Below are positions 1-64,000 of a DNA stretch of 64,000 nt, one piece after another. Positions within the stretch are counted from its first letter, which is position 1. Every line of letters starts with the position of its first letter. The stretch lies in NCBI GenBank assembly GCA_964459725.1, contig CAYWNT010000007.1, positions 7,843 to 71,842 on the forward strand, read 5' to 3'. The notes under the pieces were generated by a model. The model saw only the letters and a list, made by a program, of their open reading frames with translations. It was not told where the DNA came from and made no database searches. The translations under genes were made by a program, and so were the position numbers. The DNA is from an uncultured Gammaproteobacteria bacterium. Its GTDB lineage: Bacteria; Patescibacteriota; Patescibacteriia; Patescibacteriales; UBA12075.

Positions 1-182
1 TGCACAATACCTCCGCAGAGAGTACCGGCTAGGGCCCAACAAGCACGTCCTCCGTTCTTTCCTTCATTGACGCCGTCTAATTTTTCAGCAACAGCGGCAG
101 GACAAACTCCGAACTCTTCTATTTTTGCTCCACCTGGCTCTCGGCCACATTGTTTTGCTTCCCAACAATTTTGTTTGCTCAT
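1..182 (-). CDS. two-CW-domain-like small protein, N-terminal 60 codons only (runs off window start)
   Basis: ATG at 182-180 on the minus strand. Hand translation: MSKQNCWEAKQCGREPGGAKIEEFGVCPAAVAEKLDGVNEGKNGGRACWALAGTLCGGIV. Two CW motifs with the surrounding Cys/Gly pattern. Absent from the ORF track because no stop lies in the window. Confidence 0.5.
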   Translation of the reverse strand, partial: MSKQNCWEAKQCGREPGGAKIEEFGVCPAAVAEKLDGVNEGKNGGRACWALAGTLCGGIV

Positions 183-242
183 ATTAGTTTTTGTTTTATT
201 AATTAATTAGAGTTTCAACTGTTTTTTATTATAGCATACTTT

Positions 243-2414
243 TTATTTTTTATAAATACGTAAACTATTTCCAATAATGGTTATGTCTGAAAAGCTCATA
301 GCAATAGCCCCAATCATCGGATTTACTAAACCCATCATGGCCAGTGGAATAGCAAGGACGTTATAGAAGAAGGCCCAGAATAAATTTTGTTTGATTATGT
401 TGAATGTTTTTCTTGATAGTTTTATAGCCTCCACTACTTTTAAGGGGTTGTCTTTAATTATAATTATATCACCTGATTCTTTGGCTATGTCAGAGCCAGA
501 TCCAAAGGCAATACCTAGATTTGATTGAACTAGCGACGGAGCATCGTTTATTCCATCACCAACGAATACAGTTCTTTTGTTGTTTTCTTGTAACTTCTTT
601 ACTTCCTTCTGTTTGTCCTGGGGCAAGACTTCAGCAATGTATTTTTCTATCCCTATTTTTAGCGCTGTGTTTTTGGTTGTGACTTCATTGTCACCACTCA
701 TCATAATTACTGGTAGTTTAAGAAGTTTTAATTTTTCAATTGCCTCCTCTGCAGTTTCTTTTATTTCGTCTGTTATTTTTAGATATCCAATTGTATTTCC
801 GGTATGGACTAGAAAGACAATTGTGCCACCAGTTTCTTCTTTTGAGATTATTTCTTTGGCCCACTTAGTGTCAATTTTAAATTTTTCTAGTAATGTAATA
901 TTTCCTAGTAATAAATCCACATTATGTTGAGCGCATTTTCCTGTTATTCCTTTTCCGATTACTTCTTCGAAGTTATTTATCCCTATTTTTATAGCTTTAA
1001 TTTTTTCTCCGTAATTTGTTATTGCTTTTGAGATTGGATGCTTGGAGTTTAGTGATAAAGAGTGGGCAATTTTAATGATCTGGTTGCTTTTAAAGTTGAA
1101 TTTTGGATTAACGACAATATCTTGTACTTTTGGTTCGCCCTTAGTTAGTGTTCCAGTTTTGTCAAAAATAACAGTATCAATATTTTTTGCTTTTTCAAAA
1201 CTTTCACCATTTTTAATTAGTATTCCATTCTGGGCGCCAACACCGGTTCCAATCATGATGGCTATAGGGGTTGCAATGCCAAGAGCGCAAGGACAAGAAA
1301 TGATTAGTACCGCTACAGCATTTATTAGACTAACAGAAAAATCATTAGTTTTTATATACCACCCGATAAAAGTAAGGATAGAAATAGTAACCACAGTCGG
1401 CACAAAAATACTTGATATTTTATCTGCTAGTTTTTGGATCGGCGCCTTGAAGCTTTGAGCTTCTTCTACAGTTCGAATTATTTGAGCTAGCATTGTCTCG
1501 TTTTGTGTTTTTGTGACCCGGGCTTGGATAACTCCATTTATATTCAGTGTTGCACCAAATATTTTAGAGTTTATGCTTTTCGATACTGGCAAACTTTCAC
1601 CAGTCAGCATAGATTCATTGATTGCTGACTCTCCTTCTATCACTACAGCATCAAGTGGAATTTTTTCTCCAGGACGAACTATAAAAATTTCTCCGATTTT
1701 TATTTCATCTATCTCTTTTTCTTTTTCCTTCCCGTTCGGTAAGATAATGTTGGCTTTCTTTACACCAAGTTCCATGAGCTTTTCCATGGCTCTACTTGCT
1801 TTATTAGTAGACTTCAATTCCAAATATTTTCCTAATAAAATCAGCGAAGTTATGGCCGCAGCACTTTCAAAATAAATATGACCCCCATAAAACATTGCCC
1901 AAAGACTGTAAAAGTAAGCTGACAGCGTACCAAGAGAAATCAAAGTGTCCATGTTTGTTTGAAGTCTTTTGATTTGCTCGAAGGCGCTAGAATGAAATTG
2001 CCAACCAGTTATAAAAACTACTAGAAATGCCAAGTCGTGCTGTATCCAGTTTGTGATACTAACTCCCCATAATTCTCCAGGCACTTCCCATTTCCAAAAC
2101 ATGCGTAAAAATATCGGGATAGTCATTAGTATTGCGGCGATAACTTTTAATCTTTGTGTTCGCGCAGCCTTTTCCGCAGCCTTTTTATTTTTAACCTCGT
2201 CTCTCTTTTCTTCTATTTGAAATCCAGTGCTCTGTATTATTTTTTTTATTTCCTCTAGACTTATTTCGTTTTCGTTGAATTCTACGCTGGCTTTCTTGGT
2301 AGCGAAATTTACTTCTGCTTTTTTTATCTTGTCATATTTTTCAAGAGCTAGTTTAATATTGGTGGAGCAGCTAGCGCAATGCATTCCGGATATTTTTATT
2401 GTTTCTTTTTTCAT
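243..2414 (-). CDS. copA: copper-translocating P1B-type ATPase
   Basis: 723 aa. N-terminal HMA motif GMHCASCS, membrane CPC site (SCPCALGIATP), DKTGTLT phosphorylation motif, GDGINDAP hinge. Confidence 0.95.
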   Translation of the reverse strand: MKKETIKISGMHCASCSTNIKLALEKYDKIKKAEVNFATKKASVEFNENEISLEEIKKIIQSTGFQIEEKRDEVKNKKAAEKAARTQRLKVIAAILMTIPIFLRMFWKWEVPGELWGVSITNWIQHDLAFLVVFITGWQFHSSAFEQIKRLQTNMDTLISLGTLSAYFYSLWAMFYGGHIYFESAAAITSLILLGKYLELKSTNKASRAMEKLMELGVKKANIILPNGKEKEKEIDEIKIGEIFIVRPGEKIPLDAVVIEGESAINESMLTGESLPVSKSINSKIFGATLNINGVIQARVTKTQNETMLAQIIRTVEEAQSFKAPIQKLADKISSIFVPTVVTISILTFIGWYIKTNDFSVSLINAVAVLIISCPCALGIATPIAIMIGTGVGAQNGILIKNGESFEKAKNIDTVIFDKTGTLTKGEPKVQDIVVNPKFNFKSNQIIKIAHSLSLNSKHPISKAITNYGEKIKAIKIGINNFEEVIGKGITGKCAQHNVDLLLGNITLLEKFKIDTKWAKEIISKEETGGTIVFLVHTGNTIGYLKITDEIKETAEEAIEKLKLLKLPVIMMSGDNEVTTKNTALKIGIEKYIAEVLPQDKQKEVKKLQENNKRTVFVGDGINDAPSLVQSNLGIAFGSGSDIAKESGDIIIIKDNPLKVVEAIKLSRKTFNIIKQNLFWAFFYNVLAIPLAMMGLVNPMIGAIAMSFSDITIIGNSLRIYKK

Positions 2415-2438
2415 AGAGAATGATTATAAGTTTTAACT

Positions 2439-3197
2439 TTATTCCTTAATGTTTCCTTGGATAGAGATAATTTTTACTTCTGTTTCAATCTCAATTTCAG
2501 CTCTCTTTTTAGCTTCGTTGATAATATGTTCTATTCCACCGCAACAAGGTACTTCCATGCGAACAATTGTTATTGATTGAATATTTTGGGTTCTAAATAT
2601 GAGGCTTAGTTTTTCTATATATGATTCTTGGTTTTGATCAAGTTTTGGACAAAGTATAGATAGTTTTTTGTTCTTTAAAAAATCATTATGAAAACTTCCA
2701 TAAGCAAAGGGAGCGCAATCAGCCGCAATCAGCAAATTGGCATTCTCAAAGTAAGGTGCATCAGGCATTAGAAGGTGGAGTTGAACAGGCCATTGTTCCA
2801 GCGCGGATGTTGTTTGCGGCTGGTTATGATTGTCGTGTCTTTGGTCACTCTTAAAATCTCTCATCATACTTCCTGGGCAACCACACTGCATGGCCGGTTC
2901 TTCGTGTTTTTTTATCTTATCGTAATCATGAATTTTTTTTGCCTCCTCTTCTCCTCTTACTTTTTTAACATGTGTGTATGTTTTTTCCGGGTTGTATTCT
3001 TCTGTTTCAATTTCTACAATTTCCAGAGCGTCTAGTGGGCATACATCCAAGCAAGCCCCCATACCATCACAGAGAAAATCTTTGATTAGCTTTGCTTTAC
3101 CGTCGACAATTTCAAGAGCAGCTTCGGCGCAAATATTTGTGCATTTTCCGCAGCCATTACATTTTTTTTCATGAATTTTTATGATTTTTCTTTTCAT
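2439..3197 (-). CDS. 4Fe-4S dicluster domain protein
   Basis: 252 aa. N-terminal CNGCGKCTNIC and CDGMGACLDVCP ferredoxin motifs. Further Cys pairs (QCGCPG, CPKLD, VPCCGG). Sits between metal-handling genes. Confidence 0.8.
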   Translation of the reverse strand: MKRKIIKIHEKKCNGCGKCTNICAEAALEIVDGKAKLIKDFLCDGMGACLDVCPLDALEIVEIETEEYNPEKTYTHVKKVRGEEEAKKIHDYDKIKKHEEPAMQCGCPGSMMRDFKSDQRHDNHNQPQTTSALEQWPVQLHLLMPDAPYFENANLLIAADCAPFAYGSFHNDFLKNKKLSILCPKLDQNQESYIEKLSLIFRTQNIQSITIVRMEVPCCGGIEHIINEAKKRAEIEIETEVKIISIQGNIKE

Positions 3198-3215
3198 ATT
3201 TTTTATTAGTTTATA

Positions 3216-4718
3216 TTAGTTTGATTTTATTCTAGTTCCACAACCGCAAGTTGAGGAATCTTTGCTTCCACCGCAAGTAGGACTACCACAAGATCCGTTA
3301 CATCCTCCTTGCTTCTCTGGCATGACAATATCTTCCCTTGAGAGCCCTTTGGATGATTTGCGGCCGTCATCAGTTACAATAAATTTCCCCCAGACCATTT
3401 TCATCCAACAGCTAAATTTTAGATCACCAAGCTCAGTTGGAGTAAATTCTATTACTGTTAGCTTTTTGTCTATTTTTTTCTTTATGGTGCCATCGGGGTG
3501 ATATAGAAATATTTCATTGGTACATCCGGTAGCTCCTTTATCATTTATAATCCATCTTACAGGGATATCTTTTTTCAAATACAGCACATTAGGACTATAT
3601 CCTCTGTAGGTTATATCCATTTCAACGGTTTGGAACTCCTCGACATCCCCGGTCACCAGAAATTCTGTTTTACTTTGAGCGCTTACCGGGATTAGGGAAC
3701 TCAAACCATATCCAAAATTAATAAGTCCACGATTGAACATAAACAAACCAAGGACTATTACTAAAACACCGGAAAATTTCATGACCTGTTTTATTTTAGT
3801 GTGTCCAATAATAGTTACAAAATTTCCAAAACCAAACATTAGCGGAATAGTGCCCAGAGAATAGAGAAACATGGCCATAGCTCCGTTAAAGATACTTCCG
3901 GAAGTCAGGGCAAAGAGCTGCATGGCTTGTAATGGACCACAAGGCATAAAGCCGGTTAGTAGCCCAATAATAAAGGGTCCTTTGGGATTTTGATTTTGTT
4001 TGTTTCTGTATAAAAACTTAGCAATGAATTCGGGGGTTCTTAGTTTTATTTTTTTTAACCAACTGTGGTTAGACAAAAGGGAAGCACCCATTAGGATCAT
4101 AAAAACGGAAGCTAGTAGTATAATTATTCCAGAGAAATTTGGGTTAATTCCAAAAAATGAACCAAAACCTCCTAAAATCGCACCAATTGCTGTATAAGAT
4201 ATTAGTCTAGCGATGTTGTATTGTAGGTGAGGAAGCTGTGAAGATGGGAAAGAGAAGCGAGATTTTTTTTCTCGGTTTTTTTCTATGTTGCTTGCTGAAT
4301 AAGTTATTACCAATCCGCCGCACATACCTATGCAATGAAAGCTAGCTAAAACTCCAATTAGAAATATTATTGAAAAGCTGACACTTTGTTCGTTTAACGC
4401 TGACATTAAATTGAATAATTCATATCTTTGTATAATGAAATATCCAATCAGGAAAACAATTAATAAGACCCCCAATATCAAATAAGACTTTGTTTTCTTT
4501 TGTCCGGTGTCATTTTTTGTTGCGATATTATATCCCAGTCTTTCGACTGTCTCGTAGATTTCTTTTTTTTCGCCATTTGTTTCTACTGAGGCTTCGCCTG
4601 TTAGATAGTTAACGTTTGCGTTGTTAATGTTTTTGTCTAATTTTAATTCCTCTTCAATTAGTGTTTTGCAGGCCTTGCAGTGAATACCAGTTATTTTAAA
4701 ATTGAATTTTTTAGGCAT
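3216..4718 (-). CDS. HMA domain / DsbD_2 (UreH-like, often annotated TauE/SafE) membrane protein with C-terminal cupredoxin-like domain and Cys-rich tail
   Basis: 500 aa. GIHCKACK HMA motif, membrane motifs HCIGMCGG and MPCGPLQA, C-terminal beta domain (FSCWMKMVWGKF), tail GGCNGSCGSPTCGG..CGCG. Confidence 0.8.
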   Translation of the reverse strand: MPKKFNFKITGIHCKACKTLIEEELKLDKNINNANVNYLTGEASVETNGEKKEIYETVERLGYNIATKNDTGQKKTKSYLILGVLLIVFLIGYFIIQRYELFNLMSALNEQSVSFSIIFLIGVLASFHCIGMCGGLVITYSASNIEKNREKKSRFSFPSSQLPHLQYNIARLISYTAIGAILGGFGSFFGINPNFSGIIILLASVFMILMGASLLSNHSWLKKIKLRTPEFIAKFLYRNKQNQNPKGPFIIGLLTGFMPCGPLQAMQLFALTSGSIFNGAMAMFLYSLGTIPLMFGFGNFVTIIGHTKIKQVMKFSGVLVIVLGLFMFNRGLINFGYGLSSLIPVSAQSKTEFLVTGDVEEFQTVEMDITYRGYSPNVLYLKKDIPVRWIINDKGATGCTNEIFLYHPDGTIKKKIDKKLTVIEFTPTELGDLKFSCWMKMVWGKFIVTDDGRKSSKGLSREDIVMPEKQGGCNGSCGSPTCGGSKDSSTCGCGTRIKSN

Positions 4719-4739
4719 AAATTTTTTGGTTTATGTTGG

Positions 4740-5033
4740 TTATTTATTTGCCAGCTTGTTTACTTTTATAATTTCATCAATCATTTTTTGTTTTAGTCTT
4801 TCATTTTTTGAGCTACAAGCATTTTTAAAGCAGGTGTTTAAGTGTTTTTCCATCAGCATTTGATGAGCTGACCGGAGAAGCCCTATTGTTGCTAGGTTTT
4901 GTTGCATTATGTTGATGCAGTACTCCTTGGTGTCGATCATTTCCTCCATTTTGGAAATGAGACTTTTCGCCTTTTTGAAGTTGATAGAGATTTTTTTGTT
5001 GTTCATAAGATAAAATTTAATTCTATTACCCAT
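4740..5033 (-). CDS. csoR: CsoR/RcnR-family metal-sensing transcriptional repressor (start may be the second ATG at 5006)
   Basis: About 90 aa helical protein with the family Cys/His pattern (..EYCINIMQQ..AHQMLMEKHLNTCF). First gene of the metal operon. Confidence 0.8.
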   Translation of the reverse strand: MGNRIKFYLMNNKKISINFKKAKSLISKMEEMIDTKEYCINIMQQNLATIGLLRSAHQMLMEKHLNTCFKNACSSKNERLKQKMIDEIIKVNKLANK

Positions 5034-5049
5034 ACCTATGGTAGGGGTA
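5027..5049 (-). promoter_or_regulatory. putative CsoR operator (nested inverted repeat TACCCaTACCtatGGTAgGGGTA)
   Basis: G/C-tract pseudo-palindrome at or just upstream of the csoR start. Resembles the known CsoR operator style (TACCC..GGGTA). Confidence 0.5.
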
Positions 5050-5129
5050 TGCTAATATTGTATTCTTTTTTGTTTTTTTGGTCAAGCCTCTTTTTTGTTA
5101 TTTAGAATCTAGGAGTTTGTCATTATTAA

Positions 5130-5167
5130 AAAAAACAAAAAAAACGAGGAATTAGCTCGTTTTTTTG
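5130..5167 (-). terminator. intrinsic terminator after the histidine kinase gene
   Basis: Stem acgag/ctcgt flanked by A- and T-runs. Confidence 0.6.
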
Positions 5168-5178
5168 TTAATTTTTTA

Positions 5179-7674
5179 TTACAATTCTTGAACTGGTAAA
5201 GTAACGATAAATTTTGTGCCTTTTCCCTCTTTGCTTTCGGTTTTTATGTTTCCGCCGTGTGCCTCTGCTATCCATTTACAGATTGAAAGACCAAGACCTG
5301 TACCTCCTTCGTCGCGCGACCTGGCCTTGTCTACGCGATAGAACCTTTCAAAAATAAATGGTAAATCTTCTTTAGGAATTCCAATGCCGTTATCTTCTAC
5401 TATTATTCTAGCTTTGTCGTCATCTTTTTCAAGTGAGATTTTTATCCACCCGCCGACATCTGTATATTTTATTGAATTTCTAACTATATTTAATAGTAAT
5501 TTTTCCAATTTTGTTTCGTCTCCAATAATGTTGATATTAACATTATTTTTGACTGTGAGGTCTATATTTTTTTGTTTAGTCAAAACTTGGACTGATTGAG
5601 CAATTGCTTTGGTAATAATATTTAAACTAATGATTTCCAGTTCCAATTTTTCAGTTCGAGCATCAGCATTGGTGAGCATGGTAAGATCGGAAATTATTTT
5701 TGTCATTCTTTCCAATTCTTTTTTTACTGTTTGAAAGTACTCTGGCACCTCTTCTTCATTGTTTTTAGCTTCTTTGACTGCTAGGTCGATGTTTCCTTGT
5801 ATTATTGTGAGGGGCGTTCTTATTTCATGAGAAGCATCTGAGATAAATTTAGATTTCAATTTCAGTACTTGATTTAATTTTTCATTAGCCTTCTTTAATT
5901 GATCGGTTCTTTTTTTAACTTTTATTTCTAAATTTTTGTTCAGCTCTTCTATTTTTTCTTTATAAATCATCGTGTCTGTGCTGTCGACACCCATAGAAAT
6001 AGCTCCGTCAATTTTGTAGTTTTTATCGAGAAGTGGAACTACTGAAATATTTAAGTAACGAGGTTCGTCATTTGCTTCTCGGTCAAAAAAGACACATTTA
6101 TCCTTGTGGAAAGATTCACCTGTTTTTAAAAGGGTTTTAAACTTTTCCTTAAGACCCTCTCTTTCGATAAAAGGCAAGTCATAAATACTTGCTCCTAAGT
6201 GATCTGAGCCTCGGGACAATTTTTTGAAATAATTATTTACTGATGTGATTTCCCCCTTCTTATCTAGGGTGATAATGCTAACCGGAGCGTTATTTACAAT
6301 TCTTTTATTAAATTCGCTAAGTTTTTTTACATTATTTTCAGCAATTGTTCTCTCGGTGATGTCTCTAATAACAATAACTACTTGATAGACTTCGCCTTTA
6401 TCGTTTTTGGTGGGCATTATGGTAAATCTATGGTAATAGACTTTCCCATTTTTACTTTTATCTTTTTGTACAAAAGTAATTGGACTTCCTTCATTAAATA
6501 CTTTTGTTACCAAACATTCTTTTTTTCTATTTTTAGCACAGTGCTCCTTAAATAAATTATTTTTATAAGTGGGTATTGTCGAACTGCAATTTAGGCCCTT
6601 TATTTCAGTTATATCTCTTTTTATGTTTTTTGCAAATGACATGTTGCAGCTTACCACAATCATATTTCGATCAACAACGCAGATACTGTCTTGAATAGTG
6701 TCGATTACTTGTTCATAATGTTGTTTGGATTTTTCGATTGTTTCCAGCAGGGCTGTATTTTCAGTGATGTCTTGAATTATAGTAAACCATTCGTCATTGT
6801 TTATAATTTTGGCTGTAGTCATTCTGACATATCGAATCTGTTTGTTTCTGGTTGTAATTTTGGTTTCATAGCTCATGGGAGAGTCATTGGTTCCGTAAAT
6901 ACCTTCCAGTCTGGCCTTTATGCATTCGTCAACCTTGTCTCTTTCCTCTGGGACAAAAAGTCTAATAAAGTTCATTTGCTTTAACTCTCCGGTAGTATAA
7001 CCGGTAATTTTTGTCATGGCCTTGTTTACTTCGGTAAATTTCTTTTTTCTTCCATTCATTATTACAAAACCATCTTTGGCATCTTCGTAAATTGCCTTGT
7101 ATTTCTTTTCAGATTCTCTCAGTTCGTGAAAAAGAATGATATTGGTAATGCTGATAGTTAGTCTTCTTGTGAAATTACAAATTACGTCAATATCCTTTTT
7201 TTCGATATCGGCGGAGAAAACCTCCAAGAAACCTATCACTTCGTTTTTTACAACTAAGGGAGAGATAATGGAATTGGCATCTTTTAGCTTGGTAGATCTT
7301 TTCTTTATTTCTTCAAATTGCTTGGAGAGATAATTCAGTCTATTTTCGCAGAATTCAGCCTTTTTATTCTTGTGTACAATTTGATATTTTTTTAACTTTT
7401 CAAATTTAACTTTCTTTGTTCCAACAACAATATCCTTGTAGCCATTCTTTAAATTGGAGTACCTGATAATAATATTTTGCTTTTTTTCATCTATTACCGA
7501 AATGACAGAGCTGATTTTAATTTTCTGAAGTTTGTTTCCAATTGCTTCAAATATTTTATCCAAATCCATGTCGCCTTTTATGGACTCTATTTCAGTCAAC
7601 AATAAACCAAGCACATTTTCTAGGTTAGGTGCCTTTTTTTTGTCTTCTGTTTTGGATTGAGTCAAAAAGCTCAT
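5179..7674 (-). CDS. cytoplasmic sensor histidine kinase (GAF-like plus three PAS-like modules, HisKA, HATPase_c)
   Basis: 831 aa. H-box SHEIRTPL; N, G1 and G2 boxes (NSIKYT, DNGIGI, GGTGLGLSI). No obvious TM segments. Confidence 0.9.
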   Translation of the reverse strand: MSFLTQSKTEDKKKAPNLENVLGLLLTEIESIKGDMDLDKIFEAIGNKLQKIKISSVISVIDEKKQNIIIRYSNLKNGYKDIVVGTKKVKFEKLKKYQIVHKNKKAEFCENRLNYLSKQFEEIKKRSTKLKDANSIISPLVVKNEVIGFLEVFSADIEKKDIDVICNFTRRLTISITNIILFHELRESEKKYKAIYEDAKDGFVIMNGRKKKFTEVNKAMTKITGYTTGELKQMNFIRLFVPEERDKVDECIKARLEGIYGTNDSPMSYETKITTRNKQIRYVRMTTAKIINNDEWFTIIQDITENTALLETIEKSKQHYEQVIDTIQDSICVVDRNMIVVSCNMSFAKNIKRDITEIKGLNCSSTIPTYKNNLFKEHCAKNRKKECLVTKVFNEGSPITFVQKDKSKNGKVYYHRFTIMPTKNDKGEVYQVVIVIRDITERTIAENNVKKLSEFNKRIVNNAPVSIITLDKKGEITSVNNYFKKLSRGSDHLGASIYDLPFIEREGLKEKFKTLLKTGESFHKDKCVFFDREANDEPRYLNISVVPLLDKNYKIDGAISMGVDSTDTMIYKEKIEELNKNLEIKVKKRTDQLKKANEKLNQVLKLKSKFISDASHEIRTPLTIIQGNIDLAVKEAKNNEEEVPEYFQTVKKELERMTKIISDLTMLTNADARTEKLELEIISLNIITKAIAQSVQVLTKQKNIDLTVKNNVNINIIGDETKLEKLLLNIVRNSIKYTDVGGWIKISLEKDDDKARIIVEDNGIGIPKEDLPFIFERFYRVDKARSRDEGGTGLGLSICKWIAEAHGGNIKTESKEGKGTKFIVTLPVQEL

Positions 7675-7746
7675 TTATTTTTTTATACAGTAAAAAATAA
7701 TGCCAAAAAAATTTAGCAATATTTTTTTATTGCAAATTTTTATTAT

Positions 7747-8430
7747 TTATTTCTTAATTTTTTTATCTTGTATTTTGTATCCAACATCTCTTACGGTGTG
7801 GATGAGTCTATTTTTAAATCCAGTGTCTATCTTTTTTCTTAGGTAACTAATGTATACATCAATCACATTTGAATCATCTGTGAAGTTATATCCCCAGATA
7901 TGTTCACCTATCATGGTTCTGGTGCAAACGTGATTTGGTCGGCGCATCATATAATCAAGCAGTTTATATTCTTTGCTGGAAAGCTGTATTTCTTTGTCGC
8001 CTCTGTATATTTCGTGTGTTGCCGGGTCTAGAATTAAGTCATCAATTTGCAGCCTGGTTGTTTTTACTGTTTTTTCTCGCCTGAGAAGCGCTCTAATCCG
8101 AGCTACAAGCTCACCAAAGGCAAAAGGTTTTATTAAATAATCATCAGCTCCGGCATCGAGACCTTTTATTCTGTCATCAACTGTATCTTTAGCTGTAAGC
8201 ATTATGATTGGAGTTTCCACTTTGTTTTCTCTTAGCTTCTTACAAACTTCAATTCCGTTAATCTTTGGAATCATGATGTCCAGAATGATTATATCGTAAC
8301 TGTTTAATTCAGCTTTTTCTAGGCCCTCTTCGCCATCATAGGCCGTGTCAACAGTATGTTGCTCCATTTCTAAGCCTTTTTTAATAAAACGTGAAATTTT
8401 GATTTCATCTTCAACTACTAAGATAGTCAT
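7747..8430 (-). CDS. OmpR/PhoB-family response regulator
   Basis: 227 aa. Receiver domain (ILVVEDE..DLMIP-like..LTAK) plus a winged-helix C-terminus (..YISYLRKKI..TVRDVGYK). Confidence 0.93.
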   Translation of the reverse strand: MTILVVEDEIKISRFIKKGLEMEQHTVDTAYDGEEGLEKAELNSYDIIILDIMIPKINGIEVCKKLRENKVETPIIMLTAKDTVDDRIKGLDAGADDYLIKPFAFGELVARIRALLRREKTVKTTRLQIDDLILDPATHEIYRGDKEIQLSSKEYKLLDYMMRRPNHVCTRTMIGEHIWGYNFTDDSNVIDVYISYLRKKIDTGFKNRLIHTVRDVGYKIQDKKIKK

Positions 8431-8645
8431 ATTTTTTAGATTAATATTTTTAGATTAATATTTTATTAATTACTGCTTTAACTATATTATAAAAATATTA
8501 AAAATAGATTAAAATAATAGATTGATACTATTTTTAGTTTAATCCTTTTGTTCTTACTTGTAAAGTTAGTATTATTCTGATAGTATAGAAAGGTGTTTTT
8601 AAGACATTTTTCTATAATAAGAAATTTATAAAGTTAATTAAATTT

Positions 8646-9710
8646 ATGGCACTATCAATCGGAATTGTAGGGCTTCCCAATGTGGGAAAATCTACCATGT
8701 TTAATGCATTAACCAAGAAAAAGGCTGAAGCTTCAAATTATCCCTTTTGTACAATTGATCCTAATGTGGGAGTGGTGAAAGTTCCAGATGGAAGATTAAA
8801 CGAACTTGCCAAAATATCCAATTCTAAAAAAATAATTCCAACTACTATTGAGTTTACAGATATTGCAGGTCTAGTTAAGGGTGCCAGCGGAGGAGAGGGA
8901 TTAGGAAATAAATTCCTAGCAAACATAAGAGAGTGTGACGCAATTTGTGAAGTTGTTAGAAATTTTGAAGATGATAATATTGTTCATGTAAATGGAAAAA
9001 TTAATCCATTGGATGATAAGGAGACAATTTCCATGGAACTCATCTTGGCAGATTTGCATACTATAGAAAAAAGATATGAGAAACTAAAGAGAGACTCAAA
9101 GAGTGGAGACAAGGAAATGATAAGACAAAGAGAAATAACTGGAAGAATAAAAGATCAACTAGAGGCAGGGAGGGCCGTTCGTGGAATGGAATTTGATAAA
9201 GAAGAGGAAAAATACGTAAAAGAGCTAAACCTATTGAGCATAAAGCCTATTATTTATGTTTTAAACGTCACCGATAATTCCGGCGAGGTAGAGACAGGTG
9301 AGTGGGATGGGGAGGTTTTGAAATTGAATATAAAGCTAGAAGAAGAGATTGCAAATCTATCAGAAGAGGATCAAATTGAATATATAAAAGAATTGAACTT
9401 GGATGAGAGTGGTCTAGATAAGTTGATTAAGGTGTCATACAAGCTTTTAGAATTGGTTACATTTTTAACAACAGGACCAGAGGAGACTCGAGCCTGGACA
9501 GTTCGAAATGGATCTTTGGCACCAACTGCAGCAGGAGTTATTCACTCTGATATCGAAGACGGCTTTGTTCGAGCTGAAGTTATCGACTGGAAGGAGTTGG
9601 TAAAAACAGGGAGTGAGGCAGCAGCACGAGAGCAAGGGTTAATTCGGGTGGAAGGAAAGGATTATGTTATCAAGGATGGTGATGTTTGTCATTTTTTGCA
9701 CAACAAGTAA
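8646..9710 (+). CDS. ychF: redox-regulated/ribosome-binding ATPase YchF
   Basis: 354 aa. GIVGLPNVGKSTMFNALT P-loop; TGS-like C-terminus (..VIKDGDVCHFLHN). Confidence 0.95.
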   Translation: MALSIGIVGLPNVGKSTMFNALTKKKAEASNYPFCTIDPNVGVVKVPDGRLNELAKISNSKKIIPTTIEFTDIAGLVKGASGGEGLGNKFLANIRECDAICEVVRNFEDDNIVHVNGKINPLDDKETISMELILADLHTIEKRYEKLKRDSKSGDKEMIRQREITGRIKDQLEAGRAVRGMEFDKEEEKYVKELNLLSIKPIIYVLNVTDNSGEVETGEWDGEVLKLNIKLEEEIANLSEEDQIEYIKELNLDESGLDKLIKVSYKLLELVTFLTTGPEETRAWTVRNGSLAPTAAGVIHSDIEDGFVRAEVIDWKELVKTGSEAAAREQGLIRVEGKDYVIKDGDVCHFLHNK

Positions 9711-9733
9711 TTAGTGAGAAAAATATTTAGAAT

Positions 9734-9765
9734 AAAAAAACAGAGTCTTAAGACTCTGTTTTTTT
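9734..9765. terminator. bidirectional intrinsic terminator between ychF and tRNA-Leu
   Basis: A-run, perfect hairpin cagagtctt/aagactctg, then T-run. Confidence 0.75.
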
Positions 9766-9766
9766 G

Positions 9767-9850
9767 TGCCCAGGGCGGGACTTGAACCCGCACGGAGTTG
9801 CCTCCAAGAGATTTTAAGTCTCTCGTGTATACCAGTTTCACCACCTGGGC
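9767..9850 (-). tRNA. tRNA-Leu (anticodon TAA), long variable arm
   Basis: Reverse complement: gcccaggtggtgaaactggtatacacgagagaCTTAAAAtctcttggaggcaactccgtgcgggttcaagtcccgccctgggca. Cloverleaf folded by eye. Confidence 0.9.
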
Positions 9851-10082
9851 AGATTTTTAGCTATTTAAAATTAAAAAAACAACAACTTTTCACGTTGCTT
9901 TTTAATTATGGTAGCAAATAATATTATTTTTTGCAAATTTTTTGCTTTTGACAAAATTTAAAATTTATTATAATATAATACAACTTTCAATTTTTGTTCA
10001 TTTTTAATTTAGATTCTGTTTATTCGGAACCAGTTAATAAGTTACTACATATAATCTGGTAATATTTTTGAGGAGAAGAGCA

Positions 10083-10436
10083 ATGTTTAGACCTGGTTTT
10101 AGTTTTTGTAAGATTTTTTCATTTAGTTTTTTGTTTTCCAATGTTTTTATGTTAACAATGGGAGTTAGCGCAGAACAAGCCTGGGCCTTGCCTATAACTA
10201 TAGACTATATGATTTATATGAACATGTTTTTTGTTTTTTGTTTGTATACCTTATATTGGCTTACTCATTCACATGAATCTGGGGGTCATCCTTTAAGTAT
10301 TTTTCTAAAGGCAACCTTATTTTCATTGAAAAGGTTTGTGCTACATCCGGTGTTGGGGTTATATTCCTTTTTTGACTTTGTTGCTTTTTCTTTCAGGGAG
10401 TTAAGGAATGATCCAAAAATGATCGAGCAAGAATAA
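10083..10436 (+). CDS. hypothetical membrane/secreted protein
   Basis: GAGGAG Shine-Dalgarno 7 nt before ATG 10083. Hydrophobic N-terminus and a second TM. The track ORF begins at TTG 10068. Confidence 0.5.
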   Translation: MFRPGFSFCKIFSFSFLFSNVFMLTMGVSAEQAWALPITIDYMIYMNMFFVFCLYTLYWLTHSHESGGHPLSIFLKATLFSLKRFVLHPVLGLYSFFDFVAFSFRELRNDPKMIEQE

Positions 10437-10470
10437 TTTTGATACAGAAAAGACTAAAGAGGAAGATGCA

Positions 10471-10977
10471 ATGATAGATTGTCAAAGAGTTATTCAAGAG
10501 ACTAGTGAGATAGTTGAGATTTTTTTAAGCCTCCAAGGTGTTGTAATTAGTTCTAATTATTATCGAGGAGGATATCTTAGTATTTTCAACCGTCAAACCG
10601 GAGAGTTGGAGCTAAAAATTCGTATTGGTGAGAAACTGTGGTCTGGAAATTGGTTGATTCATAGTCAATATTCTGAAGAGCAAGGCAAAAGACTTTGTGA
10701 AAACTGTGATAAATTCGGCCATTTTTCCAGCCATCAAAGCAGAGATTCAAACAAGGGAAAGCGAGGTGGAGCAATAGCAACAGAAAAATACATTTTTTCT
10801 TTTGCCGGTTTAGGAGAAGCACCCAGTGAGGGCATTGTTCTAGCTCTGGCAACAATACTGGGCTTTATTAAAATTCCTGAAGCCAGAGAAATCGCCAAGC
10901 TTAGTAACAACTTGGTTTTTGATGTCTTGTTGCAGATTAAACTAGACACCATGAATGTCAGAGTAGCAGTGCTCTAA
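10471..10977 (+). CDS. hypothetical protein
   Basis: 168 aa with a purine-rich SD. The C-terminal GGAIA..FSFAGLGEAPSEGIVLALA block is only weakly reminiscent of GlcG/DUF336-type domains. Confidence 0.55.
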   Translation: MIDCQRVIQETSEIVEIFLSLQGVVISSNYYRGGYLSIFNRQTGELELKIRIGEKLWSGNWLIHSQYSEEQGKRLCENCDKFGHFSSHQSRDSNKGKRGGAIATEKYIFSFAGLGEAPSEGIVLALATILGFIKIPEAREIAKLSNNLVFDVLLQIKLDTMNVRVAVL

Positions 10978-10995
10978 AAAAGATGGAGTACTTAT

Positions 10996-11031
10996 AACCT
11001 GCGGAAGCAAATGTCTTTCGCAGGTTTTTTA
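10996..11031 (+). terminator. intrinsic terminator
   Basis: Stem aacctgcg/cgcaggtt followed by a T-run. Confidence 0.7.
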
Positions 11032-11198
11032 TTGATAACACAACTAACAAAATGTTTATTTTAAAACTTTATACAACAATATTGATAAATTTATTATTGT
11101 AGTTGATTTTTGTCAATTTTTATGTTTAGATTAAATAGGTTCATTAAAAAATAATATTAGAGACAAATTTGGAAATAAATACAAGGAGGAGAATTGTT

Positions 11199-11720
11199 GT
11201 GCAGAAAAAAATTATGTTTGAACTTTTTGTTTTGGTTGTTATGTTATTTTCTGTTTTTTCAACTTATGTGCTAGCTGAAAAAAATAGAATTTGTGAAGTT
11301 GATCATAATATAGAAGAAATTAAAAACGAGTTTAGTACAAATTTTCAATTATTACAAAACTATATGATTAAAACAGATAATCTTGTTGATATGGTTTCTC
11401 AAAAAACAAACCTTTATTTTTTATTGTCTGCATTTTTTGATACCAAAAAATCATCTTTTGATTTTCAACAAATCAGAAAAGAAATCGATAAACATGCAGA
11501 TGATCTATCCTTGATTGTAGACGTAATGATTAGGGAATTAGACAGATTGAAACTCGTTTTAAACAAACAGGACAGCACAATTACTCCTATGGACAAAATG
11601 ACCGCCATGGAGCAATTTAACAAAAAGTTTGAAGCAATTAATAATGATCTTGCTTTTCATTTTTTATCCATGGGGAAAAAATACGAAAAATTAAAATCTT
11701 TAATACCTGAAAATTCTTAA
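11199..11720 (+). CDS. hypothetical N-terminally anchored coiled-coil protein (GTG start favoured)
   Basis: AAGGAGG lies 9 nt upstream of GTG 11199. One TM, then a helical region. The track ORF starts at TTG 11169. Confidence 0.55.
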   Translation: MQKKIMFELFVLVVMLFSVFSTYVLAEKNRICEVDHNIEEIKNEFSTNFQLLQNYMIKTDNLVDMVSQKTNLYFLLSAFFDTKKSSFDFQQIRKEIDKHADDLSLIVDVMIRELDRLKLVLNKQDSTITPMDKMTAMEQFNKKFEAINNDLAFHFLSMGKKYEKLKSLIPENS

Positions 11721-11751
11721 TTGAAATTGAATTAAGAATTGTAAAAAGCAA

Positions 11752-11780
11752 AGCCAGCCCTAAAAGGTTGGCTTTTTAAT
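11752..11780 (+). terminator. intrinsic terminator
   Basis: Stem agccagcc/ggttggct followed by a T-run. Confidence 0.65.
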
Positions 11781-11868
11781 TTTGTTTTTTTATTGACTTT
11801 TAGCAACAAAAGAGTTATATTATTATACCAAATAATAGTTCGTTGACAACTTAAAATAGGAGCAAAAT

Positions 11869-13866
11869 ATGAATGCTAATAATTTAAAGAGACTCGTTTT
11901 GCTTGTGTTTTTGATATTTGTTGTTTTTTTGCTTGGAAAGTGTATCCCGGAGAATAACAAGAACGACTTTGATATTTTCTATGGATTAACCGATCGAAGT
12001 TCATGGGCAGAATTAAGTCGTTATGCTTTTGAGAGCGGCCAAAATCTGGAGGAGGCAAAATCTACTAACTTAAAATGGGCCAATAATCTTTTTTTAAATT
12101 ATTTATTGATTGATGACTTCCAGATTGCAATGATCGACAGTAAAGACGAAGAAGCAGCGGAAGAATGTTTGAACGAAGAAAGTCCAATAATAATAATTTA
12201 TTTAGATACAACAAATGAGGCGAATGTAATTGAGGATGTTATTTTTAATGAATATTTTTATAAAAGTATCCAAGTAGTATTAGAGGTTTATGGAAAAAAA
12301 GGAATAATTTTTTATGAAGAATTAGGGACTATTATTCTCAATAAAAATGGTTCAAGTGTATGGAAAGCAGAGAGATATTCATTTGAAAAAGCAAAAGAAA
12401 TAATGAATTCGCCAGAGTTTATTGAAAAAATTGAATTTGAAAGCAATAAATACGGCTATAGCATTGATCAATTACGATCTTTTAAGTCAAATGTTTTATA
12501 TTTTGCTTCGGTGGTTGATTATATAATAAGTTTTTATGAGCATGATACGAATGAATTGCTTTTTAATACTTACTATAGCGAAATTGCCGAACCAGTTTAT
12601 AGAATATTAGATAAGTTGAAAATATTAAGTGCAAACTTGTATATATATCCTGAACTGGGAGCATCTATTTATGTTCAAGACCAAAAACAAATTAATTATA
12701 CAATGTTGCATTTTGCTAAAAACAGTGTTATTGCATTTCTAATTATTTTGATCTTGTTTTTGGTGTATCACATTGTTAATAGAGATCTTTGGTATTTTGT
12801 TGAGAAAGAACTTCACGACAATGGGCTTACGCTGACTAAAAAAAATGTCTTTAGACTTTTTCGTAGTAACTGGAGAATTATATTTTTTCCATATAGCAAA
12901 GATAAAATGATTGAGATTGCAAGATCTGAATGTCAAAAATTATTAGAAACCATTCAATTAAATAATATAATAGATGAGTCAAAAGATGCCTGGAGAAAGC
13001 TTGAGGAGTTATTGGCTGAGAATAAAAGTGAATTAGGTCATCTGGAGAAATACTACAACATTATCAACAAAAAGAGTGAACGTAATTTGAGTAGATTAAA
13101 AAATGCCTTATTGCAACTCTTGGCTGGAGTAAATAAATATTCTGCTAGAAGTGGCGAGAAAGTGCAAGAGTACAGAATTGAGACAGCAAGAGAGGCGCCG
13201 AAGAAAAGCAAAAAACGGCTTCCTCCCGTTGTTGAATCTAGAGAAAGATTGATGTCTTTGTTATCTGGTTATGAAATAGGAATATTTAATGATTGGAAAA
13301 AATCGGATTTGGATAATTTGTCTTTTGTTGTGCTGTATTTGCCAAAGGTTGATCCTGGGGCGATAAATTTATTACTGAACAGGGAGGACTTGTTGAGCCT
13401 GATAGATGAATCCAATATTTTTTTCAAGGCAGTAATGCTCAGAGATCGACAGATTATAAAAGAAGAACTTGGCATTAGTAAAAAAGTAAAAAAACAGGAA
13501 CTAGTCGAAAGTAGAGACGAAGCCGAGATAGAATATATCTTACCGGATGATTTGAAAGTTTTTGTTTTTGTTGGTAAGCGTCTTCTTCGAAAAAAAGAGG
13601 CGTTATGCAGGGCGATTCTTGAAATGGGTGCGAAGGAATGTGAATGGATCGATGCCTCAGAGATAAATGCCGTAAACGCAGCTATTAAGTCTAATTCTAG
13701 TGGCAATTGTTTGTACGTTACAACCATGTCACTTAAACATGGAGCGCTTTATTTACTTAGGAGTAAGAAGGTGAATATTATTACTACTAAGACTGTAGAT
13801 CCTGATCGGTTTAAACAAGAAGTTTATGAAGAGTACGGTAAAATAAGCAATGGAGGAATATTATGA
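11869..13866 (+). CDS. hypothetical two-TM protein: about 260-aa external domain, coiled-coil cytoplasmic region, C-terminal alpha/beta (DUF2325/SLOG-like?) domain
   Basis: 665 aa with AGGAG SD. TM1 about residues 8-24, TM2 about residues 285-305. C-terminal pattern: VFVFVG..GAKECEWID..CLYVTTMSLKHGALYLL..KVNIITTKT. Confidence 0.7.
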   Translation: MNANNLKRLVLLVFLIFVVFLLGKCIPENNKNDFDIFYGLTDRSSWAELSRYAFESGQNLEEAKSTNLKWANNLFLNYLLIDDFQIAMIDSKDEEAAEECLNEESPIIIIYLDTTNEANVIEDVIFNEYFYKSIQVVLEVYGKKGIIFYEELGTIILNKNGSSVWKAERYSFEKAKEIMNSPEFIEKIEFESNKYGYSIDQLRSFKSNVLYFASVVDYIISFYEHDTNELLFNTYYSEIAEPVYRILDKLKILSANLYIYPELGASIYVQDQKQINYTMLHFAKNSVIAFLIILILFLVYHIVNRDLWYFVEKELHDNGLTLTKKNVFRLFRSNWRIIFFPYSKDKMIEIARSECQKLLETIQLNNIIDESKDAWRKLEELLAENKSELGHLEKYYNIINKKSERNLSRLKNALLQLLAGVNKYSARSGEKVQEYRIETAREAPKKSKKRLPPVVESRERLMSLLSGYEIGIFNDWKKSDLDNLSFVVLYLPKVDPGAINLLLNREDLLSLIDESNIFFKAVMLRDRQIIKEELGISKKVKKQELVESRDEAEIEYILPDDLKVFVFVGKRLLRKKEALCRAILEMGAKECEWIDASEINAVNAAIKSNSSGNCLYVTTMSLKHGALYLLRSKKVNIITTKTVDPDRFKQEVYEEYGKISNGGIL

Positions 13867-14348
13867 ATAACTTAGGAGGTTCATTGGTAAATAGTATTGA
13901 GTATGGTGATGGAGAAATTACTCAGGGGCCAAGTGCCAGAATTCAAGACTTGAATTCTGTTGTGGAGATGTTGTGTCCACAAGGAGCGGAGTTTGTTGTG
14001 AATATCCAGGGACTGGGATTACCTTTTGATATCTCTGTGAGTTTTTCAGAGAATTTAGAAAAAATACTAGTAGGAGAGATAAGATTCAAGTCAGAAATGG
14101 AAGTTGTTCGAATTCCTTTTAAGGTGAGAGAGATCCACAGCCATCCTTATCTATTAACCGACGGTCTAGGAAAAACACAGGCCGAAGCTTTCTATGAAGC
14201 AACCGAAAGGCTGCAGTATAAAAACGCTCCATGTGCTATTACGCTTAAAACTGCTTATCCTTTTAGCGGGCAAAGCACATGTTTGAAGTTTTATGGGAAA
14301 AGCGGCGATAGTCTTCTGGTGTCATTATCTATGCATATGGAGTTGTGA
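13863..14348 (+). CDS. hypothetical protein, translationally coupled to the upstream gene (ATGA overlap)
   Basis: 161 aa. GGAGG SD lies inside the upstream gene. Start and stop overlap at 13863-13866. Confidence 0.65.
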   Translation: MNNLGGSLVNSIEYGDGEITQGPSARIQDLNSVVEMLCPQGAEFVVNIQGLGLPFDISVSFSENLEKILVGEIRFKSEMEVVRIPFKVREIHSHPYLLTDGLGKTQAEAFYEATERLQYKNAPCAITLKTAYPFSGQSTCLKFYGKSGDSLLVSLSMHMEL

Positions 14349-14373
14349 TTTTATAAAGGAGCAAAAAATAATT

Positions 14374-14589
14374 TTGGCGGGTTTGATGGTGTTTGGACTT
14401 GCTGCCTTTTTTGGCTATGGGATTTATGACATGGATAAAAAAGTTCATGAAAATAATCTGACCAATTTGAAAAAGGTACAAAAAAAGATTAAATTTTTCA
14501 AGACTATTAGCCTTCAAGAAGTTGCAGATATTGTTATGGCCGAACTAAAAAAGGAAGAAATTAAAAAATACTCCAGAGTGCTTAATTGA
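14374..14589 (+). CDS. small single-TM protein, paralog of 15311..15574 (start uncertain: TTG 14374, ATG 14386 or ATG 14293)
   Basis: AAGGAG at 14356-14361. TM LAGLMVFGLAAFFGYGIY. The C-terminal EVADIVMAELKKEE matches EVAEIYIDNLKKEE of the paralog. Confidence 0.5.
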   Translation: MAGLMVFGLAAFFGYGIYDMDKKVHENNLTNLKKVQKKIKFFKTISLQEVADIVMAELKKEEIKKYSRVLN

Positions 14590-14677
14590 CTTTTTTTGAT
14601 TTTATGATATTGAAATAAATAATTTTGCACATTATATAATTTGTATATAAGGTTATAATTTAAAAAGGGGAGACTAT

Positions 14678-15181
14678 ATGCGAACAGTAAAGCAGATAAT
14701 TAGACATGAGGAATTCAGGTCGATATATCCAAGAGAAGAGGACTGTGACTTTAGTCTGGAGGTGATTGATTTTGGTTTTAAGAAAAATATTTTTATTTCT
14801 TTCAAGTTCACTGGAGAAGATTTTGATAATTTGAAAATGTTTTTGAAAAAGGTATGCTATATTCTGAATAAGAACGGAAACAATGTGTTTTGTTCGTTTT
14901 TTCTTGAAGAGGATTTTCAAAAAAACGATTGGTCTCAAGAGAGTATATACGAGTACTGCGTAAATAGAATTGCTGAAAATGATATTTTTCTTGCAATTAT
15001 ACGGGGAGAGCATGAAAGTAAGGGGATGTTGCTTGAGCTAGAAGAAGCAGTAAGACAAAACAAGAAAATCATTCTTTTTATCAAGCAAGGCCTGGATCAC
15101 TATGAATTTCGTGATAAGTCAGATGAGGTTTATGAATATGACACCCAAGAGACCTTGGAAGAATTGTTAAAGGAAATTTGA
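14678..15181 (+). CDS. TIR-like (ThsB/DUF1863-like) / nucleoside 2-deoxyribosyltransferase-like flavodoxin-fold protein
   Basis: 167 aa with GGGGAG SD. NIFISFKFTGED (res 37-48) and NDIFLAIIRGEHESKGMLLELEEAVRQNKKIILFI (res 101-135) match the two signature blocks of this fold. E120 is the candidate catalytic Glu. Confidence 0.6.
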   Translation: MRTVKQIIRHEEFRSIYPREEDCDFSLEVIDFGFKKNIFISFKFTGEDFDNLKMFLKKVCYILNKNGNNVFCSFFLEEDFQKNDWSQESIYEYCVNRIAENDIFLAIIRGEHESKGMLLELEEAVRQNKKIILFIKQGLDHYEFRDKSDEVYEYDTQETLEELLKEI

Positions 15182-15310
15182 ATTATAAATTTGTTTTGTA
15201 GGATGATTGTTCATTTAAAAATTAAGAAAATAAATAAAATAGTTATGGTTGTTTCCATGGTGTTTCATTATTGTTATCTTAGAATATTGGACTTATAAAA
15301 GGAGCTTAGA

Positions 15311-15574
15311 ATGAAACAATCTATTAAGGAAAAATATTTCAAAAAAGAATTAGTTATAATATATTGCTTGTCGTTGGTGATAATTTATGTGTTCACAATG
15401 GTTTATTATGGAAAGAAAGCACATTTAAGAGAAGCGATTAATAAATTGGATCAGATTCAATCTGAAATTATTAAAACAGAAGCAATGGATCCTGGTGAGG
15501 TTGCAGAAATTTATATTGATAATTTGAAAAAAGAAGAACAAGAGCTAGTGGAAACACTTAAAAAATTAAAGTGA
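15311..15574 (+). CDS. small single-TM protein, paralog of 14374..14589
   Basis: 87 aa with AAGGAG SD. One TM helix, then a charged helical tail. Confidence 0.6.
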   Translation: MKQSIKEKYFKKELVIIYCLSLVIIYVFTMVYYGKKAHLREAINKLDQIQSEIIKTEAMDPGEVAEIYIDNLKKEEQELVETLKKLK

Positions 15575-15675
15575 TGATTGTGATTTGAAAGTTTTTTAAT
15601 TTAGAATAAATAATTGCTACTTATAATTTTACAAGAAGAAAGAGATGAGAAAGGTATTTTTATAAGGAGGGGAAT

Positions 15676-15834
15676 ATGGCAAAGGATATCGCTACAAGGA
15701 TAAGAAATTCGACTTACAAAATGGATTTGACTGAAATAAATCGAGAAATGGAAAAGTCGGTTGCAAGGTATAGGGCAATTGCCAAAAAGACAGAAAGAAA
15801 AGCGAGAAAATGTAAAGTTAAATTTGTTGTGTAG
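15676..15834 (+). CDS. small basic protein (52 aa), below the ORF-track cutoff
   Basis: AAGGAGGGG lies 6 nt upstream of the ATG. MAKDIATRIRNSTYKMDLTEINREMEKSVARYRAIAKKTERKARKCKVKFVV. Followed by a terminator-like hairpin. Confidence 0.5.
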   Translation: MAKDIATRIRNSTYKMDLTEINREMEKSVARYRAIAKKTERKARKCKVKFVV

Positions 15835-15869
15835 CAAAACGATTCATAACAATTTACGGCAAGAAACAA

Positions 15870-15904
15870 AACCTGCAACAGCAAAACAGTCGCAGGTTTT
15901 TTTA
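15870..15904 (+). terminator. probable intrinsic terminator
   Basis: Stem acctgc/gcaggt with a large loop, followed by a T-run. Confidence 0.5.
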
Positions 15905-15949
15905 TTATATAGATTATAATAGATAAATGTTTTGCAAAGTAGGTGTTAA

Positions 15950-16192
15950 TTATTGTGATTCATCCTTTTTTGTTTCTGAAAAGTCTTTATCCGAAGCTGT
16001 CCAGAAGACCCAAGCCCAAAATAGAAAAATAAGTCCAAATAATCTTTCCAGTCCATCAAATCGATAAACTGTGTCCCCGATACCTCTACCCATTTCACCA
16101 AAAATAAATATTTGAAGAGCACCTAGGGTGCATAGGAGAGAGAATAATTTAAGACCGTAATTTTGTAAGATAGCTTTAGTTTTTTTGTTCAT
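15950..16192 (-). CDS. small two-TM membrane protein
   Basis: 80 aa with two hydrophobic helices. Confidence 0.5.
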   Translation of the reverse strand: MNKKTKAILQNYGLKLFSLLCTLGALQIFIFGEMGRGIGDTVYRFDGLERLFGLIFLFWAWVFWTASDKDFSETKKDESQ

Positions 16193-16233
16193 AAGTTTTT
16201 ATTAAATGTTTGGGATGTGTTTTGGAGTATAAT

Positions 16234-16497
16234 TTAGTTTTTAATAATTTTTATCGGATGTCTGTATTTAATTAGGTTTATTTTTTTCTGCTTAGTCCAT
16301 CCTTTGATTTATTTTTCACGTTTCATAGCTTCTTCTTTGCTCTTATGATTTTCGTAATAAACAAGTTTTACGGGAAGTAGGTGAGAAGTAAATCTAACTT
16401 CACTTCTTTGATGTTGTTCTAATCTTCTTTTTAACTTATCAGTGAAACCTGTATAGAATAAATTATTTTTACAAAGTAGGATGTATACTTTATACAT
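16234..16497 (-). pseudogene. GIY-YIG nuclease-family (UPF0213-like) gene interrupted by an in-frame TAA at 16309-16311
   Basis: MYKVYILLCKNNLFYTGFTDKLKRRLEQH..EEAMKREK, then stop, then in the same frame IKGWTKQKKINLIKYRHPIKIIKN. Confidence 0.6.
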
Positions 16498-16539
16498 AGC
16501 AATTGAATTGTTGTTGTTATTTTATTATAACAAAAATCA

Positions 16540-16760
16540 GAGTTTTATGCTTGCACTGAGTTTATTGAACGTGCCTGTACTGAGCGAGGAGGTTTTTTAA
16601 CATTTTTTGCCCATTCGGCAAGCTCAGGGCCACTTCGATTCTTTGTTAATCTAAAATCAAAGTATTGTGCTTGCACAAGCCCTTCGGCAAGCTCAGGACC
16701 ACTTCGACTTCTATGTCAAAATAGCTAGTGCCTGCACTGAGCGAGGAGGGTGTTTAACGT
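16540..16760. repeat. cluster of dispersed direct repeats downstream of ssrA (module X 16571-16601 and 16728-16758; module Y 16614-16638 and 16683-16707)
   Basis: X is gtgcctgYactgagcgaggaggKtKtttaac. Y is ttcggcaagctcaggRccacttcga. tgcttgcac also occurs twice. Confidence 0.8.
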
Positions 16761-16785
16761 CAGTTAAATAACCGACGAGTCGAAG

Positions 16786-17170
16786 TGGAGATGGCGGGAG
16801 TTGAACCCGCGTGTAACAAGTTTTTATTAATACATTTACAAGAGTAGTTTAGTTTGTTGTTTCACTGCTTGCGTAAAAACTAAACAAAATCGCAAACAGC
16901 TAGTTTTCTAAGTTTAAATACAAAAGCGAAAACGAGTTTTGTATCGAACCTGATAATATTACACCCACGTCAGGTTATCAGGTCATCACCTGGGTGGATG
17001 GCTGTGGCTAATGTTAAGCTACAACTGGTGCAAAAGCAGGCATGCTGAAAGCAGCTTTTACTTTTGCGAAAGTGTTTTTTGCACTTATTATTTTGAGTAT
17101 GATTTGAGTGGTACTCACCCACTTCTTGAATATTAACAAAGAATACAAGTTATCGAATCCCTGCATCCCC
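16786..17170 (-). ncRNA. ssrA: tmRNA (ssrA), one-piece
   Basis: 5' GGGGATGCAGGGATTCGA and 3' GCGGGTTCAACTCCCGCCATCTCCA tRNA-like ends. Candidate tag ORF 17082..17014: AKNTFAKVKAAFSMPAFAPVVA then stop. Lies directly downstream of smpB. Confidence 0.85.
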
Positions 17171-17172
17171 GT

Positions 17173-17643
17173 TTATCTATTTAGCTTTGTTAAAGTACGT
17201 ATCTTCCTATCTACATCTTTTTTCTTCAAGTCTTCTCTCTTGTCATATTTCTTCTTTCCTCTTCCAATACCAAATTCCAGCTTGATTAAGCCCCGTTTAG
17301 TATAGACTTTAATTGGTACCAGTGTCAAGCCTTGTTCTTTCTTTTTTCCGATCAATTTTTCTATTTGTTTTTTGTGTAATAGTAATTTTCTGGATCTTTC
17401 TGGGTCATGGTTTTCTACCGTACTGGCTTTTTTATATAGCGGAATATGGGCGTTGATTAGAAACAGTTCTGGTAGCTTTCCTTTTGTGGTTGATTGTTTA
17501 ATAGTAACAAAAGCGCCCTTCAAACTGATATGTTTTGTTTTGATTGATTTTACTTCATGCCCAAGCAAAACCAACCCAGCTTCGAACTTGTCGCTGATTT
17601 CATAATCAAAATTCGCTTTTTTGTTTACGGCTAATGTTGGCAT
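17173..17643 (-). CDS. smpB: SsrA-binding protein SmpB
   Basis: 156 aa. N-terminal ..NKKANFDYEI..EAGLVLLGHEVKSIK.. and a basic C-terminal tail. Confidence 0.93.
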   Translation of the reverse strand: MPTLAVNKKANFDYEISDKFEAGLVLLGHEVKSIKTKHISLKGAFVTIKQSTTKGKLPELFLINAHIPLYKKASTVENHDPERSRKLLLHKKQIEKLIGKKKEQGLTLVPIKVYTKRGLIKLEFGIGRGKKKYDKREDLKKKDVDRKIRTLTKLNR

Positions 17644-17682
17644 ATGTTATAATATAGATATTATTTACTAATTTGTCAAAGC

Positions 17683-18867
17683 ATGGATAAATATAAGCAC
17701 GATCATCATTTTCATTTAACAGAATTTATACACAACGATTTTAATGAATTAATTATTTCAAACACCTTCAGAACCTTTGCCCTTAGCTTGATTTCTTTAT
17801 TTTTACCTATTTATTTATATGAATTAGGTTTTAGTATTATACAGATTTTTTGGCTTGAAGTTTGCATGCTTTCAGCTTCACTTATTCTGCATTATTTTAT
17901 TTTTCGGGTAATCAGTAAGTGGGGTATAAAAAAGACTTTGGTGTTTAGTTATATGGCCACCATAATTTTTTATGGAATTTTATATAATTCCCAAGCTATA
18001 ATTGACCGAGGTGGGGGAGTTTATTTTTTAATATTCATGGGAATAGTAAATGTGTCATTTACTACAATGTACTGGGTTTCGCGTCATTTGTATTTTATAA
18101 AATCAACCAAGAAGGAAAATTCAGGAAAGAGATTTAGTGTCCTGACCGCTGTACCTCTTTTTATAGGGATAATCAGTCCTTTTGTTGGAGGACTCCTCAT
18201 TACAAAATTTAGTTTCCAATTCTCATTTTTAGTATCAATCAGTCTGATGATTCTGGGTTCTATAGTTTTGTTTTCTACCAAAGAAATAGAAGTCACAAAT
18301 GACAACAGAATTAATTGTAAGAAATTTATTGTTGGAAAAAATTACAAGCTGAACCTAATGTATTTTATTGATGGGGTAGCTATTGTTGGAACAGGATTTA
18401 TTTGGCCGTTGATGTTGTATTTACTAAAAATCACATTAGTTTCCATGGGACTTCTTTATTCATTTAGTCATTTAATATATTCGGTCTTAAGCATCTATGT
18501 GGGAAGGATTGTAGATAAGAATGGATCAAGCAAAATTTTGAAAATTAGCACAGTGGGTCATGGGCTTTCTGTTATCTTTCGAGCGTTTTCAAAAACCTTG
18601 GTTTTGATTACTGGCTTTCAATCCATGGGAGCCTTTTTCGGCGCGCTATGGAACATTTCTTTTAAGTCAACGTTCTACAGAGACTCACATGATGATCCAA
18701 TAAATAGCATTATGAACATGGAGGTCTATCAACATTTTGGAAGAATTTCTGTTTTCTTGCTTTTGTTAATACTTAGCTGTTTTTATTCTGTTTTGACAAG
18801 TTTTGTTATAGTCTTGGTGGTTGTGGGCACAGTTACGTTTAGCTTTTCATTGCTAGTTACAAAATAA
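17683..18867 (+). CDS. polytopic membrane transporter, MFS-like
   Basis: 394 aa with about 10-12 predicted TM helices. No specific motif verified. Confidence 0.5.
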   Translation: MDKYKHDHHFHLTEFIHNDFNELIISNTFRTFALSLISLFLPIYLYELGFSIIQIFWLEVCMLSASLILHYFIFRVISKWGIKKTLVFSYMATIIFYGILYNSQAIIDRGGGVYFLIFMGIVNVSFTTMYWVSRHLYFIKSTKKENSGKRFSVLTAVPLFIGIISPFVGGLLITKFSFQFSFLVSISLMILGSIVLFSTKEIEVTNDNRINCKKFIVGKNYKLNLMYFIDGVAIVGTGFIWPLMLYLLKITLVSMGLLYSFSHLIYSVLSIYVGRIVDKNGSSKILKISTVGHGLSVIFRAFSKTLVLITGFQSMGAFFGALWNISFKSTFYRDSHDDPINSIMNMEVYQHFGRISVFLLLLILSCFYSVLTSFVIVLVVVGTVTFSFSLLVTK

Positions 18868-19071
18868 GAGGAATTTAGAAATTTTTTTGGCTATTGCTAA
18901 AAATTTTTGTTTTGTATATAATACAAATAGTTGAGAAATCATTTCTTAACTTTTTTGTTTGAATAAAAAAGTTAAGACATGAAACCTATATCATCGTGAG
19001 TGGAACAGAAGCGGGCCTGTCCCTGCCTACCGGCAGGCAGGCGCCGAAGCTCCATCTTCGATGGAGCATAG

Positions 19072-19143
19072 GCGGGTATGGTATAATGGCTATTACATCA
19101 CCTTGCCAAGGTGGAAATACGGGTCCGATTCCCGTTACCCGCT
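19072..19143 (+). tRNA. tRNA-Gly (anticodon GCC)
   Basis: gcgggtatggtataatggctattacatcaccTTGCCAAggtggaaatacgggtccgattcccgttacccgct. Discriminator U; no encoded CCA. Confidence 0.88.
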
Positions 19144-19421
19144 CAAAAATAAAGCAGTCCCGAATGGGGCTGTTTTATTTTTGATGTGTGGTGGCGGGTG
19201 AGGAATCGTGATGACCAGCAAGAAATAAAGATTAACTAAAAAATGAACAAAGAGACTATAAAATTTTTACGTATTTTATGAGTAGGTTTTTCGGGAATCG
19301 AATTAATTCCCGCCCGCCCCGCCTATGAACGAAGTGAATTTTGCGGGGTTACCCGCTCATATAAAGAACGTTTGAATAAACGTTCTTTTTTTGTTATGTT
19401 TTAGATATAAATTAATAAAAT

Positions 19422-20282
19422 ATGCCAGAGCTACCAGAGGTTGAAACAATTGTAAGTGATTTGAATAAGAAGATTGTCGGCCTTGAAATAAAAAGTGTTC
19501 AAATTCGCTTACCAAAAATCGTAAAAAATAAAGAAAAAAACTTTATTGAGTTTTTAGTTGGAAATAAATTTACTCGAGTGGGTCGAAGAGGCAAACTTGT
19601 TATTTTTTATTTTCGTGATCTGAATAAATATTTATTGGTTCATCTGAAAATGACCGGGCAGTTGATTTATAAAAATAGAAATAAGATCATTGCCGGCGGT
19701 CATAGTCAGGAGAAAACCCTGGACGATTTACCGAATAAATATACTCATGTAATTATTACTTTTAGAAATGGCGTAGAACTTCTTTATAATGATGTGCGAC
19801 AGTTTGGTTATTTGAAGCTGGTAGATAAAAAGGAGCTTGATAAAATTTTTAAAAAATTTGGTCAGGAGCCTCTTGGGGAAGAATTTACTTTATTAAGTTT
19901 TAAAAAAATAATAAAGAGACGAAAAAAGAACATCAAAGCCCTCCTATTTGATCAATCATTGGTTGCTGGAATAGGAAATATTTATGCTGATGAAATTTTG
20001 TTTGCTTCCGGCGTGGATCCTAGAAGGGGGGTCGACACTCTAAGCGACGGAGAAGTTAAAAAGATATATTCAAATACGAAAAAGATTTTGAAAAAAGCAA
20101 TTAAATATCGAGGTACGACTTTCAACGACTATCGCGATGCAGAAGGTAACAAGGGGGGATTTGTTGAGATGCTAAAAGTCTATGGCCGAGATGGAGAAAA
20201 ATGCTTCAAGTGTAAAAAAGAGATAAAGAAAATAAAAGTTGCCGGGAGGGGAACCAGGTATTGCGAGAAATGTCAGAAATAA
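19422..20282 (+). CDS. mutM: formamidopyrimidine-DNA glycosylase
   Basis: 286 aa. N-terminal MPELPEVE, H2TH region, C-terminal CFKC..CEKC zinc finger. Confidence 0.93.
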   Translation: MPELPEVETIVSDLNKKIVGLEIKSVQIRLPKIVKNKEKNFIEFLVGNKFTRVGRRGKLVIFYFRDLNKYLLVHLKMTGQLIYKNRNKIIAGGHSQEKTLDDLPNKYTHVIITFRNGVELLYNDVRQFGYLKLVDKKELDKIFKKFGQEPLGEEFTLLSFKKIIKRRKKNIKALLFDQSLVAGIGNIYADEILFASGVDPRRGVDTLSDGEVKKIYSNTKKILKKAIKYRGTTFNDYRDAEGNKGGFVEMLKVYGRDGEKCFKCKKEIKKIKVAGRGTRYCEKCQK

Positions 20283-20320
20283 AAAAAACCGCGAATTTTG
20301 AAAATCAAAGTTCGCGGTTT
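20281..20320. terminator. bidirectional terminator between mutM and the convergent small gene
   Basis: Stem aaccgcgaa/ttcgcggtt flanked by A- and T-runs. Confidence 0.7.
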
Positions 20321-20362
20321 ATGCCTTTTGGCTTTGTGGAGATTTTAATGCTCCTTGTTCTT

Positions 20363-20599
20363 CTATTCGACTAATTCTTCTTCTTTTTGTCGCTTTGCTT
20401 CCCTTTTAACAAAGAGAAGAAGATAGACCGAAATAATGGCTATAAAAACTACTGCATAGATTAGAATTAGCATGCATACAGTTAGGACTGCCATCATTTT
20501 TGCCTCTGGGGTGGTGAAAACAGGCCAGTTATGATACACAATAGCTAGGAATGCTAAAAATGGTATTACGGCCAAGGTACCAAAAACATATTTTTTCAT
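20363..20599 (-). CDS. small two-TM membrane protein
   Basis: 78 aa with two hydrophobic helices and a charged tail. Confidence 0.5.
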   Translation of the reverse strand: MKKYVFGTLAVIPFLAFLAIVYHNWPVFTTPEAKMMAVLTVCMLILIYAVVFIAIISVYLLLFVKREAKRQKEEELVE

Positions 20600-20794
20600 A
20601 AAAACACTCCTTTTTTTGTATGTTTTAATGAGTAATGTTGTAAAATAATACTATTTAATATAGCATATACTTCAAAATAAGTCAAGTTTTTTATTGCTTT
20701 CTGCTCTTGACAAAAAGATAAATATTTGCTATGATAGATATTATTTAGTTTGTACATAAAATTTTTCAATTTATTCATACAAGGAGGAAGGAAC

Positions 20795-21292
20795 ATGAAA
20801 AAGAAACTGGCAGTTGTGTTTCTGATGATTTTGGCAGTTGTATTGTCAGTAGGTTCAGCGTCGGCCAAGATGGAGTTAGTGACTCCAGTTTATAAGGTCT
20901 ACAAAACCTTGGATTTTCCTCATGATATTAAAATTGTCATGATAAGTGTTGTGACAAGGGTAGACTATCTTCGAGGAAATGAGAAGGCGAGCGACTTTGA
21001 AAGAGCTCGTCAGCTCCACACCCTATTGGTCAGTGAATATAAAAAAACTGGCTGGAACGAGGAAGATTTCACTGTTGAGGATTTGGATGTTGGTAATGTA
21101 GAAATGGTGATTACCGAAGGCCTTTCTCTTAAGTGGGAGAAAACTCTCCGTATGAAGGTGTTTCTTTATATGTGTAAAAACCCTATGAAAAAATATCGCG
21201 GAGAAGATGTGAAGGAATTTTTCAAGAATAAAGTCGTGAGCAAGAGTGTAGAAGCTTTCACTCATGACTATCGTCTAATCCAGAAGCGCTAA
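20795..21292 (+). CDS. secreted hypothetical protein
   Basis: AAGGAGGAAGG SD before ATG 20795. Signal peptide MKKKLAVVFLMILAVVLSVGSASA. The track ORF is extended upstream to 20750. Confidence 0.65.
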   Translation: MKKKLAVVFLMILAVVLSVGSASAKMELVTPVYKVYKTLDFPHDIKIVMISVVTRVDYLRGNEKASDFERARQLHTLLVSEYKKTGWNEEDFTVEDLDVGNVEMVITEGLSLKWEKTLRMKVFLYMCKNPMKKYRGEDVKEFFKNKVVSKSVEAFTHDYRLIQKR

Positions 21293-21350
21293 AGCTCCTG
21301 GAAAACTCAACAATGGCGTGTTCGTACCAAACGAGCATGCCATTTTTTTC

Positions 21351-21379
21351 TTGACAAAATCCTCTACATCCCTTATACT
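21351..21379 (+). promoter_or_regulatory. sigma70-type promoter for tRNA-Glu
   Basis: TTGACA (21351-21356), 17-nt spacer, TATACT (21374-21379). Confidence 0.55.
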
Positions 21380-21448
21380 AACAATAGTCCTTTAGAAAGG
21401 GCTATTTATTTTTGCCACTTTAACAACAAAACAAGAAATAGAATAGAC

Positions 21449-21520
21449 GGTCCCTTCGTCTAGTGGTTAGGACACCAGGTTTTCATCCTGGTAACAGGGG
21501 TTCGATTCCCCTAGGGATCA
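21449..21520 (+). tRNA. tRNA-Glu (anticodon TTC)
   Basis: ggtcccttcgtctagtggttaggacaccaggTTTTCATcctggtaacaggggttcgattcccctagggatca. Confidence 0.9.
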
Positions 21521-21893
21521 CAAAGAAAGAAATCTCACGAAAGTGGGATTTTTTCTTTGTTATTTTTAGTAGGAGGAGAATCCCGATGATCAACTTTGTA
21601 AATATCCAAAAAACTTAAATATACACCTAATTATAATTAAAACAAACAACCAAAAAAGGCAGAGAGCCTCGATGATCAACTTTAAAATATCTATTAAACT
21701 AAAATATATATCTATTCACAATCAGAACAGATTACCAAAAAAGAAATGATCGAAAACGCCCTGGCTTTTCGATTTTTACCCCGATGAATATCGGGGCCCC
21801 CAGGGATCACAAATAAAAAACTTCTGACAATTCTTTGAATTATCAGAAGTTTGTTTAGTTGCGGTACTTTAGTTTTATTTCTAACCTAAATTA

Positions 21894-22052
21894 TTAATAC
21901 CGGTAATCATTTCTCCTGAATTGATTTTCCGCAGGAAGACGTTTGCTTACTGGATTAAAACCTCCACCGGGCGTATATACTTCACCTTTTTTGTTGGCCC
22001 GGTTGTGTCGCTTTCGAAGTTTTTTATTGTAGTTTGATTTACCAACGGGCAT
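21894..22052 (-). CDS. small basic protein (52 aa), below the ORF-track cutoff
   Basis: GGAGGAAGTG immediately upstream of ATG 22052. MPVGKSNYNKKLRKRHNRANKKGEVYTPGGGFNPVSKRLPAENQFRRNDYRY. Confidence 0.45.
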   Translation of the reverse strand: MPVGKSNYNKKLRKRHNRANKKGEVYTPGGGFNPVSKRLPAENQFRRNDYRY

Positions 22053-22216
22053 CACTTCCTCCTTGTGTAGAATTTTTCTTATTTACGTTTAACGTAAAGT
22101 TAACATGTAGAATTGATAATGTCAATTAGTACTGTATGGCAAAATAAAAAAGAAAAAAAAGCACAATCTTTAGACTGTGCTTTTTGTTAATTTTTTTGCT
22201 AGAAACAGGTTGCCTG

Positions 22217-23029
22217 CTAAAGTAGGCTCGCTACAGCTTCCGCAAGTTTATAAGGATCAATTTTCGAAGGGGTAGTTTCCGGGGATTTTCGTGTCCCCCT
22301 TGCCGCTAAAAAACCAAGGCGATGAAAAAACCATCCTTCTTCATGCTCAACCACCGCTCTGATTGCTTCATGGTCCATTCTTACTTCGACGTCGTCTCTC
22401 CTGACTACCCCCAGATTATTACCATCGATAAAGACGACTGCCTTTGCTCCCTTTTTTTCCATTAAAACGCCATTAGTCGCCATTTTTTTCGCATTTGTTA
22501 TAATGGCAACATCTCCATACCATTCAGCTGACTCAGCTTCTTCTTCGGCGGCAATTCTTGCTCGCCCGTTTTTCAGCATTCCATCAAAAATTTCAAACAT
22601 TTTAGCAGCTACCTTTTTGTCATTATAGGGATTCATGGACTGGAAAGCTCTCAAAATTGCGTTGATGCTTGTAAAGTTGAGAGTTTCCGCTACTTCATTG
22701 GTCGCACCTAACTCTCTGACAGCATTTCCTTTCCTGTCCTGAGCGTCAACAAAGAGCGATAACTTTTTTAATGCTTTTTGGTCTTGCTCATTGGCGTACT
22801 TATTGATCAGGTACTTAAAGCAAGAACAAATTTCTCCATTTTCGTTCTTACCTTTGATGCCATTGCCTCCAGCATCAATATCAAGGGCCACGTCATCATC
22901 ATTCATTGTTTCACCATCCCAATTGGCTGGAACGAATGAAAACTTTTCGTTCTTGTCTACAAATCTTATCCAGAACCACAATGAAGCAACCGCGTCCAAA
23001 TCAACATTCTGATGAGTGTAAATCATCAT
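22217..23029 (-). CDS. hypothetical protein with a weak DHH-like N-terminal motif
   Basis: 270 aa. IYTHQNVDLDAVAS and VALDIDAGG resemble DHH motifs I and II, but no DHH triad is seen. Has its own TTGACA/TAATAT promoter (23135-23140 / 23112-23117). Confidence 0.55.
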   Translation of the reverse strand: MMIYTHQNVDLDAVASLWFWIRFVDKNEKFSFVPANWDGETMNDDDVALDIDAGGNGIKGKNENGEICSCFKYLINKYANEQDQKALKKLSLFVDAQDRKGNAVRELGATNEVAETLNFTSINAILRAFQSMNPYNDKKVAAKMFEIFDGMLKNGRARIAAEEEAESAEWYGDVAIITNAKKMATNGVLMEKKGAKAVVFIDGNNLGVVRRDDVEVRMDHEAIRAVVEHEEGWFFHRLGFLAARGTRKSPETTPSKIDPYKLAEAVASLL

Positions 23030-23208
23030 ACCCTCCTGGTTTAATGGGTTTAACTTCGTGAAGAGAAATTTCTCTAAATGTTAAAACAAATTGTAAAAAA
23101 CATGATTTTTTATATTAACATAGAATATGATTTTTGTCAATAAAATTTTAATAAAAATCCCTCGCGAATGAATATCCGCGAGGGAGGTAATGGAGCTTTA
23201 GCTCCTTT

Positions 23209-23724
23209 TTATCTTTTTTGGAACTCAATTCTTTTATTGGTTCCGATGATTTCAAATCCATTCTTTGAATCTTCGGTGTACCCAAGAATTTTTGTTGGAT
23301 TTCGTGAATGTGTTCGATAAACATTTAAATGGATAAATGTTCTCGAATCGGGTAGGGTTTTTTTTATTACATAAACCGTGGCCACAATCTTTTTTCCAAA
23401 ATCCTCTTTTTTAATACCATAGTAGTGCACATTTAGACGAATTCCTGAAAAAGGTTTCCCACTTCTCCAGTATTCTTCAACAATTTCACCATTAGGCAGT
23501 AATCTTGTTGGAAAAAAAGTCATAGTAGGATTATCATTGTCAATCCTGACTGACACCAGCTCTTCAATATGAAGAGTCTCATATGTCGGTGACTCTTCGA
23601 TTTCAAAAGGCTTTGTGTTTTCTTTCTCTTTCTTTTTCTTGCCCTCTGTCTTTGGGACGAGCTCCAAAACTCTACCCAGACCTTGGAAACCTTTCAACCT
23701 GTAAGTTGCTTTATCCGTATTCAT
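23209..23724 (-). CDS. hypothetical protein
   Basis: AAGGGG SD before ATG 23724. The promoter (TTGACA 23801-23806, TATATT 23778-23783) overlaps the longer track ORF, so the internal start is favoured. Confidence 0.6.
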   Translation of the reverse strand: MNTDKATYRLKGFQGLGRVLELVPKTEGKKKKEKENTKPFEIEESPTYETLHIEELVSVRIDNDNPTMTFFPTRLLPNGEIVEEYWRSGKPFSGIRLNVHYYGIKKEDFGKKIVATVYVIKKTLPDSRTFIHLNVYRTHSRNPTKILGYTEDSKNGFEIIGTNKRIEFQKR

Positions 23725-23872
23725 AGTGATCACCCCTTGTTGTGGATTATAAAAAAAGCAAAATTGGTTAATATGTGAATATAGCATAAAAATAGATACT
23801 TGTCAATAGTAAGATTTTTCTAGTTTTTAAATAAAGAACTTTTGTATTATAATAGAAGTGTAAGAATTTATT

Positions 23873-24586
23873 ATGCAAAAAAAGAAAATATTTTTATTTT
23901 TATTTGTATTAATAGCGCTGGCTGGCCTGGTTTGTGTTTTTTGTTTTTTGAAAGACAAGAAAGAAGAAATCGAGGCTCCTATTCTTGGGGTGGAGAAAAC
24001 TTTTGATGAAATGGTTTTGGATTTTAATGCTGTTTACAAAAAAGCATTGATTTATACTAGTGAGGGGAAGCAAGAATCAGTAGCTGAAATAGAAAAGGCT
24101 CTAGCGCTCTGGCTAGAAGTGGAAAGAAAATTCTCTTCTGAATTGCCAAGGGAATATCAGAAGACTGAAAGCTGGGAAGATAAGCTCAATAATATTTCTG
24201 ATTTAGGAGGACGAGCCTTAAGCTTTGCCAAAGAAGGGGAGCTTGAGAAATCTTATAAAGAACTTGAGTCTATAAGACGTGCGTTAAAAAATATCAGATT
24301 GGAAAATGGAATTTCTAATATCAGTGATCTGTTTTTAGATTTGAATGATGTGATAATTGTTGTAGATGGTGCAGAAAGTAAAAGGGCAGCTCTAGAAAGC
24401 TTTGGAGGGCTGAAAATGATATTTACCAAACTAAAAGAGATAAAAAGGGATGAAAATTATCAGAAGGCACTAGAAGAAATTGGTGATATAATTAGTGGAA
24501 TGGAAAATTCAACAGAAAAGACATTTCCAAAGCATCAAAAGAAATTAAGACCGGCTTTTATTAAAATTTATTTAGACTTTGGTTAG
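23873..24586 (+). CDS. hypothetical N-terminally anchored helical protein
   Basis: 237 aa with an N-terminal TM (IFLFLFVLIALAGLVCVFCFL). Confidence 0.6.
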   Translation: MQKKKIFLFLFVLIALAGLVCVFCFLKDKKEEIEAPILGVEKTFDEMVLDFNAVYKKALIYTSEGKQESVAEIEKALALWLEVERKFSSELPREYQKTESWEDKLNNISDLGGRALSFAKEGELEKSYKELESIRRALKNIRLENGISNISDLFLDLNDVIIVVDGAESKRAALESFGGLKMIFTKLKEIKRDENYQKALEEIGDIISGMENSTEKTFPKHQKKLRPAFIKIYLDFG

Positions 24587-24786
24587 AGTATTTATCATCT
24601 TTTTGTTTTTTATTAGCAAAAATAAATGATAAATATTTTTTTATTTTTATTGGATCAATTGACTCGAAAGTGGTATAATGATATTATATTTCCAGTTGAT
24701 TCAATAATTAGATTTTATAAAATATCAATAATTATAAGTACAAAAAGTCAAATAGATTTAGCCAAACTACGAAGAAAAAAGATATC

Positions 24787-26133
24787 TTGAATATTGCAGC
24801 AACGATTTTGGTTTATTTCATACGATTGTTACTATTCATGAAAAAGGTTTTTCTTTTTCTTTTTTTTATTGTTTATCATCCAACGTACAAGATGCTCAGA
24901 TTCATCTTTTATAAGTTTGTGGTTAAGGGGTATAGTTATTATTTGATTGGTCTCAAAAAGATTGGGTGGCATAAGCTCAGAAAGAGTTATTTTAAATTTA
25001 TTTTTAATCAAAAATTAGTTCATCTTTTAGTCATAGTGCTAACCGTCTTGGCTATTTTTGTAAACCTAACATCAAAAACACTTGCAGATAACCATACTGA
25101 TAATATTCAGAAAACTATTTTGGCAGAGCTGATCGAGAGTGAGTTTGGGGAACTGGAAGAAGACGAGCAATTAATTATTGAAAGTTTTGATAAAGAGTCA
25201 ACCATATCTACAGTTCAGCAATCCTATCTGGATAATTTGTCGAGTTTCAGACCACAGCCGAAGGTGACCATAGGCGAAGACGGCGAAGAGATTGAAACAC
25301 AGCCTGCTATAACTCAGGAAGGATCAAGCATTGTGAGAAGAGACAGTGCAACTACTAGAATTTCAAAAAAGCCTAGAGAAAAAACAATTTCATACACAAT
25401 CCTGCCAGGCGACACCATAAGTACAATTGCTGAAGAATTTGAGATTAGTGTTAGCACAATTCTATGGGAAAATAACTTGAGTGCATATAGCATAATTAGG
25501 CCTGGAAAAAAACTCGATATTTTACCTGTTTCTGGAATAAGTCACACAGTCAAAAAGGGCGAGAACATCAGTTATGTTGCAAAGAAGTATAAAATTGATG
25601 AAGCAAAAATAATAGAGACTAATAAACTCGGTAAGTCTGCTAAGCTAGCTGTGAACCAAAAAATTATAATTCCGAATGGTAGAAAGATAACTCCAAAATA
25701 TGTTCCAAAAACTTATACTGGAATTGGAGCTATTAAGAATTTGGTCAAATCTCCTAGTGCGAAACCGGTGCTAGGTAATAAAATGAATTGGCCGACAGTA
25801 GGCAGAAGAATAACTCAGTATTATTCATGGAGACATCATGGACTAGACATCGCCAACAAGACAGGCACACCACTTTACGCTGCTGACTCCGGGACAGTTG
25901 AGATGGTTGGATGGGGCAGGGGTTACGGAAACCAGGTTGTTATTGATCATGGAGGTGGAAAGAAAACTAGATACGCTCATTGCTCGAAATTTTATGTAAG
26001 CAGGGGTGAAAAAGTAACCAAGGGACAAACCATTGCGGCCATGGGAAATACTGGTTGGTCGACTGGACCTCATATTCATTTCGAAGTTATAATAAATGGC
26101 AGAAAATATAACCCATTAAATTATATTAAATAA
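24787..26133 (+). CDS. LysM-domain M23 family metallopeptidase (start uncertain: TTG 24787 or ATG 24838)
   Basis: Two LysM repeats (YTILPGDTISTIA.., HTVKKGENISYVA..). M23 motifs HHGLDIA and GNTGWSTGPHIHFEV. Confidence 0.9.
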   Translation: MNIAATILVYFIRLLLFMKKVFLFLFFIVYHPTYKMLRFIFYKFVVKGYSYYLIGLKKIGWHKLRKSYFKFIFNQKLVHLLVIVLTVLAIFVNLTSKTLADNHTDNIQKTILAELIESEFGELEEDEQLIIESFDKESTISTVQQSYLDNLSSFRPQPKVTIGEDGEEIETQPAITQEGSSIVRRDSATTRISKKPREKTISYTILPGDTISTIAEEFEISVSTILWENNLSAYSIIRPGKKLDILPVSGISHTVKKGENISYVAKKYKIDEAKIIETNKLGKSAKLAVNQKIIIPNGRKITPKYVPKTYTGIGAIKNLVKSPSAKPVLGNKMNWPTVGRRITQYYSWRHHGLDIANKTGTPLYAADSGTVEMVGWGRGYGNQVVIDHGGGKKTRYAHCSKFYVSRGEKVTKGQTIAAMGNTGWSTGPHIHFEVIINGRKYNPLNYIK

Positions 26134-26154
26134 ATTTAGTTATAAAATAAAATT

Positions 26155-26412
26155 ATGATTCTAAGAATTTTACTTGGCATAGTAGTGGCTGGTGCCGGCT
26201 ATTTATTTGTAGCAAAAACAGAATGGTTTTTACGAAATTTTGGACGAATTGCCTTCTTTGACAAATATTTAGGGACAAGTGGCGGTTCAAGATTGGGTTA
26301 TAAATTGCTGGGTGTTTTTATTTTATTTATCGGTATAATGATCGCTACAGGTTCTATTGAAGGTTTTATAATGTGGGTTTTAGGTCCGTTGATTCGAGCT
26401 GGTGGTGTATAA
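26155..26412 (+). CDS. small membrane protein
   Basis: 85 aa with three hydrophobic segments. Confidence 0.5.
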   Translation: MILRILLGIVVAGAGYLFVAKTEWFLRNFGRIAFFDKYLGTSGGSRLGYKLLGVFILFIGIMIATGSIEGFIMWVLGPLIRAGGV

Positions 26413-26545
26413 ACAGAAAGGGTATTGCATTTTTTTTGAAAATGATATAATATCTATATCAGATGGCAAAAGCTGTCATTTTTTATTTTAAAATTTTGTT
26501 GAAGCTTGATGTGAGGGTTTACCCTCCGAAGCTTTAGCGAAGGAG

Positions 26546-26619
26546 GGGCCATTAGCTCAGTTGGCTAGAGCACCTGCTTTGCAAGCAGGGGGTCAAGAGT
26601 TCGAGTCTCTTATGGTCCA
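26546..26619 (+). tRNA. tRNA-Ala (anticodon TGC) with a G3:U70 identity pair
   Basis: gggccattagctcagttggctagagcacctgcTTTGCAAgcagggggtcaagagttcgagtctcttatggtcca. Confidence 0.9.
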
Positions 26620-26786
26620 CAAAATAAAGAGTCGCCTTTTCAGGCGATTTTTTGTTTGGTGCATAAGAGGCGAAGAACTCTTGAGGTGGTAGGAATAGAA
26701 ATAAAGAGTAAAAGTTGCTTGAAGAACCAAAACAAGAAGAATAAGAAAAACTAAGCCGATTGGAGTGTTGGGGCCTGCCCCAGTAA

Positions 26787-26837
26787 GAGTCTCTTATGGT
26801 CCACAAAATAAAGAGTCGCCTTTTCAGGCGATTTTTT
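26787..26837 (+). repeat. exact 51-bp copy of the tRNA-Ala 3' end plus its terminator (original at 26603-26653)
   Basis: gagtctcttatggtccacaaaataaagagtcgccttttcaggcgatttttt occurs twice, 184 bp apart. Confidence 0.9.
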
Positions 26838-26930
26838 ATTTTGGAAACAATATTGATCTTTTAAAAAAAATATGCTAATATAATAATACAACATTTTAAC
26901 CTATTTTTAATAATTTTCTAATCAAAAAAT

Positions 26931-27398
26931 ATGGGAGAAAATACAATCACTAGAAAAGAATTATTAGAAGCTATTGATTCTGCTATTAAACCTCTAAAAG
27001 AGGAAATGAAAAAAATTACCAAAAAGGATAATCTGTCTATTTGTTTTCCTGTGGAAATTTTTTATGAAAATTTAAAAAAGTGTCTAAGTGGTAAAATAGA
27101 GGATCCGTCAGATATTCCTTTTGACATGGATAGTTTTATAAAGTTTGTTTCTAAGTGCGGATTTTTCAAAAGAGGCTCACTAAAGGAGATTAGTGACAAG
27201 AGGTATCAAATACAAATTGAGGGTTGCGATAGAATTAGCGAGTGTACTCATCCTAGATTAAATCCAGAGAACAAGGTTTGCCCCCTGGCATTAGTTGCTG
27301 GAGCATTTCTAAAATTTAATTATCCAAATTCGCATGTAATTGTAGAGCCATCTAAATTTACACCGCAAGATTCAATTACCAATATTGATATAAGCTGA
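26931..27398 (+). CDS. hypothetical protein
   Basis: 155 aa. The C-terminal Cys pattern (CDRISECTHP..VCPLA) is only vaguely V4R-like. Confidence 0.55.
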   Translation: MGENTITRKELLEAIDSAIKPLKEEMKKITKKDNLSICFPVEIFYENLKKCLSGKIEDPSDIPFDMDSFIKFVSKCGFFKRGSLKEISDKRYQIQIEGCDRISECTHPRLNPENKVCPLALVAGAFLKFNYPNSHVIVEPSKFTPQDSITNIDIS

Positions 27399-27732
27399 TA
27401 AGAAATTAATAGCTTGTAATTACTATATTTAACTAAAACTTTGCCTAGGCAAGGTTTTTTGTTTAGATGATTATTTTTTAACGATATTTCCGGTATATTT
27501 AGCACGAATATGCACTAATTTTCGCAAATATTTTTTATTTCTTCAAAAAACCAGCAAAAAAGAGCACATGTTACTGCTAGAGGTTGACAAAAATTAAAAA
27601 ATGTGTTAATATTACAGTACTATATTTTGTATAGTGTTGTTCTTTTTATGTTGGGAAATGAGTTCCTAACAATAATAAATTTTCTTTGAGTTTAGGTTTA
27701 TGAGAAATCTAGACGATGAAAAGGAGGTTCAC

Positions 27733-28509
27733 ATGAAAGTAGCAATTTTTATTCCGGCATATAACGTAGAGAAAACTCTCCCCAGTTTAATTGAAGAATT
27801 TGAGGATTTAGAGCAAATATTGAGATTGCGTGGTCATAGCCTGGATGTTCTAATTATAAATGACTGCTCAAGCGATAATACCGGAAAAGTCCTCGAGCAA
27901 GGAGCTGAAAAACACTTATGGCTTCAGGTCAGACACAACACAGAAAATCTAGGCAATGCCCGTAATATTATTTCAGGTTATGCTTGGAGTGTTGACTCTG
28001 ATGTAGATGTGGTTGGATGTATGGATGCTGATGGAGAGCATTCGCCGTATGCGATGATTCGCCATCTCAAGATGATGGAAAATAATGAGTGCGATGGTGT
28101 AGTAGGAAGTATTATTTTTCCAGATCACAATAGCCCCAGTTATCATGATAGAAATATGATGAGATTCTTGGGCGGCATGCAATCAGAAATTGCTGGAATT
28201 GACGGTATGTTCTATATCCAAGCACCAGGTTACAACCTACATCAACGTCATCGAGTGGCGCAAGCTTTGGAACTTTTCGAAAAGTACAAAGAGTTCTTTG
28301 CTCAAAACACCGACAAAGAGCTTCCTCGTTGGGGGTTGCATGCAGTAATGATTCATCTCATTTCTGTTGGTACTGGTGGGAGAATCAAGGCCGTATATTT
28401 GGAGTGCTTTGGTCAATCACCAAATCGTACCCCAGAAAAACTTATGCTTCAGTCAGACGCAGCAAATACTCACGTAGTTCTCTTGAGTAAATTTATGCCA
28501 AAAATCTAA
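27733..28509 (+). CDS. family 2 glycosyltransferase
   Basis: AAGGAGG SD before ATG 27733. VAIFIPAYNVEKTL.., INDCSSDNT, MDADGEH (DxD-type) motifs. Confidence 0.8.
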   Translation: MKVAIFIPAYNVEKTLPSLIEEFEDLEQILRLRGHSLDVLIINDCSSDNTGKVLEQGAEKHLWLQVRHNTENLGNARNIISGYAWSVDSDVDVVGCMDADGEHSPYAMIRHLKMMENNECDGVVGSIIFPDHNSPSYHDRNMMRFLGGMQSEIAGIDGMFYIQAPGYNLHQRHRVAQALELFEKYKEFFAQNTDKELPRWGLHAVMIHLISVGTGGRIKAVYLECFGQSPNRTPEKLMLQSDAANTHVVLLSKFMPKI

Positions 28510-28549
28510 ATAAGTACTCGCCCCTTATTAAACAAAGGAGGATTAAATA

Positions 28550-29488
28550 ATGAACTGGGTACTATTTTCGTTTTTTGGTGCTTTTTTCCAGGCATTGGAA
28601 AATGCTATAAAGAAGAAAGCGTTACAATCTCAGGGAATGAATAACGTAATCGCAGTAATCGCATATTTATTTGCCGGAGCCTTGATAGCGATGTTGTATT
28701 TTTTCTATAACGGAACATTGTTGCCAGAAACAAATCTATCATTGAGATTTTGGTATAGCATAATCGGAGTATCCTTTATTAACGCCATCGCAGTTTGGTT
28801 TAACTACAAAGCACTTGATGCTGCGGACCTGAGCTACCTGATGCCGTTCATGACTCTTACGAGTCTATCGTTAATAATTCCCCCAATGTTTCTTTTGGGT
28901 GAATTTCCGTCTGGAATAGCTATGATAGGTATTACAATTATTGTTGTCGGTGCCTTAATGATGGATTGGAAACGATCAGGAAAGGAATTATCTGCAGAGG
29001 AAGTCGAAAACAGGAGAAATAACCACAAAGGAATACTTTATTTCCTTGGAACAGCAGCGTGTTACACATTTACACCTACCATCATGAAAATATCTATTAT
29101 TGAAAGCAATGTTTTGTTTGCGACATATCTAGTTCATCTCATGATCGGTGTAATTTTCATTCCTCTTATTTTTCTAATTCCTGTCGCTAAGGGAGTAAAT
29201 CGAAAGAATAATCTTTCGATAATAAGAGAAAGCTTAAAGGGAGAGTATAGAAAAACTTTTTTGTTAGCAACTCTAGCGGCTGGCGTAGCTATTGCTATTG
29301 CCAATGGAAGTATAAATTTTGCTCTTAATTCAGCTTCGGTGGCCGAGGTGTTTGCCATAAAACGCACAATGCCACTGTTTGCGTTTATAATTGCAATTTT
29401 TTACTTTAAAGAAAGAAAAAATTTAATCCAAAAAATTATTGCGACAACGGTTATGGTAATCGGGGCGATAATTATAACTTTAGCATAA
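28550..29488 (+). CDS. EamA/DMT-family transporter
   Basis: 312 aa, about 10 TM helices arranged as two repeats. Confidence 0.65.
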   Translation: MNWVLFSFFGAFFQALENAIKKKALQSQGMNNVIAVIAYLFAGALIAMLYFFYNGTLLPETNLSLRFWYSIIGVSFINAIAVWFNYKALDAADLSYLMPFMTLTSLSLIIPPMFLLGEFPSGIAMIGITIIVVGALMMDWKRSGKELSAEEVENRRNNHKGILYFLGTAACYTFTPTIMKISIIESNVLFATYLVHLMIGVIFIPLIFLIPVAKGVNRKNNLSIIRESLKGEYRKTFLLATLAAGVAIAIANGSINFALNSASVAEVFAIKRTMPLFAFIIAIFYFKERKNLIQKIIATTVMVIGAIIITLA

Positions 29489-29576
29489 TGCTTTTGTTCA
29501 TCCCCGGAGTCTTAATAAAGACTCTGGGGATTTTTTTATTTAAAAATAATAATCTTAAATTTGTATACAATATACA

Positions 29577-29623
29577 AAAAACAGCCTCATCCGAGACTGT
29601 TTTTATATTGTGCGCCCAGCAGG
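29577..29623 (-). repeat. 47-bp near-identical copy of the tRNA-Lys 3' end (13 nt) plus its terminator (original about 29775-29820)
   Basis: aaaacagcctcatYcgagactgYttttatattgtgcgcccagcagg occurs twice with two mismatches. Confidence 0.85.
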
Positions 29624-29807
29624 CCCGCCTGCGCCAAAAGGCTTCGGCGGGTAAAATTCTCACTTCAGGTTTTTTATGGTTGGTGATAATTGTTGCGCTT
29701 GTTTTGATAATTATTATTTTAGCTCTCCTTACTTGTTGTAAATGCAGGTTCGAATTTGCTAAAACACACAATATAAAACAGCCTCATTCGAGACTGCTTT
29801 TATATTG

Positions 29808-29880
29808 TGCGCCCAGCAGGATTCGAACCTGCGACCATTTGCTTAAGAGGCAACTGCTCTACCAACTGAGCTATGGGCGC
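29808..29880 (-). tRNA. tRNA-Lys (anticodon CTT)
   Basis: Reverse complement: gcgcccatagctcagttggtagagcagttgcCTCTTAAgcaaatggtcgcaggttcgaatcctgctgggcgca. Confidence 0.9.
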
Positions 29881-29956
29881 TACTACGCGTAAAGCTTCGT
29901 AGCGCAGGCTGAGCTGTTTAAAATCTAGCCTGCCATTCAAAGCTTTATGCGAAGGA

Positions 29957-30033
29957 TGGTAGCAGGGGCGGGGCTTGAACCCGCGACCTCAGCGTTATGA
30001 GTGCTGCGCTCTAACCACCTGAGCTACCCTGCC
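29957..30033 (-). tRNA. tRNA with CAT anticodon (Met elongator or Ile2), CCA encoded
   Basis: Reverse complement: ggcagggtagctcaggtggttagagcgcagcaCTCATAAcgctgaggtcgcgggttcaagccccgcccctgctacca. G1-U72 and A31-C39 are non-canonical. Confidence 0.8.
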
Positions 30034-30089
30034 ATGTTAATAGTGTGGTTACTATAGTATTTTATATTCAATTGTTAAATTGTTATTAT

Positions 30090-30213
30090 GTGCACCCGGA
30101 AGCCTGCCTGCCGGTAGGCAGGGACTCGCCCCGGTATACACCAGGGTGCTTCGCAAACCCTCAACCTCTTGGTCCGATCCCGAGTACTCGGGATTATCCA
30201 GTATTATAGCTAG
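30090..30213 (-). pseudogene. degenerate partial copy of tRNA-Arg (D-arm to 3' end) carrying three inserted hairpin/palindrome segments
   Basis: Shares gtgcacccggaag (13 nt) and aaccctcaacctcttggtccga (22 nt) with the intact gene. Inserts include the palindrome tcccgagtactcggga (30178-30193) and the 24-nt element at 30102-30125. Confidence 0.7.
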
Positions 30214-30287
30214 TGCACCCGGAAGGACTCGAACCCTCAACCTCTTGGTCCGAAGCCAAGCGCTCTATCCAGTTGAGCTACAAGTGC
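30214..30287 (-). tRNA. tRNA-Arg (anticodon TCG)
   Basis: Reverse complement: gcacttgtagctcaactggatagagcgcttggCTTCGGAccaagaggttgagggttcgagtccttccgggtgca. Two G-U pairs in the acceptor stem. Confidence 0.85.
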
Positions 30288-30498
30288 GAAACGAAACAGT
30301 TGCTTCTAGCTCCGGTAGAACCGGAGAGCTACAAGTGCGAATTTTCGTATGCAAAAAACTCCTCTACGGAGTTCTTTTTGATAATAACATATGAGTTAAA
30401 ATAAATCAAGACAGATTGACATTTTTCGCAATTTATGTATAATTAGATAAAATTGTTCATTTTATTCTTTTGTATTTACATAAAAAAGGAGAGAAATT

Positions 30499-31146
30499 AT
30501 GGAAATTAATAGCTTTAACCCAGAAGAGGCAATCATTTGGTTGATGATTTGTATTTTAATGTTGCTTGTTTGTTTGGTTTCTTATTTAGTTACCGATCGT
30601 TTTAAGAAGTTGAAGCGTTATATTGTAGTTTCAAGTCTTATGGTAGTATTTTTTTGTACGTCGATTTTGGGACTTAGTATTTTTGTGCCAAATAAGTCTA
30701 TGATTATTAGTAATGATTTACAAGAAATTGTTCATGTTAACCAGGGTTCTGTTTTTGCGATTTTTAGAAATAATGAGATTTTGGAAAATTGTAAAATCGT
30801 AAGTTTTAAAAAAGGGATTATTGATAAAATTTTTATGAGTTTTAATCCTATTTCAGTAAATCCGAAAGTGAGAGAAATTTCATATAGTGTTGAACTAATG
30901 AGCATCGAGTCTCCCGAAGAAGCGCTTAATAGGTTGAAATTTGAGAAAGAAGTTCGGCCTTTGAAGGACCATCTAAAATTTTGGTTGTATGAATTTCATG
31001 AAAAACACGGAAAGGAAATCGCCGAATTTTACAATCCGGTTAATGAAAAGCAACAACAGAAATTTTCTTCGTTGTTAAAAGATTTCATTTCACCTCATTT
31101 AGAGAAAACTGGTGTTGAGATCTCCAACGTTCGTTTCAATTTATAG
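30499..31146 (+). CDS. hypothetical two-TM protein
   Basis: 215 aa with AAGGAGAG SD and two N-terminal TM helices. Confidence 0.6.
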   Translation: MEINSFNPEEAIIWLMICILMLLVCLVSYLVTDRFKKLKRYIVVSSLMVVFFCTSILGLSIFVPNKSMIISNDLQEIVHVNQGSVFAIFRNNEILENCKIVSFKKGIIDKIFMSFNPISVNPKVREISYSVELMSIESPEEALNRLKFEKEVRPLKDHLKFWLYEFHEKHGKEIAEFYNPVNEKQQQKFSSLLKDFISPHLEKTGVEISNVRFNL

Positions 31147-31164
31147 AATTAAAAGAGCCGTCAA

Positions 31165-31728
31165 TTAATTTGACGACTCTTTTTTAATTACTTCAATTGT
31201 TTGTTTGACTGCCTTATGGAGCTTCCCATCCTTATTCATTACTTCATAGTCATAAACATCTTTATGCTTTAACCATTCTTTGGTGTATTCCATTCTCTCT
31301 TTTATAAACTCTTCACTGGCGTTGTCCCTTTTCCTAATCCTTTCTGCGATTTGATTCAGGGGTGCGTTTATCATGATAGCCACTGCGCTATCTTTTAGTA
31401 GGCCTTTTGCTGTGATAACCCCCTTGTATTCTATTTTCCAAATTGGAATTTTGCCACTGTTTCTGACTCTTTCTATTTCTTCAAATGTTACTCCGTAAAG
31501 ATTGTCATTGTACTGTCTGGCCCATTCAAAGAATCTATTTTCTTCTATGCCTTTTTCAAAATCTTCTCTTTCAATAAAATAATAAGGGCTTCCATTAGAT
31601 TCTCTCTCCCGCATTTTTCTAGTCGAAGTAGTAATGACCACTTCAATATCAAAAGTTTTTTTCAGTTCATTGATGATGCTATCCTCTCCGGCTCCTGATG
31701 GTCCGGAAATAATAAATATTTTAGACAT
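31165..31728 (-). CDS. gmk: guanylate kinase homolog with an atypical P-loop (GPSGAGED)
   Basis: 187 aa. ..TTSTRKMRERESNGSPYYFIEREDFE..FFEWARQYNDNLYG matches the Gmk core. The P-loop Lys codon reads GAG. Confidence 0.75.
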   Translation of the reverse strand: MSKIFIISGPSGAGEDSIINELKKTFDIEVVITTSTRKMRERESNGSPYYFIEREDFEKGIEENRFFEWARQYNDNLYGVTFEEIERVRNSGKIPIWKIEYKGVITAKGLLKDSAVAIMINAPLNQIAERIRKRDNASEEFIKERMEYTKEWLKHKDVYDYEVMNKDGKLHKAVKQTIEVIKKESSN

Positions 31729-31742
31729 ATATTTAAAACCAC

Positions 31743-32705
31743 CTATTTGATTTTTTTTAACAACTCCTTTAGCTCTTTTGGTAGATCGATTTTGTAGTTT
31801 TTCTTTTCTCCCTTGAGGTCACTAAATTCCAGTTCATCAGCCACAAGAAATATTCTAACCATTTTTAATTTCATATTTTTATCCTTTGCAGTTCTGTTGC
31901 CATAAAGATGATCACCTACCAATGAGTGACCATAAGCGGACATGTGAACTCTGATTTGATGAGTTCTTCCTGTCTTTATTTTCACTTTCAGTAGGGTGAA
32001 GTTGATATAGCGTTTTACAATGTCGAATTTTGTGTTGGCCACTCTGCCAGAAGTATTTTTTTCACCCTTCACGGTGAGCGCCTTGGCTGCCATCTTGAAG
32101 CCTTTTTTACTTCTCTCTATTGGAAAATTTATTTCATCTGATTCTTTTTGAACCTGACCGAAGGTGAGAGCGGTGTATTTCTTTTTTACCTTTCTATTTT
32201 TGAACTGACTCTTGAGATGATCAAAAAAATCCTGAGAACGAGCCACCACCATGAGCCCGCTAGCTTCCTTGTCTAGTCTGTGAACAATACCAGGCCTCAT
32301 CGGGTCGTCTCCTATTTTTTTTATCTTGGGGAATTTTTTTTCCAAAATGTCGCTGAGTGTCGTTTCTTCAATATGCTCACCACCATGCACTATGAGTCCG
32401 GGCGGCTTATTAATAACCAAGTAGTCTTTATTCTTATCAACAATTTCAATATCCTTGAAGCTAATTTTTTTTACTTCCTTAGAATCATCCTTAATCTTTA
32501 CTTTTTTTATTTCTAGCCTCAGTATTTTTATCTTGTCGTCTTTTTTCAGCTTGTAGTGAGGAGTTACTTGTTTTTTATTAATTAAAATATTTTCAGTTTT
32601 AATCAATTTTTGTATTTTAGATCGTGTCAGATCAGGGAGTTCTTTTGTTAAAAAAACATCCAGTCTTTGCCCGGCGTTTTCATTTGTGATAATTATATTT
32701 TTCAT
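31743..32705 (-). CDS. rluD: RluA/RluD-family pseudouridine synthase with an S4-like N-terminus
   Basis: 320 aa. HRLDKEASGLMVVA catalytic motif and ..GRTHQIRVH... Confidence 0.88.
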   Translation of the reverse strand: MKNIIITNENAGQRLDVFLTKELPDLTRSKIQKLIKTENILINKKQVTPHYKLKKDDKIKILRLEIKKVKIKDDSKEVKKISFKDIEIVDKNKDYLVINKPPGLIVHGGEHIEETTLSDILEKKFPKIKKIGDDPMRPGIVHRLDKEASGLMVVARSQDFFDHLKSQFKNRKVKKKYTALTFGQVQKESDEINFPIERSKKGFKMAAKALTVKGEKNTSGRVANTKFDIVKRYINFTLLKVKIKTGRTHQIRVHMSAYGHSLVGDHLYGNRTAKDKNMKLKMVRIFLVADELEFSDLKGEKKNYKIDLPKELKELLKKIK

Positions 32706-32781
32706 TCAGTTTATTTGTATTTGTTAGATAATTAAGTATAATCGGAAAAGAGAAATAATGCAAATTAGAAGACAGATCAAT

Positions 32782-33906
32782 CTAAAAGTTTAAAAAATTA
32801 TCTACCATTAAGTCGAGCCTAAATTTTTCCTCTGTTTTTGTTTTTGCTTTTTCTCCGAGCTTGAAACTTGAAAGTTTATGTTTGTATAGTTTTATTATAT
32901 TGTCTGAGAGATTATCACTATTTTCATTTTCTATTAATATTCCAGACTTGTCATGTTCTAAAATGTCCTCTAATCCAATTTGACTTTGTCCAATGATAGG
33001 TAATTGGGCAGACATGGCCTCGAGTGTGATATTTATATCTTTTATGCTAAGTTCATCGCAAATAGAAACAAAAACATCGAAATCATCAAACCATTTTCTT
33101 AAGAATTCCTGCTCTCCTACAAACCAAACAAGATTTTTGATATCCATTTTCTTTGTCAGCCATTGCAGGTTTTTTCTTTCTTTGCCGTCCCCTATAACAA
33201 CTAGTTGAACATTGGAAATAACAGTCGAGCATTTTTTTATGGCGTGAAAGAGGGTTTCAATATTTTGCATTTTTTCCAAGTTCGCGGCTGTGCCAACTGT
33301 GAAATGCTTCTTGCCATGATTGATGTGTTCATGCTTGGCAATATCCGAAAAAATATTTTCTTGTCTTTTAAAATTTTCGTTAATTATTCCAGGATGGATT
33401 AATTTAATTATTGATGATTTGGCAGTGAGTTTTTTTATATTATTTTCCGTAATAGAATCAAAGACTACAATAGAGGTTTTTTTTGAAAAAAGTTTGAATA
33501 AAAATTTGATTATAATACTATAATCCTTAATTTTATTTTCTGGCAGCTCTAGCCAGATAGTTTTTATTTTTAAAATCTTGGCAATAGGAGTGGCAGTAAT
33601 TTTCTCAAACCAATTAAGGCAGATTATTGTGTCTGTGTTTGTCTTGAGCTTGTTATAAAAAAGAAAAATAAACCAATAAGTAAAAATAAGAGGAAGTGAA
33701 ATGACAAAAAATATTGATTTGAAAAATGAAGGATCATTCAAAAAGAAAAATTTCCTCATCTTTTTGCTCCGTTCTTTTAGGATTTTGATACAATCATTTT
33801 TATGAGTTAAAAAAGTGATATTAACACCTTTCATTGAGACTTCATCTAGAAAAGGAAAAAGACCAGAGATGTCATATTTAGAATTTACAAAAAGTATATT
33901 TTTCAT
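32782..33906 (-). CDS. family 1 (GT4-like) glycosyltransferase
   Basis: 374 aa. The C-terminal half has the GT-B pattern (..VVIGDGKER.., ..E..SI..LEAMSAQLPIIG..). Confidence 0.75.
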   Translation of the reverse strand: MKNILFVNSKYDISGLFPFLDEVSMKGVNITFLTHKNDCIKILKERSKKMRKFFFLNDPSFFKSIFFVISLPLIFTYWFIFLFYNKLKTNTDTIICLNWFEKITATPIAKILKIKTIWLELPENKIKDYSIIIKFLFKLFSKKTSIVVFDSITENNIKKLTAKSSIIKLIHPGIINENFKRQENIFSDIAKHEHINHGKKHFTVGTAANLEKMQNIETLFHAIKKCSTVISNVQLVVIGDGKERKNLQWLTKKMDIKNLVWFVGEQEFLRKWFDDFDVFVSICDELSIKDINITLEAMSAQLPIIGQSQIGLEDILEHDKSGILIENENSDNLSDNIIKLYKHKLSSFKLGEKAKTKTEEKFRLDLMVDNFLNF

Positions 33907-33909
33907 ATT

Positions 33910-35361
33910 TTAATTTGTTTTTATATTTAGTATTTCCAGAATTTCTTTTTTGGTGATGCCTCTGAAGAGATAAATAAAGACAGAGTATACCAAGATAGCC
34001 GTTATAATAACAACAAAGAGATTGTTATACTGACTTTGTATCATTAGTTTGATAACCAGAGTCATAACCAGAGAGGCAGCAATCGATCTATAGACGATGT
34101 TGAAACTTGGAATGAACTTTGTGTATTTATATATAACATATCCGCTGGCGAGCGCCACTACAAGTTCTGAATAGATAGTAACCCAGGCGGCGGCGAAATA
34201 AGAAAAGTGCGGAATCAAGAAGAGATATCCAAAAAAAGAAGTAACGGCAATAAACAAATAAGCCCCAATAACTTTTTTCTGTCTCTCAATGGCAATGACT
34301 CCATGGGCCAGCATGTTTCCTAGGAAAATAAGTCCAACAGAGACGATCAGTAGTTGTAAAATCGGTCCGGATAGAGCAAAGTCCTTGCCGGCGACAAGAA
34401 CCATTATTTCTTCAGCTATAAACTGGGTACCAAAAACAATAGGTAGACCGATAATGGCCATGGCGTTGAATGATCTTTGCAAAACGTTTTTGAAATTTTC
34501 TGTCTCTTTCTTTGCCCAAAGTGCTGTAAGAATAGGTAGAACAACACCAGCGAACATGAAGGGCAGTGTAATCAGAACGTCAATTATCTTATAAGCCGCT
34601 CCATAGAGACCAACTTCTGCTATTATCCCAATCTCTGATTTTCTTTTTATTATAGAGAGTAGTAATGTGTCAGTTTTTAGATAAATGAGATTTAGAGTTA
34701 TGGTCATAGCCAGCGGCCAGGAAAGAATCAATATTTTCTTCCAATAACCCAGGTTGAATCGAAGTTTGATGATGGCGTATTTGCGTGAAAAATAAAAATG
34801 AAAAAGAAAGCTAACTAAATTTGCCAAAACAGTAGCAATCAATATTCCAGTAAGTCCGGTATTCATTTTCAGGGCGACAATAACTCCACCTACCATAAAC
34901 AGCCTGCTGATTGCCTCTGAGATTGCCACTTTATCCATGCTTAGCTTTTTTTGAAAGAGCCCAACCAAAACTTGGTTTAGGGCAATAAAGAGGAAAGATA
35001 GAGAGATGATGGCTACACCGTTTTTTATTTGGTCGCTGTAAGGCAAGAACAGCACTATGATTGGAGCAATTCCTAGGAAGAGAAGGGCGGTAACAAGACG
35101 CAATCCAAGTAGATTGCCAAGGATGTATTCTTCATCAGCATCCGGTTTGCTGATCATCTGGACGGTGATAATGGTTAGCCCTAAATCGGCAGTAATTGCA
35201 AACAGAGAAATGAAAGTAAGAATTGTGGTATATTCTCCAAATCCGGTTTGTCCAAGCTCTCTGGTTATAATAGCTATCGCAAGCAGAGCGAGAGTAGTAG
35301 AAATTACTTTACCAATAATCTGAACTAGGGTGTTGTATGCAATTTTTGTCGATAAACGCAT
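33910..35361 (-). CDS. Wzx/MATE-like polysaccharide flippase
   Basis: 483 aa with about 12-14 TM helices. Adjacent to glycosyltransferases. Confidence 0.75.
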   Translation of the reverse strand: MRLSTKIAYNTLVQIIGKVISTTLALLAIAIITRELGQTGFGEYTTILTFISLFAITADLGLTIITVQMISKPDADEEYILGNLLGLRLVTALLFLGIAPIIVLFLPYSDQIKNGVAIISLSFLFIALNQVLVGLFQKKLSMDKVAISEAISRLFMVGGVIVALKMNTGLTGILIATVLANLVSFLFHFYFSRKYAIIKLRFNLGYWKKILILSWPLAMTITLNLIYLKTDTLLLSIIKRKSEIGIIAEVGLYGAAYKIIDVLITLPFMFAGVVLPILTALWAKKETENFKNVLQRSFNAMAIIGLPIVFGTQFIAEEIMVLVAGKDFALSGPILQLLIVSVGLIFLGNMLAHGVIAIERQKKVIGAYLFIAVTSFFGYLFLIPHFSYFAAAWVTIYSELVVALASGYVIYKYTKFIPSFNIVYRSIAASLVMTLVIKLMIQSQYNNLFVVIITAILVYSVFIYLFRGITKKEILEILNIKTN

Positions 35362-35448
35362 GTGGGTTGTTTTATTTTTTGAATTGTTTTTTTGTGTATC
35401 TTTATGCTATAATAAAGATAAATTCATTAATATTATTATACCAAAACT

Positions 35449-35865
35449 ATGCAAAAAACCAAAAAAAAGTTATTAAGTTTGTTGATTTTGTTCACACTCT
35501 CCTTTTTTAGTTTTCAGTTGAAAACAGTGGATGCTATAGACTTGAGTCAGCAAGAAGGTTTTAGTGGTAGTGAAATTGGAACAGCCTTCGGTAATGGAAG
35601 TGGAGATAAAGATATAAAAAAAATAGTGGTAGACATAATTAAAATATTTTTGACTTTTATGGGAGTTATTTTCTTGGCTATTATTATCTTTGCGGGATTC
35701 AAGTGGATGACTTCCATGGGAAATAGTGGTAAAATTAGTGAAGCAACCTCGATGATGAAAAACGCTCTAATTGGACTTATCATAGTTATGTTTTCATATG
35801 CGATAACCTTGTATGTAACCAGAAACATGAACAGAGCCGTGTTTGATGATTATATGGGTGGCTAA
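35449..35865 (+). CDS. VirB2/TrbC-like (type IV secretion pilin-like) small membrane protein
   Basis: 138 aa. Signal peptide, then two TM helices flanking FAGFKWMTSMGNSGKISEATSMMKNALIGLIIV, the pattern seen in T4SS pilin-family proteins common in CPR genomes. Confidence 0.5.
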   Translation: MQKTKKKLLSLLILFTLSFFSFQLKTVDAIDLSQQEGFSGSEIGTAFGNGSGDKDIKKIVVDIIKIFLTFMGVIFLAIIIFAGFKWMTSMGNSGKISEATSMMKNALIGLIIVMFSYAITLYVTRNMNRAVFDDYMGG

Positions 35866-35887
35866 ATAGTCACATAAACAAACTCAA

Positions 35888-36892
35888 ATGTTTACTTTTT
35901 TAAAAATAATAAAAAAAATTGTAGTAATATTTATCATATTGTTGTTTTTTGTTTTAATCTTTAGCCAGGGCCATGTTCCCGAAAGAGAGGAACTTAAATA
36001 TGGAGTAACATTTTCAAAGAAGCAGGCAATTGATCTCGGACTTGATTGGCAGGATGTGTATTTGGAAATGATTAGTGACTTAGGAGTGAAAAAGTTACGC
36101 ATCTCAGCCTATTGGGACTTGCTGCAAAGTGAAGAGGGGGGTGAGTATGACTGGGTTGACCTAGATTGGCAAATTGAAAAAGCAAGTGAAAACAATGTAG
36201 AGATGATATTGGCTGTTGGTGGTCGTCTTCCTCGCTGGCCAGAGTGTCATTATCCTGAATGGGTGGAAAGACTCGAGAAGAAAGAGAGAGAAGAAAACTC
36301 ATTAGGATACATCGAAGCGGTTATAAATAGATATAAGGACAATGACAATATTGTTTTTTGGCAAGTTGAAAATGAGCCATTTTTGAGATATTTTGGTGAA
36401 TGTCCCGAGTTTGATAGGAAGTTCCTTGATCAGGAAATCGCTTTGGTGCGTAGCCTGGACAAGCGTCCAATAGTTGTTACTGATTCTGGAGAACTGTCAC
36501 TTTGGGTGCCGGCAGCCAAAAGAGCGGATGTATTTGGTACCACCATGTATCTAAATACATATTCTGCCCATCTAGAGAGATATGTTAGTTATCCTATCAC
36601 GCCTGCTTTTTTTAGATTCAAGAAAAATATCGCCAGAGTTTTTTCTAGTCCGGAAAAATGGATAGTTATAGAAATGCAAGGTGAGCCTTGGGGACCGAAA
36701 CCTTTTCAGCATTTAACAAAGGAAGAGAGAGATAGAACAATGGATTTGGAAAAATTTTTAGAGATGATAGAGTTTGGAAGTAAGACTGGATTTGGCGAGT
36801 TCTATTTATGGGGTGTTGAGTGGTGGTACTGGGAAAAAGAAACACAAAACAATCCCGAAATATGGGATGAAGCCAGAGAGCTTTTTAGATAA
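35888..36892 (+). CDS. membrane-anchored glycoside hydrolase, clan GH-A TIM barrel (family not assigned)
   Basis: 334 aa with an N-terminal TM. WQVENEPF (acid/base NEP motif) and a later ..IEMQGEPW.. block. Confidence 0.55.
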   Translation: MFTFLKIIKKIVVIFIILLFFVLIFSQGHVPEREELKYGVTFSKKQAIDLGLDWQDVYLEMISDLGVKKLRISAYWDLLQSEEGGEYDWVDLDWQIEKASENNVEMILAVGGRLPRWPECHYPEWVERLEKKEREENSLGYIEAVINRYKDNDNIVFWQVENEPFLRYFGECPEFDRKFLDQEIALVRSLDKRPIVVTDSGELSLWVPAAKRADVFGTTMYLNTYSAHLERYVSYPITPAFFRFKKNIARVFSSPEKWIVIEMQGEPWGPKPFQHLTKEERDRTMDLEKFLEMIEFGSKTGFGEFYLWGVEWWYWEKETQNNPEIWDEARELFR

Positions 36893-36897
36893 AAAAT

Positions 36898-37758
36898 ATG
36901 CCAGGAAAAAGTTATACAATTGGAATAGATATAGGAGGGACAAACATGAAGGCTATACTTTTTGACGGGAAAAATATAGTAGCTGATTTTATGCTTGGTA
37001 CGCCAAAAGACACCGTAGAGCATTTACTGATAATGATTAATGCCTTGATTGAGCCGCTATCTGAAAAGGCCAAGGAAGACAAGAAGAAAATAGAGGGCAT
37101 TGGATTTAGTATTGCCGGGGTGGTGGATTTTAATGATCGGAAAATAATGAGGGCCCCAAACATTGAAATACTTGACGGCGTCAAACTTGGACAGATGATA
37201 GAGGAGCGATTTGGCTATAAATCAATAGTTGATAATGATGGTAAATGTTTTATTCGAGCGGAAGCCATGCTTGGAGAGGGAAAGAAATACTCTAATATTT
37301 ATGGAATAGCTCTGGGAACAAGTGTTGGTTCTGCCTGGTGGTTGGATGGGGATGTTTATAGGGGATATAGAAATGGCGCTGGTGAAATAGCTCATACTAT
37401 TATAAATTCCTCTGAGGGGCTGAGCCTAGAAAAAGTCTACATGAAGCTAACTCAGGGTAGTCCGGCGAGCCTGGCGGAGCAAGCTTATAGAGGAGACAGT
37501 TTTTCAGTAAAATCATTTGAGGAGCTTGGTCATGTATTAGGAGTGGCCTTTGCAAATGTGGTAAACACACTAGATCCGGAAGTTTTTATTGTTGGCGGAG
37601 GAGTAATGGGGTCTAGCGATTTATTTCTGCCTAGTGCCAAGAAGGCAATGGCAGAGTACATCAATAACCCAGAAGCTAGAAAGATTAAAATACTAAAATC
37701 AAAACTAGGAGCAAATGCGGGCGCAATTGGTGCTGCCTTGCTGGCTGAGCAGATTTAA
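36898..37758 (+). CDS. ROK-family sugar kinase
   Basis: 286 aa. IGIDIGGTNMKA ATP-binding motif and ..DNDGKCF.. / ..GAGEIAH.. blocks. Confidence 0.85.
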   Translation: MPGKSYTIGIDIGGTNMKAILFDGKNIVADFMLGTPKDTVEHLLIMINALIEPLSEKAKEDKKKIEGIGFSIAGVVDFNDRKIMRAPNIEILDGVKLGQMIEERFGYKSIVDNDGKCFIRAEAMLGEGKKYSNIYGIALGTSVGSAWWLDGDVYRGYRNGAGEIAHTIINSSEGLSLEKVYMKLTQGSPASLAEQAYRGDSFSVKSFEELGHVLGVAFANVVNTLDPEVFIVGGGVMGSSDLFLPSAKKAMAEYINNPEARKIKILKSKLGANAGAIGAALLAEQI

Positions 37759-37875
37759 AATCACTTTTAGTTTCGAATAGGTGATGAGGGTCTGTTTTTT
37801 TGTTTTCAAAAAACAAGAAAAAAATAAAAGCTCCAACCGAAGTTGGAGCTAGAGATATTTTTTTCTAGCTAGTTT

Positions 37876-38145
37876 TTAAAGATTTTTAACAAAACAGAGT
37901 TGAGATTTTTCACATTTTATTTTTATTTTACTTTTGGGGTTATCAAAATTAAAATTTTTTTTCAGGAGATCGAAGTCTCCGTTTTTTAATTTTTCAATAA
38001 GCTTTTCAGCTTGTTCTAAGGCCTCTTTTTTATCCTGAGCTGATATCAAAATTTGAAGATTTTTAAACGAGCTCATCGTGTCACCGTTCAAGTCAGTCCA
38101 AGTAGCATCAACCCAAGTATTTAAATGCCAAATTTCATCATTCAT
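37876..38145 (-). CDS. hypothetical small protein
   Basis: 89 aa. Strong SD (GGGGGAAGGGGG) upstream of the ATG. Confidence 0.55.
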   Translation of the reverse strand: MNDEIWHLNTWVDATWTDLNGDTMSSFKNLQILISAQDKKEALEQAEKLIEKLKNGDFDLLKKNFNFDNPKSKIKIKCEKSQLCFVKNL

Positions 38146-38170
38146 GCCCCCTTCCCCCTTTTTTATTGAT

Positions 38171-38208
38171 AATGTATATACATATGTTTAAACATATGTA
38201 TATACATT
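38171..38208. repeat. perfect 38-bp palindrome (19+19): aatgtatatacatatgttt|aaacatatgtatatacatt
   Basis: Verified base by base. Lies between the two small minus-strand genes, over the likely promoter of 37876..38145. Confidence 0.95.
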
Positions 38209-38226
38209 GAAAAGTTAACCCGAATT

Positions 38227-38421
38227 TTATTTTAGAACAATAACGTCCAAGAAGTCAGGCATTTTTACAATTACATCATCATGCTTTTGTAAACACAAAA
38301 TTGGATATTCTTTGTAGCCTTTTGGTGATCGCTTAATCTTGATATAAACCGGGACTTCATCGTGATCAAGGTGTTGAAAGCAAATAAAAGATTTTCCGTC
38401 TTCTAAATTTTTAAGAAGCAT
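38227..38421 (-). CDS. hypothetical small protein
   Basis: 64 aa. GGGAGGG SD upstream of the ATG. Confidence 0.5.
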   Translation of the reverse strand: MLLKNLEDGKSFICFQHLDHDEVPVYIKIKRSPKGYKEYPILCLQKHDDVIVKMPDFLDVIVLK

Positions 38422-38700
38422 ATTAACCCTCCCTTGTTAAATAATTAAAGATTTTACTCTTTAAAGATATTTAACAATATCAAAATGTTGCTAGTTTGTC
38501 AATTTTTTCTTTGTAGGCATGCTTGACAGAGACATGTATTTCATATAAAAAAAGATTAAATATCCTGATTGTAAAAAAGTAACACTAGTAAACTACCGCC
38601 ACTTTCTTGTAGGTTTAGAAGTTTTTCTTTTTAAGCAATCACGTAAGCAAGAGGCTATTTACAGGAATCAAGAAAGTGGCAACCTCTAAAGGAGACATAG

Positions 38701-39030
38701 ATGAGAAAGAGAGAAATAGTAAATTGGGAAAAAGTTGTTTGTGATATTAGAGGAAAACATTTGATGGATTTGCGCTTCGTATTTCCTGGGCATGTGAAAA
38801 TGAAAAGGCAAGGATTGTTTATGTATAAAATGTTTTGTCCTTTTCACAAAGAAAAAACCCCTTCTTTTGTTTATTTTGTAGAAAGCAGGCGATGGCATTG
38901 CTTTGGATGCGGTGACCATGGTGGTATAATAGAATTCTACATGAAAAAGAAAAACGTTTCTTTTAGAAGTGCCGTTGTGGATCTAGCAAAGATTTTTAAG
39001 ATTAAATTTAAGTGGGAAAACATCAAATGA
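38701..39030 (+). CDS. stand-alone DnaG-type CHC2 zinc-finger protein
   Basis: 109 aa. CPFHKEKTPSF..(10)..CFGCGDHGGIIEF matches the primase CHC2 zinc-finger signature. No TOPRIM or helicase-binding part. AAGGAG SD. Confidence 0.8.
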   Translation: MRKREIVNWEKVVCDIRGKHLMDLRFVFPGHVKMKRQGLFMYKMFCPFHKEKTPSFVYFVESRRWHCFGCGDHGGIIEFYMKKKNVSFRSAVVDLAKIFKIKFKWENIK

Positions 39031-39140
39031 GCCAAGACAAATAATGTCCTGGCTCTTTTTTATTATTAGGAAATTTTGAGAATAAATTAGTTTATTTTTC
39101 CTTTATTTTTTATTCATCAGTCTTCTGGCATAATCAAATT

Positions 39141-41795
39141 ATGTCAAAAGAATTATTAAACATACTTAAATTAATAATATTTGGCGTAGCTTTAGTTGCT
39201 TGGCCGGGTTTTGTTTTGGCTGATGTCCGAATCAGCGAAATAGCCTGGATGGGGACGGATGCTTCCAATAATGATGAATGGATAGAGCTTCACAACAGTT
39301 CAGGTGAGAGCATGGATTTGGATGGCTGGACTCTGACAGCTCAAGACGGATCACCAAGTATAAATCTAACCGGCGTTATAGATATGGCCGGTTTTTATTT
39401 ACTTGAGCGGAGTGATGATGAGACTGTTCCGGCAGTTTCAGCCGACCTTATTTATTCTGGAGCATTGGGAAACTCAGGAGAGGTGTTGGAGCTCAGGAAT
39501 GCTAGTGGGACAGTGATTGATATAGTGAACATGAATAGTGAATGGACTTGTGGTGATAATGATGCGAAATTGGTTTGTGTTTGGGGTGGAGCGAGTTGGT
39601 TTACCGGGACTGGAACTCCAGCTAGTGAAAATGTGATAGAGGTGGAAGACATGAGCACTACTTCCCCAGAAGATGATTTAGAATACGAAGATGATGATCT
39701 GTCGGTAGAAGAAGCTACCGATACTGAAAACTCCCCTCAATCCTCTGTGCAACCTACAGAAAAAAGTTATCTTTTGGGTGATGTGGTGATAAACGAATTT
39801 GTTTCAGATCCGGCTGATGATGATGTCGAGTGGGTGGAGCTTTTTAATAATGCCCCAGAAGACATTAGTCTGGATTCTTGGAGTATTGAAGAGGGCAGCG
39901 GAAAGCAAACCAGTCTAGAAGGTTTGATTTATTCGAAAAAATATTATGTAATAGAAAAGCCGAAAGGTAATCTAAATAACAAAGGAGATATTATAATCCT
40001 TCGTGATGGCAATGAAAATTTAATTGATCAGGTGGTGTATGGGAATTGGGATGACGGGCAAGAGGATGACAATGCTCCAGTAGCCAAGGATCCCTTAAGT
40101 ATTGCCAGGAAGATAGATGGATATACGAGCTATAATAACTCTTTTGATTTTGTAGAAACTGAGAGCCCAACAAAAGACGCTGGCAATATTATCACAAACA
40201 AAGAAACACAAGATGATTTGTCAGTTGACGAAGAGCAACAACTTGATGACAATAATAATGCAACTAGTAGTGGCATGGTGGAGGATGAACAAAGAATTGA
40301 TTTCTTCTATCCAGAAAAAATTGAAGCACTAATTCCCGCCAGCTTCAAGAGTACAACTACCAACATTGATCTTGTGGGAATTAAATATCACTGGAATTTT
40401 GGAGATGGTATAGAGCTCAGCTTGCCAAATCCTGAGCATACTTTTTTACTTCCTGGAGAATATGATGTTCAATTAATTATTACCACTGAAACTGAGGAGT
40501 ATAAAGTAAATAAAAAAATTATAGTTACTGGAGATCAAGAAAGTAACAACGCAACAAACGAAAACATTATTATAAACGAAATATTGCCAAATCCTTATGG
40601 TAGCGATTACGACGGAGAGTGGGTGGAGATATATAACAGTACCGGCGCGGCAGTGAATTTATCCAACTGGCAGCTCGATGATAGTGCGGGAGGAAGTAAG
40701 CCATATGTATTTACTGATGATATAATGATTGACCCGGGTGATTTTTTCCTTATTAGTCGGGAAGACACCGGAATTGCTATGAACAATTTGGATGATGAGG
40801 TTGTTTTATTTAACGAAGATGGTGAGATAGTAGACAGGGTAGAGTATATAGAGACACAGGAAGGAGAGTCATTTGCCAGAATGGAAAATGGTGATTGGTC
40901 CTGGTCAGAGTATATCACTCCGGGTGAGAAGAATAGTCTACCAATTGACGGAGAACAATCAATAGAGGAGGTAGAGTTGATATTTAGTTCAGTGGAGCCA
41001 ATGAGTGAAGATGTAAATATGCACATCCCTAGAATTATTTACTTTGATGATATAGAGACACTTGAAAAAGGAGAGTATGTTCTCATAGAGGGGCATGTTG
41101 CAGTGATGCCTGGCATACTCGGCTCTCAGTATTTCTATATAGTAGATAAAGAAGATTCAAACGGAGTACAGATATATAGTCATAAAAAGAAATTTCCCCA
41201 GATGAACATTGGAGATCTGGTGGAGATCATAGGAGAAGTGTCAGAGATAAATGGCGAGAAGAGAATAAAGATTTCAGAAATGAATAATATTCGCGTGTTA
41301 GGACATGGAACAAGTATAACTCCAGAGAAGATTGTATGTGAAGATATAAATGAAACTCAAGCAGGAAGGCTAGTTGAGGTCGAGGGTGAGATAGTTGAGG
41401 TGAAGGGTTCTAGTGTTTTTCTAGATGATGGTATCGATGAAGTGAAAATCTTTGTCAAAAAAACCACAGATATAGACAAGAGCGTCTTTGTGGAAGGTGA
41501 TACATTCTCAGTTGTTGGCATTGTAAGTCTATCTAGATCAGGAGTGAGAATTCTACCAAGGTCAATTGATGATATATTGGTAAAAAACAAGGCAGAAGAA
41601 AAAACACAAGAAGAGGCATCTGGAGAATCTCGTGTTTTGGGTGAAACGATCGAGGCAGACGAATGGGGATTGGAAAAACGGGGAAATGGAGAGAGGATAA
41701 TAAAATATGCGTTAGTGATTTTTGCAAGTAGCATGGCGATTATCATCTTGTTTATAAAAAAGAAGAAGAAATATCAGGATAAAATTGTTACGTAA
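39141..41795 (+). CDS. surface-anchored lamin-tail-domain (LTD) repeat protein with a PKD-like domain, OB-fold-like C-terminal modules and a C-terminal TM anchor
   Basis: 884 aa. Three LTD-like units (..ISEIAWMG..NDEWIELHN.., ..VINEFVSDP..VEWVELFN.., ..IINEILPNP..GEWVEIYN..). PKD-like YHWNFGDG. C-terminal TM followed by KKKKK. Confidence 0.8.
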   Translation: MSKELLNILKLIIFGVALVAWPGFVLADVRISEIAWMGTDASNNDEWIELHNSSGESMDLDGWTLTAQDGSPSINLTGVIDMAGFYLLERSDDETVPAVSADLIYSGALGNSGEVLELRNASGTVIDIVNMNSEWTCGDNDAKLVCVWGGASWFTGTGTPASENVIEVEDMSTTSPEDDLEYEDDDLSVEEATDTENSPQSSVQPTEKSYLLGDVVINEFVSDPADDDVEWVELFNNAPEDISLDSWSIEEGSGKQTSLEGLIYSKKYYVIEKPKGNLNNKGDIIILRDGNENLIDQVVYGNWDDGQEDDNAPVAKDPLSIARKIDGYTSYNNSFDFVETESPTKDAGNIITNKETQDDLSVDEEQQLDDNNNATSSGMVEDEQRIDFFYPEKIEALIPASFKSTTTNIDLVGIKYHWNFGDGIELSLPNPEHTFLLPGEYDVQLIITTETEEYKVNKKIIVTGDQESNNATNENIIINEILPNPYGSDYDGEWVEIYNSTGAAVNLSNWQLDDSAGGSKPYVFTDDIMIDPGDFFLISREDTGIAMNNLDDEVVLFNEDGEIVDRVEYIETQEGESFARMENGDWSWSEYITPGEKNSLPIDGEQSIEEVELIFSSVEPMSEDVNMHIPRIIYFDDIETLEKGEYVLIEGHVAVMPGILGSQYFYIVDKEDSNGVQIYSHKKKFPQMNIGDLVEIIGEVSEINGEKRIKISEMNNIRVLGHGTSITPEKIVCEDINETQAGRLVEVEGEIVEVKGSSVFLDDGIDEVKIFVKKTTDIDKSVFVEGDTFSVVGIVSLSRSGVRILPRSIDDILVKNKAEEKTQEEASGESRVLGETIEADEWGLEKRGNGERIIKYALVIFASSMAIIILFIKKKKKYQDKIVT

Positions 41796-41799
41796 CAAA

Positions 41800-41845
41800 T
41801 AAAAAAAGACCCGCTACGAATTTGATATTCGTAAAACGGGTCAGA
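41800..41845. terminator. bidirectional terminator between convergent genes
   Basis: Outer stem gacccg/cgggtc enclosing tacgaat/attcgta, with a flanking A-run. Confidence 0.6.
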
Positions 41846-41856
41846 GATCAGAGAAG

Positions 41857-42081
41857 TTAAACTTGGGGAGGTATTAGCTTGTGCCATGCCTCCAGGCTTA
41901 AAAAAACTGGAACATCACCATTATCTTTCTTCTCTCCATTGCCGGAATAAGCTACTTTGCCTGCTCTTACTTCACTTCCAAACTGTTTTTTCATGTAGTT
42001 TCTGAGTACAGACTGAGGCACATTCCTCAGAAATACTTCATTTTTACCACATTCTGGGTGATTGTCGTTAAAACTTGGCAT
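41857..42081 (-). CDS. hypothetical small protein
   Basis: 74 aa with GGAGGAGG SD. Own promoter: TTGACA (42156-42161) / TAAAAT (42134-42139). Confidence 0.6.
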   Translation of the reverse strand: MPSFNDNHPECGKNEVFLRNVPQSVLRNYMKKQFGSEVRAGKVAYSGNGEKKDNGDVPVFLSLEAWHKLIPPQV

Positions 42082-42203
42082 AACCTCCTCCTTTTATTAT
42101 ATTTAAAAACGGAGCATTATTTAGTTTTCCGTTATTTTAGCATAAAATTCGTTTTTGTCAAGTTAGAAAAATAAAAATCCCCGATAGTTGCTACCGAGGA
42201 TTA

Positions 42204-42494
42204 TTAGTTCTTTTTTGTGGAGGGCATGATTTTACTCTTCCTTTTTTCATTTGTCTCATCATCGAGTTTTTTTACCCCTATTAAAAATGAAAGCATGTGA
42301 TCAGCTCCAGCTAGGGCTACCAGTCTTTCTCCCCGAGAAAGAATTTGCCAATTTTTAATAACAAAATCTGGCAAATAACATACCAGGCTTTCTTTGTCGG
42401 TTTTGGCAATTTCATTTGAGCCTAAAAGAGCATGGAATTCTTTTTTTTGTTCTGGAGATTTGTAAGCTAGGTTATGAGCAAATTTCTCTGTCAT
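42204..42494 (-). CDS. hypothetical small protein
   Basis: AAAGGAGAAAG SD before ATG 42494 (96 aa). The track ORF is extended to 42536. Confidence 0.55.
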   Translation of the reverse strand: MTEKFAHNLAYKSPEQKKEFHALLGSNEIAKTDKESLVCYLPDFVIKNWQILSRGERLVALAGADHMLSFLIGVKKLDDETNEKRKSKIMPSTKKN

Positions 42495-42575
42495 TTTCTT
42501 TCTCCTTTTGTCTAAGGATAAGATTTTGAAAATCACAAAATCTCGAAGTTGTAATTTTGTTTTTGAAAACTGAGG

Positions 42576-42881
42576 TTAAAATTGTGCCAATGTCAAAAAT
42601 TCATACATCCCATTTTTTCTTGCCCAGTCTTCAAGACTTAATTCAGAGCTGTGATCATTTAACATTCCAAAATTTGGAAGATAATTTTCTTCGGCCTCTA
42701 TTTTTCCTCGTTCTATACTTTCGGTGTCAAAAGTTGCCAAAGAGCCAATCAGTATGTTCTTGTTGGGAAGTGGTCCACATGAACTTTTCTGAAGGGCGTC
42801 TAGGAAGACTTTCCATGTAGCTAAACCATCTACTCTTCCCCAAATCTGATTCGACTCGAACCAAAATTGTACAAACTTCAT
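42576..42881 (-). CDS. hypothetical small protein
   Basis: 101 aa with AAGGAGGG SD. Promoter: TTGACA (42964-42969) / TAAAAT (42942-42947). Confidence 0.6.
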   Translation of the reverse strand: MKFVQFWFESNQIWGRVDGLATWKVFLDALQKSSCGPLPNKNILIGSLATFDTESIERGKIEAEENYLPNFGMLNDHSSELSLEDWARKNGMYEFLTLAQF

Positions 42882-43110
42882 TTTACCCTCCTTTTTTTTA
42901 GAGATTAAAAGAACGTGGCGAGATAATTAAGTAGTAGCCTTATTTTATCATTGGTTGTTTTTTTGTCAAGAACGATGGTTTGTAGTTTTAATTGAGTATT
43001 GGAAGAGTAGAGATAATCACGACAGAATAGTATTTTTAGGATGTGTGTTTGATATCGAAAATTAAAAAACCCCCCGAAAAGCATATTAGTGCGATTCGGG
43101 GAGTGAGTGA

Positions 43111-43368
43111 TTATGCCTCTTTTATTTCAAATGGCTGATTTTCATTGAGACTATTGTTGCAAAACTCATCCCAGGCAGTTACCACGGTGGGTTCTGATAA
43201 TTTATGAGACGAGGCAATGACTGCGCATTGATCGTTGGTCGAATGATTAATGGTTTGAATGGTAGGACAATTGATTCCATTAAATACTGCCTCAAGAGCT
43301 TGTTGAATTTCTTCAAAATCCGGCTCCCCTTTCCAATCCCAAGACACAATACAACATTTCGCCTCCAT
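43111..43368 (-). CDS. hypothetical small protein
   Basis: 85 aa with AAGGAGGG SD. Promoter: TTGACA (43437-43442) / TAAAAT (43414-43419). Confidence 0.6.
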   Translation of the reverse strand: MEAKCCIVSWDWKGEPDFEEIQQALEAVFNGINCPTIQTINHSTNDQCAVIASSHKLSEPTVVTAWDEFCNNSLNENQPFEIKEA

Positions 43369-43596
43369 TTTTAACCCTCCTTTAAATAGTTGTTTGATTA
43401 ACTTTGATATGATATTTTAGCATGGATTTATATGTTTGTCAATAGAAGATTTTCGATTTTTAAGATAACGTTGTAAGTAAATTAAATAAATTAGGTAGTT
43501 TTATTCTTAACAAGATTTATGTTCGAAGTTTAGAAGAGTAGATGGTTTGTTGTTTTGATTGAATATTGGTAAAATAGAAATAACATTGTTTTATAA

Positions 43597-44019
43597 GTGA
43601 AAAATTTTATGTCATTTTTAAGAATAAATATTTTGATTTTTGCCTTGATGTCTATTGCATTAATTTTGGGTGGGTGCAATAATTCGATTGATGTTGGTGT
43701 GAATGAAGATATTGAGTTAAAAATTCATAATAAATACCCTGATAATTTAAAAGTTCAAAAAGTTTTAATTAATTTTGCCAAGGAATTAGAAAAAATTTTA
43801 ATTGTTGAAAATCTTGAACAAATTAATTTAAATGAGTATTTAATTTCAGTTGATTGTATCTCCCGGGAATCTGACAACTCATTTGATGATATAGGCTATG
43901 TTGAAAATCTTGTGTTTAATACTGATCAAAAAAAGAAGAAATATGAAAAGTTTAATCAGTCTCAATCCGGTAAATTTTTTGGAAACGAATATGAGGAAGA
44001 ATTAAATTGTGATTTTTAA
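43597..44019 (+). CDS. putative lipoprotein
   Basis: 140 aa. Signal peptide ending in the lipobox-like LILGGC. Confidence 0.55.
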   Translation: MKNFMSFLRINILIFALMSIALILGGCNNSIDVGVNEDIELKIHNKYPDNLKVQKVLINFAKELEKILIVENLEQINLNEYLISVDCISRESDNSFDDIGYVENLVFNTDQKKKKYEKFNQSQSGKFFGNEYEEELNCDF

Positions 44020-44036
44020 TAATTAAATTTTATTAT

Positions 44037-44282
44037 ATGAAAAAAATAATTATTATTTTAGTTTTGATTTTGGTAACAGGATGCACGCATCAAGAGCCCA
44101 TTAATAAGCCAAACGACAATTTAACACAAGCGGAAAAATATTGCATATTAAAAGGTGGAAAAATTGAAATTAATATACGAGAAGATAGAGAGGTTAAGAC
44201 TTGTTTTGTAAATGATGGAGTGGACGGAATTAGGTGTGATGTTGATTATTTTTTTGAGAAAAAATGTGGACATCAGAAATAA
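44037..44282 (+). CDS. DUF333-like small lipoprotein
   Basis: 81 aa. Lipobox LVTGC. AEKYCILKGGKIEI..TCFVNDG..RCDVDYFFEKKC resembles the DUF333 Cys pattern. Confidence 0.55.
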   Translation: MKKIIIILVLILVTGCTHQEPINKPNDNLTQAEKYCILKGGKIEINIREDREVKTCFVNDGVDGIRCDVDYFFEKKCGHQK

Positions 44283-44337
44283 ACTTTAAACTCTATAAAA
44301 ATAGTCTGCGCAGTAATTAAAATCGATAAAATTTTGT

Positions 44338-44607
44338 ATGGAAATTAAATTAATCAAAGAAAAAAAAGAAGATAAGAATTACCAAGCTGAAGATTTTAAG
44401 ATTTATTATAGGCACAAAGGAATGATAGCCGGAGATAATTCTTTAAACGCAGAAGAGCTTATATATCTGATTTCAGGTTCGACTGAGGTTGCCCTGGAAG
44501 ATGATACATGGGTAGTAGAAGCTCCAGCAAAGATTGAATTTCCCGCGAAGACATACCACAAGTTAAAAGCTTTGACTGATATTGCCTTTGTGTTGTTTGA
44601 GAAATAG
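44338..44607 (+). CDS. small cupin-like protein (weak)
   Basis: 89 aa. Beta-rich pattern ..ELIYLISGSTEVAL..FPAKTYHKLKAL... Confidence 0.4.
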   Translation: MEIKLIKEKKEDKNYQAEDFKIYYRHKGMIAGDNSLNAEELIYLISGSTEVALEDDTWVVEAPAKIEFPAKTYHKLKALTDIAFVLFEK

Positions 44608-44687
44608 AAAATAAAATATTTTGATAATCCAACAATTATGTTATAATCTATATGTAATATAGATTTTTTTATTATATTAATATTGTT

Positions 44688-47267
44688 ATGGCTAGAAGAA
44701 GAAGGAAAAAACGTAGTTTGGTAAGTCGCATTAGCATTCCAAAATTACCAGAACTTGATTTAGACCCTGAAACAAAAAAGGGTATTTTTATTGTATTTTT
44801 ATTAGCCCTGGGTGCTATCAGCATGCTTGGTCTTTTTGATTTGGCAAGTGATCTAGGAGTGTACTTAAAATCGGGTCTTGTCTGGGCTTTTGGTCAGGGT
44901 AAATGGCTTTATCCAGTCCTTATATTTGTCTGGGCGTTTTTTCTCTATAGTGAGGAGAGGAGACTCAAGGGTAGTAATTATTTAGGGTTGTTTTTGTTTG
45001 TTATTTCTTTTCAAACTTTGCTTACATTATTTGTGGAGAGGGATCAATGGGAAAAAGCTCTTGAAATGGGAGTCGGAGGTGGAATGCTAGGATTGTTTTT
45101 GGCAGGAGTTTTTGTAAATTTAATGGGCTTTATTGCATCCTTGATTGTTTCTCTAAGTATTTTAATAATATCATTACTTCTTTTGCTCGACACCACCTTA
45201 ACTAGATTATTGGGAAGTGAAAGTTGGTTTGCTAAAGTACTTCATCCTGTTAATTTTTTGGTTGCAAAGTTTTTAAAGAAGAAAGAGGTCACAGAAGACG
45301 AAGAAGGAACGGAGGAAATGGAAGAAGAGGAAATGGAAGAGGAAGAAGAAGAGGAGGAGGAAATGGAAGAGGAAGAAGAGGAGGAGGAAGAAATGGAAGA
45401 GGAAGAAGAGGAGGAGGAAGAAGATGAGACGGAAGAGGAAGAGGACGAAGTACCGGAATTTATGAAACCAACCGTGAAAGATCCTGCCAAAGAAGAGGAC
45501 AGTGATGAAGATCCATGGTGGATGAAGCCATCTGGAATAGACATCAAATTACCTTTGACTCTTCTTAACGGAAAACGAGGAAAACCTACCAGTGGAGACA
45601 TTGAAGACAACAAAGAGATAATTAGAAATACTCTAGAGCAGTTCAAGATCCCAGTAGATATGGGCAAGGTAAGTATTGGGCCAACTGTGACTCAATATAC
45701 TTTCAAGCCAGCCAAGGGAGTAAAGCTATCAAAGATAACAACACTTGGAAATGATCTGGCTTTGTCTCTAGCAGCTCATCCAATTAGAATTGAAGCTCCA
45801 ATTCCTGGTAAATCATTGGTTGGTGTTGAAGTTCCAAACGAAGCCAAGGCCGTAGTTAGCCTCAAAGAAGTTTTAGCCTCAAAAAATTACAAAGAAAGAA
45901 AGCACGACATGATGGTCGCTCTTGGAAAGGACGTAGCTGGAAATACTTGGCTTGATGATGTTACCAAAATGCCTCACTTGCTTGTTGCTGGTGCAACAAA
46001 CTCTGGTAAGTCAGTTTGTCTAAATACTATAATTGTTAGTTTGCTCTATCAGAATAATCCGGATGATCTGAGGTTTATTATGGTTGATCCAAAGAGAGTC
46101 GAACTTCCAGGGTATAATGGTCTTCCTCATATGATGTGTCCTGTGATTACTGACGTAAAGAAGACTGTCAACGCGCTTAATTGGTGTTTGCGCGAAATGG
46201 ATAGTCGTTTCGATTTCTTTTCTAAAAGTGGGCATAGAAATATCCAGGCATACAATGAAACCGCTGAGGTGAAGATGCCGTATATTGTTTTTATTATTGA
46301 TGAGTTAGCAGATTTGATGGTTACAGCAGCAAAAGAGATTGAATCATCGGTTATTCGTCTGGCTCAAATGTCTCGTGCAGTTGGTATCCACTTGATTCTA
46401 GCTACGCAGAGACCAAGTGTGAATGTGATTACAGGATTAATCAAGGCTAACATGCCGGCTCGTATTGCCTTTTCAGTAGCATCAGGACAAGACTCCAGAA
46501 CCATATTGGATTCTACTGGAGCTGAAAAGTTGCTCGGCCAGGGAGACATGCTTGTTATTAATTCTCAGATATCAAAGCCTTTGAGACTACAGGGGGCGTA
46601 CTTGAGTGATGCTGAGATAAAAAAGGTTGTAAGATTTATAAAGCAAAAAGGAGGTAAGGCAAACTTTGTTGAAGGTATAGTAGATCAAAGTAGTGGGCCA
46701 GGCGTTCCAGGGATGCCAGGTGGCGATGATGGAGGAGATGATTTATTTGAAGAAGCAAAAGAGATAGTAATAAACATGGGCAAAGCATCTGCATCTTTGT
46801 TGCAGAGGAGACTTAGTATTGGTTATGCGCGTGCTGCAAGAATAATGGACTTGCTTGAGAGTGCCGGTATAATCGGTCCGGCCAATGGAGCAAAGCCGCG
46901 TGAGATAATGGTATCGAAGGAGCAATACGAAGCCCTAAGTGACGCTGGAACAAGTGGTGTATCAATTCACAGCAGAGACGAGGCTGAAGCTCCGGAATCA
47001 TATCTGGGAGAAGAGGACGATGGTGATGTTCCTCCTGTGTTTGTTTCTGAGAAAATTGAAGACGAAGAGGAGGAAGAAGTTGAAGAAGAAGAGAATGACG
47101 AGATTGAAGAAGAGAAGGAAAAATCTGAAAACAAGGAAGAGGAGAAAGAGGAAGAAGATGAAGAGATGGAAGAAAGCGAAGAAGAAACTAAAAATGAAGA
47201 AAGTAAAGAAGAACCAGAAAATGATAACAAAGAAGACGAAGATGATGGACGATATTTTTCTAGATAA
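44688..47267 (+). CDS. ftsK: DNA translocase FtsK/SpoIIIE with an acidic repeat linker and an acidic C-terminal extension
   Basis: 859 aa. N-terminal TM helices, Walker A AGATNSGKS, Walker B FIIDELADL, gamma-domain LLQRRLSIGYARAARIMDLLE. Confidence 0.93.
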   Translation: MARRRRKKRSLVSRISIPKLPELDLDPETKKGIFIVFLLALGAISMLGLFDLASDLGVYLKSGLVWAFGQGKWLYPVLIFVWAFFLYSEERRLKGSNYLGLFLFVISFQTLLTLFVERDQWEKALEMGVGGGMLGLFLAGVFVNLMGFIASLIVSLSILIISLLLLLDTTLTRLLGSESWFAKVLHPVNFLVAKFLKKKEVTEDEEGTEEMEEEEMEEEEEEEEEMEEEEEEEEEMEEEEEEEEEDETEEEEDEVPEFMKPTVKDPAKEEDSDEDPWWMKPSGIDIKLPLTLLNGKRGKPTSGDIEDNKEIIRNTLEQFKIPVDMGKVSIGPTVTQYTFKPAKGVKLSKITTLGNDLALSLAAHPIRIEAPIPGKSLVGVEVPNEAKAVVSLKEVLASKNYKERKHDMMVALGKDVAGNTWLDDVTKMPHLLVAGATNSGKSVCLNTIIVSLLYQNNPDDLRFIMVDPKRVELPGYNGLPHMMCPVITDVKKTVNALNWCLREMDSRFDFFSKSGHRNIQAYNETAEVKMPYIVFIIDELADLMVTAAKEIESSVIRLAQMSRAVGIHLILATQRPSVNVITGLIKANMPARIAFSVASGQDSRTILDSTGAEKLLGQGDMLVINSQISKPLRLQGAYLSDAEIKKVVRFIKQKGGKANFVEGIVDQSSGPGVPGMPGGDDGGDDLFEEAKEIVINMGKASASLLQRRLSIGYARAARIMDLLESAGIIGPANGAKPREIMVSKEQYEALSDAGTSGVSIHSRDEAEAPESYLGEEDDGDVPPVFVSEKIEDEEEEEVEEEENDEIEEEKEKSENKEEEKEEEDEEMEESEEETKNEESKEEPENDNKEDEDDGRYFSR
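45316..45420 (+). repeat. 30-nt tandem repeat (3 full units at 45331-45420 plus a partial leader) encoding (EMEEEEEEEE)n inside ftsK
   Basis: Units aaatggaagaggaagaagaRgaggaggaRg. The second and third units are identical. Confidence 0.9.
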
Positions 47268-47344
47268 TAATCTTTACAATCTACAGTATTTATATTAATA
47301 TAAGATGGTATTAATAATTATAAGTCTAATAAAAATTTAAAAAT

Positions 47345-47992
47345 ATGATAATAACTTGGTTAGGTCATTCTTGTTTTAAAATTCAGGATAAGACAGGTCC
47401 AGATGGAGTAACGATTACAACTGACCCTTTTGATAAAAAAGTAGGACTAAAAGTTCCTAATTTTGAATCAGATATTGTTACGGTTAGTCACGATCACTAT
47501 GACCATAATAATGTGAAGTCATTACGTGGAAATCCTTTTAAGATTGATATGGCTGGTGAATATGACAGCAAAGGTGTATCTGTCCATGGTGTAGAGTCTT
47601 ATCATGATACAGAAAAAGGAAAAGAAAGAGGGATTAATATTATTTACAGAATTGAGATAGATAATATTTCAGTGAGTCACTTGGGAGATCTAGGCACCGC
47701 TCTAGACAATAAGCAATTGGAAGTTTTGGTGGGTACAGATATTCTGCTAATCCCAGTTGGTGGTAAATACACACTGGATGCTAAAAAAGCAGTAGAAGTT
47801 ATTTCTCAAGTTGAGCCTAGGATAGTAATACCAATGCACTATAAGATTCCTGGACTAAAAATTGACGATATAGACACGGTAGACAAGTTTGTAAAAGAGC
47901 TAGGAATAAAACCGACCGAAGAGCAGAAACTAAAGATTTCAAAAAAGGATTTACCACAGGAGGATATGGAGTTAGTAATATTAAACGCATAA
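47345..47992 (+). CDS. MBL-fold metal-dependent hydrolase (UPF0173-like)
   Basis: 215 aa. MIITWLGHSCFKI.. N-terminus and ..VSHDHYDHNN.. motif. Confidence 0.85.
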   Translation: MIITWLGHSCFKIQDKTGPDGVTITTDPFDKKVGLKVPNFESDIVTVSHDHYDHNNVKSLRGNPFKIDMAGEYDSKGVSVHGVESYHDTEKGKERGINIIYRIEIDNISVSHLGDLGTALDNKQLEVLVGTDILLIPVGGKYTLDAKKAVEVISQVEPRIVIPMHYKIPGLKIDDIDTVDKFVKELGIKPTEEQKLKISKKDLPQEDMELVILNA

Positions 47993-48000
47993 GATAGAAT

Positions 48001-48036
48001 AAAAAAACACCGTCTAGATTAGACGGTGTTTTTTTA
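48001..48036. terminator. bidirectional terminator
   Basis: A-run, stem caccgtct/agacggtg, then T-run. Confidence 0.8.
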
Positions 48037-48045
48037 TTTCCAATT

Positions 48046-49161
48046 TTATTTAAGTTGTTTTTTAAACCAATCTACAAAAGGCACTTGTCCGGGCTTAACT
48101 TCGTTTAGCATTCCTAGATAGTAGGTTATCCAGGTTCCTAATTGGAGAAGTTCGAATGCTTGTTCTAGTTTTGTGGCTCCTGTCAGCTGGTGACTTATTG
48201 CCTTGATATCATTTTTTCTGATTACTTGTTTGGTGAGCTTGCTTCTTTTTTGAATCCTTTTGTGGTAGAGGGCAGAATCGAAGAAGAGGAAAACAAAATC
48301 TTTTTTATTGCTTTTTGGATGAGAGAGCCCCTCCATGGCAAAGTGGTTTAGATCAGGAAGGCCCAGGTAGCTACCGAAGGTCTTGCTGGTTTCGCAAAAC
48401 TGGTTTCTCATTGTTCGGAGATTGCCTACTAAATGCTCTGAGGCAATAATGATCGGTTCTTTCTTATAAAGAGCGGTAGCTATTTTTTTCGCTGGGTTTG
48501 TTTTTAGTTTGCTTCCTATGTTTAGTTTTTTATTCCTCTTGTCAAGACTAGAAATGATATTTTCTATTTCTTGCTTGTTTGTCTTGAAAAGTCGGGCTTT
48601 ACCCATGAGGACCATCATGCCAAAGATTGCATATCCAAGCCCTAACCGAGGTTGATTGGATGGGTTGTGGCTATGTTCGAAAATATATCCTGGTATCTTA
48701 TCTCTGTTCATTATTTTTTCTAGTTTGTTTTTTTTACTGTGAGCTGTAATGGCAATAATCTTTGCTCTTCTTTTTTTTGCGATCTTCAGGGCTTCAAGTG
48801 GTTCTTCAGTGTTGCCGGAGTATGATGAAACAATATAAAGGGTTTTATTATTGACATGAGCAGGAACACTATAACCTGGAGTTATTGAGATTGGCACCTT
48901 GATCTCCTCGCCCATGACGGATTTTACAATTCCTGCACCAAGATTTGATCCACCCATGCCGCTTACGACAACCTGGGTGATGCCTTGTGTTAATTTTTTT
49001 GGGACAGAAACATTTCGAGAATCACGAAGTACTTGCTTGATTTGCTCTCCAAGCAGCTCAATTGATTCTGAAACCATACTGGTATCAAATTTTTTAATTT
49101 GACTAATCTTATCTAAGTTCATAGGATTGTTTAAATAAAAATTATTATACCCCAAAAGCAC
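48046..49161 (-). CDS. bifunctional phosphoglucose/phosphomannose isomerase-type SIS protein (start GTG 49161 or ATG 49122)
   Basis: About 358-371 aa. SIS motifs (..VVSGMGGSNLGAG.., ..IVSSYSGNTEE..). Confidence 0.8.
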   Translation of the reverse strand: MLLGYNNFYLNNPMNLDKISQIKKFDTSMVSESIELLGEQIKQVLRDSRNVSVPKKLTQGITQVVVSGMGGSNLGAGIVKSVMGEEIKVPISITPGYSVPAHVNNKTLYIVSSYSGNTEEPLEALKIAKKRRAKIIAITAHSKKNKLEKIMNRDKIPGYIFEHSHNPSNQPRLGLGYAIFGMMVLMGKARLFKTNKQEIENIISSLDKRNKKLNIGSKLKTNPAKKIATALYKKEPIIIASEHLVGNLRTMRNQFCETSKTFGSYLGLPDLNHFAMEGLSHPKSNKKDFVFLFFDSALYHKRIQKRSKLTKQVIRKNDIKAISHQLTGATKLEQAFELLQLGTWITYYLGMLNEVKPGQVPFVDWFKKQLK

Positions 49162-49296
49162 TTCCTTGAGGGCGTATTTTAATTATACTATTTTTCCTTG
49201 CAAAAGGCTATTTTTTGTAACACAAAACTTGATTTTTATCCGAATATATGACATTATATTATAAGTAATTAAGAAAATTATAAATATATTTAAAAT

Positions 49297-50022
49297 ATGT
49301 CAGGACACAGTAAATGGTCTACAATAAAAAGAGCAAAAGGAACAGCTGACGCTAAGCGTGGCGCTATTTTTACCAAGATTTCAAACTTGATAACTATCGC
49401 AGCTAGAGAAAAAGGAGGAGATGTTGATACTAATTTTATGCTTCGAATGGCAATCGACAAAGCGAAGTCCGCCAATATGCCGAAAGACAATATCGAGAGA
49501 GCAATAAAGAAGGGGACAGGAGAACTCGAGGGTGGTCAGATTGAAGAATTAATTTATGAAGGCATCGGCCCAGTTAATGCCCAGTTTGTAGTTAGATCTC
49601 TGACGGATAATAAAAACAGAAGTGCAGCTAGTATCAGACATATTTTTACTAAATTTGGTGGATCATTGGGGTCTGTAATGTGGAATTTTACGCAAAAAGG
49701 AGTTATTAGAATTTTGAAAGAAAATCTTGAAACATTAAATGGAGATCTGGATGATTTTGAACTAGAATTGATAGAGGCTGGAGCTCAGGATATAGAAAAA
49801 GAAGATGAGGGAATATCAATAATTACGAATATTGAAGATTTGCAAAATGTTAAAAAAACTTTAGAAGAAAAAGAAATAAAAACAGAATCAGCTGAGATTG
49901 AATATGTAGCAAAAGATGAGGCGGAAATAAGTGATGGTGATAAAGAAAAATTGGAAAAATTTACTGAAATGCTGGATGACTGTGAAGACGTGTTGGATTA
50001 TTACACAAACGTGAATGTATGA
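49297..50022 (+). CDS. yebC: YebC/PmpR-family transcriptional regulator
   Basis: 241 aa. MSGHSKWSTIKR N-terminus. Confidence 0.93.
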   Translation: MSGHSKWSTIKRAKGTADAKRGAIFTKISNLITIAAREKGGDVDTNFMLRMAIDKAKSANMPKDNIERAIKKGTGELEGGQIEELIYEGIGPVNAQFVVRSLTDNKNRSAASIRHIFTKFGGSLGSVMWNFTQKGVIRILKENLETLNGDLDDFELELIEAGAQDIEKEDEGISIITNIEDLQNVKKTLEEKEIKTESAEIEYVAKDEAEISDGDKEKLEKFTEMLDDCEDVLDYYTNVNV

Positions 50023-50519
50023 TAGCCAAAAATTCCAATCCTCAATATCCCAAAATCATCCTCGGCATTGATCCTGGGATAGCAGATACTGGTTTCGGTA
50101 TTATCAGGGTGGAGCAAGAAGGAAAAATGGAGTGTGTTGATTATGGATCTATCACGACTAAGGCGCATACTGAATTGGCTGATCGTTTGGATATTCTAGC
50201 TAAGGCTTTAAATGATATTATAAAAAAGTATAAGCCAAGCCTTGTGTCTGTTGAGGAATTATTTTTTTGTAAAAATGTTAAGACAGCTCTAACGGTTGGT
50301 CATGCTAGAGGGGTGGTCCTGCTCACTGCCAGACAGAACAAGCTACCGATTGTTGAGTTCACTCCACTTCAGGTCAAGCAAGCTGTATCATCTTATGGTA
50401 AGGCTGACAAAAGGCAAGTTCAAGAAGTGGTAAAAATGCTTTTGAATCTAAAAAGTATTCCCAAGCCGGATGATGCGGCTGACGCCTTGGCAGTAGCAAT
50501 TTGCGCTGTAAATAATTAA
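50019..50519 (+). CDS. ruvC: Holliday junction resolvase RuvC
   Basis: 166 aa. ILGIDPGIADTGFGII.., ..VEELFF.., ..DAADALAVAIC. ATGA overlap with yebC. Confidence 0.92.
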   Translation: MIAKNSNPQYPKIILGIDPGIADTGFGIIRVEQEGKMECVDYGSITTKAHTELADRLDILAKALNDIIKKYKPSLVSVEELFFCKNVKTALTVGHARGVVLLTARQNKLPIVEFTPLQVKQAVSSYGKADKRQVQEVVKMLLNLKSIPKPDDAADALAVAICAVNN

Positions 50520-50548
50520 TAATAATTTTAGAGTTCAGAATTATAATT

Positions 50549-52015
50549 ATGAAAAAGTTAAAAGTAGTATCAATTTCATCTGAAATCGCACCTTTTTCTA
50601 AAACGGGTGGTTTAGCTGACGTGGCTAGAAGTTTGCCAAAAGCTTTGCGAAGGCTCGGTCATGAAGTTATTGCAATTACTCCTTTGTATGGAAGGATAAT
50701 GAATCCTGAGGATTTAGGATTGGAACTAATACATAAAGATGTAGAGTTATATCTAAATTCGGTTGATGTTGTAAAGGTGAATTATTGGAAGGGGTACTCC
50801 ATGAAAGGCCTTCCGATATATTTTGTCGAAAATAAAAAATATTTTTCAAAGAGAAAAAGTCTCTATGGATCAACTCATGAAAACGTAAGATTTTTGATTT
50901 TTGATGTGGCCGCGCTTAAGCTGGTGTCCTTGTTGAAGTTTGAGGCAGACATAGTTCATTGTCATGATTGGCAGACCGGTCTCATCCCGTTTTATTTAAA
51001 AACTCAATTCAGATATTCAAAAACCCTTCGTAATGCCAAAACGATTTTTACGATCCATAATTTGGTTTTTCAGTTTGGAAAAAATTGGTGGGAGGTGCCG
51101 AATGATAAAAAAGATTTCGGAAGAAAGAGAATTCCTCACATAACTGATCCTGAAATTGAATATATTAATTTTGCCAAAAGAGCAATTATTTCAGCAGATG
51201 CAGTTAGCACTGTTAGTGAGCAATATAGAGACGAGATAATGACAAAAAATGTGGGTCAAGATTTGCACAGGATTTTAAAAAATAGAGAAGATCGTTTGTT
51301 TGGGATAGTTAACGGTATAGATTATAATGCCTACAATCCCGAGAAAGACCCTGGTATTTATAAGAGATATAACTATAAAAAAATTCATAGAAAGAAACTA
51401 AACAAATTGTATTTGCAAGAAAAATATGAATTACCGATTGATCGGAAAATTCCTATCATCTGCGCTACTTCGAGAGTGACTTTTCAAAAAGGTTTTGAGC
51501 TCATAACAAAGTTACTACATATTATCTTGAGACACGACATTCAGTTGATCATAATGGGCGATGGCGACAAGAGGTATATCAGAGAAATAAAAAAAATGGC
51601 CAAGAAATATCCCAAGAAGTTGGTCTGGGTGCCTTTTACTCAAAAGGAGGAGACCTTGCTCTATGCCGGCTCTGATTTTTTTATTTTGCCATCTCATCAC
51701 GAACCTTGCGGGATTAATCAGTTGATAGCTATGAGATATGGATGTGTGCCGATCGTTAGAAAGGTGGGAGGTTTGCATGACACAGTGAGTAATTATAGCG
51801 CGCTTAATAAAAAAGGAACTGGTTTTACTTTTAAGTACTTCGATGAGTTTTCTTTGTATGCTGGTATTGTTAGAGCTGTAGAAACTTACAAAGATAAGTA
51901 TATTTGGCGCAGTTTAAAAGTTAGAGCAATGCAAGAATCGAATAGCTGGGAAATTCCAGCCAAGAAGTACGTAGAGTTATATAAAAAAGCAATTAGGTTT
52001 AAAAACGGAAAATAG
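50549..52015 (+). CDS. glgA: glycogen/starch synthase (GT5), copy 1
   Basis: 488 aa. SSEIAPFSKTGGLADV (KxGGL motif) and ..PSHHEPCGINQL... Confidence 0.9.
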   Translation: MKKLKVVSISSEIAPFSKTGGLADVARSLPKALRRLGHEVIAITPLYGRIMNPEDLGLELIHKDVELYLNSVDVVKVNYWKGYSMKGLPIYFVENKKYFSKRKSLYGSTHENVRFLIFDVAALKLVSLLKFEADIVHCHDWQTGLIPFYLKTQFRYSKTLRNAKTIFTIHNLVFQFGKNWWEVPNDKKDFGRKRIPHITDPEIEYINFAKRAIISADAVSTVSEQYRDEIMTKNVGQDLHRILKNREDRLFGIVNGIDYNAYNPEKDPGIYKRYNYKKIHRKKLNKLYLQEKYELPIDRKIPIICATSRVTFQKGFELITKLLHIILRHDIQLIIMGDGDKRYIREIKKMAKKYPKKLVWVPFTQKEETLLYAGSDFFILPSHHEPCGINQLIAMRYGCVPIVRKVGGLHDTVSNYSALNKKGTGFTFKYFDEFSLYAGIVRAVETYKDKYIWRSLKVRAMQESNSWEIPAKKYVELYKKAIRFKNGK

Positions 52016-52056
52016 TTTTTATAAAAATATTAATATTCATAAATATATAGTAGTGT

Positions 52057-53226
52057 ATGCTTTGGATAAATTTTTTACATCTCTATCAGCCAGCTAATTC
52101 TGATGCGCATGTAATCGAGGAGGCAATTGAAAAGAGTTATTCGCGCATCGTTCGCGCTCTGGAGGAGCATCCTAAAATAAAGTTTACTTTAAATATTCAG
52201 GGTTGTTTGATTTTGCGATGGGAAGAAATGGGGTACGAGTGGTTGATAAAGAAAATTGATGAATTGATCAAAAAGGGACAGGTTGAACTTACTGGAACTT
52301 GTGCCTTTCATCCTTTGATGCCACTTATTTCCGCTGAGGAAGTAGAATCACAAATAAAGACTAACGAAAAAATATTAAAGAAGCATTTTGGTAAAAACTT
52401 CAAGCCAAAAGGATTTTTCTTGCCAGAAATGGCATATAGCAAAGAAGTTGCGAAAATTATCAAGAAGAATGGGTATAAATGGATTATATTGGATGAAATT
52501 GCCAAGTCTGGAAAATTGAAAAATGAGAATTTAAATAATGTTTTCGAGGATAAGGAAAGCTCTCTCTCAGTTGTGTTTAGAAACAGAGAATTATCTCAAA
52601 ATTATGTTCCAGATATTTTGAGAAGCGATATTCATATTCAAAGATTTAAAAATAAAGAAAACATCTACATAACAGCAACAGATGGAGAGTTATATGGGCT
52701 TAGACACATAGATCATACAGCAGAGTTTGAAAAACTACTAGATAAAAGTGATTTAAAAACACAAACTATCTCTGAGTACATTGAAGGCAAAACGAAAGAG
52801 AAGACTTCTATAGTTCCGTGTAGCTGGGAGTCTACTGAAAAAGAGCTGGAGAGAAAGTTGCCCTATGCTTTGTGGCTTGATCCAAAAAACAAAATACAAA
52901 AGAAACTTTGGGAGTTGGCAAACTTAACATATGACACCATCAAGGACAATCCAAATGATGAAAATATTTATTGGGTTAAGTGGCATTTTGTGAGAGGGCT
53001 TGCGAGTTGTACTTTTTGGTGGGCGTCAGCTAGGGACTTGAAATTATTTAGTGGAATCTCGTGGAGTCCTGACGAGATAGAGAGAGGGATCAATGAGTTT
53101 ATAAGAGCGCTTAGGGCATTTCACGATGAAGATACTAGAAAGACAAAAATTAAAGCAGAGAAACTGTATATAAAAATTAAACAAATGATCTGGGATAAAC
53201 ATTGGAATTATTATTGGAAAAAATAA
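52057..53226 (+). CDS. glycoside hydrolase family 57 protein
   Basis: 389 aa. ..FLHLYQP.., ..FFLPEMAYS.. (nucleophile Glu context), ..TDGELYG... Confidence 0.8.
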   Translation: MLWINFLHLYQPANSDAHVIEEAIEKSYSRIVRALEEHPKIKFTLNIQGCLILRWEEMGYEWLIKKIDELIKKGQVELTGTCAFHPLMPLISAEEVESQIKTNEKILKKHFGKNFKPKGFFLPEMAYSKEVAKIIKKNGYKWIILDEIAKSGKLKNENLNNVFEDKESSLSVVFRNRELSQNYVPDILRSDIHIQRFKNKENIYITATDGELYGLRHIDHTAEFEKLLDKSDLKTQTISEYIEGKTKEKTSIVPCSWESTEKELERKLPYALWLDPKNKIQKKLWELANLTYDTIKDNPNDENIYWVKWHFVRGLASCTFWWASARDLKLFSGISWSPDEIERGINEFIRALRAFHDEDTRKTKIKAEKLYIKIKQMIWDKHWNYYWKK

Positions 53227-53300
53227 GGTAATTTAAGTACAGATTAGATCGTGCTATATATTTTTTGAAATATTTTAGGCGATGATTGAAGATAAGATTT

Positions 53301-54323
53301 ATGAATAAAATACTTCATCTTTTTGATGAGAAATATGTAAAAGATTTTTTAAGTGAAAAGGTTTTGCCGAAATATCCTGATTTTGTATCTATAAAAAAAG
53401 TAACGATTAAGCCTTGGAAGAAACATGTTTGGGAGAGCACGTATCATGTGGTGTTAGAGTTTAAAACAGTATTTAAAACCAAAGACGGCAAAATTAAAAA
53501 ATTGCCGATTTTTTGTTCGGCGCACAGTAATGAACCAAGGGAGAACGTATATCACAGTTTAGAATTCCTATGGAAGCATGGTTTTGGGAAGGGTTACCTT
53601 ACTATTCCTCATCCTCTTTTTTATTCAGATTATTTTCAGGCAACTTTTTATCGCGGTATAGATGGAAATCATCTTTATTACTATATCCGTGAAAACAATT
53701 TTCCAGTAATAGAGGCAATTGTGGAGAAGGCTGCGAAGTGGTTTAATAAACTTCATAATTTAGAAGTGGAAGAGATGAGAAATTTTAATGAAGAAAACAG
53801 TAGAATTAGAACGGTTTTTCCGGGCGCGGATCACACATGTGAGAGAATAAAACATGACTATCCGGAGCATTATGATTTTTATAAAAAGGCCTATTCTATA
53901 TTCATGGAAAAGGAAGAAAAATTTTTATCCACGACAGAAAAAAGATGGTTGGTTCATGGAGATGCTCATCCTGAGAACATAATAAAAATGGGTCACAAAA
54001 AGATAGGATTGATCGACTTTACTGATCTTTGCCTTTCTGACTTTACGAGAGATATTGGGACATTCTTGCAGCAACTTGAATTTATGTGTAATCGTAAAAT
54101 AAGTGACAGAGATTATTCTAAGAAAATTAAGCAAATATTTTTGGATAGCTATTTCAGCGGAAGCAGTATTAAATTAAACCAAGACATACAAGACAGGATT
54201 AATAATTATTATAATTGGACATCACTTAGGACGGCTACTTTTTTTCTTTTAAAGTATGACTCAGAGCCGGAACGTGCTCTGCCCCTGATCGAAAAGATAA
54301 AAAATAATTTACAAATTAACTAA
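53301..54323 (+). CDS. APH/ChoK-type phosphotransferase (substrate unknown)
   Basis: About 340 aa from ATG 53301. LVHGDAHPENII and IGLIDFTD catalytic motifs. Confidence 0.75.
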   Translation: MNKILHLFDEKYVKDFLSEKVLPKYPDFVSIKKVTIKPWKKHVWESTYHVVLEFKTVFKTKDGKIKKLPIFCSAHSNEPRENVYHSLEFLWKHGFGKGYLTIPHPLFYSDYFQATFYRGIDGNHLYYYIRENNFPVIEAIVEKAAKWFNKLHNLEVEEMRNFNEENSRIRTVFPGADHTCERIKHDYPEHYDFYKKAYSIFMEKEEKFLSTTEKRWLVHGDAHPENIIKMGHKKIGLIDFTDLCLSDFTRDIGTFLQQLEFMCNRKISDRDYSKKIKQIFLDSYFSGSSIKLNQDIQDRINNYYNWTSLRTATFFLLKYDSEPERALPLIEKIKNNLQIN

Positions 54324-54339
54324 TAGATTATATAAAAAT

Positions 54340-55212
54340 ATGTTAATTGATCTTCAGTTTCACTCTACTTATTCAGATGGATATTTGTCTCCAACCGATG
54401 TAGTAAAGTTTTGTGTTGAGAGGGGTATTAAAATAGCATCACTTACCGACCATAACACTATAAGTGGTTTAATTGAGTTTGAAAAAGCCTGCAGGAAATA
54501 TAAAGTAAAATATATTCCGGGATTAGAACTCTATGTTAAATTGAATGGTAAAAAGTTTAATTTACTATGGTACAATTTTGACGATGCCCACCCTGATTTG
54601 CATGCCTTATTACGTGATAGTCAGATGAGAAGAAGAGCTAGAGTCAGATCAGTTCTGGAAGAACTGTCGGTGAAAAGCGGTTTTGTTTTGGATGTAGACA
54701 AGATAGTTGATAAATATAATCACTATGTACCTATTAATCACGTAGTAGATGATTTGATTCACTCCTCTTACAATAAAAAAATAGTCAGTCGAATATTAAA
54801 GACGAAAGATTTTCGAGAGTCAGATATTATACATGAATTTTTCAGAAATAAAAAATACGGAATGCTCAGGGAGAGCTATATAAATTTCGATAGAATAATT
54901 AAGATGAGAAAAGAAGTGGGAGGTCAACTCATATATAACCACCCGGCGAAATATGGACACATTGATGAGAAATTTGTAAAAAAACTAAAAGAAAAAGGTC
55001 TAGATGGTATTGAAATGCTATCTCCTCATCACAACTTGGGAGCGATAATGTATATTCAGTTTTTGGCAAAAAAATATAACCTAATTACCACAGGTGGTTC
55101 TGATTATCATCGAAGTGAGGGTGATCGAGCCTTGCTACAGAATTCTCTAGAGTATTTCAAAATTGATTCAAAGTATTTAAGAAATATTAATAAAGTTATA
55201 AAAAAGAAATAA
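54340..55212 (+). CDS. PHP-domain phosphoesterase
   Basis: 290 aa. DLQFHSTYSDG and ..LTDHNT.. motifs, plus C-terminal ..GGSDYH... Confidence 0.85.
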   Translation: MLIDLQFHSTYSDGYLSPTDVVKFCVERGIKIASLTDHNTISGLIEFEKACRKYKVKYIPGLELYVKLNGKKFNLLWYNFDDAHPDLHALLRDSQMRRRARVRSVLEELSVKSGFVLDVDKIVDKYNHYVPINHVVDDLIHSSYNKKIVSRILKTKDFRESDIIHEFFRNKKYGMLRESYINFDRIIKMRKEVGGQLIYNHPAKYGHIDEKFVKKLKEKGLDGIEMLSPHHNLGAIMYIQFLAKKYNLITTGGSDYHRSEGDRALLQNSLEYFKIDSKYLRNINKVIKKK

Positions 55213-55214
55213 TC

Positions 55215-56651
55215 ATGGCTACAAAAAAATTAAAAGTTTTAATGGCTTCAGCTGAGGTTGATCCATTTGCAAAGGCCGGAGGGATGGCAGATGTTGTTGG
55301 CAGTCTTCCGCCGGCATTAAAAAAACAGGGAACAGATATTAGGGTTATTATGCCGAAGTATGGTTTTATTGACGAGAAATACTTCGACAAGCTCAGCACA
55401 GGGAAATGTAAGTTAAAAAAAATCCATGAAAATATTGAGATTCCGAGTGGAGGTAAGTTTGTAAAAATAAATATTTGGGAAACTTCTCTACCGGGAAAGG
55501 GTGTTAAAGTTTATTTGATTGAAAATAAAAAATATTTAGGAGGAAAGGACATCTATGTTAATGGAGACAATGCTAAGAGGTTTTTATTTTTTTCTATTGC
55601 CGCACTCTACAGCTTGCCTGCATTAAAATTTAGTCCAGACATAGTTCATTGTCATGATTATCATACGGGGCTTATTCCGCTCTTGATAGAAAAAAGTGAT
55701 TTTACATATTTCAAAAACATAAAAACCGTTTATACGATTCATAATTTGAATTATCAGGGAAAGACAGAGTTTAAAACATTGGAAATTGCTAATTTAAAAA
55801 AGAAAGACTTAAAACTAGCTCCAAATAAAAAAACAGGAAAAGTTAATTTTATGGCCGAGGGCATAATTAGTGCAGATATAATAAATACAGTTAGCCCAAC
55901 ATACTCTAAGGAAATAATGACCAAGGAGTATGGAGCCGGCTTGGAGGGCTTACTCAGGAAGCACAAGAAAAAACTTACCGGAGTAGTAAATGGGATTGAT
56001 GTTGATTTTTTCAATCCAATGAAAGATAAGTTTATTAAGAAAAAATTTGGAGTGAAGTCTCTAGGCGGTAAAACTAAAAACAAATTACTATTACAAAAAG
56101 AGTTGGGCTTACCTCAGGATGAGAATACCCCAATTATTGGCCTGGTCTCAAGACTTGTTTATCAAAAAGGATTAGAGTTGATCACTGATGACATGATGAA
56201 AATGGATGCTCAATTTGTATTCTTGGGGACAGGACAAGATAAGTATGAAAAACTGCTTCAGGATTTAGAAAAAAAATATCCTCAAAAAGTAAGAGCTTTA
56301 ATAAAGTTTGATATTAGTCTGGCTCAGAGAATTTATGCCAGTTCCGATATGTTTTTGATGCCATCAAGGTATGAGCCATGCGGGCTAGGCCAGATGATTG
56401 CGATGAGATATGCTACAGTCCCAGTAGCTAGGCTAACCGGAGGTTTGGCTGACACTGTTGATGCGAAAGTCGGCTTTACATTTAGAAGTTCTACTGCGAG
56501 ATCTCTTAATATTTCTTTAAAGAAAGCAATAAAAACTTATAGCTCAAAAAAATGGCAAAGGATTCAAATGAATTGCATGAACAAAGATTTTTCCTGGAAT
56601 AAATCAGCTAAGGAATATTTAAGATTGTATAAAAAGAGTTTGAAAGTTTAG
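55215..56651 (+). CDS. glgA: glycogen/starch synthase (GT5), copy 2
   Basis: 478 aa. SAEVDPFAKAGGMADV and ..PSRYEPCGLGQM... Confidence 0.9.
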   Translation: MATKKLKVLMASAEVDPFAKAGGMADVVGSLPPALKKQGTDIRVIMPKYGFIDEKYFDKLSTGKCKLKKIHENIEIPSGGKFVKINIWETSLPGKGVKVYLIENKKYLGGKDIYVNGDNAKRFLFFSIAALYSLPALKFSPDIVHCHDYHTGLIPLLIEKSDFTYFKNIKTVYTIHNLNYQGKTEFKTLEIANLKKKDLKLAPNKKTGKVNFMAEGIISADIINTVSPTYSKEIMTKEYGAGLEGLLRKHKKKLTGVVNGIDVDFFNPMKDKFIKKKFGVKSLGGKTKNKLLLQKELGLPQDENTPIIGLVSRLVYQKGLELITDDMMKMDAQFVFLGTGQDKYEKLLQDLEKKYPQKVRALIKFDISLAQRIYASSDMFLMPSRYEPCGLGQMIAMRYATVPVARLTGGLADTVDAKVGFTFRSSTARSLNISLKKAIKTYSSKKWQRIQMNCMNKDFSWNKSAKEYLRLYKKSLKV

Positions 56652-56654
56652 GGG

Positions 56655-56683
56655 TTGCATTTATTTAGGTATTGTGATATAAT
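56655..56683 (+). promoter_or_regulatory. near-consensus sigma70 promoter
   Basis: TTGCAT (56655-56660), 17-nt spacer, TATAAT (56678-56683). Confidence 0.6.
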
Positions 56684-56745
56684 AAGTCTAGTATATAAAA
56701 CTATTCATTAAGATTACAAAGTAAAAAAAATAGGGAGGTGCCTTA

Positions 56746-57078
56746 ATGAAACTTTTATCAATTTTTGGAAGAAAACTTGCAGCCACACAAAACAAGGATG
56801 TTCTTAGTTCTTGTCCGTATTCTAAGAGATGTGACAAGAAGTTTGCTGGTAATTGCCAAAGAGATTTGGCCCATACCCAAGCTCTGTTGGATAAAGAAAA
56901 AGAGCGTATAAAGGCGGAAAATTATGGTTTGTCGGATTTTGATATCTTGATAATGGCACACCAGAAAGTGGTACTTGATTCTTGCGGCAAGGAGATGGAT
57001 CCAATGGTTTTTTTGCCAGGCGGCAAAGTTCAAAAATGTTCCAGGAGATTTTCTTCTGAACAGCAACAAGTAGCATAA
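56746..57078 (+). CDS. hypothetical Cys-containing small protein
   Basis: 110 aa with GGGAGG SD. Flanked by its own promoter and terminator. Confidence 0.6.
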   Translation: MKLLSIFGRKLAATQNKDVLSSCPYSKRCDKKFAGNCQRDLAHTQALLDKEKERIKAENYGLSDFDILIMAHQKVVLDSCGKEMDPMVFLPGGKVQKCSRRFSSEQQQVA

Positions 57079-57098
57079 AAATATTGCTACCAAAAACT

Positions 57099-57140
57099 CA
57101 AGAGGGGATGAGCTAAGCTTATCCCCTCTTTTCTTTTTGA
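57099..57140 (+). terminator. intrinsic terminator
   Basis: 10-bp stem aagaggggat/atcccctctt followed by a T-rich run. Confidence 0.8.
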
Positions 57141-57202
57141 CAAAAGAAAAGTTTTAGAATATTATTTAAGAGTGAATAATTAAATATTTTGATACAAATT
57201 TT

Positions 57203-58513
57203 ATGCAAAATAAAACAGTTAATATTCCAATTTCAGAAGCAGATCCGGAAGTACATCAGTGTATTGTTGATGAGCTAGAAAGACAAAGAAATGGACTTGA
57301 AATGATTCCGAGTGAGTCATATGTATCACCTGCTGTACTTCGGGCCATGGGATCAATCTTTACAGATAAATACAGCGAGGGTTATCCATACAAGAGATAT
57401 TATGGAGGACAAGAGAATACTGACAAGCTCGAAACAATTGCTATTGAGAGAGCGAAGGAGTTATTTGGAGTAAGCCACGCCAATGTGCAGCCTTACTCTG
57501 GAAGTCCGGCCAATATGGCAGTGTACACTGCGCTTTGTGAGCCAGGAGACACTATTATGGGAATGGACTTGCGTCATGGAGGACACCTAACACACGGTTG
57601 GAAGGTGAATTTCAGTGCGAAGTTTTTTAACAGCATTCCTTATGGTACTACAAAAGAAGGTTATATAGATTTCGATCAGGTAAGAGAGTTAGCGAAAAAG
57701 GAAAAACCAAAATTGATTTGGGCTGGAGCTACTGCCTACCCAAGAGAATATGACTATAAAGCATTTGCTGAAATCGCAAAGGAGGTTGGTGCTTTTTTTG
57801 CCGCTGATATTGCCCATGTTATTGGACTCATTATCGCTGGTGTTCACGCTTCTCCGGTTGGTCATGCTGATGTGGTCACTTCCACAACTCATAAAACCTT
57901 GCGTGGACCACGTGCGGGGATTATACTTTGTGATGGAGAAGAAAGTAATGCCCTAAAACCTGCTCCGGAAGTTAGTAAAAAGTATCTACCAACTCTAATT
58001 GACAGAGCAATCTTCCCTGGACTTCAGGGTGGACCACATGAGCATATCATTGCTGGTATGGCTGTGGCTTTAAAAGAAGCTGGCACTGAAGAATTTAGAA
58101 AAAGTAATAAGTTGATAGTTGAAACAAACAAAAGGTTGGCTGAAATATTTCTGGAAAATGGATTTAGTTTGGTTACTGGAGGTACTGATAATCACTTAAT
58201 ACTGATGGATGTGACCAACAAGAACATGACAGGGCAAGAAGCAGAAGAAGCTCTGGATAAAATCGGACTTTCAGTAAATAAAAATGCAATTCCACACGAC
58301 CCTCGACCGCCGTATTCACCTTCTGGTATTAGATTGGGTACACCATGCGCTGTTATCAGAGGAATGGAAGTACCGGAAATAGAAATAATTGGAAAAGCTA
58401 TTTCAGACACCTTGAACGATCCTACAAGCAGTGAAGTGATTGAAAAAAACAAGAAAATAATTCATGAGCTTTGCTTGAACTTTCCATTATATCCTGATAG
58501 AGAAGTAGTTTAA
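57203..58513 (+). CDS. glyA: serine hydroxymethyltransferase
   Basis: 436 aa. ..VTSTTHKTLRGPRAG.. PLP-lysine motif. Confidence 0.95.
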   Translation: MQNKTVNIPISEADPEVHQCIVDELERQRNGLEMIPSESYVSPAVLRAMGSIFTDKYSEGYPYKRYYGGQENTDKLETIAIERAKELFGVSHANVQPYSGSPANMAVYTALCEPGDTIMGMDLRHGGHLTHGWKVNFSAKFFNSIPYGTTKEGYIDFDQVRELAKKEKPKLIWAGATAYPREYDYKAFAEIAKEVGAFFAADIAHVIGLIIAGVHASPVGHADVVTSTTHKTLRGPRAGIILCDGEESNALKPAPEVSKKYLPTLIDRAIFPGLQGGPHEHIIAGMAVALKEAGTEEFRKSNKLIVETNKRLAEIFLENGFSLVTGGTDNHLILMDVTNKNMTGQEAEEALDKIGLSVNKNAIPHDPRPPYSPSGIRLGTPCAVIRGMEVPEIEIIGKAISDTLNDPTSSEVIEKNKKIIHELCLNFPLYPDREVV

Positions 58514-58537
58514 TTTTTTATCCCTATTCTAAATAGA

Positions 58538-58568
58538 AAAAGACAAGTGTTATGCCTTGTCTTTTTTG
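58538..58568 (+). terminator. intrinsic terminator after glyA
   Basis: Stem aagacaag/cttgtctt followed by a T-run. Confidence 0.75.
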
Positions 58569-58908
58569 TTTTTTAAAAAAATTCGAGCACGTGGTCGTTT
58601 TGACTACGTGCTCGTTGTTGACGATAATGCGGATTATAGAGAAATTTTCTCAAATATTCAGTTTTGGTTTCCTTGGAAGGAATATGAATAATGTGAAAAT
58701 TTCTCTTTTGTAAACTGCTAAATAATTTAAACCTGTAATTTTCTCAAAAATTAACATAAGATAATACAATGAAGTAAGATGATATGTTGTGTGATTTTGG
58801 AAAATAACGAGTTTGTTTTAATTTATCAGTTGTACGGAATTTCTTTTTTCTCTTTTGTATTTTTTTAATTTGTAGAAAATAGATGTTCCGCATTTTTGCC
58901 TTTTTGAT

Positions 58909-58979
58909 ATTCGCTAGTTTGATTTTGCATGAGACGTTTGATTTTAGCCCCTCGCGGGGCATAAATCAAACTAGCGAAT
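58909..58979. repeat. 71-bp compound hairpin: 17-bp perfect inverted repeat (58909-58925 / 58963-58979) enclosing the GC hairpin gcccc-tcgc-ggggc
   Basis: attcgctagtttgattt ... aaatcaaactagcgaat. An internal second copy of gtttgatttt allows alternative pairing. Confidence 0.85.
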
Positions 58980-59150
58980 TTGAAAAGACAATTTATTTAG
59001 AAATAACTATAATCTATATAAAATTAAAGTATATAGTATTATAGCACAACCACAGAAAAAGTCAATAGCGATTAATAATAATTTATTTAATGTTAGCAAA
59101 ATAATATGTTGTGATTTGCTTTATTTTACTGAAAAATATACAATAATATT

Positions 59151-60191
59151 ATGGAATTCTCAACTTTTAATAAAAACGATGAAGAAAGGCTTATAAATGC
59201 TTCTGAAATTAACGATGATAAGAAGCTTGATTTAACTTTGCGTCCAAAAACGCTGGAAGAATATATTGGGCAAGAAAAGATAAAGAAAAATATAAATATT
59301 GCGATTAAAGCCGCAAAAAAACGAGAAGAAGCAATTGAACATATATTACTCTATGGTGCACCAGGACTGGGCAAGACTACTTTAGCTCATATTATTGCCA
59401 ACGAGTCTGGGACTAATATCAAAGTTACTTCTGGTCCAGCAATTGAAAAGAGCGGAGACTTGGCGGCAATACTTACTAACTTGGCAGAGGGTGATATTTT
59501 ATTTATTGATGAAATACATAGACTGAATAAGTCTATTGAGGAAATACTTTATCCAGCCATGGAGGACTATGCCCTGGATATCATCATTGGTAAGGGTCCA
59601 TCAGCTCGAACTCTCAGGATCGATCTTCCTCGTATTACTATTATCGGCGCTACTACCAAGGCGAGCATGCTTAGCGCACCTCTCCGGGACAGGTTTGGTA
59701 TTATTCATCATCTGAATTTTTATGAAAATGATGATATTGAAAAGATAATTTCCCGAAGTGCTGAAATTCTAAATGTAAATACTTGTGAAAAATCTTCAAA
59801 GAGTATAGCCCAGAGATCTAGAAGAACTCCACGGGTGGCGAACAGGCTCTTGAAGCGTGTTCGTGACTATGCTGATGTTGAAGCTGAAGGAGAAATCAAT
59901 CATAAAGTCTGTCAGGACTCCTTTAAGATGCTTGAGGTGGATGAGCTTGGCCTTGATTGGATTGATAGAAATATCATGGAAATAATAATAGATAAGTTTG
60001 AGGGTGGGCCGGTCGGCTTGAACACTATAGCAGCAGCCACAGGAGAAGATATGTCTACCATTGAGGACGTCTATGAACCGTATCTAATGCAGCTTGGATT
60101 CCTAAATCGCTCTCCGCGAGGTAGGATAGTAACTGATATTGCTTATAAACATTTAGGTAAAAAGAAAAAAGGACAAGGAAAGATGGTTTAG
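59151..60191 (+). CDS. ruvB: Holliday junction branch-migration helicase RuvB
   Basis: 346 aa. Walker [12 protein letters not shown], Walker [10 protein letters not shown], sensor ..[15 protein letters not shown]... Confidence 0.95.
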
Positions 60192-60222
60192 TGCTTAAAT
60201 AAATTATTAGGATACAATAATA

Positions 60223-60552
60223 ATGAAAACAACAGACATAAACAAAAAAGAATTATCTGATATCTCTAGGGAGCAGGGAAAAAAATTAGGATATTTAATT
60301 TATAATTCAACTCTTACGGATGAAATAAAACAGGAATTACTTGCGTTACTTTCTGAGATGAGTATTGAGCAGATTGATAAATTGATTAATATTTTTGATG
60401 CGAAATTATTGGATGAGGATACGGGTAAGATAGATAAAGATTTTGAGAAGGAAATAAAAGAAATAAGAGAGAGTTTCGAGAATGATAAAAAAAATTTGAG
60501 TGATAACTTTTTATTATCTGTGGAAGAGTTAGGTAAAAAAATAGATCTATAA
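60223..60552 (+). CDS. hypothetical helical protein
   Basis: 109 aa, charged and coiled-coil-like. Confidence 0.5.
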   Translation: MKTTDINKKELSDISREQGKKLGYLIYNSTLTDEIKQELLALLSEMSIEQIDKLINIFDAKLLDEDTGKIDKDFEKEIKEIRESFENDKKNLSDNFLLSVEELGKKIDL

Positions 60553-60555
60553 AGT

Positions 60556-60720
60556 ATGAATAATTCAAACAAAGCACAAGAAATTAATAAAATATACGAG
60601 AATTGTATAAAAGAATTGGAAAAAATTGGAAGTGAAAGAGATAGTAAAATTTTAGCTATTATAAAGACAATCGAAAAAAGAAATATTCAAAAAATTAGAG
60701 ATGAATTATTTTATGAATAA
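60556..60720 (+). CDS. small helical protein (54 aa), below the ORF-track cutoff
   Basis: MNNSNKAQEINKIYENCIKELEKIGSERDSKILAIIKTIEKRNIQKIRDELFYE. Starts 3 nt after the previous stop and overlaps the next start by 8 nt. Confidence 0.45.
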   Translation: MNNSNKAQEINKIYENCIKELEKIGSERDSKILAIIKTIEKRNIQKIRDELFYE

Positions 60721-63700
60721 TGAGGACATGAAAAATGGAAATGAAGCTCTTTCGGTTGAAGAAATTCAGGAAGGCTTAAATCATGCTGAGGAAAGTTTTG
60801 AATTAACACAAAAATATCAAAAGCAGATTAATAAGAAAAAAGAAGAGTCTGAAAAAATGGGTGATCATTATGAAGATATGGTTGTAAATAATTCAGAAGC
60901 CACAGAAGATGAAAAAAACGAAGCAAAAGAAGTAAACACAGATGCAAAAATAAAAATACAAGAAGCAAGAAATGCCGCAAAAAAATTATTTTTAGATTTT
61001 TCAAAAGTTGAGCGGGCGCTTAGGGCGGGCGCTGTTGATGATTATAAAAATGATGAGAAATATAAAGAAGTTCATGAGAGATGGAAAAATTCTCAAGCAG
61101 TTCTAAAAGAGTTAAACATTGAGTCCGCAGCATTACGTAAAAAATTTAATATTTTGAACAATAAAAGAAATGAGTTATTGTTGGACAACAGGAATTCATC
61201 TGAAAAAATAAAAGAATTTCAGGAAAATGAAAAGCAATTATCTAAAGTTAGACTTGAATTAGAAAGAATAGGTGAAGAAAGTAGTGTTCTAAAATTAGAA
61301 AATCAAGAACTTAACGGAGAGAACGAGAAAAAAGATAGGAGTGATAAAAAAGAAAAAGGTGTAAATAGAGATAATATTGTTGATGAGAATAGAGAAGGTG
61401 AAACTTTGGAGTCTAAAAGGGCAACCAAAGAAGTGTCTGAAAATGAAAATTTGAAACAAAAATTAAAAGAAGTATTATCGAACAAAGAAAGCAGGAATCA
61501 AATACTTAAAACTATAGGAAAAACATCTCTAAGTAGCGCAGCGTCGATAGCTGGTGTTAAAGGTTTTTATGATGTGCCAGCTTATTTTAAACAAAAGTTA
61601 GGCGTTGTTAAAGATAAAAAAGAGTATAAAGAAATTTTTAGTGATTTAGTTTTGGAAGAAAAAAGAGAAGAACTAGATTCAAAAGCAGAAGATGGGGCAT
61701 TGGTTAGAATTTCTGAATATATTGATTTAGATAAAATAAGCGAAATGGAGGGCAAGATTGAAGCAATGGATGCTACTGAAGACACAAAGAATGAATTAAT
61801 GGAAGAATTGAATGCACTTGTAGAAAATTACAATCAAGAAATGGAATCCATACAGAGTGGAGAGAATGATAAAATTACCTCAACTTTAGATAAATACGTA
61901 AAAACAAAAATTTCCGGAGTTCAGGCTACAAGAGAAGGCTTGAATACTCTCTTCGTAGCAAGCGGAGCGTATGCTTTGCGTGGGGTGTCATATGGGGCCT
62001 TAGCCTTGCATGAAAGACATCAAAAATTAAAACAAGAAGCAGGAGCAGGGGGTGAAGTGAATTTTATCAAGGATACAATTTTAAAAGGAGCTCAAGAAAC
62101 ATTTCAAGAATTAGCTTTCAGGGGAGAGGGAACTAAGTTGCAAAAGAGCTTAAAAGCTATTAAATCATTTGGTAGTTTGGCTCGATTTACTGGAATTACG
62201 AAAACTATGTTTTCGGCCCCCGAAAATTATGATCAAGCAATTGAAAAATTATTGGACACATTGGATGGAGATTCTGATTGGAGTAAAGTTGGAAGAAATT
62301 TTGTACAGAATATAGAGAGAATGATTCCTTTTGTGGGTGATGCAAAAGGAGCTGAAATTAATGATAGTGAGAATGTTGTGGATGTAACAGAAGGAATGAC
62401 AGAGCGACAAATAGAACAGTTCAAAACATTTAAAAATTGGGCAAAAGAGATGAATGCAGAAAGTGTTTTTAGTGATAGAGAATTGGCTAGTATGGAAATT
62501 TATGGAGGAAGAGTAGATAAGGCTCATGAGCTTTTTGAGTCCAAAGCGCAACTTAGATTATTGAAAAAATTTTCACAAAATTATGCTGAAGAAGGTGAGA
62601 TATCAAATTGGGTTGATAAGGATGGCTTTGTGCATGTGAAATGTGAGAATGAAGGAGTGGTATATGAGACTATAACAGATGGTAATGAAAATTTAGTTAG
62701 CGAAGAGTTGACCGGAAAAGTTAGGGGCGCGAGATGGGATCACAAAAGTAAAGGTTGGGTTGGTGGTGATATTTCCAAGGAGGAATTAGCAACTAAAAGA
62801 ATTGAACGATTACAATATGAAAAAGATAACGGGGTTATTCGCGTAAAAGGAGAATATATTAGCGGAGATGATCCTGGATTAGACGCTGTTCTTGGTGAAG
62901 ATGAAAAGGCTATCGATTTAACAAAAATTAAATTAAATCCTGATCAGCAAGAAATGTACGATAAACTAATGGAAGATGCTAGTAAAAACAATTTATCCGT
63001 AACAGAAGATGATATTCTTCAGACGGTGTTAAATGATGATAAGGAGAATTTAGTAGACCTTACAGATCAAAAAACTGAGATTAATTTAGATTCTGAACAA
63101 ATTAATATTGATAAAATTGAGGTAAAAAGTGGCGATACTTTATGGGGCATAGTTGGCGGAATGAAGGAGATAGAGGGATTATCTGATGAAGCCAAGAAAA
63201 ATGTTATAGCAAATATTATCGCAGTTATAGAAAAAAATCCAGAAGAATATGGTTTTGATGCAGGGCAGAATATTGAAGAATTAAATATTGGGCAAGAGTT
63301 GAATATTGGTAAATTTAAAGATGTTTTAGAAAATGAAAAAATTAATGGAGAAGGATTAGTTGAGCATGCTAAAAATATAACTGTTAATAATAATGATGAG
63401 GTTTTTGAACAAGCCGAGGAAATATCTCCAGAATCTCAGCCTAAAGGTGGTGAAGATATCAAAAAGGACATTCTCGTTGAAGATGAATTAAGCCAAGAAG
63501 GTAATAAATTAGTAGAAGGTTCAGTTCTAAACAAGGGAGGCGCATATGAAATGACAATAACTAAAATGAATTCAGGTGAAAGTTTTGAGATGACAGATAA
63601 ACAAGGCACGGTTTTTAGAGTAAAATCTTTTGGAAATGGAGTTTATAAATATGACAGTGGTGGTACTGAGTTACTAGATGGAGCAGTAAGGATTGAAAAT

Positions 63701-64000
63701 GGAAAATTGGAACCCTTGCATAATTATGCAGAAAGTGATAAACAAATTTTAAGATTTAAAAAGTTTTTAACTCCAGACGTACAACAGCGTATTAAAGAAG
63801 TAAATATAGAAGACAGAGATTATGATTTTTATCATTCGTTGAATGAGGCTATTAATAAGATAGACAGACTGAAAACCGAAGAAATTGGTAATGGTTTAGT
63901 AAAAATTAGTTTTATAGATGATAATGGTTATGAGAATGAAAGCTTATTAAAGCTTGGTAAGGATGTACAGATTGTTGAATCTGTTGATGCTCCAGGATCT
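60713..64000 (+). CDS. giant hypothetical protein, 5' part (at least 1,096 codons, open at window end): coiled-coil N-terminus, hydrophobic segments, LysM-like segment
   Basis: Hand-read frame from ATG 60713 has no stop through 64000. Not in the ORF track (no stop in the window); only short antisense ORFs are listed there. VKSGDTLWGI..LNIGQELNI lies at about 63115-63315. Confidence 0.75.
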   Translation, partial: MNNEDMKNGNEALSVEEIQEGLNHAEESFELTQKYQKQINKKKEESEKMGDHYEDMVVNNSEATEDEKNEAKEVNTDAKIKIQEARNAAKKLFLDFSKVERALRAGAVDDYKNDEKYKEVHERWKNSQAVLKELNIESAALRKKFNILNNKRNELLLDNRNSSEKIKEFQENEKQLSKVRLELERIGEESSVLKLENQELNGENEKKDRSDKKEKGVNRDNIVDENREGETLESKRATKEVSENENLKQKLKEVLSNKESRNQILKTIGKTSLSSAASIAGVKGFYDVPAYFKQKLGVVKDKKEYKEIFSDLVLEEKREELDSKAEDGALVRISEYIDLDKISEMEGKIEAMDATEDTKNELMEELNALVENYNQEMESIQSGENDKITSTLDKYVKTKISGVQATREGLNTLFVASGAYALRGVSYGALALHERHQKLKQEAGAGGEVNFIKDTILKGAQETFQELAFRGEGTKLQKSLKAIKSFGSLARFTGITKTMFSAPENYDQAIEKLLDTLDGDSDWSKVGRNFVQNIERMIPFVGDAKGAEINDSENVVDVTEGMTERQIEQFKTFKNWAKEMNAESVFSDRELASMEIYGGRVDKAHELFESKAQLRLLKKFSQNYAEEGEISNWVDKDGFVHVKCENEGVVYETITDGNENLVSEELTGKVRGARWDHKSKGWVGGDISKEELATKRIERLQYEKDNGVIRVKGEYISGDDPGLDAVLGEDEKAIDLTKIKLNPDQQEMYDKLMEDASKNNLSVTEDDILQTVLNDDKENLVDLTDQKTEINLDSEQINIDKIEVKSGDTLWGIVGGMKEIEGLSDEAKKNVIANIIAVIEKNPEEYGFDAGQNIEELNIGQELNIGKFKDVLENEKINGEGLVEHAKNITVNNNDEVFEQAEEISPESQPKGGEDIKKDILVEDELSQEGNKLVEGSVLNKGGAYEMTITKMNSGESFEMTDKQGTVFRVKSFGNGVYKYDSGGTELLDGAVRIENGKLEPLHNYAESDKQILRFKKFLTPDVQQRIKEVNIEDRDYDFYHSLNEAINKIDRLKTEEIGNGLVKISFIDDNGYENESLLKLGKDVQIVESVDAPGS

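Follow-up and report, generated by a model that had tools for sequence, protein, structure and literature searches.

The working tRNA-Ala gene of a Candidatus Falkowbacteria (CPR) chromosome is followed by a dead, displaced or duplicated copy of its own 3' end. The best explanation of this distal block, to which we give an even chance, traces it to a family of cassettes that invade tRNA genes and are built around a GIY-YIG nuclease gene, the block being either a scar that lacks the nuclease or a non-autonomous derivative. The DNA analysed is a stretch of 64,000 nt (the window). The original prediction, which read the repeat at this gene as a possible trace of a tRNA-targeting tyrosine integrase, is partly supported. 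Its insertional origin stands, the distal copies being non-functional displaced or duplicated tRNA 3' ends whose occupancy differs between relatives; it may be a deletion scar or a tiny non-autonomous element, and a tyrosine integrase is not supported as the agent.

The tRNA-Ala locus and its counterparts in the window

The predicted exact 51-bp repeat downstream of tRNA-Ala was re-found, positions 26603-26653 and 26787-26837 being identical at 51/51 nt (chance expectation for 51-mer pairs in the window, ~5e-20); allowing 2 mismatches, the repeat grows to 60 nt (26598-26657 versus 26782-26841). As had been proposed, it joins the end of the tRNA to its trailer and terminator: the last 17-18 nt of the tRNA (T-loop end, T-stem 3' strand, acceptor 3' strand and discriminator) are followed by the trailer, the terminator hairpin TCGCCTTTTCAGGCGA and a T-run. 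The locus comprises the following features.

26513-26547, + strand: tRNA-Ala leader with the GC hairpins GAGGGTTTACCCTC and CCCTCCGAAGCTTTAGCGAAGGAGGG, which overlap
26546-26620, + strand: working tRNA-Ala(UGC) with G3:U70, CCA not encoded (ARAGORN; Rfam tRNA model, 69.3 bits)
26603-26653, + strand: proximal 51-nt copy with terminator 1 (stem 26632-26647, T-run 26648-26653)
26642-26684, + strand: right arm of a palindrome, consisting of inverted decayed trailer, acceptor 3' strand and T-arm (left arm 26593-26637)
26685-26769, + strand: purine-rich unique filler, non-coding
26770-26781, + strand: junction GC hairpin GGGGCCTGCCCC, just upstream of the distal Ala end
26782-26837, + strand: dead distal tRNA-Ala end, AGTAAG plus the 51-nt copy 26787-26837, with terminator 2 (stem 26816-26831)

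The AGTAAG before the distal copy survives from the variable loop and the 5' strand of the T-stem. The T-loop itself is missing, AAGAG directly joining TCTCTT (26785-26795), and the hairpin GGGGCCTGCCCC lies upstream, both as originally described; an Rfam scan at E <= 5 did not call the distal end a tRNA. GGGGCCTGCCCC is similar to the GGCGTGGGGCTTGCCCC family, whose members occupy the corresponding junction of L062, L009, L001, L080 (Ile, Val) and L086, and the leader hairpins also belong to a dispersed family. The second of these, CCCTCCGAAGCTTTAGCGAAGGAGGG, reaches into nt 1-2 of the tRNA and recurs in L114 (24/24, inverted), L080, L027/L102, L034 and L007, several of the copies adjoining tRNAs.

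The two Ala copies are separated by 133 non-coding nt that hold no integrase or cargo, in line with the earlier description of a purine-rich, non-coding spacer. Purines make up 70% of positions 26654-26769 (top 2% among equal-size windows), blastn found no match to this interval among the related loci, and the sole ORF that spans it, of 84 aa, is a mechanical one on the antisense strand that overlaps the tRNA.

The same layout occurs at the Gly, Glu, Lys and Arg loci, where partial copies of the tRNA's own end had been predicted and were all found, each with hairpins. Five of the seven window tRNAs thus have a 3'-end copy, and tRNA-Leu and tRNA-Met are without one.

19072-19392, + strand: Gly locus with the Ala-like layout (tRNA-Gly 19072-19144, terminator 19153-19182)
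about 19183-19215, + strand: Gly inverted copy, with hairpins at 19292-19312 and 19317-19348
19349-19359, + strand: Gly distal end TTACCCGCTCA, then a second, different terminator at 19364-19392
21449-21852, + strand: Glu locus (tRNA-Glu 21449-21521, terminator 21530-21554)
about 21555-21591, + strand: Glu inverted copy, with a hairpin at 21779-21796
21797-21809, + strand: Glu distal end CCCCCAGGGATCA (1 mismatch), then a second terminator at 21821-21852
29576-29880, - strand: Lys locus (tRNA-Lys 29807-29880, terminator 29773-29801)
29744-29759, - strand: Lys inverted T-arm copy (z = 5.6), with a hairpin at 29624-29651
29601-29623, - strand: Lys distal copy, with a second terminator at 29576-29600
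30091-30338, - strand: Arg locus, nested layout (working tRNA-Arg 30213-30287)
30326-30338, - strand: Arg 5' fragment, with a hairpin at 30311-30325
30091-30213, - strand: nearly whole pseudo-tRNA-Arg directly after the working gene

In the pseudo-tRNA-Arg, the palindrome TCCCGAGTACTCGGGA (30178-30193) replaces the D-stem 3' and anticodon-stem 5' strands, and the T-loop and T-stem hold two GC hairpins (30129-30148 and 30103-30121).

Beyond the proximal terminator at Ala, Lys, Gly and Glu lies a decayed inverted copy of the T-arm and acceptor 3' strand, which forms with the tRNA 3' half an imperfect palindrome with arms of 43-52 nt, centred at the terminator loop. These inverted copies had gone unnoticed in the first reading of the window. 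The Ala palindrome has an alignment score of z = 5.5, with 0 of 200 shuffles equally good. A decayed tandem tRNA 5' part was rejected as the source of the Ala spacer, only the reverse-complement match to the tRNA 3' half being significant.

Such an arrangement might arise by a local replication or repair accident without any mobile element, in which the DNA breaks or the fork stalls at the palindromic terminator, and subsequent fold-back and template switching yield a direct, an inverted and a direct copy of the tRNA 3' half (cf. DUP-INV-DUP or tyrT-like unequal exchange). This account is consistent with the contiguity of the inverted copy and the terminator palindrome at all four loci, with the inclusion of trailer and terminator in the 51-nt identity, with the match of both inverted and direct copies to the local tRNA allele in the window and in L086, and with the unique sequence of the spacer. 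We nevertheless regard it as unlikely, since it accounts neither for the recurrence at five of the seven window tRNAs nor for the same GC hairpin families at junctions across tRNAs and species, the foreign alleles in relatives or the nuclease genes between copies. Moreover, the inverted copy is ~80% identical and the direct copies 100%, so that the two differ in age.

Dead tRNA ends among related loci

The wider survey covered 110 related loci with 170 tRNAs (1.1 Mb), and a copy was scored where a tRNA's own last 13 nt recurred with <= 2 mismatches within <= 800 nt downstream. By this criterion 24 of the 170 tRNAs have an own-end copy, compared with 0.7 for a shuffled query, 2.45 for the query of another isoacceptor and 3 for the reverse complement. 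Dead ends are therefore frequent in this lineage and specific to their own isoacceptor. In all 24 cases a GC hairpin adjoins the distal copy, the T-loop is broken after TTC or the whole T-arm is replaced, and the junction hairpin families are common to different species and tRNA types.

We now consider highly improbable the original idea that the repeats are classical attL/attR scars, left when tyrosine-integrase elements targeting tRNA genes lost their interior. The direct repeat does begin in the T-loop, which is reportedly (after Williams, in 2002) a known integrase crossover site, and the working gene is restored upstream with the displaced end downstream. However, Pfam identified no integrase in the 34 window ORFs and none lies between the copies in the 24 cases; such copies enclose no genes other than those of GIY-YIG nucleases. 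The gap measures <= 320 nt in each of the 24, a scan of the 1.1 Mb of related loci found no tRNA 3'-end copy (16 nt) more than 800 nt away, and the distal T-loops are disrupted by inserted hairpins. Full-length integrase elements, sought at the same sites in relatives, were likewise not found, the largest inserts there being GIY-YIG-carrying cassettes of about 300-480 nt.

The hairpins might alternatively be small mobile palindromic elements in their own right, single or paired, that insert beside GGTTC in T-loops and are comparable to REP/PATE elements or the GC clusters of mitochondria. Since a hit in a working gene is lethal, only redundant copies of tRNA ends would show them, and the GIY-YIG genes would be bystanders or merely a source of redundant copies. 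Hairpins do occur exactly after TTC in L017, L030, L038, L027 and the window Arg copy, and the same hairpins are found in leaders and in both orientations. Pseudo-tRNA T-loops are hairpin-free in L020, L065, L112 and L010 and hit in L113-L115, which suggests secondary insertion. A near-identical palindrome also stands alone in phage contigs, a viral-contig scan with GTCCCGAGNNCTCGGGATT giving three isolated hairpins with no nearby tRNA or GIY-YIG gene. Against this, no transposase of the needed kind was seen in the window, and the left edge of the dead copy lies <= about 7 nt from the hairpin in most short cases, which argues that duplication and hairpin arise together. The window's ordinary intergenic DNA is without dispersed hairpins: about half of its 16 strong GC hairpins fall in the few kb of tRNA loci, and across all loci GC hairpin density is 1.37/kb within 350 nt of a tRNA versus 0.55/kb elsewhere (2.5-fold). 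The hairpins thus concentrate at tRNA loci, in place of the genome-wide intergenic scatter beside any gene type of REP- or MITE-like elements. As a full account, mobile hairpins seem quite unlikely to us; the conserved junction hairpins nevertheless hint at a separate mobile hairpin component, a point that counts against the cassette reading.

Copies are present or absent between close relatives, and empty sites, for which comparison of the same tRNA loci had been suggested, were found in three sets. L017 has a 62-nt block within the T-loop, and L016 and L014, in which the adjacent peptidase is 95-96% identical, are empty. L086 has an 87-nt block resembling that of the window, and L083, with an identical tRNA, is empty. 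L010 is occupied and L013 empty, their peptidases being 97% identical and their tRNAs only 73%. A further candidate pair, L025 and L075, was rejected because L075 has a different pseudo-copy of its own, so that scoring loci as 'empty' under-counts occupancy. Genome and metagenome scans found no close relatives of the window genome (best full-length peptidase identity, ~65%), and the comparison of empty with occupied sites rests on lineages other than the window's own.

This polymorphism at the tRNA-Ala locus is the opposite of the fixed arrangement that had been expected if the spacer and pseudo-3' end were a functional transcript feature. Such a feature might act as a tRNA-like handle, serve in processing or termination, or divert enzymes directed at tRNAs as a decoy. 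Folding of 26621-26845 in silico gives a very stable structure (z = -6.2), in which the Ala inverted copy pairs with the distal CTCTTATGGTCC; the 51 nt are perfectly conserved between the copies, and terminator 1 is weak, making read-through plausible. The fold stability, however, follows from the repeats and the two terminators; in addition to the differences in presence between close relatives, the spacers are unrelated across loci and species, and the layout varies in length and content. No Rfam family was matched, only the tRNAs and the tmRNA passing the gathering threshold in the window and a search of the Ala spacer and distal copy at E <= 5 giving one chance-level match (rimP leader; 24.4 bits against a gathering threshold of 47, E 2.9). 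A transcript function is thus very unlikely, and the relic itself is probably without function.

The alleles carried by the dead copies are also informative. tRNA-Ala stems vary widely in these genomes, 76 tRNA-Ala genes having 30 alleles of the last 13 nt. The dead copy of L010 is identical to the L013 gene from nt 8 onward, except for a palindrome in place of AGCGCCTGCT, and the dead copy of L020 holds the L018 allele. In L017 the distal copy retains T67, and the working gene has the compensated pair G6:C67. Dead copies with an allele other than that of the working gene were also found in L030, L038/L084, L063 and L100. Comparison of sequences thus shows that, in several relatives, the dead copy has the resident allele and the working gene another. 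The Ala copies of the window are identical to each other, which makes the comparison of resident and foreign alleles uninformative there.

The GIY-YIG cassettes and the proposed mechanism

The only gene seen between such tRNA-end copies encodes a GIY-YIG nuclease of 85-90 aa (PF01541), consisting of the catalytic domain only. In L010, L020, L065 and L090 a GIY-YIG ORF is present at the tRNA-Ala site; L033 has one at tRNA-Gly, and the window and L012 each have one after the tmRNA gene. At the orthologous Ala locus, L010 (frameshifted), L020 and L065 have the ORF between the copies, and L090 has it upstream of the tRNA-Ala gene. All 6 homologues for which context DNA was available begin 0-51 nt past a tRNA. 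In five of them (L112-L116) a scarred pseudo-tRNA of the same isoacceptor then follows the ORF, unlike L111, where the scarred copy lies upstream. The complete cassette order is working tRNA, GIY-YIG ORF, scarred pseudo-tRNA, the scar being a TCCCGA..TCGGGA palindrome and/or T-loop hairpins. Some complete cassettes are located at the orthologous tRNA-Ala site and others at Val, Asn, Met, Arg and Gly genes.

The nuclease-bearing cassettes and the nuclease-less copies are connected by their scars. The palindrome TCCCGAGTACTCGGGA of the window pseudo-tRNA-Arg also occurs, at the identical tRNA position, in L020 and L065, two cassettes that have the nuclease, with close variants in L111-L114, and the pseudo-tRNAs of the window Arg locus and L100 combine the cassette palindrome with T-loop hairpins without a nuclease gene. 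L115 has two hairpins followed by TTCGAATCC and the 3' end, which is the junction type of the window.

The sole nuclease of the cassette system in the window lies apart from the Ala locus.

16237-16497, - strand: small GIY-YIG gene (tblastn; Pfam PF01541, E = 2e-13)

To judge from an in-frame TAA, it is probably a pseudogene. It is located downstream of the tmRNA gene (16785-17170), with a 290-nt array of GC-rich repeated motifs between, and L012 has an intact orthologous tmRNA/GIY-YIG arrangement. No nuclease remnant was detected in the Ala spacer by hmmsearch of six-frame translations (best E = 1.6), in agreement with tblastn; the profile was built from 32 GIY-YIG proteins and run against all spacers, and only true genes scored. 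The 133-nt Ala gap is too short for an intact nuclease gene.

From these arrangements we infer the following mechanism of cassette invasion. A process that breaks or invades tRNA genes near the T-loop would restore an intact gene upstream. The putative activity of the GIY-YIG nuclease would be to cut tRNA genes, and repair, templated by the cassette or the sister chromosome, would place a working 3' end with its terminator before the broken resident end. The leftover copy would be disabled by a GC hairpin or palindrome, and the nuclease gene would decay later, or may never have been present at that site, having acted in trans. Recombination between the 51-nt repeats could remove the relic again. 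The 100% identity of the Ala copies, including trailer and terminator, fits local duplication or sister-chromosome repair better than foreign import.

Further observations sit uneasily with invasion by cassettes. Some working tRNAs adjoining the nuclease carry the resident allele at the palindrome site, and in these the absence of an allele difference leaves the host gene's escape from cutting unexplained. The inverted copies after the proximal terminators need an extra fold-back step, which is likewise unexplained.

In a tentative extension, which is possible but doubtful, the GIY-YIG gene and the adjacent working tRNA would form a natural 'cleave-and-rescue' selfish unit, in which resident tRNA genes are destroyed and the linked copy rescues. 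The nuclease would hit conserved positions (anticodon stem, T-loop) and leave corpses scarred by palindromes or hairpins. The units and their nuclease-less miniatures would spread between CPR genomes via tRNA homology alone, and this spread would drive unusually fast turnover of tRNA stem alleles.

Known systems and implications

tRNA-integrated islands and prophages resemble the dead ends in that a direct repeat of the tRNA 3' end bounds the insert and the incoming copy restores the gene. They differ from the present loci, which have no integrase, no cargo, gaps of <= 320 nt and a disrupted displaced T-loop; at the window Ala locus the repeat also extends 34 nt beyond the tRNA, through the terminator. 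The distal repeats of E. coli tyrT are 178-bp units, each ending in a tRNA-Tyr 3' end, and share with the Ala locus the downstream 3'-end copies and a spacing of ~180 bp. In tyrT, however, the whole unit is reiterated, whereas here 51 nt recur around a single-copy spacer with no spacer-containing repeat unit, and the junction hairpins and the inverted copy are further differences, as is the recurrence at many tRNAs. Unequal crossing-over, which the original prediction had offered as one option, is a weak fit and also leaves both the junction hairpins and the relatives' foreign alleles unaccounted for.

SegB, a free-standing GIY-YIG homing endonuclease, is about twice as long as the 85-90 aa proteins and has a C-terminal DNA-binding part. 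Encoded by phages T4/T6, it sits in a tRNA cluster and cuts tRNA-containing DNA (PMC2330249), and it drives recombination-dependent tandem amplification of tRNA and segB, being often tRNA-associated (PMC13096335). The cassettes likewise place a GIY-YIG gene among tRNA genes. SegB, in contrast, is phage-borne, and the two accounts cited report neither hairpin-scarred pseudo-tRNA fragments nor replacement of a resident chromosomal gene.

A close parallel to the replacement of gene ends is found in fungal mitochondria, where endonuclease ORFs (mORFs) insert together with a foreign gene 3' end and the native end is displaced (PMC3630166). Gene hybrids of this kind are listed there for Allomyces macrogynus atp6 and Glomus atp6, atp9, cox2 and nad3 (PMC3630166, citing Paquin et al. 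1994). The mORF in atp9 is of the GIY-YIG type, and the native end, although displaced downstream as a dead copy, retains its match to close relatives (PMC3630166); L010 versus L013 and L020 versus L018 show the same logic. AT-rich fungal mitochondrial genomes also hold mobile GC-rich double-hairpin elements, according to Paquin et al. 2000 as cited in PMC3787672. The present system differs from mORFs in targeting a bacterial chromosomal tRNA gene, in having a nuclease limited to a catalytic domain, and in the conserved palindrome or T-loop hairpins that mark the dead copy. The window Ala locus differs further in having no endonuclease ORF, or any ORF, between the rebuilt and displaced ends.

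Theta (minimal HDV-like) ribozymes, which abut tRNA 3' ends in phages (PMC10879173), share with the Ala locus a GC-rich structured element directly at a tRNA 3' end. No ribozyme model matched, however, and the Ala hairpin precedes a dead end whereas theta follows a live one, so that these ribozymes are at most a lead for the motifs of the tmRNA trailer. Group I introns of Patescibacteria tRNAs sit in anticodon loops (PMC13011429) and were set aside as unrelated to the Ala feature.

Cassettes of a small GIY-YIG gene and a pseudo-tRNA had no prior description in the literature searched, the coverage of which was incomplete. Fungal mitochondria and T-even phages provide known cases of the principle, which for bacterial chromosomal tRNA genes was undescribed in the same literature. 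For annotation, dead tRNA fragments of this kind should be counted neither among integrase att sites nor as signs of genomic islands, and the 85-90 aa GIY-YIG protein is a candidate compact site- or structure-specific nuclease. If the proposed reading is true, the single-copy tRNA genes of tiny CPR genomes would be a battleground for minimal selfish nuclease cassettes that bring along, or regenerate, a copy of their own of the gene they target. This would account for the dead tRNA fragments and GC-hairpin clutter near tRNA genes in AT-rich CPR genomes, and for the rapid, compensated turnover of their tRNA stem sequences.

tRNA-end copies in the window

The window has a G+C content of about 34% and carries ordinary chromosomal genes (SmpB beside tmRNA, Fpg, guanylate kinase, RuvB, SHMT and glycogen enzymes), together with six ORFs, one of 665 aa, for which Pfam gives no match at E <= 0.001.

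Features of the tRNA-Ala locus and ORFs without a Pfam match
24787-26133: M23 peptidase, upstream of tRNA-Ala
26546-26620: tRNA-Ala(UGC) (ARAGORN, Rfam)
26770-26781: GGGGCCTGCCCC, just 5' of the distal copy
11869-13866, 23209-23787, 23873-24586, 26155-26412, 26931-27398, 30499-31146: ORFs without a Pfam match

The closest relatives of the M23 peptidase found by protein look-up and by genome and metagenome scans are 43-65% identical and come from MAGs labelled Candidatus Falkowbacteria, Parcubacteria or Patescibacteria, in which the peptidase and a small ORF precede tRNA-Ala as in the window.

As originally predicted, the end of tRNA-Ala recurs exactly downstream, 26603-26653 and 26787-26837 being identical over 51 nt (60 nt if two mismatches are allowed; chance expectation for 51-nt identical pairs in the window, about 5e-20). 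The repeat includes the end of the T-loop, the 3' strands of the T-stem and acceptor stem, the trailer and the terminator. AAGAG directly abuts TCTCTT in the distal copy, so the T-loop is missing, and GGGGCCTGCCCC lies immediately upstream. The spacer is indeed purine-rich (70%) and non-coding, the sole ORF across it being a mechanical one on the antisense strand, and resembles no other sequence compared in the window and related loci. A leader hairpin immediately 5' of the tRNA (CCCTCC-GAAGCTTTAGCGAA-GGAGGG, 26522-26547) is a dispersed element, found in other species in either orientation (L114 1768-1791, inverted; L080 2764-2786; L027/L102 9767-9784; L034 2863-2882), with several copies adjoining tRNAs. 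Related loops (GAAGCTTYAGCGAA) occur at tRNA-Gly in L033 and L111, where the 3' arm of the hairpin is the tRNA's own 5' end.

The Gly, Glu, Lys and Arg loci share the Ala layout, in agreement with the predicted recurrence, while the window's tRNA-Leu and tRNA-Met lack it. The original prediction overlooked that the tRNA's T-arm and acceptor 3' strand also recur, decayed and in inverted orientation, 3' of each proximal terminator; this copy forms with the tRNA 3' half an imperfect palindrome (arms of 43-52 nt) centred on the terminator loop. At about 80% identity, against 100% for the direct repeat, the inverted copy is the older of the two. At the Gly and Glu loci the two terminators differ from each other, and these loci look older or foreign. 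Within the Glu spacer, CGATGATCAACTTT is directly repeated (21584-21597 and 21670-21683) inside similar units of about 25 nt, and a third, weaker copy lies near 21745. The GTCCCTGCCTACCGGCAGGCAGGC hairpin is present in the tRNA-Gly leader (19022-19041), within the dead tRNA-Arg copy at its T-stem (30103-30121, - strand) and, in a different species, in the leader of a tRNA-Ala (L101, about 985-1005).

A lineage-wide pattern with GIY-YIG genes

Across 110 related loci and the window, the final 13 nt of the tRNA itself recur, with at most 2 mismatches, within 800 nt downstream for 24 of 170 tRNAs. Control queries gave 0.7 (shuffled), 2.45 (end of another isoacceptor) and 3 (reverse complement); the pattern is non-random and spans the lineage. 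A GC-rich hairpin abuts every distal copy; the break lies mostly within the T-loop after TTC, and otherwise a hairpin replaces the whole T-arm. Strong GC hairpins are enriched at tRNA loci, and the same hairpin families recur at different tRNAs and in different species: GGCGTGGGGCTTGCCCC (Ala, Ile and Val; window Ala and L086 have a variant), CCCCGGTGTATACCGGGG (window Arg and L063 Leu) and CCCCGCC..GTGA..GCGGGG (window Gly, L025 Ala and L100 Ala). Downstream of tRNA-Ile at L080, 3' of the dead tRNA end and terminator, lies a degenerate second whole short module without a tRNA end (TTTGTGCT..GATGGTGAATGAACCATCCAGTTGGTGTGGGGCTTAGCC, about 2050-2340, - strand), so modules can pile up in tandem.

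The original prediction had considered such repeats as attL/attR scars of tRNA-targeting tyrosine integrases. None of the pairs encloses an integrase, no gap exceeds 320 nt, none of the loci scanned has a copy more than 800 nt away, and Pfam detects no recombinase domain in the 34 window ORFs scanned; integrase scars are thus highly improbable. The only gene enclosed encodes a protein of 85-90 aa that is made up of the GIY-YIG catalytic domain (PF01541).

GIY-YIG genes at tRNA and tmRNA loci
L010, L020, L065: ORF after tRNA-Ala
L090: ORF before tRNA-Ala, with a displaced 5' fragment
L033: ORF before the working tRNA-Gly and after a full-length pseudo-tRNA scarred by a hairpin
L012: ORF after tmRNA
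Window 16497-16237: probable pseudogene after tmRNA, with an in-frame stop

Searching a database with the L020 protein identified 26 homologues. Context DNA for six of them shows the gene starting 0-51 nt 3' of a tRNA in every case (Val, Val, Asn, Met, Arg, Arg); a seventh context, without DNA, is the peptidase/tRNA-Ala locus. A same-isoacceptor pseudo-tRNA follows in five of the six (L112-L116); the sixth, L111, has its scarred copy 5' of the working gene. The scars are TCCCGA(N2-6)TCGGGA in place of the anticodon-stem 5' strand, T-loop GC hairpins, or both; L115 has two hairpins, TTCGAATCC and then the 3' end, which is the window junction type. Scarred pseudo-tRNAs also occur upstream of the working gene at L113 (about 1780-1875), L111 (about 1880-1986), L020 (about 4040-4120) and L115 (about 1790-1860), accompanied in L113 and L111 by a duplicated 18-30 nt leader; such upstream copies at nuclease-bearing loci suggest that the same site has been invaded more than once. 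The palindrome marking dead cassette copies, GTCCCGAGCACTCGGGATT, is solitary in two viral contigs (L119 6329-6347, L120 2824-2842), between phage ORFs of unknown function and with no tRNA or GIY-YIG gene nearby.

Between the tmRNA and the window pseudogene lies an array of repeated GC-rich motifs that begins right at the tmRNA 3' end (16498-16784, - strand): TTCGACTCGTCGG, CCTCCTCGCTCAGTGCAGGCAC (x2) and CCTGAGCTTGCCGAA(G/T)GGGC (x2). Its AGTCGAAGTGG is complementary to the junction of tmRNA end and trailer. Similar arrays or motifs occur at L012 (12964-13134), L007 (11808-11870) and L004 (2303-2370), and the L007 tRNA-Ala has the same trailer start and motif 3' of the gene. The array has no Rfam match; its motifs loosely resemble HDV-like ribozymes (CCUCCUCGC, GCGAAUGGGA). 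Phage theta ribozymes abut tRNA 3' ends (PMC10879173).

Occupancy and resident alleles in relatives

Occupancy is polymorphic, as expected of an insertional origin, in three comparisons of related loci. L017 and L016/L014 have 95-96% identical neighbouring peptidases, and L017 carries an additional 62-nt block inside the T-loop (new 3' end, TAT, GGTTC, two GC hairpins); T67 of L016/L014 is kept in its distal copy, while its working gene has the compensated pair G6:C67. L086 contains an 87-nt block with the same build as in the window (inverted copy, GC hairpin, T-loop-less direct copy) that is absent from L083, although their tRNAs are identical. L010 and L013 share 97% identical peptidases but only 73% identical working tRNA-Ala genes: L010 contains a foreign leader and tRNA-Ala, a frameshifted GIY-YIG ORF, and then nt 8 through the 3' end of an L013-type gene, in which the single change is a palindrome in place of AGCGCCTGCT. 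Dead and working alleles also differ in L020 (L018 allele), L030, L038/L084, L063, L069, L074 and L100. The last 13 nt comprise 30 alleles among 76 tRNA-Ala genes (L001-L106). The tRNA-Ala is unusually variable, with compensated stem changes, and some alleles at its loci (L010, L073, L029, L033, L035), not most, encode CCA.

The predicted fold of the region downstream of tRNA-Ala (z = -6.2) would suit a functional RNA; polymorphic occupancy and the resident alleles in dead copies argue against a conserved transcript feature, and this reading is very unlikely.

Proposed origin of the dead tRNA ends

These loci establish a family of tRNA-associated GIY-YIG cassettes, each with a working tRNA and a scarred resident copy, and nuclease-less shorter versions at the same loci that are present or absent between relatives. 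The window Arg and L100 pseudo-tRNAs, which have the cassette palindrome and T-loop hairpins without a nuclease gene, connect the two types.

The mechanism we propose starts with breaks that the nuclease makes in tRNA genes, always at conserved positions. The left break end would be extended by copying a homologous template (cassette or sister chromosome) past the tRNA 3' end to include the terminator, and the old right-hand end, from the T-loop on, would be rejoined downstream, which would give the direct repeat. A GC hairpin or palindrome at the junction would disable the leftover copy, and the nuclease gene would decay later, or would have acted in trans. We give this origin by nuclease break and template-copy repair roughly an even chance; that the copies are non-functional, non-integrase insertion or duplication scars of a tRNA-specific process is considerably more likely. 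The perfect identity of the window Ala copies, terminator included, fits repair from an identical template; alternatively, the event could be very recent.

Some features fit the nuclease mechanism poorly. The Ala spacer holds no GIY-YIG remnant and is too short to have contained a nuclease gene. The inverted copy needs an additional fold-back or template-switch step at the terminator; local fold-back duplication as the origin of the scars is unlikely. That the junction hairpins are conserved points to a mobile hairpin component; that the scars are T-loop-specific hairpin elements is distinctly unlikely.

For the break-and-copy mechanism, the closest enzyme precedent is phage SegB, a GIY-YIG nuclease that cuts within tRNA regions (PMC2330249) and drives tandem amplification of tRNA and segB (PMC13096335). 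The system is closest in kind to fungal mitochondrial endonuclease ORFs, which insert with a foreign replacement gene end and displace the native end (PMC3630166); mobile GC double-hairpin elements are present in those AT-rich genomes as well (PMC3787672, citing Paquin et al. 2000). Literature searches, of incomplete coverage, turned up no published description of bacterial chromosomal cassettes that pair a small GIY-YIG gene with a pseudo-tRNA. The Ala locus itself is a relic, and the interest lies in the system to which it points.

Follow-up and report, generated by a model that had tools for sequence, protein, structure and literature searches.

A tRNA-Arg gene flanked by hairpin-bearing fragments of itself in an uncultured Patescibacteria genome, a possible remnant of an apparently undescribed GIY-YIG cassette that would invade tRNA genes

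Why should an intact tRNA gene be bordered on both sides by broken copies of itself, and why should these copies be filled with small GC-rich hairpins? The question was raised by a locus in the genome of an uncultured bacterium (GenBank assembly GCA_964459725.1, labelled Gammaproteobacteria, GTDB lineage Patescibacteriota; UBA12075), of which we analysed a stretch of 64,000 nucleotides (contig CAYWNT010000007.1, positions 7,843 to 71,842), here called the window. An earlier note, made from the sequence alone, had described a tRNA-Arg gene with a 5′ duplication, a 3′ degenerate copy with three hairpin insertions, and a terminator-like hairpin in the leader. In our study, this observation was confirmed, and every element listed was found at, or within 1-2 nt of, the coordinates given there.

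The tRNA-Arg gene (anticodon TCG) is intact and lies on the - strand at 30214-30287 (30213/30214-30287 by ARAGORN), with a score of 65.6 bits against Rfam RF00005. It is preceded by a promoter-like site, TTGATT-17 nt-TATTAT with a TG-extended -10 (30409-30381, - strand), which matched the consensus at 9 of 12 positions and is a pattern match only; relatives contain a TTGACT...TAAACT promoter-like site at a similar distance from the tRNA. The leader contains a hairpin (30357-30373), AACTCC-GTAGA-GGAGTT, followed by a T-run (30353-30373 in total, - strand). The earlier note read this as a terminator in the leader; the hairpin and T-run are real, but the consensus scan scored it as terminator-like only on the + strand (6 pairs, 3 GC, tail CTTTTTGA), whereas on the tRNA strand the tail is TTTTGCAT, and the hairpin would sit at the very 5′ end of the predicted transcript.

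The 5′ fragment begins with TTC followed by GCACTTGTAGCT (30327-30341, - strand), that is, leader plus tRNA positions 1-12, and the 16 nt at 30326-30341 are 100% identical to 30275-30290. It is interrupted by a 24-nt GC-rich block (30303-30326), consisting of the hairpin CTCCGGTTCTACCGGAG (30310-30326) followed by CTAGAAG, which is inserted between tRNA positions 12 and 13. The block is followed by CAACTG (tRNA positions 13-18) and the 9-nt spacer TTTCGTTTC (together 30288-30302). The 5′ fragment is therefore longer than the 16 nt noted earlier, since after removal of the 24-nt block GCACTTGTAGCT and CAACTG reproduce the first 18 nt of the tRNA.

The downstream copy (30090-30212, - strand) starts directly after the tRNA, without a gap, and lacks the 5′ acceptor strand. 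It starts with D-arm-like TAGCTATAATACTGGATA (30195-30212), followed by the 18-nt perfect palindrome ATCCCGAGTACTCGGGAT (30177-30194), which replaces the D-stem 3′ strand and the anticodon-stem 5′ strand. The part from the anticodon loop to the T-stem (30156-30176) is identical to the intact gene and belongs to an exact 22-nt repeat (30156-30177 = 30232-30253). After GGGTT, a 27-nt double-hairpin insert (30129-30155; GCGAAGC + CCCTGG-TGTATA-CCGGGG) was found in the T-loop between positions 55 and 56, followed by the remaining T-loop part CGAGTC (30123-30128), the 20-nt palindromic element CCTGCCTACCGGCAGGCAGG in the T-stem 3′ strand (30103-30122), and the 3′ end CTTCCGGGTGCAC (30090-30102, an exact repeat of 30213-30225), after which the downstream flank begins. 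Outside the inserted blocks the copy shows 62 matches and 6 mismatches to the tRNA, and all mismatches lie where the palindrome replaces the two stem strands. The stretch 29700-30520 was found to be 100% identical in a JGI metagenome contig and in two independent Logan assemblies (526-821 nt, different sequencing runs), so that an artefact of one assembly is excluded. The source population is represented by samples 3300009008, SRR8062320 and SRR8062321.

Are the inserted hairpins found elsewhere? The 20-nt element has a second exact copy in the window (0 expected by chance) at 19022-19041 (+ strand), 31 nt upstream of tRNA-Gly (GCC) and next to another GC hairpin (19049-19067). Exact copies were also found in 12 IMG/VR stretches and in at least 120 GTDB genome stretches from many phyla, and the element sits at the same T-arm position in the Dehalococcoidia locus L078 (L numbers denote the genome loci compared in our study). 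One isolate that carries the 20-mer is Olivibacter oleidegradans CCM 7765. A 16/18 relative of the 18-nt palindrome lies inside another pseudo-tRNA-Arg unit, in L144; apart from this, the other two inserts of the window were not found elsewhere, and scans of viral contigs for the tRNA-Arg 22-mer, the 18-nt palindrome and the T-loop insert gave 0 hits. The absence of the palindromes from all other sites, which had been set beforehand as grounds for rejecting the note's reading, is thus not what was found. Close relatives differ by the clean presence or absence of single hairpins, as L149 contains one TCCGCC hairpin and L147 two at the same site, whereas the assemblies of the window's own lineage are identical. 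Among the 20-mers, flanking direct repeats of at least 5 nt occurred at 11 of 133 (1.5 expected), nesting in a flank palindrome of at least 6 bp at 10 of 133 (1.0 expected), and the following base was C in 93 of 131, but no consistent target-site duplication was seen. The 20-mer was enriched near tRNAs (19 of 139 within 400 nt, at a density of 0.04 tRNA per kb) and near tRNA-box-like fragments (10 versus 3.5 expected), although most 20-mers (about 85-90%) are not near tRNAs or GIY-YIG genes.

The same modules were found in other Patescibacteria, through the tRNA-Arg 22-mer, at the same tRNA positions but with different hairpin sequences. L147 and L149 contain a 5′ fragment with the hairpin TCCGCCAGAGGCGGA at TAGCT|CAACTGG, and L145, L152 and L155 contain a 3′ T-arm copy with a hairpin at GGGTT|C. 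In the pseudo-tRNA-Lys of L160 the same D/anticodon segment is replaced by TCCGCCAGCCGGCGGA. In L161, L163 and L164 a fuller form is present, in which an intact tRNA-Lys is followed by a GIY-YIG ORF (Pfam PF01541; UPF0213-like, ~100 aa in L161 and L163), then by a pseudo-tRNA-Lys starting at TAGCTCAG, and then by the ATG of the conserved downstream gene. The pseudo-copies of L161 and L163 start at TAGCTC, the same point as in the window, and contain 1 and 3 hairpins, respectively, with 72/0 and 67/0 matches/mismatches elsewhere; their double mini-hairpin always follows CAG. In L142, L147, L152 and L155 the same downstream gene follows the tRNA directly.

The GIY-YIG ORFs were not confined to these loci. 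Of about 117 loci containing the 20-mer, 7 contained GIY-YIG ORFs, and all 8 of these ORFs lie within about 400 nt of the 20-mer, each between a hairpin-bearing pseudo-tRNA and an intact tRNA (Leu, Arg, CAT) in Bacteroidota, Saccharibacteria and Dehalococcoidia. In total, an endonuclease ORF in this arrangement was found in L161, L163, L164, L127, L061, L079, L047, L117, L023 and L078; however, the loci examined were selected through the 20-mer or the tRNA-Arg 22-mer and are not an unbiased sample. A tblastn search with a Bacteroidota GIY-YIG protein gave no match among plasmids, and among phages it found a related small gene in Rhizobium phages, which is not next to a tRNA. Within the window, 4 of 7 tRNAs have a copy of their 3′ end downstream, each next to a GC hairpin. 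The only GIY-YIG homolog found in the window is a UPF0213-like gene remnant with an in-frame TAA (16267-16521, - strand), about 290 nt downstream of tmRNA (tblastn E = 4.5e-6; jackhmmer E = 1e-20). Enrichment of the mini-hairpin motif GCGAAGC/CCGAAGC near tRNAs in the window was not supported.

The interpretation in the earlier note was partly supported. Its suggestion of repeated hits by small palindromic insertion sequences holds, but its alternative, recombination debris, is too vague, and its statement that no standard feature gives this layout needs correcting, as the layout recurs in other Patescibacteria, Bacteroidota and Chloroflexota and in its complete form contains a small GIY-YIG endonuclease ORF, which the note could not have seen. 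We consider it somewhat more likely than not that the locus is the ORF-less remnant of one or two invasions of the tRNA-Arg (TCG) gene by a mobile cassette, whose core is a very small GIY-YIG endonuclease gene (UPF0213/YhbQ-like, catalytic domain only, ~85-100 aa). In complete cassettes the element sits in or beside a tRNA gene, an intact tRNA is kept, and the displaced part (positions 8-76 on the 3′ side, or a 5′ portion on the 5′ side) remains as a pseudo-copy next to the native flank. In this view, the displaced pieces were then, or at the same time, interrupted at defined positions (12/13 in the D-arm, the D-stem 3′/anticodon-stem 5′ segment, 55/56 in the T-loop, and the T-stem 3′ strand) by very small palindromes that behave as mobile or copied units. 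The interruptions cut the direct repeats into uninterrupted stretches of at most 22 nt, which should block the recombination that would otherwise delete the duplication, and the remnant beside tmRNA would be a decayed copy of the endonuclease gene.

Our analysis establishes the anatomy, its recurrence at the same tRNA positions in other lineages, the linkage of GIY-YIG ORF, pseudo-tRNA and hairpin, and the presence/absence differences between relatives. In contrast, the nuclease activity on tRNA-gene DNA, the homing of the cassettes, the order of events, the way the hairpins are inserted and move, and the former presence of an ORF at this site are inferred; the only support for homing is the presence or absence of the GIY-YIG ORF at an otherwise conserved tRNA-Lys/membrane-gene junction. 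Several facts weigh against this interpretation. No endonuclease ORF lies between the intact tRNA-Arg and its pseudo-copy, the gap is 0 nt and a clean loss of about 450 nt is not explained; L160 has a similar ORF-less form with a 16-nt gap. The GIY-YIG proteins contain only a catalytic domain and no recognisable DNA-binding domain, so that sequence-specific homing is not obvious. Searches for orthologous loci through neighbouring genes failed, as ORF215 has no close homologs and the closest relatives are at most about 68% identical in Gmk and lack this locus (L136 and L137 have no tRNA-Arg nearby), and the history of this exact site therefore cannot be reconstructed from them.

The arrangement was compared with known systems. 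Mobile endonuclease ORFs of fungal mitochondria (Allomyces macrogynus atp6; Glomus atp6, atp9, cox2, nad3; PMC3630166) carry a copy of a host gene's end, and the free-standing ORF (GIY-YIG in Glomus atp9) sits between the inserted part, which keeps the gene functional, and the displaced native part, which stays next to the original downstream flank as a pseudo-fragment. This is the order seen in L161 and L163. In the window, the intact gene and a displaced fragment at the native flank are present, the latter lacking its 5′ acceptor strand and carrying three inserted blocks, but the ORF is absent. The present system differs in that the host gene is a bacterial tRNA gene and not a mitochondrial protein gene, the nuclease is a catalytic-domain-only UPF0213-type protein, and the two copies are identical in sequence and distinguished by hairpin insertions rather than by nucleotide divergence. 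Phage T4 SegB (PMC2330249) is a GIY-YIG homing endonuclease encoded in a tRNA gene cluster that promotes inheritance of the tRNA region; it is a full-length, free-standing enzyme whose cleavage is shown, which is not so for the proteins here, and partial tRNA duplications or hairpin insertions are not part of that system as described. Small GC-rich hairpin-forming units of 20-40 nt, dispersed in AT-rich DNA, sometimes nested in other palindromes and differing in presence between relatives, are represented by yeast mitochondrial GC clusters (PMC4478555), by double-hairpin and repetitive hairpin-forming elements of fungal and sponge mitochondria (PMC2800124) and, reportedly, by cyanobacterial small dispersed repeats (Elhai et al., 2008). 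The 20-mer differs from these in being conserved exactly across many bacterial phyla with GC contents from 26 to 70%, in its preference for pseudo-tRNA pieces and in its link to GIY-YIG cassettes, and its mobilisation by an enzyme is hypothetical. REP/BIME elements (PMC3733652), which are associated with RAYT transposases, are likewise short extragenic palindromes in many copies, but they are species-specific and their two superfamilies are defined by a terminal GTAG or CGTC tag, whereas the 20-mer starts with CCTG and ends with CAGG and contains GTAG only internally, on the reverse strand. Our literature searches found nothing on the 20-mer sequence, on hairpin insertion in Patescibacteria, on GIY-YIG with tRNA genes or pseudo-tRNA, or on UPF0213/YhbQ/COG2827, and we found no paper describing this arrangement.

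Other explanations were considered less likely. Local tandem duplication by replication slippage or fill-in of staggered breaks, with no cassette ever present and with later colonisation of the redundant pieces by palindromes, insertions being tolerated only in non-functional copies, is possible but unlikely. It is favoured by the zero gap, by the 5′ side, which after hairpin removal reads as two 21-nt units separated by TTTCGT, by the ORF-less forms in L160, L121 and L129, and by the many non-tRNA contexts of the hairpins. However, it does not explain why the copy starts at the same tRNA position (8, TAGCT) as the cassette-associated copies in L161 and L163, why unrelated hairpins sit at identical positions (12/13 and 55/56) in different lineages, or why every GIY-YIG ORF in the sampled loci is flanked by such copies. 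A functional structured RNA or DNA kept by selection, such as leader and trailer elements guiding processing of the tRNA operon or decoys for tRNA-targeting nucleases, is quite unlikely. The fragments lie inside the predicted transcript, the region folds much better than shuffles (z = -3.96), hairpins in relatives often have UUCG- or GNRA-type loops, the 5′-Lys unit recurs in 14 copies with some compensatory stem changes, and identity to the tRNA is retained outside the inserts. Nevertheless, the good fold is a trivial result of GC palindromes and duplicated acceptor strands, and modules are present or absent among close relatives, where simple Arg-Lys loci with 2-14 nt spacers function without them. 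The number and position of hairpins differ between the orthologous pseudo-copies of L161 and L163, the stems of L152 and L153 carry uncompensated mismatches, and the 20-mer occurs in both orientations relative to the tRNA strand, so that its central mismatch is A-C in some cases and G-T in others. Rfam searches at gathering and at E = 10 returned only the three tRNAs and no match to the fragments. The outer acceptor stem predicted by RNAfold between the 5′ fragment and the 3′ end of the pseudo-copy was rejected as a functional feature, since relatives carry only one of the two fragments.

Scars of islands or prophages integrated through tyrosine integrases and later deleted are also quite unlikely. 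The direct repeats of tRNA 3′ ends downstream of tRNA-Ala, -Glu, -Lys and -Arg resemble att duplications, and the tRNA-Glu spacer contains two about 30-nt direct repeats that could be arm-type sites. However, no integrase family was recorded among the called genes within about 9 kb on either side of tRNA-Arg (21165-41728), the spacers are 0-290 nt without an island, and neither a copy of positions 8-76 nor a 5′ fragment would be produced by integrase sites; in relatives, a GIY-YIG ORF and not an integrase-bearing element lies between the copies. BLAST against phage genomes gave tRNA-only hits. An intron-containing or split tRNA was rejected, as the pseudo-copy has no 5′ acceptor strand and two of its stem strands are replaced, in-silico removal of the 20-mer restored no ARAGORN tRNA in any locus, and an archaeal-type multi-intron or split gene does not fit a bacterial genome (tmRNA present). 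Mis-joined reads at a repeated tRNA, a general risk of short-read metagenome assembly, are practically ruled out by the identical assemblies and by the same architecture in dozens of unrelated assemblies, including genomes of isolates.

A bolder possibility, which we regard as doubtful, is that the GC hairpins, including the pan-bacterial 20-mer, are the smallest known non-autonomous mobile elements, mobilised or templated by catalytic-domain-only GIY-YIG (UPF0213) nucleases that cut tRNA-gene DNA at structure-defined points (7/8, 12/13, 55/56 and the anticodon loop). Together they would form a previously unrecognised tRNA-gene homing system spread across Patescibacteria, Bacteroidota, Chloroflexota and other phyla, which would also give the large UPF0213/YhbQ family its first function.

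If the cassette interpretation is right, tRNA genes in many uncultured and cultured bacteria are recurrent targets of a selfish endonuclease cassette that has not been described, and the 20-nt palindrome conserved unchanged across phyla becomes a candidate for the smallest horizontally spreading DNA element. The hairpin-laden pseudo-tRNAs, which sit inside tRNA operons, can confuse tRNA annotation and genome binning and would mark sites of past invasion, whereas the widespread, function-less UPF0213/YhbQ GIY-YIG family would gain a concrete, testable role.

The window was found to be a low-GC (~34%) piece of a bacterial chromosome containing a tmRNA, seven tRNAs and housekeeping genes, and it corresponds to the JGI metagenome contig Ga0115649_1000122 (174 kb). 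The guanylate kinase hits placed the organism in the Patescibacteria (CPR), where the best named relatives were Moranbacteria, Parcubacteria and "Patescibacteria group", at 68% identity or less. The earlier note had described a tRNA-Arg gene flanked by fragments of itself, and in our study every element that it listed was found to be present. The intact tRNA-Arg (TCG) was located at nucleotides 30214-30287 on the - strand. Upstream of it were a promoter-like TTGATT-17-TATTAT (30409-30381) and a hairpin plus T-run (30357-30373), followed by an exact 16-nt copy of the tRNA 5' end (30326-30341) and the hairpin CTCCGGTTCTACCGGAG. When the 24-nt block 30303-30326 was removed, the 5' fragment read GCACTTGTAGCT+CAACTG, which is the first 18 nt of the tRNA. 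Directly after the tRNA, with no gap, a copy began at the D-stem (TAGCT) and ran to the 3' end (30090-30212). In that copy an 18-nt perfect palindrome replaced the D-stem 3' and anticodon-stem 5' strands, a 27-nt block was present in the T-loop after GGGTT, and a 20-nt hairpin was present in the T-stem 3' strand, whereas everything from the anticodon loop onward was identical to the intact gene (22 + 6 + 13 nt). The stretch was 100% identical in two further, independent assemblies; mis-assembly, which had been named beforehand as a possible refutation, is not the explanation.

The neighbourhood of the locus contained further signals and repeats. A perfect consensus promoter, TTGACA-16-TATAAT (30416-30443, + strand), faced ORF215 (30499-31146), a lineage-specific protein with no Pfam match and almost no homologs. 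The tRNA-Met had its own promoter-like site (30051-30078) right after the pseudo-tRNA-Arg, and the spacer between tRNA-Met and tRNA-Lys (29883-29954) formed a 28-nt imperfect inverted repeat (79% complementary). The tRNA-Ala, tRNA-Glu and tRNA-Lys of the window were also found to contain 3'-end copies downstream, each beside a GC hairpin. For tRNA-Ala, the 3' end plus its terminator was repeated 186 nt downstream (26601-26650 and 26787-26841; 55 nt, 98% identical), and the GC hairpin TGGGGCCTGCCCCA (26769-26782) directly preceded the repeat. Downstream of tRNA-Glu (21560-21820), a weak copy of its 3' end (21797-21820) followed the hairpin CCCCGATGAATATCGGGG (21779-21796), and the spacer contained two ~30-nt direct repeats (about 21576-21606 and 21662-21691; ...cgatgatcaacttt...). 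In the region of tRNA-Lys (29577-29651 and 29744-29755), the 3' end of the tRNA plus terminator was repeated 197 nt downstream (46 nt, 96% identical), preceded by a GC-rich imperfect hairpin (29623-29651), and an antisense copy of its T-arm (ATTCGAACCTGC) was present between the two.

The palindromes were found to occur elsewhere. The 20-mer CCTGCCTACCGGCAGGCAGG occurred a second time in the window, 31 nt upstream of tRNA-Gly, where none was expected by chance. Exact copies were found in 12 IMG/VR stretches and in at least 120 stretches of GTDB genomes. Those genomes spanned Bacteroidota, many Patescibacteria lineages, Ignavibacteria, Omnitrophota, Chloroflexota, Planctomycetes, Nitrospirae, delta- and gammaproteobacteria and a few isolates, with a GC content ranging from 26 to 70%. 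The flanks were unrelated, apart from a C (or T) after the element. The element was nested in a larger palindrome in 10 of 133 cases (1.0 expected) and was flanked by short direct repeats in 11 of 133 (1.5 expected). It was about four- to five-fold enriched near tRNA genes (19 of 139 within 400 nt) and about three-fold enriched near tRNA-box-like fragments, although most 20-mers were not near tRNAs or GIY-YIG genes. In Bacteroidota and other phyla (GTDB loci L026, L075, L050, L080, L019, L056 and others) the 20-mer often sat inside short tandem repeats of 6-8 nt units (for example cttgata cttaata cttgata), a context unrelated to tRNAs. The 18-nt palindrome had a 16/18 relative inside a pseudo-T-arm unit next to tRNA-Arg (TCT) in another Patescibacteria contig (L144), whereas searches for the other inserts did not find them elsewhere. 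Of the interpretation given in the earlier note, the idea of small palindromic insertions is supported by our study.

The layout was also recurrent. A metagenome scan with the 22-mer shared by the tRNA and its copy returned 23 tRNA-Arg (TCG) loci from related Patescibacteria. In the simplest of these loci (L139, L142, L144, and L160), tRNA-Arg and tRNA-Lys (CTT) were 2-14 nt apart and a conserved membrane-protein gene followed directly. The loci L147 and L149 contained a 5' fragment of tRNA-Arg with a hairpin between TAGCT and CAACTGG, which is the same position (12/13) as in the window, but with a different hairpin (TCCGCCAGAGGCGGA). The loci L145, L152, and L155 contained a T-arm-to-3'-end copy with a hairpin after GGGTT, which is the same T-loop position (55/56) as that of the 27-nt block of the window. 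L160 contained a tRNA-Lys copy without its 5' end, in which TCCGCCAGCCGGCGGA replaced the same D/anticodon segment as the palindrome of the window. Several loci contained 3' units of tRNA-Lys (AATCCCAG[hairpin]CCGACCCA) and a conserved 5'-Lys unit (14 copies). In L145, L147, L149, L151-L154, L158, L159, L161, L163, and L164, a conserved ~85-135-nt unit upstream of tRNA-Lys contained the sense tRNA-Lys 5' end (GGGTCGGTAGCTC), a variable GC hairpin, CAGGCAGC..AGAAT and then an antisense copy of the tRNA-Lys 5' part (CTACCAGCTTCGCTACCGA), so that it looks like an element with terminal inverted repeats. The modules came and went between close relatives, and single hairpins differed cleanly, one in L149 versus two in L147.

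The piece missing from the tRNA-Arg locus of the window would be a GIY-YIG gene. In L145, L150, and L153 of these Patescibacteria loci, an ORF of ~100 aa with a GIY-YIG catalytic domain (Pfam PF01541) was present between tRNA-Lys and the membrane gene, and it showed weak similarity to the UPF0213 structures 1ywl and 1zg2. Close homologs of that protein all sat beside tRNAs, whereas a related phage GIY-YIG gene was not tRNA-linked. The complete arrangement was present in the loci L161, L163, and L164, where an intact tRNA-Lys was followed by a spacer with 3' unit(s), the GIY-YIG ORF, a tRNA-Lys copy that started at TAGCTCAG (no 5' acceptor strand) and carried one or three hairpins, and then the ATG of the native downstream gene. 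Outside the hairpins these copies matched the intact tRNA with no mismatches (72/0 for L161 and 67/0 for L163). This is the same object as the pseudo-tRNA-Arg of the window, except that in the window nothing lies between the tRNA and the copy.

The GTDB loci gave independent support. An iterative profile search over the retrieved loci found GIY-YIG ORFs in 7 of about 117 of the GTDB 20-mer loci, and every one was next to the 20-mer. The loci had, however, been selected through the 20-mer or the tRNA-Arg 22-mer, so the association is not an unbiased estimate. Each of the loci with such an ORF showed a pseudo-tRNA, then the GIY-YIG ORF, then an intact tRNA. The pseudo-tRNA was usually a 5' half ending in the anticodon loop, whereas in the locus L023 it ended in the T-loop, and it carried the 20-mer or variants in the D-loop or D-stem. 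The intact tRNA was Leu-CAA/TAA or Arg-CCG. The locus L127 contained two such units in tandem. In the locus L078 (Dehalococcoidia, 65% GC) an intact tRNA (CAT) was followed by GIY-YIG and then by a full-length copy with four hairpins, and the 20-mer was present at GGTTCAAATC|CCTCC, the same T-arm position as in the window. Upstream of this tRNA (CAT) was a tandem array of at least six 5'-half pseudo-tRNAs, GGCAGCGTA[CCCGCC-loop-GGCGGGA]GGGGACTCATAAG, in each of which a GC hairpin replaced the D-arm. In the GTDB locus L117 (about 5000-5110), the tRNA copy downstream of the GIY-YIG ORF continued past the anticodon into about 200 nt that look like a group I intron, and ARAGORN did not call a tRNA there. 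ORF-less 5' units with the 20-mer were also found in other phyla (L121, L129, and L100). The window contained one GIY-YIG homolog, a UPF0213-like gene at about 16267-16521 (-), roughly 290 nt downstream of tmRNA, with an in-frame TAA stop (…KREK-stop-IKGWTKQKK…). The spacer in this region (16267-16800, - strand) contained two ~100-nt tandem repeat units, including an antisense copy of the tmRNA 3' end junction (tcgaagtgg).

The best-supported reading is that small GIY-YIG genes are mobile cassettes that invade tRNA genes, where the genome keeps an intact tRNA and the displaced part stays next to the native flank. This logic is documented for mobile endonuclease ORFs in fungal mitochondria, in which an inserted gene end replaces the native one and pushes it downstream (PMC3630166), and it also recalls T4 SegB, a GIY-YIG homing endonuclease in a tRNA cluster (PMC2330249). 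The observation itself is real, whereas all steps involving nuclease activity, homing and hairpin mobilisation are inferred. In this view, the two copies could not diverge by point mutation, because the functional one is constrained, and the displaced one would instead be broken up by small GC palindromes. The copies showed zero mismatches yet carried up to three or four hairpins; in this view, hairpin insertion would be much faster than point mutation or would be coupled to the duplication event. The identical insertion positions in lineages with unrelated hairpins (12/13 and 55/56) point to position-specific breaks in tRNA-gene DNA, rather than to target choice by each hairpin. The interruptions reduce uninterrupted homology to 22 nt or less, which should, by inference, protect the duplication from deletion. 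The organism has no close sequenced relatives for this locus, and the zero-gap, ORF-less state in the window could result either from loss of the ORF or from fill-in and rejoining of staggered breaks without capture of a cassette.

Three other explanations were considered. Slippage duplication plus independent colonisation by palindromes explains the zero gap, but it does not explain the shared start point, the shared insertion positions or the GIY-YIG linkage. A functional RNA would be in keeping with the strong fold of the region (z = -3.96); however, such a fold is expected from GC palindromes, and this reading is weakened by the presence/absence among relatives, the variable hairpin number, the uncompensated stem mismatches and the occurrence of the 20-mer in both orientations. 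Integrase att scars are unlikely, as no integrase family was recorded among the called genes within about 9 kb either side of tRNA-Arg, no island was present and the relatives carried a GIY-YIG ORF instead.

Mobile endonuclease ORFs with host-gene-end duplication and very small palindromic mobile elements are already known, whereas we found no paper describing these cassettes or the 20-mer in a literature search that did not cover subscription literature. The arrangement studied here departs from the mitochondrial ORFs in that its host gene is a tRNA gene whose displaced copy is interrupted by GC palindromes, and in that no ORF separates the two copies in the window. The overall layout is best read as an ORF-less member of a recurring module of tRNA, GIY-YIG, pseudo-tRNA and hairpins.
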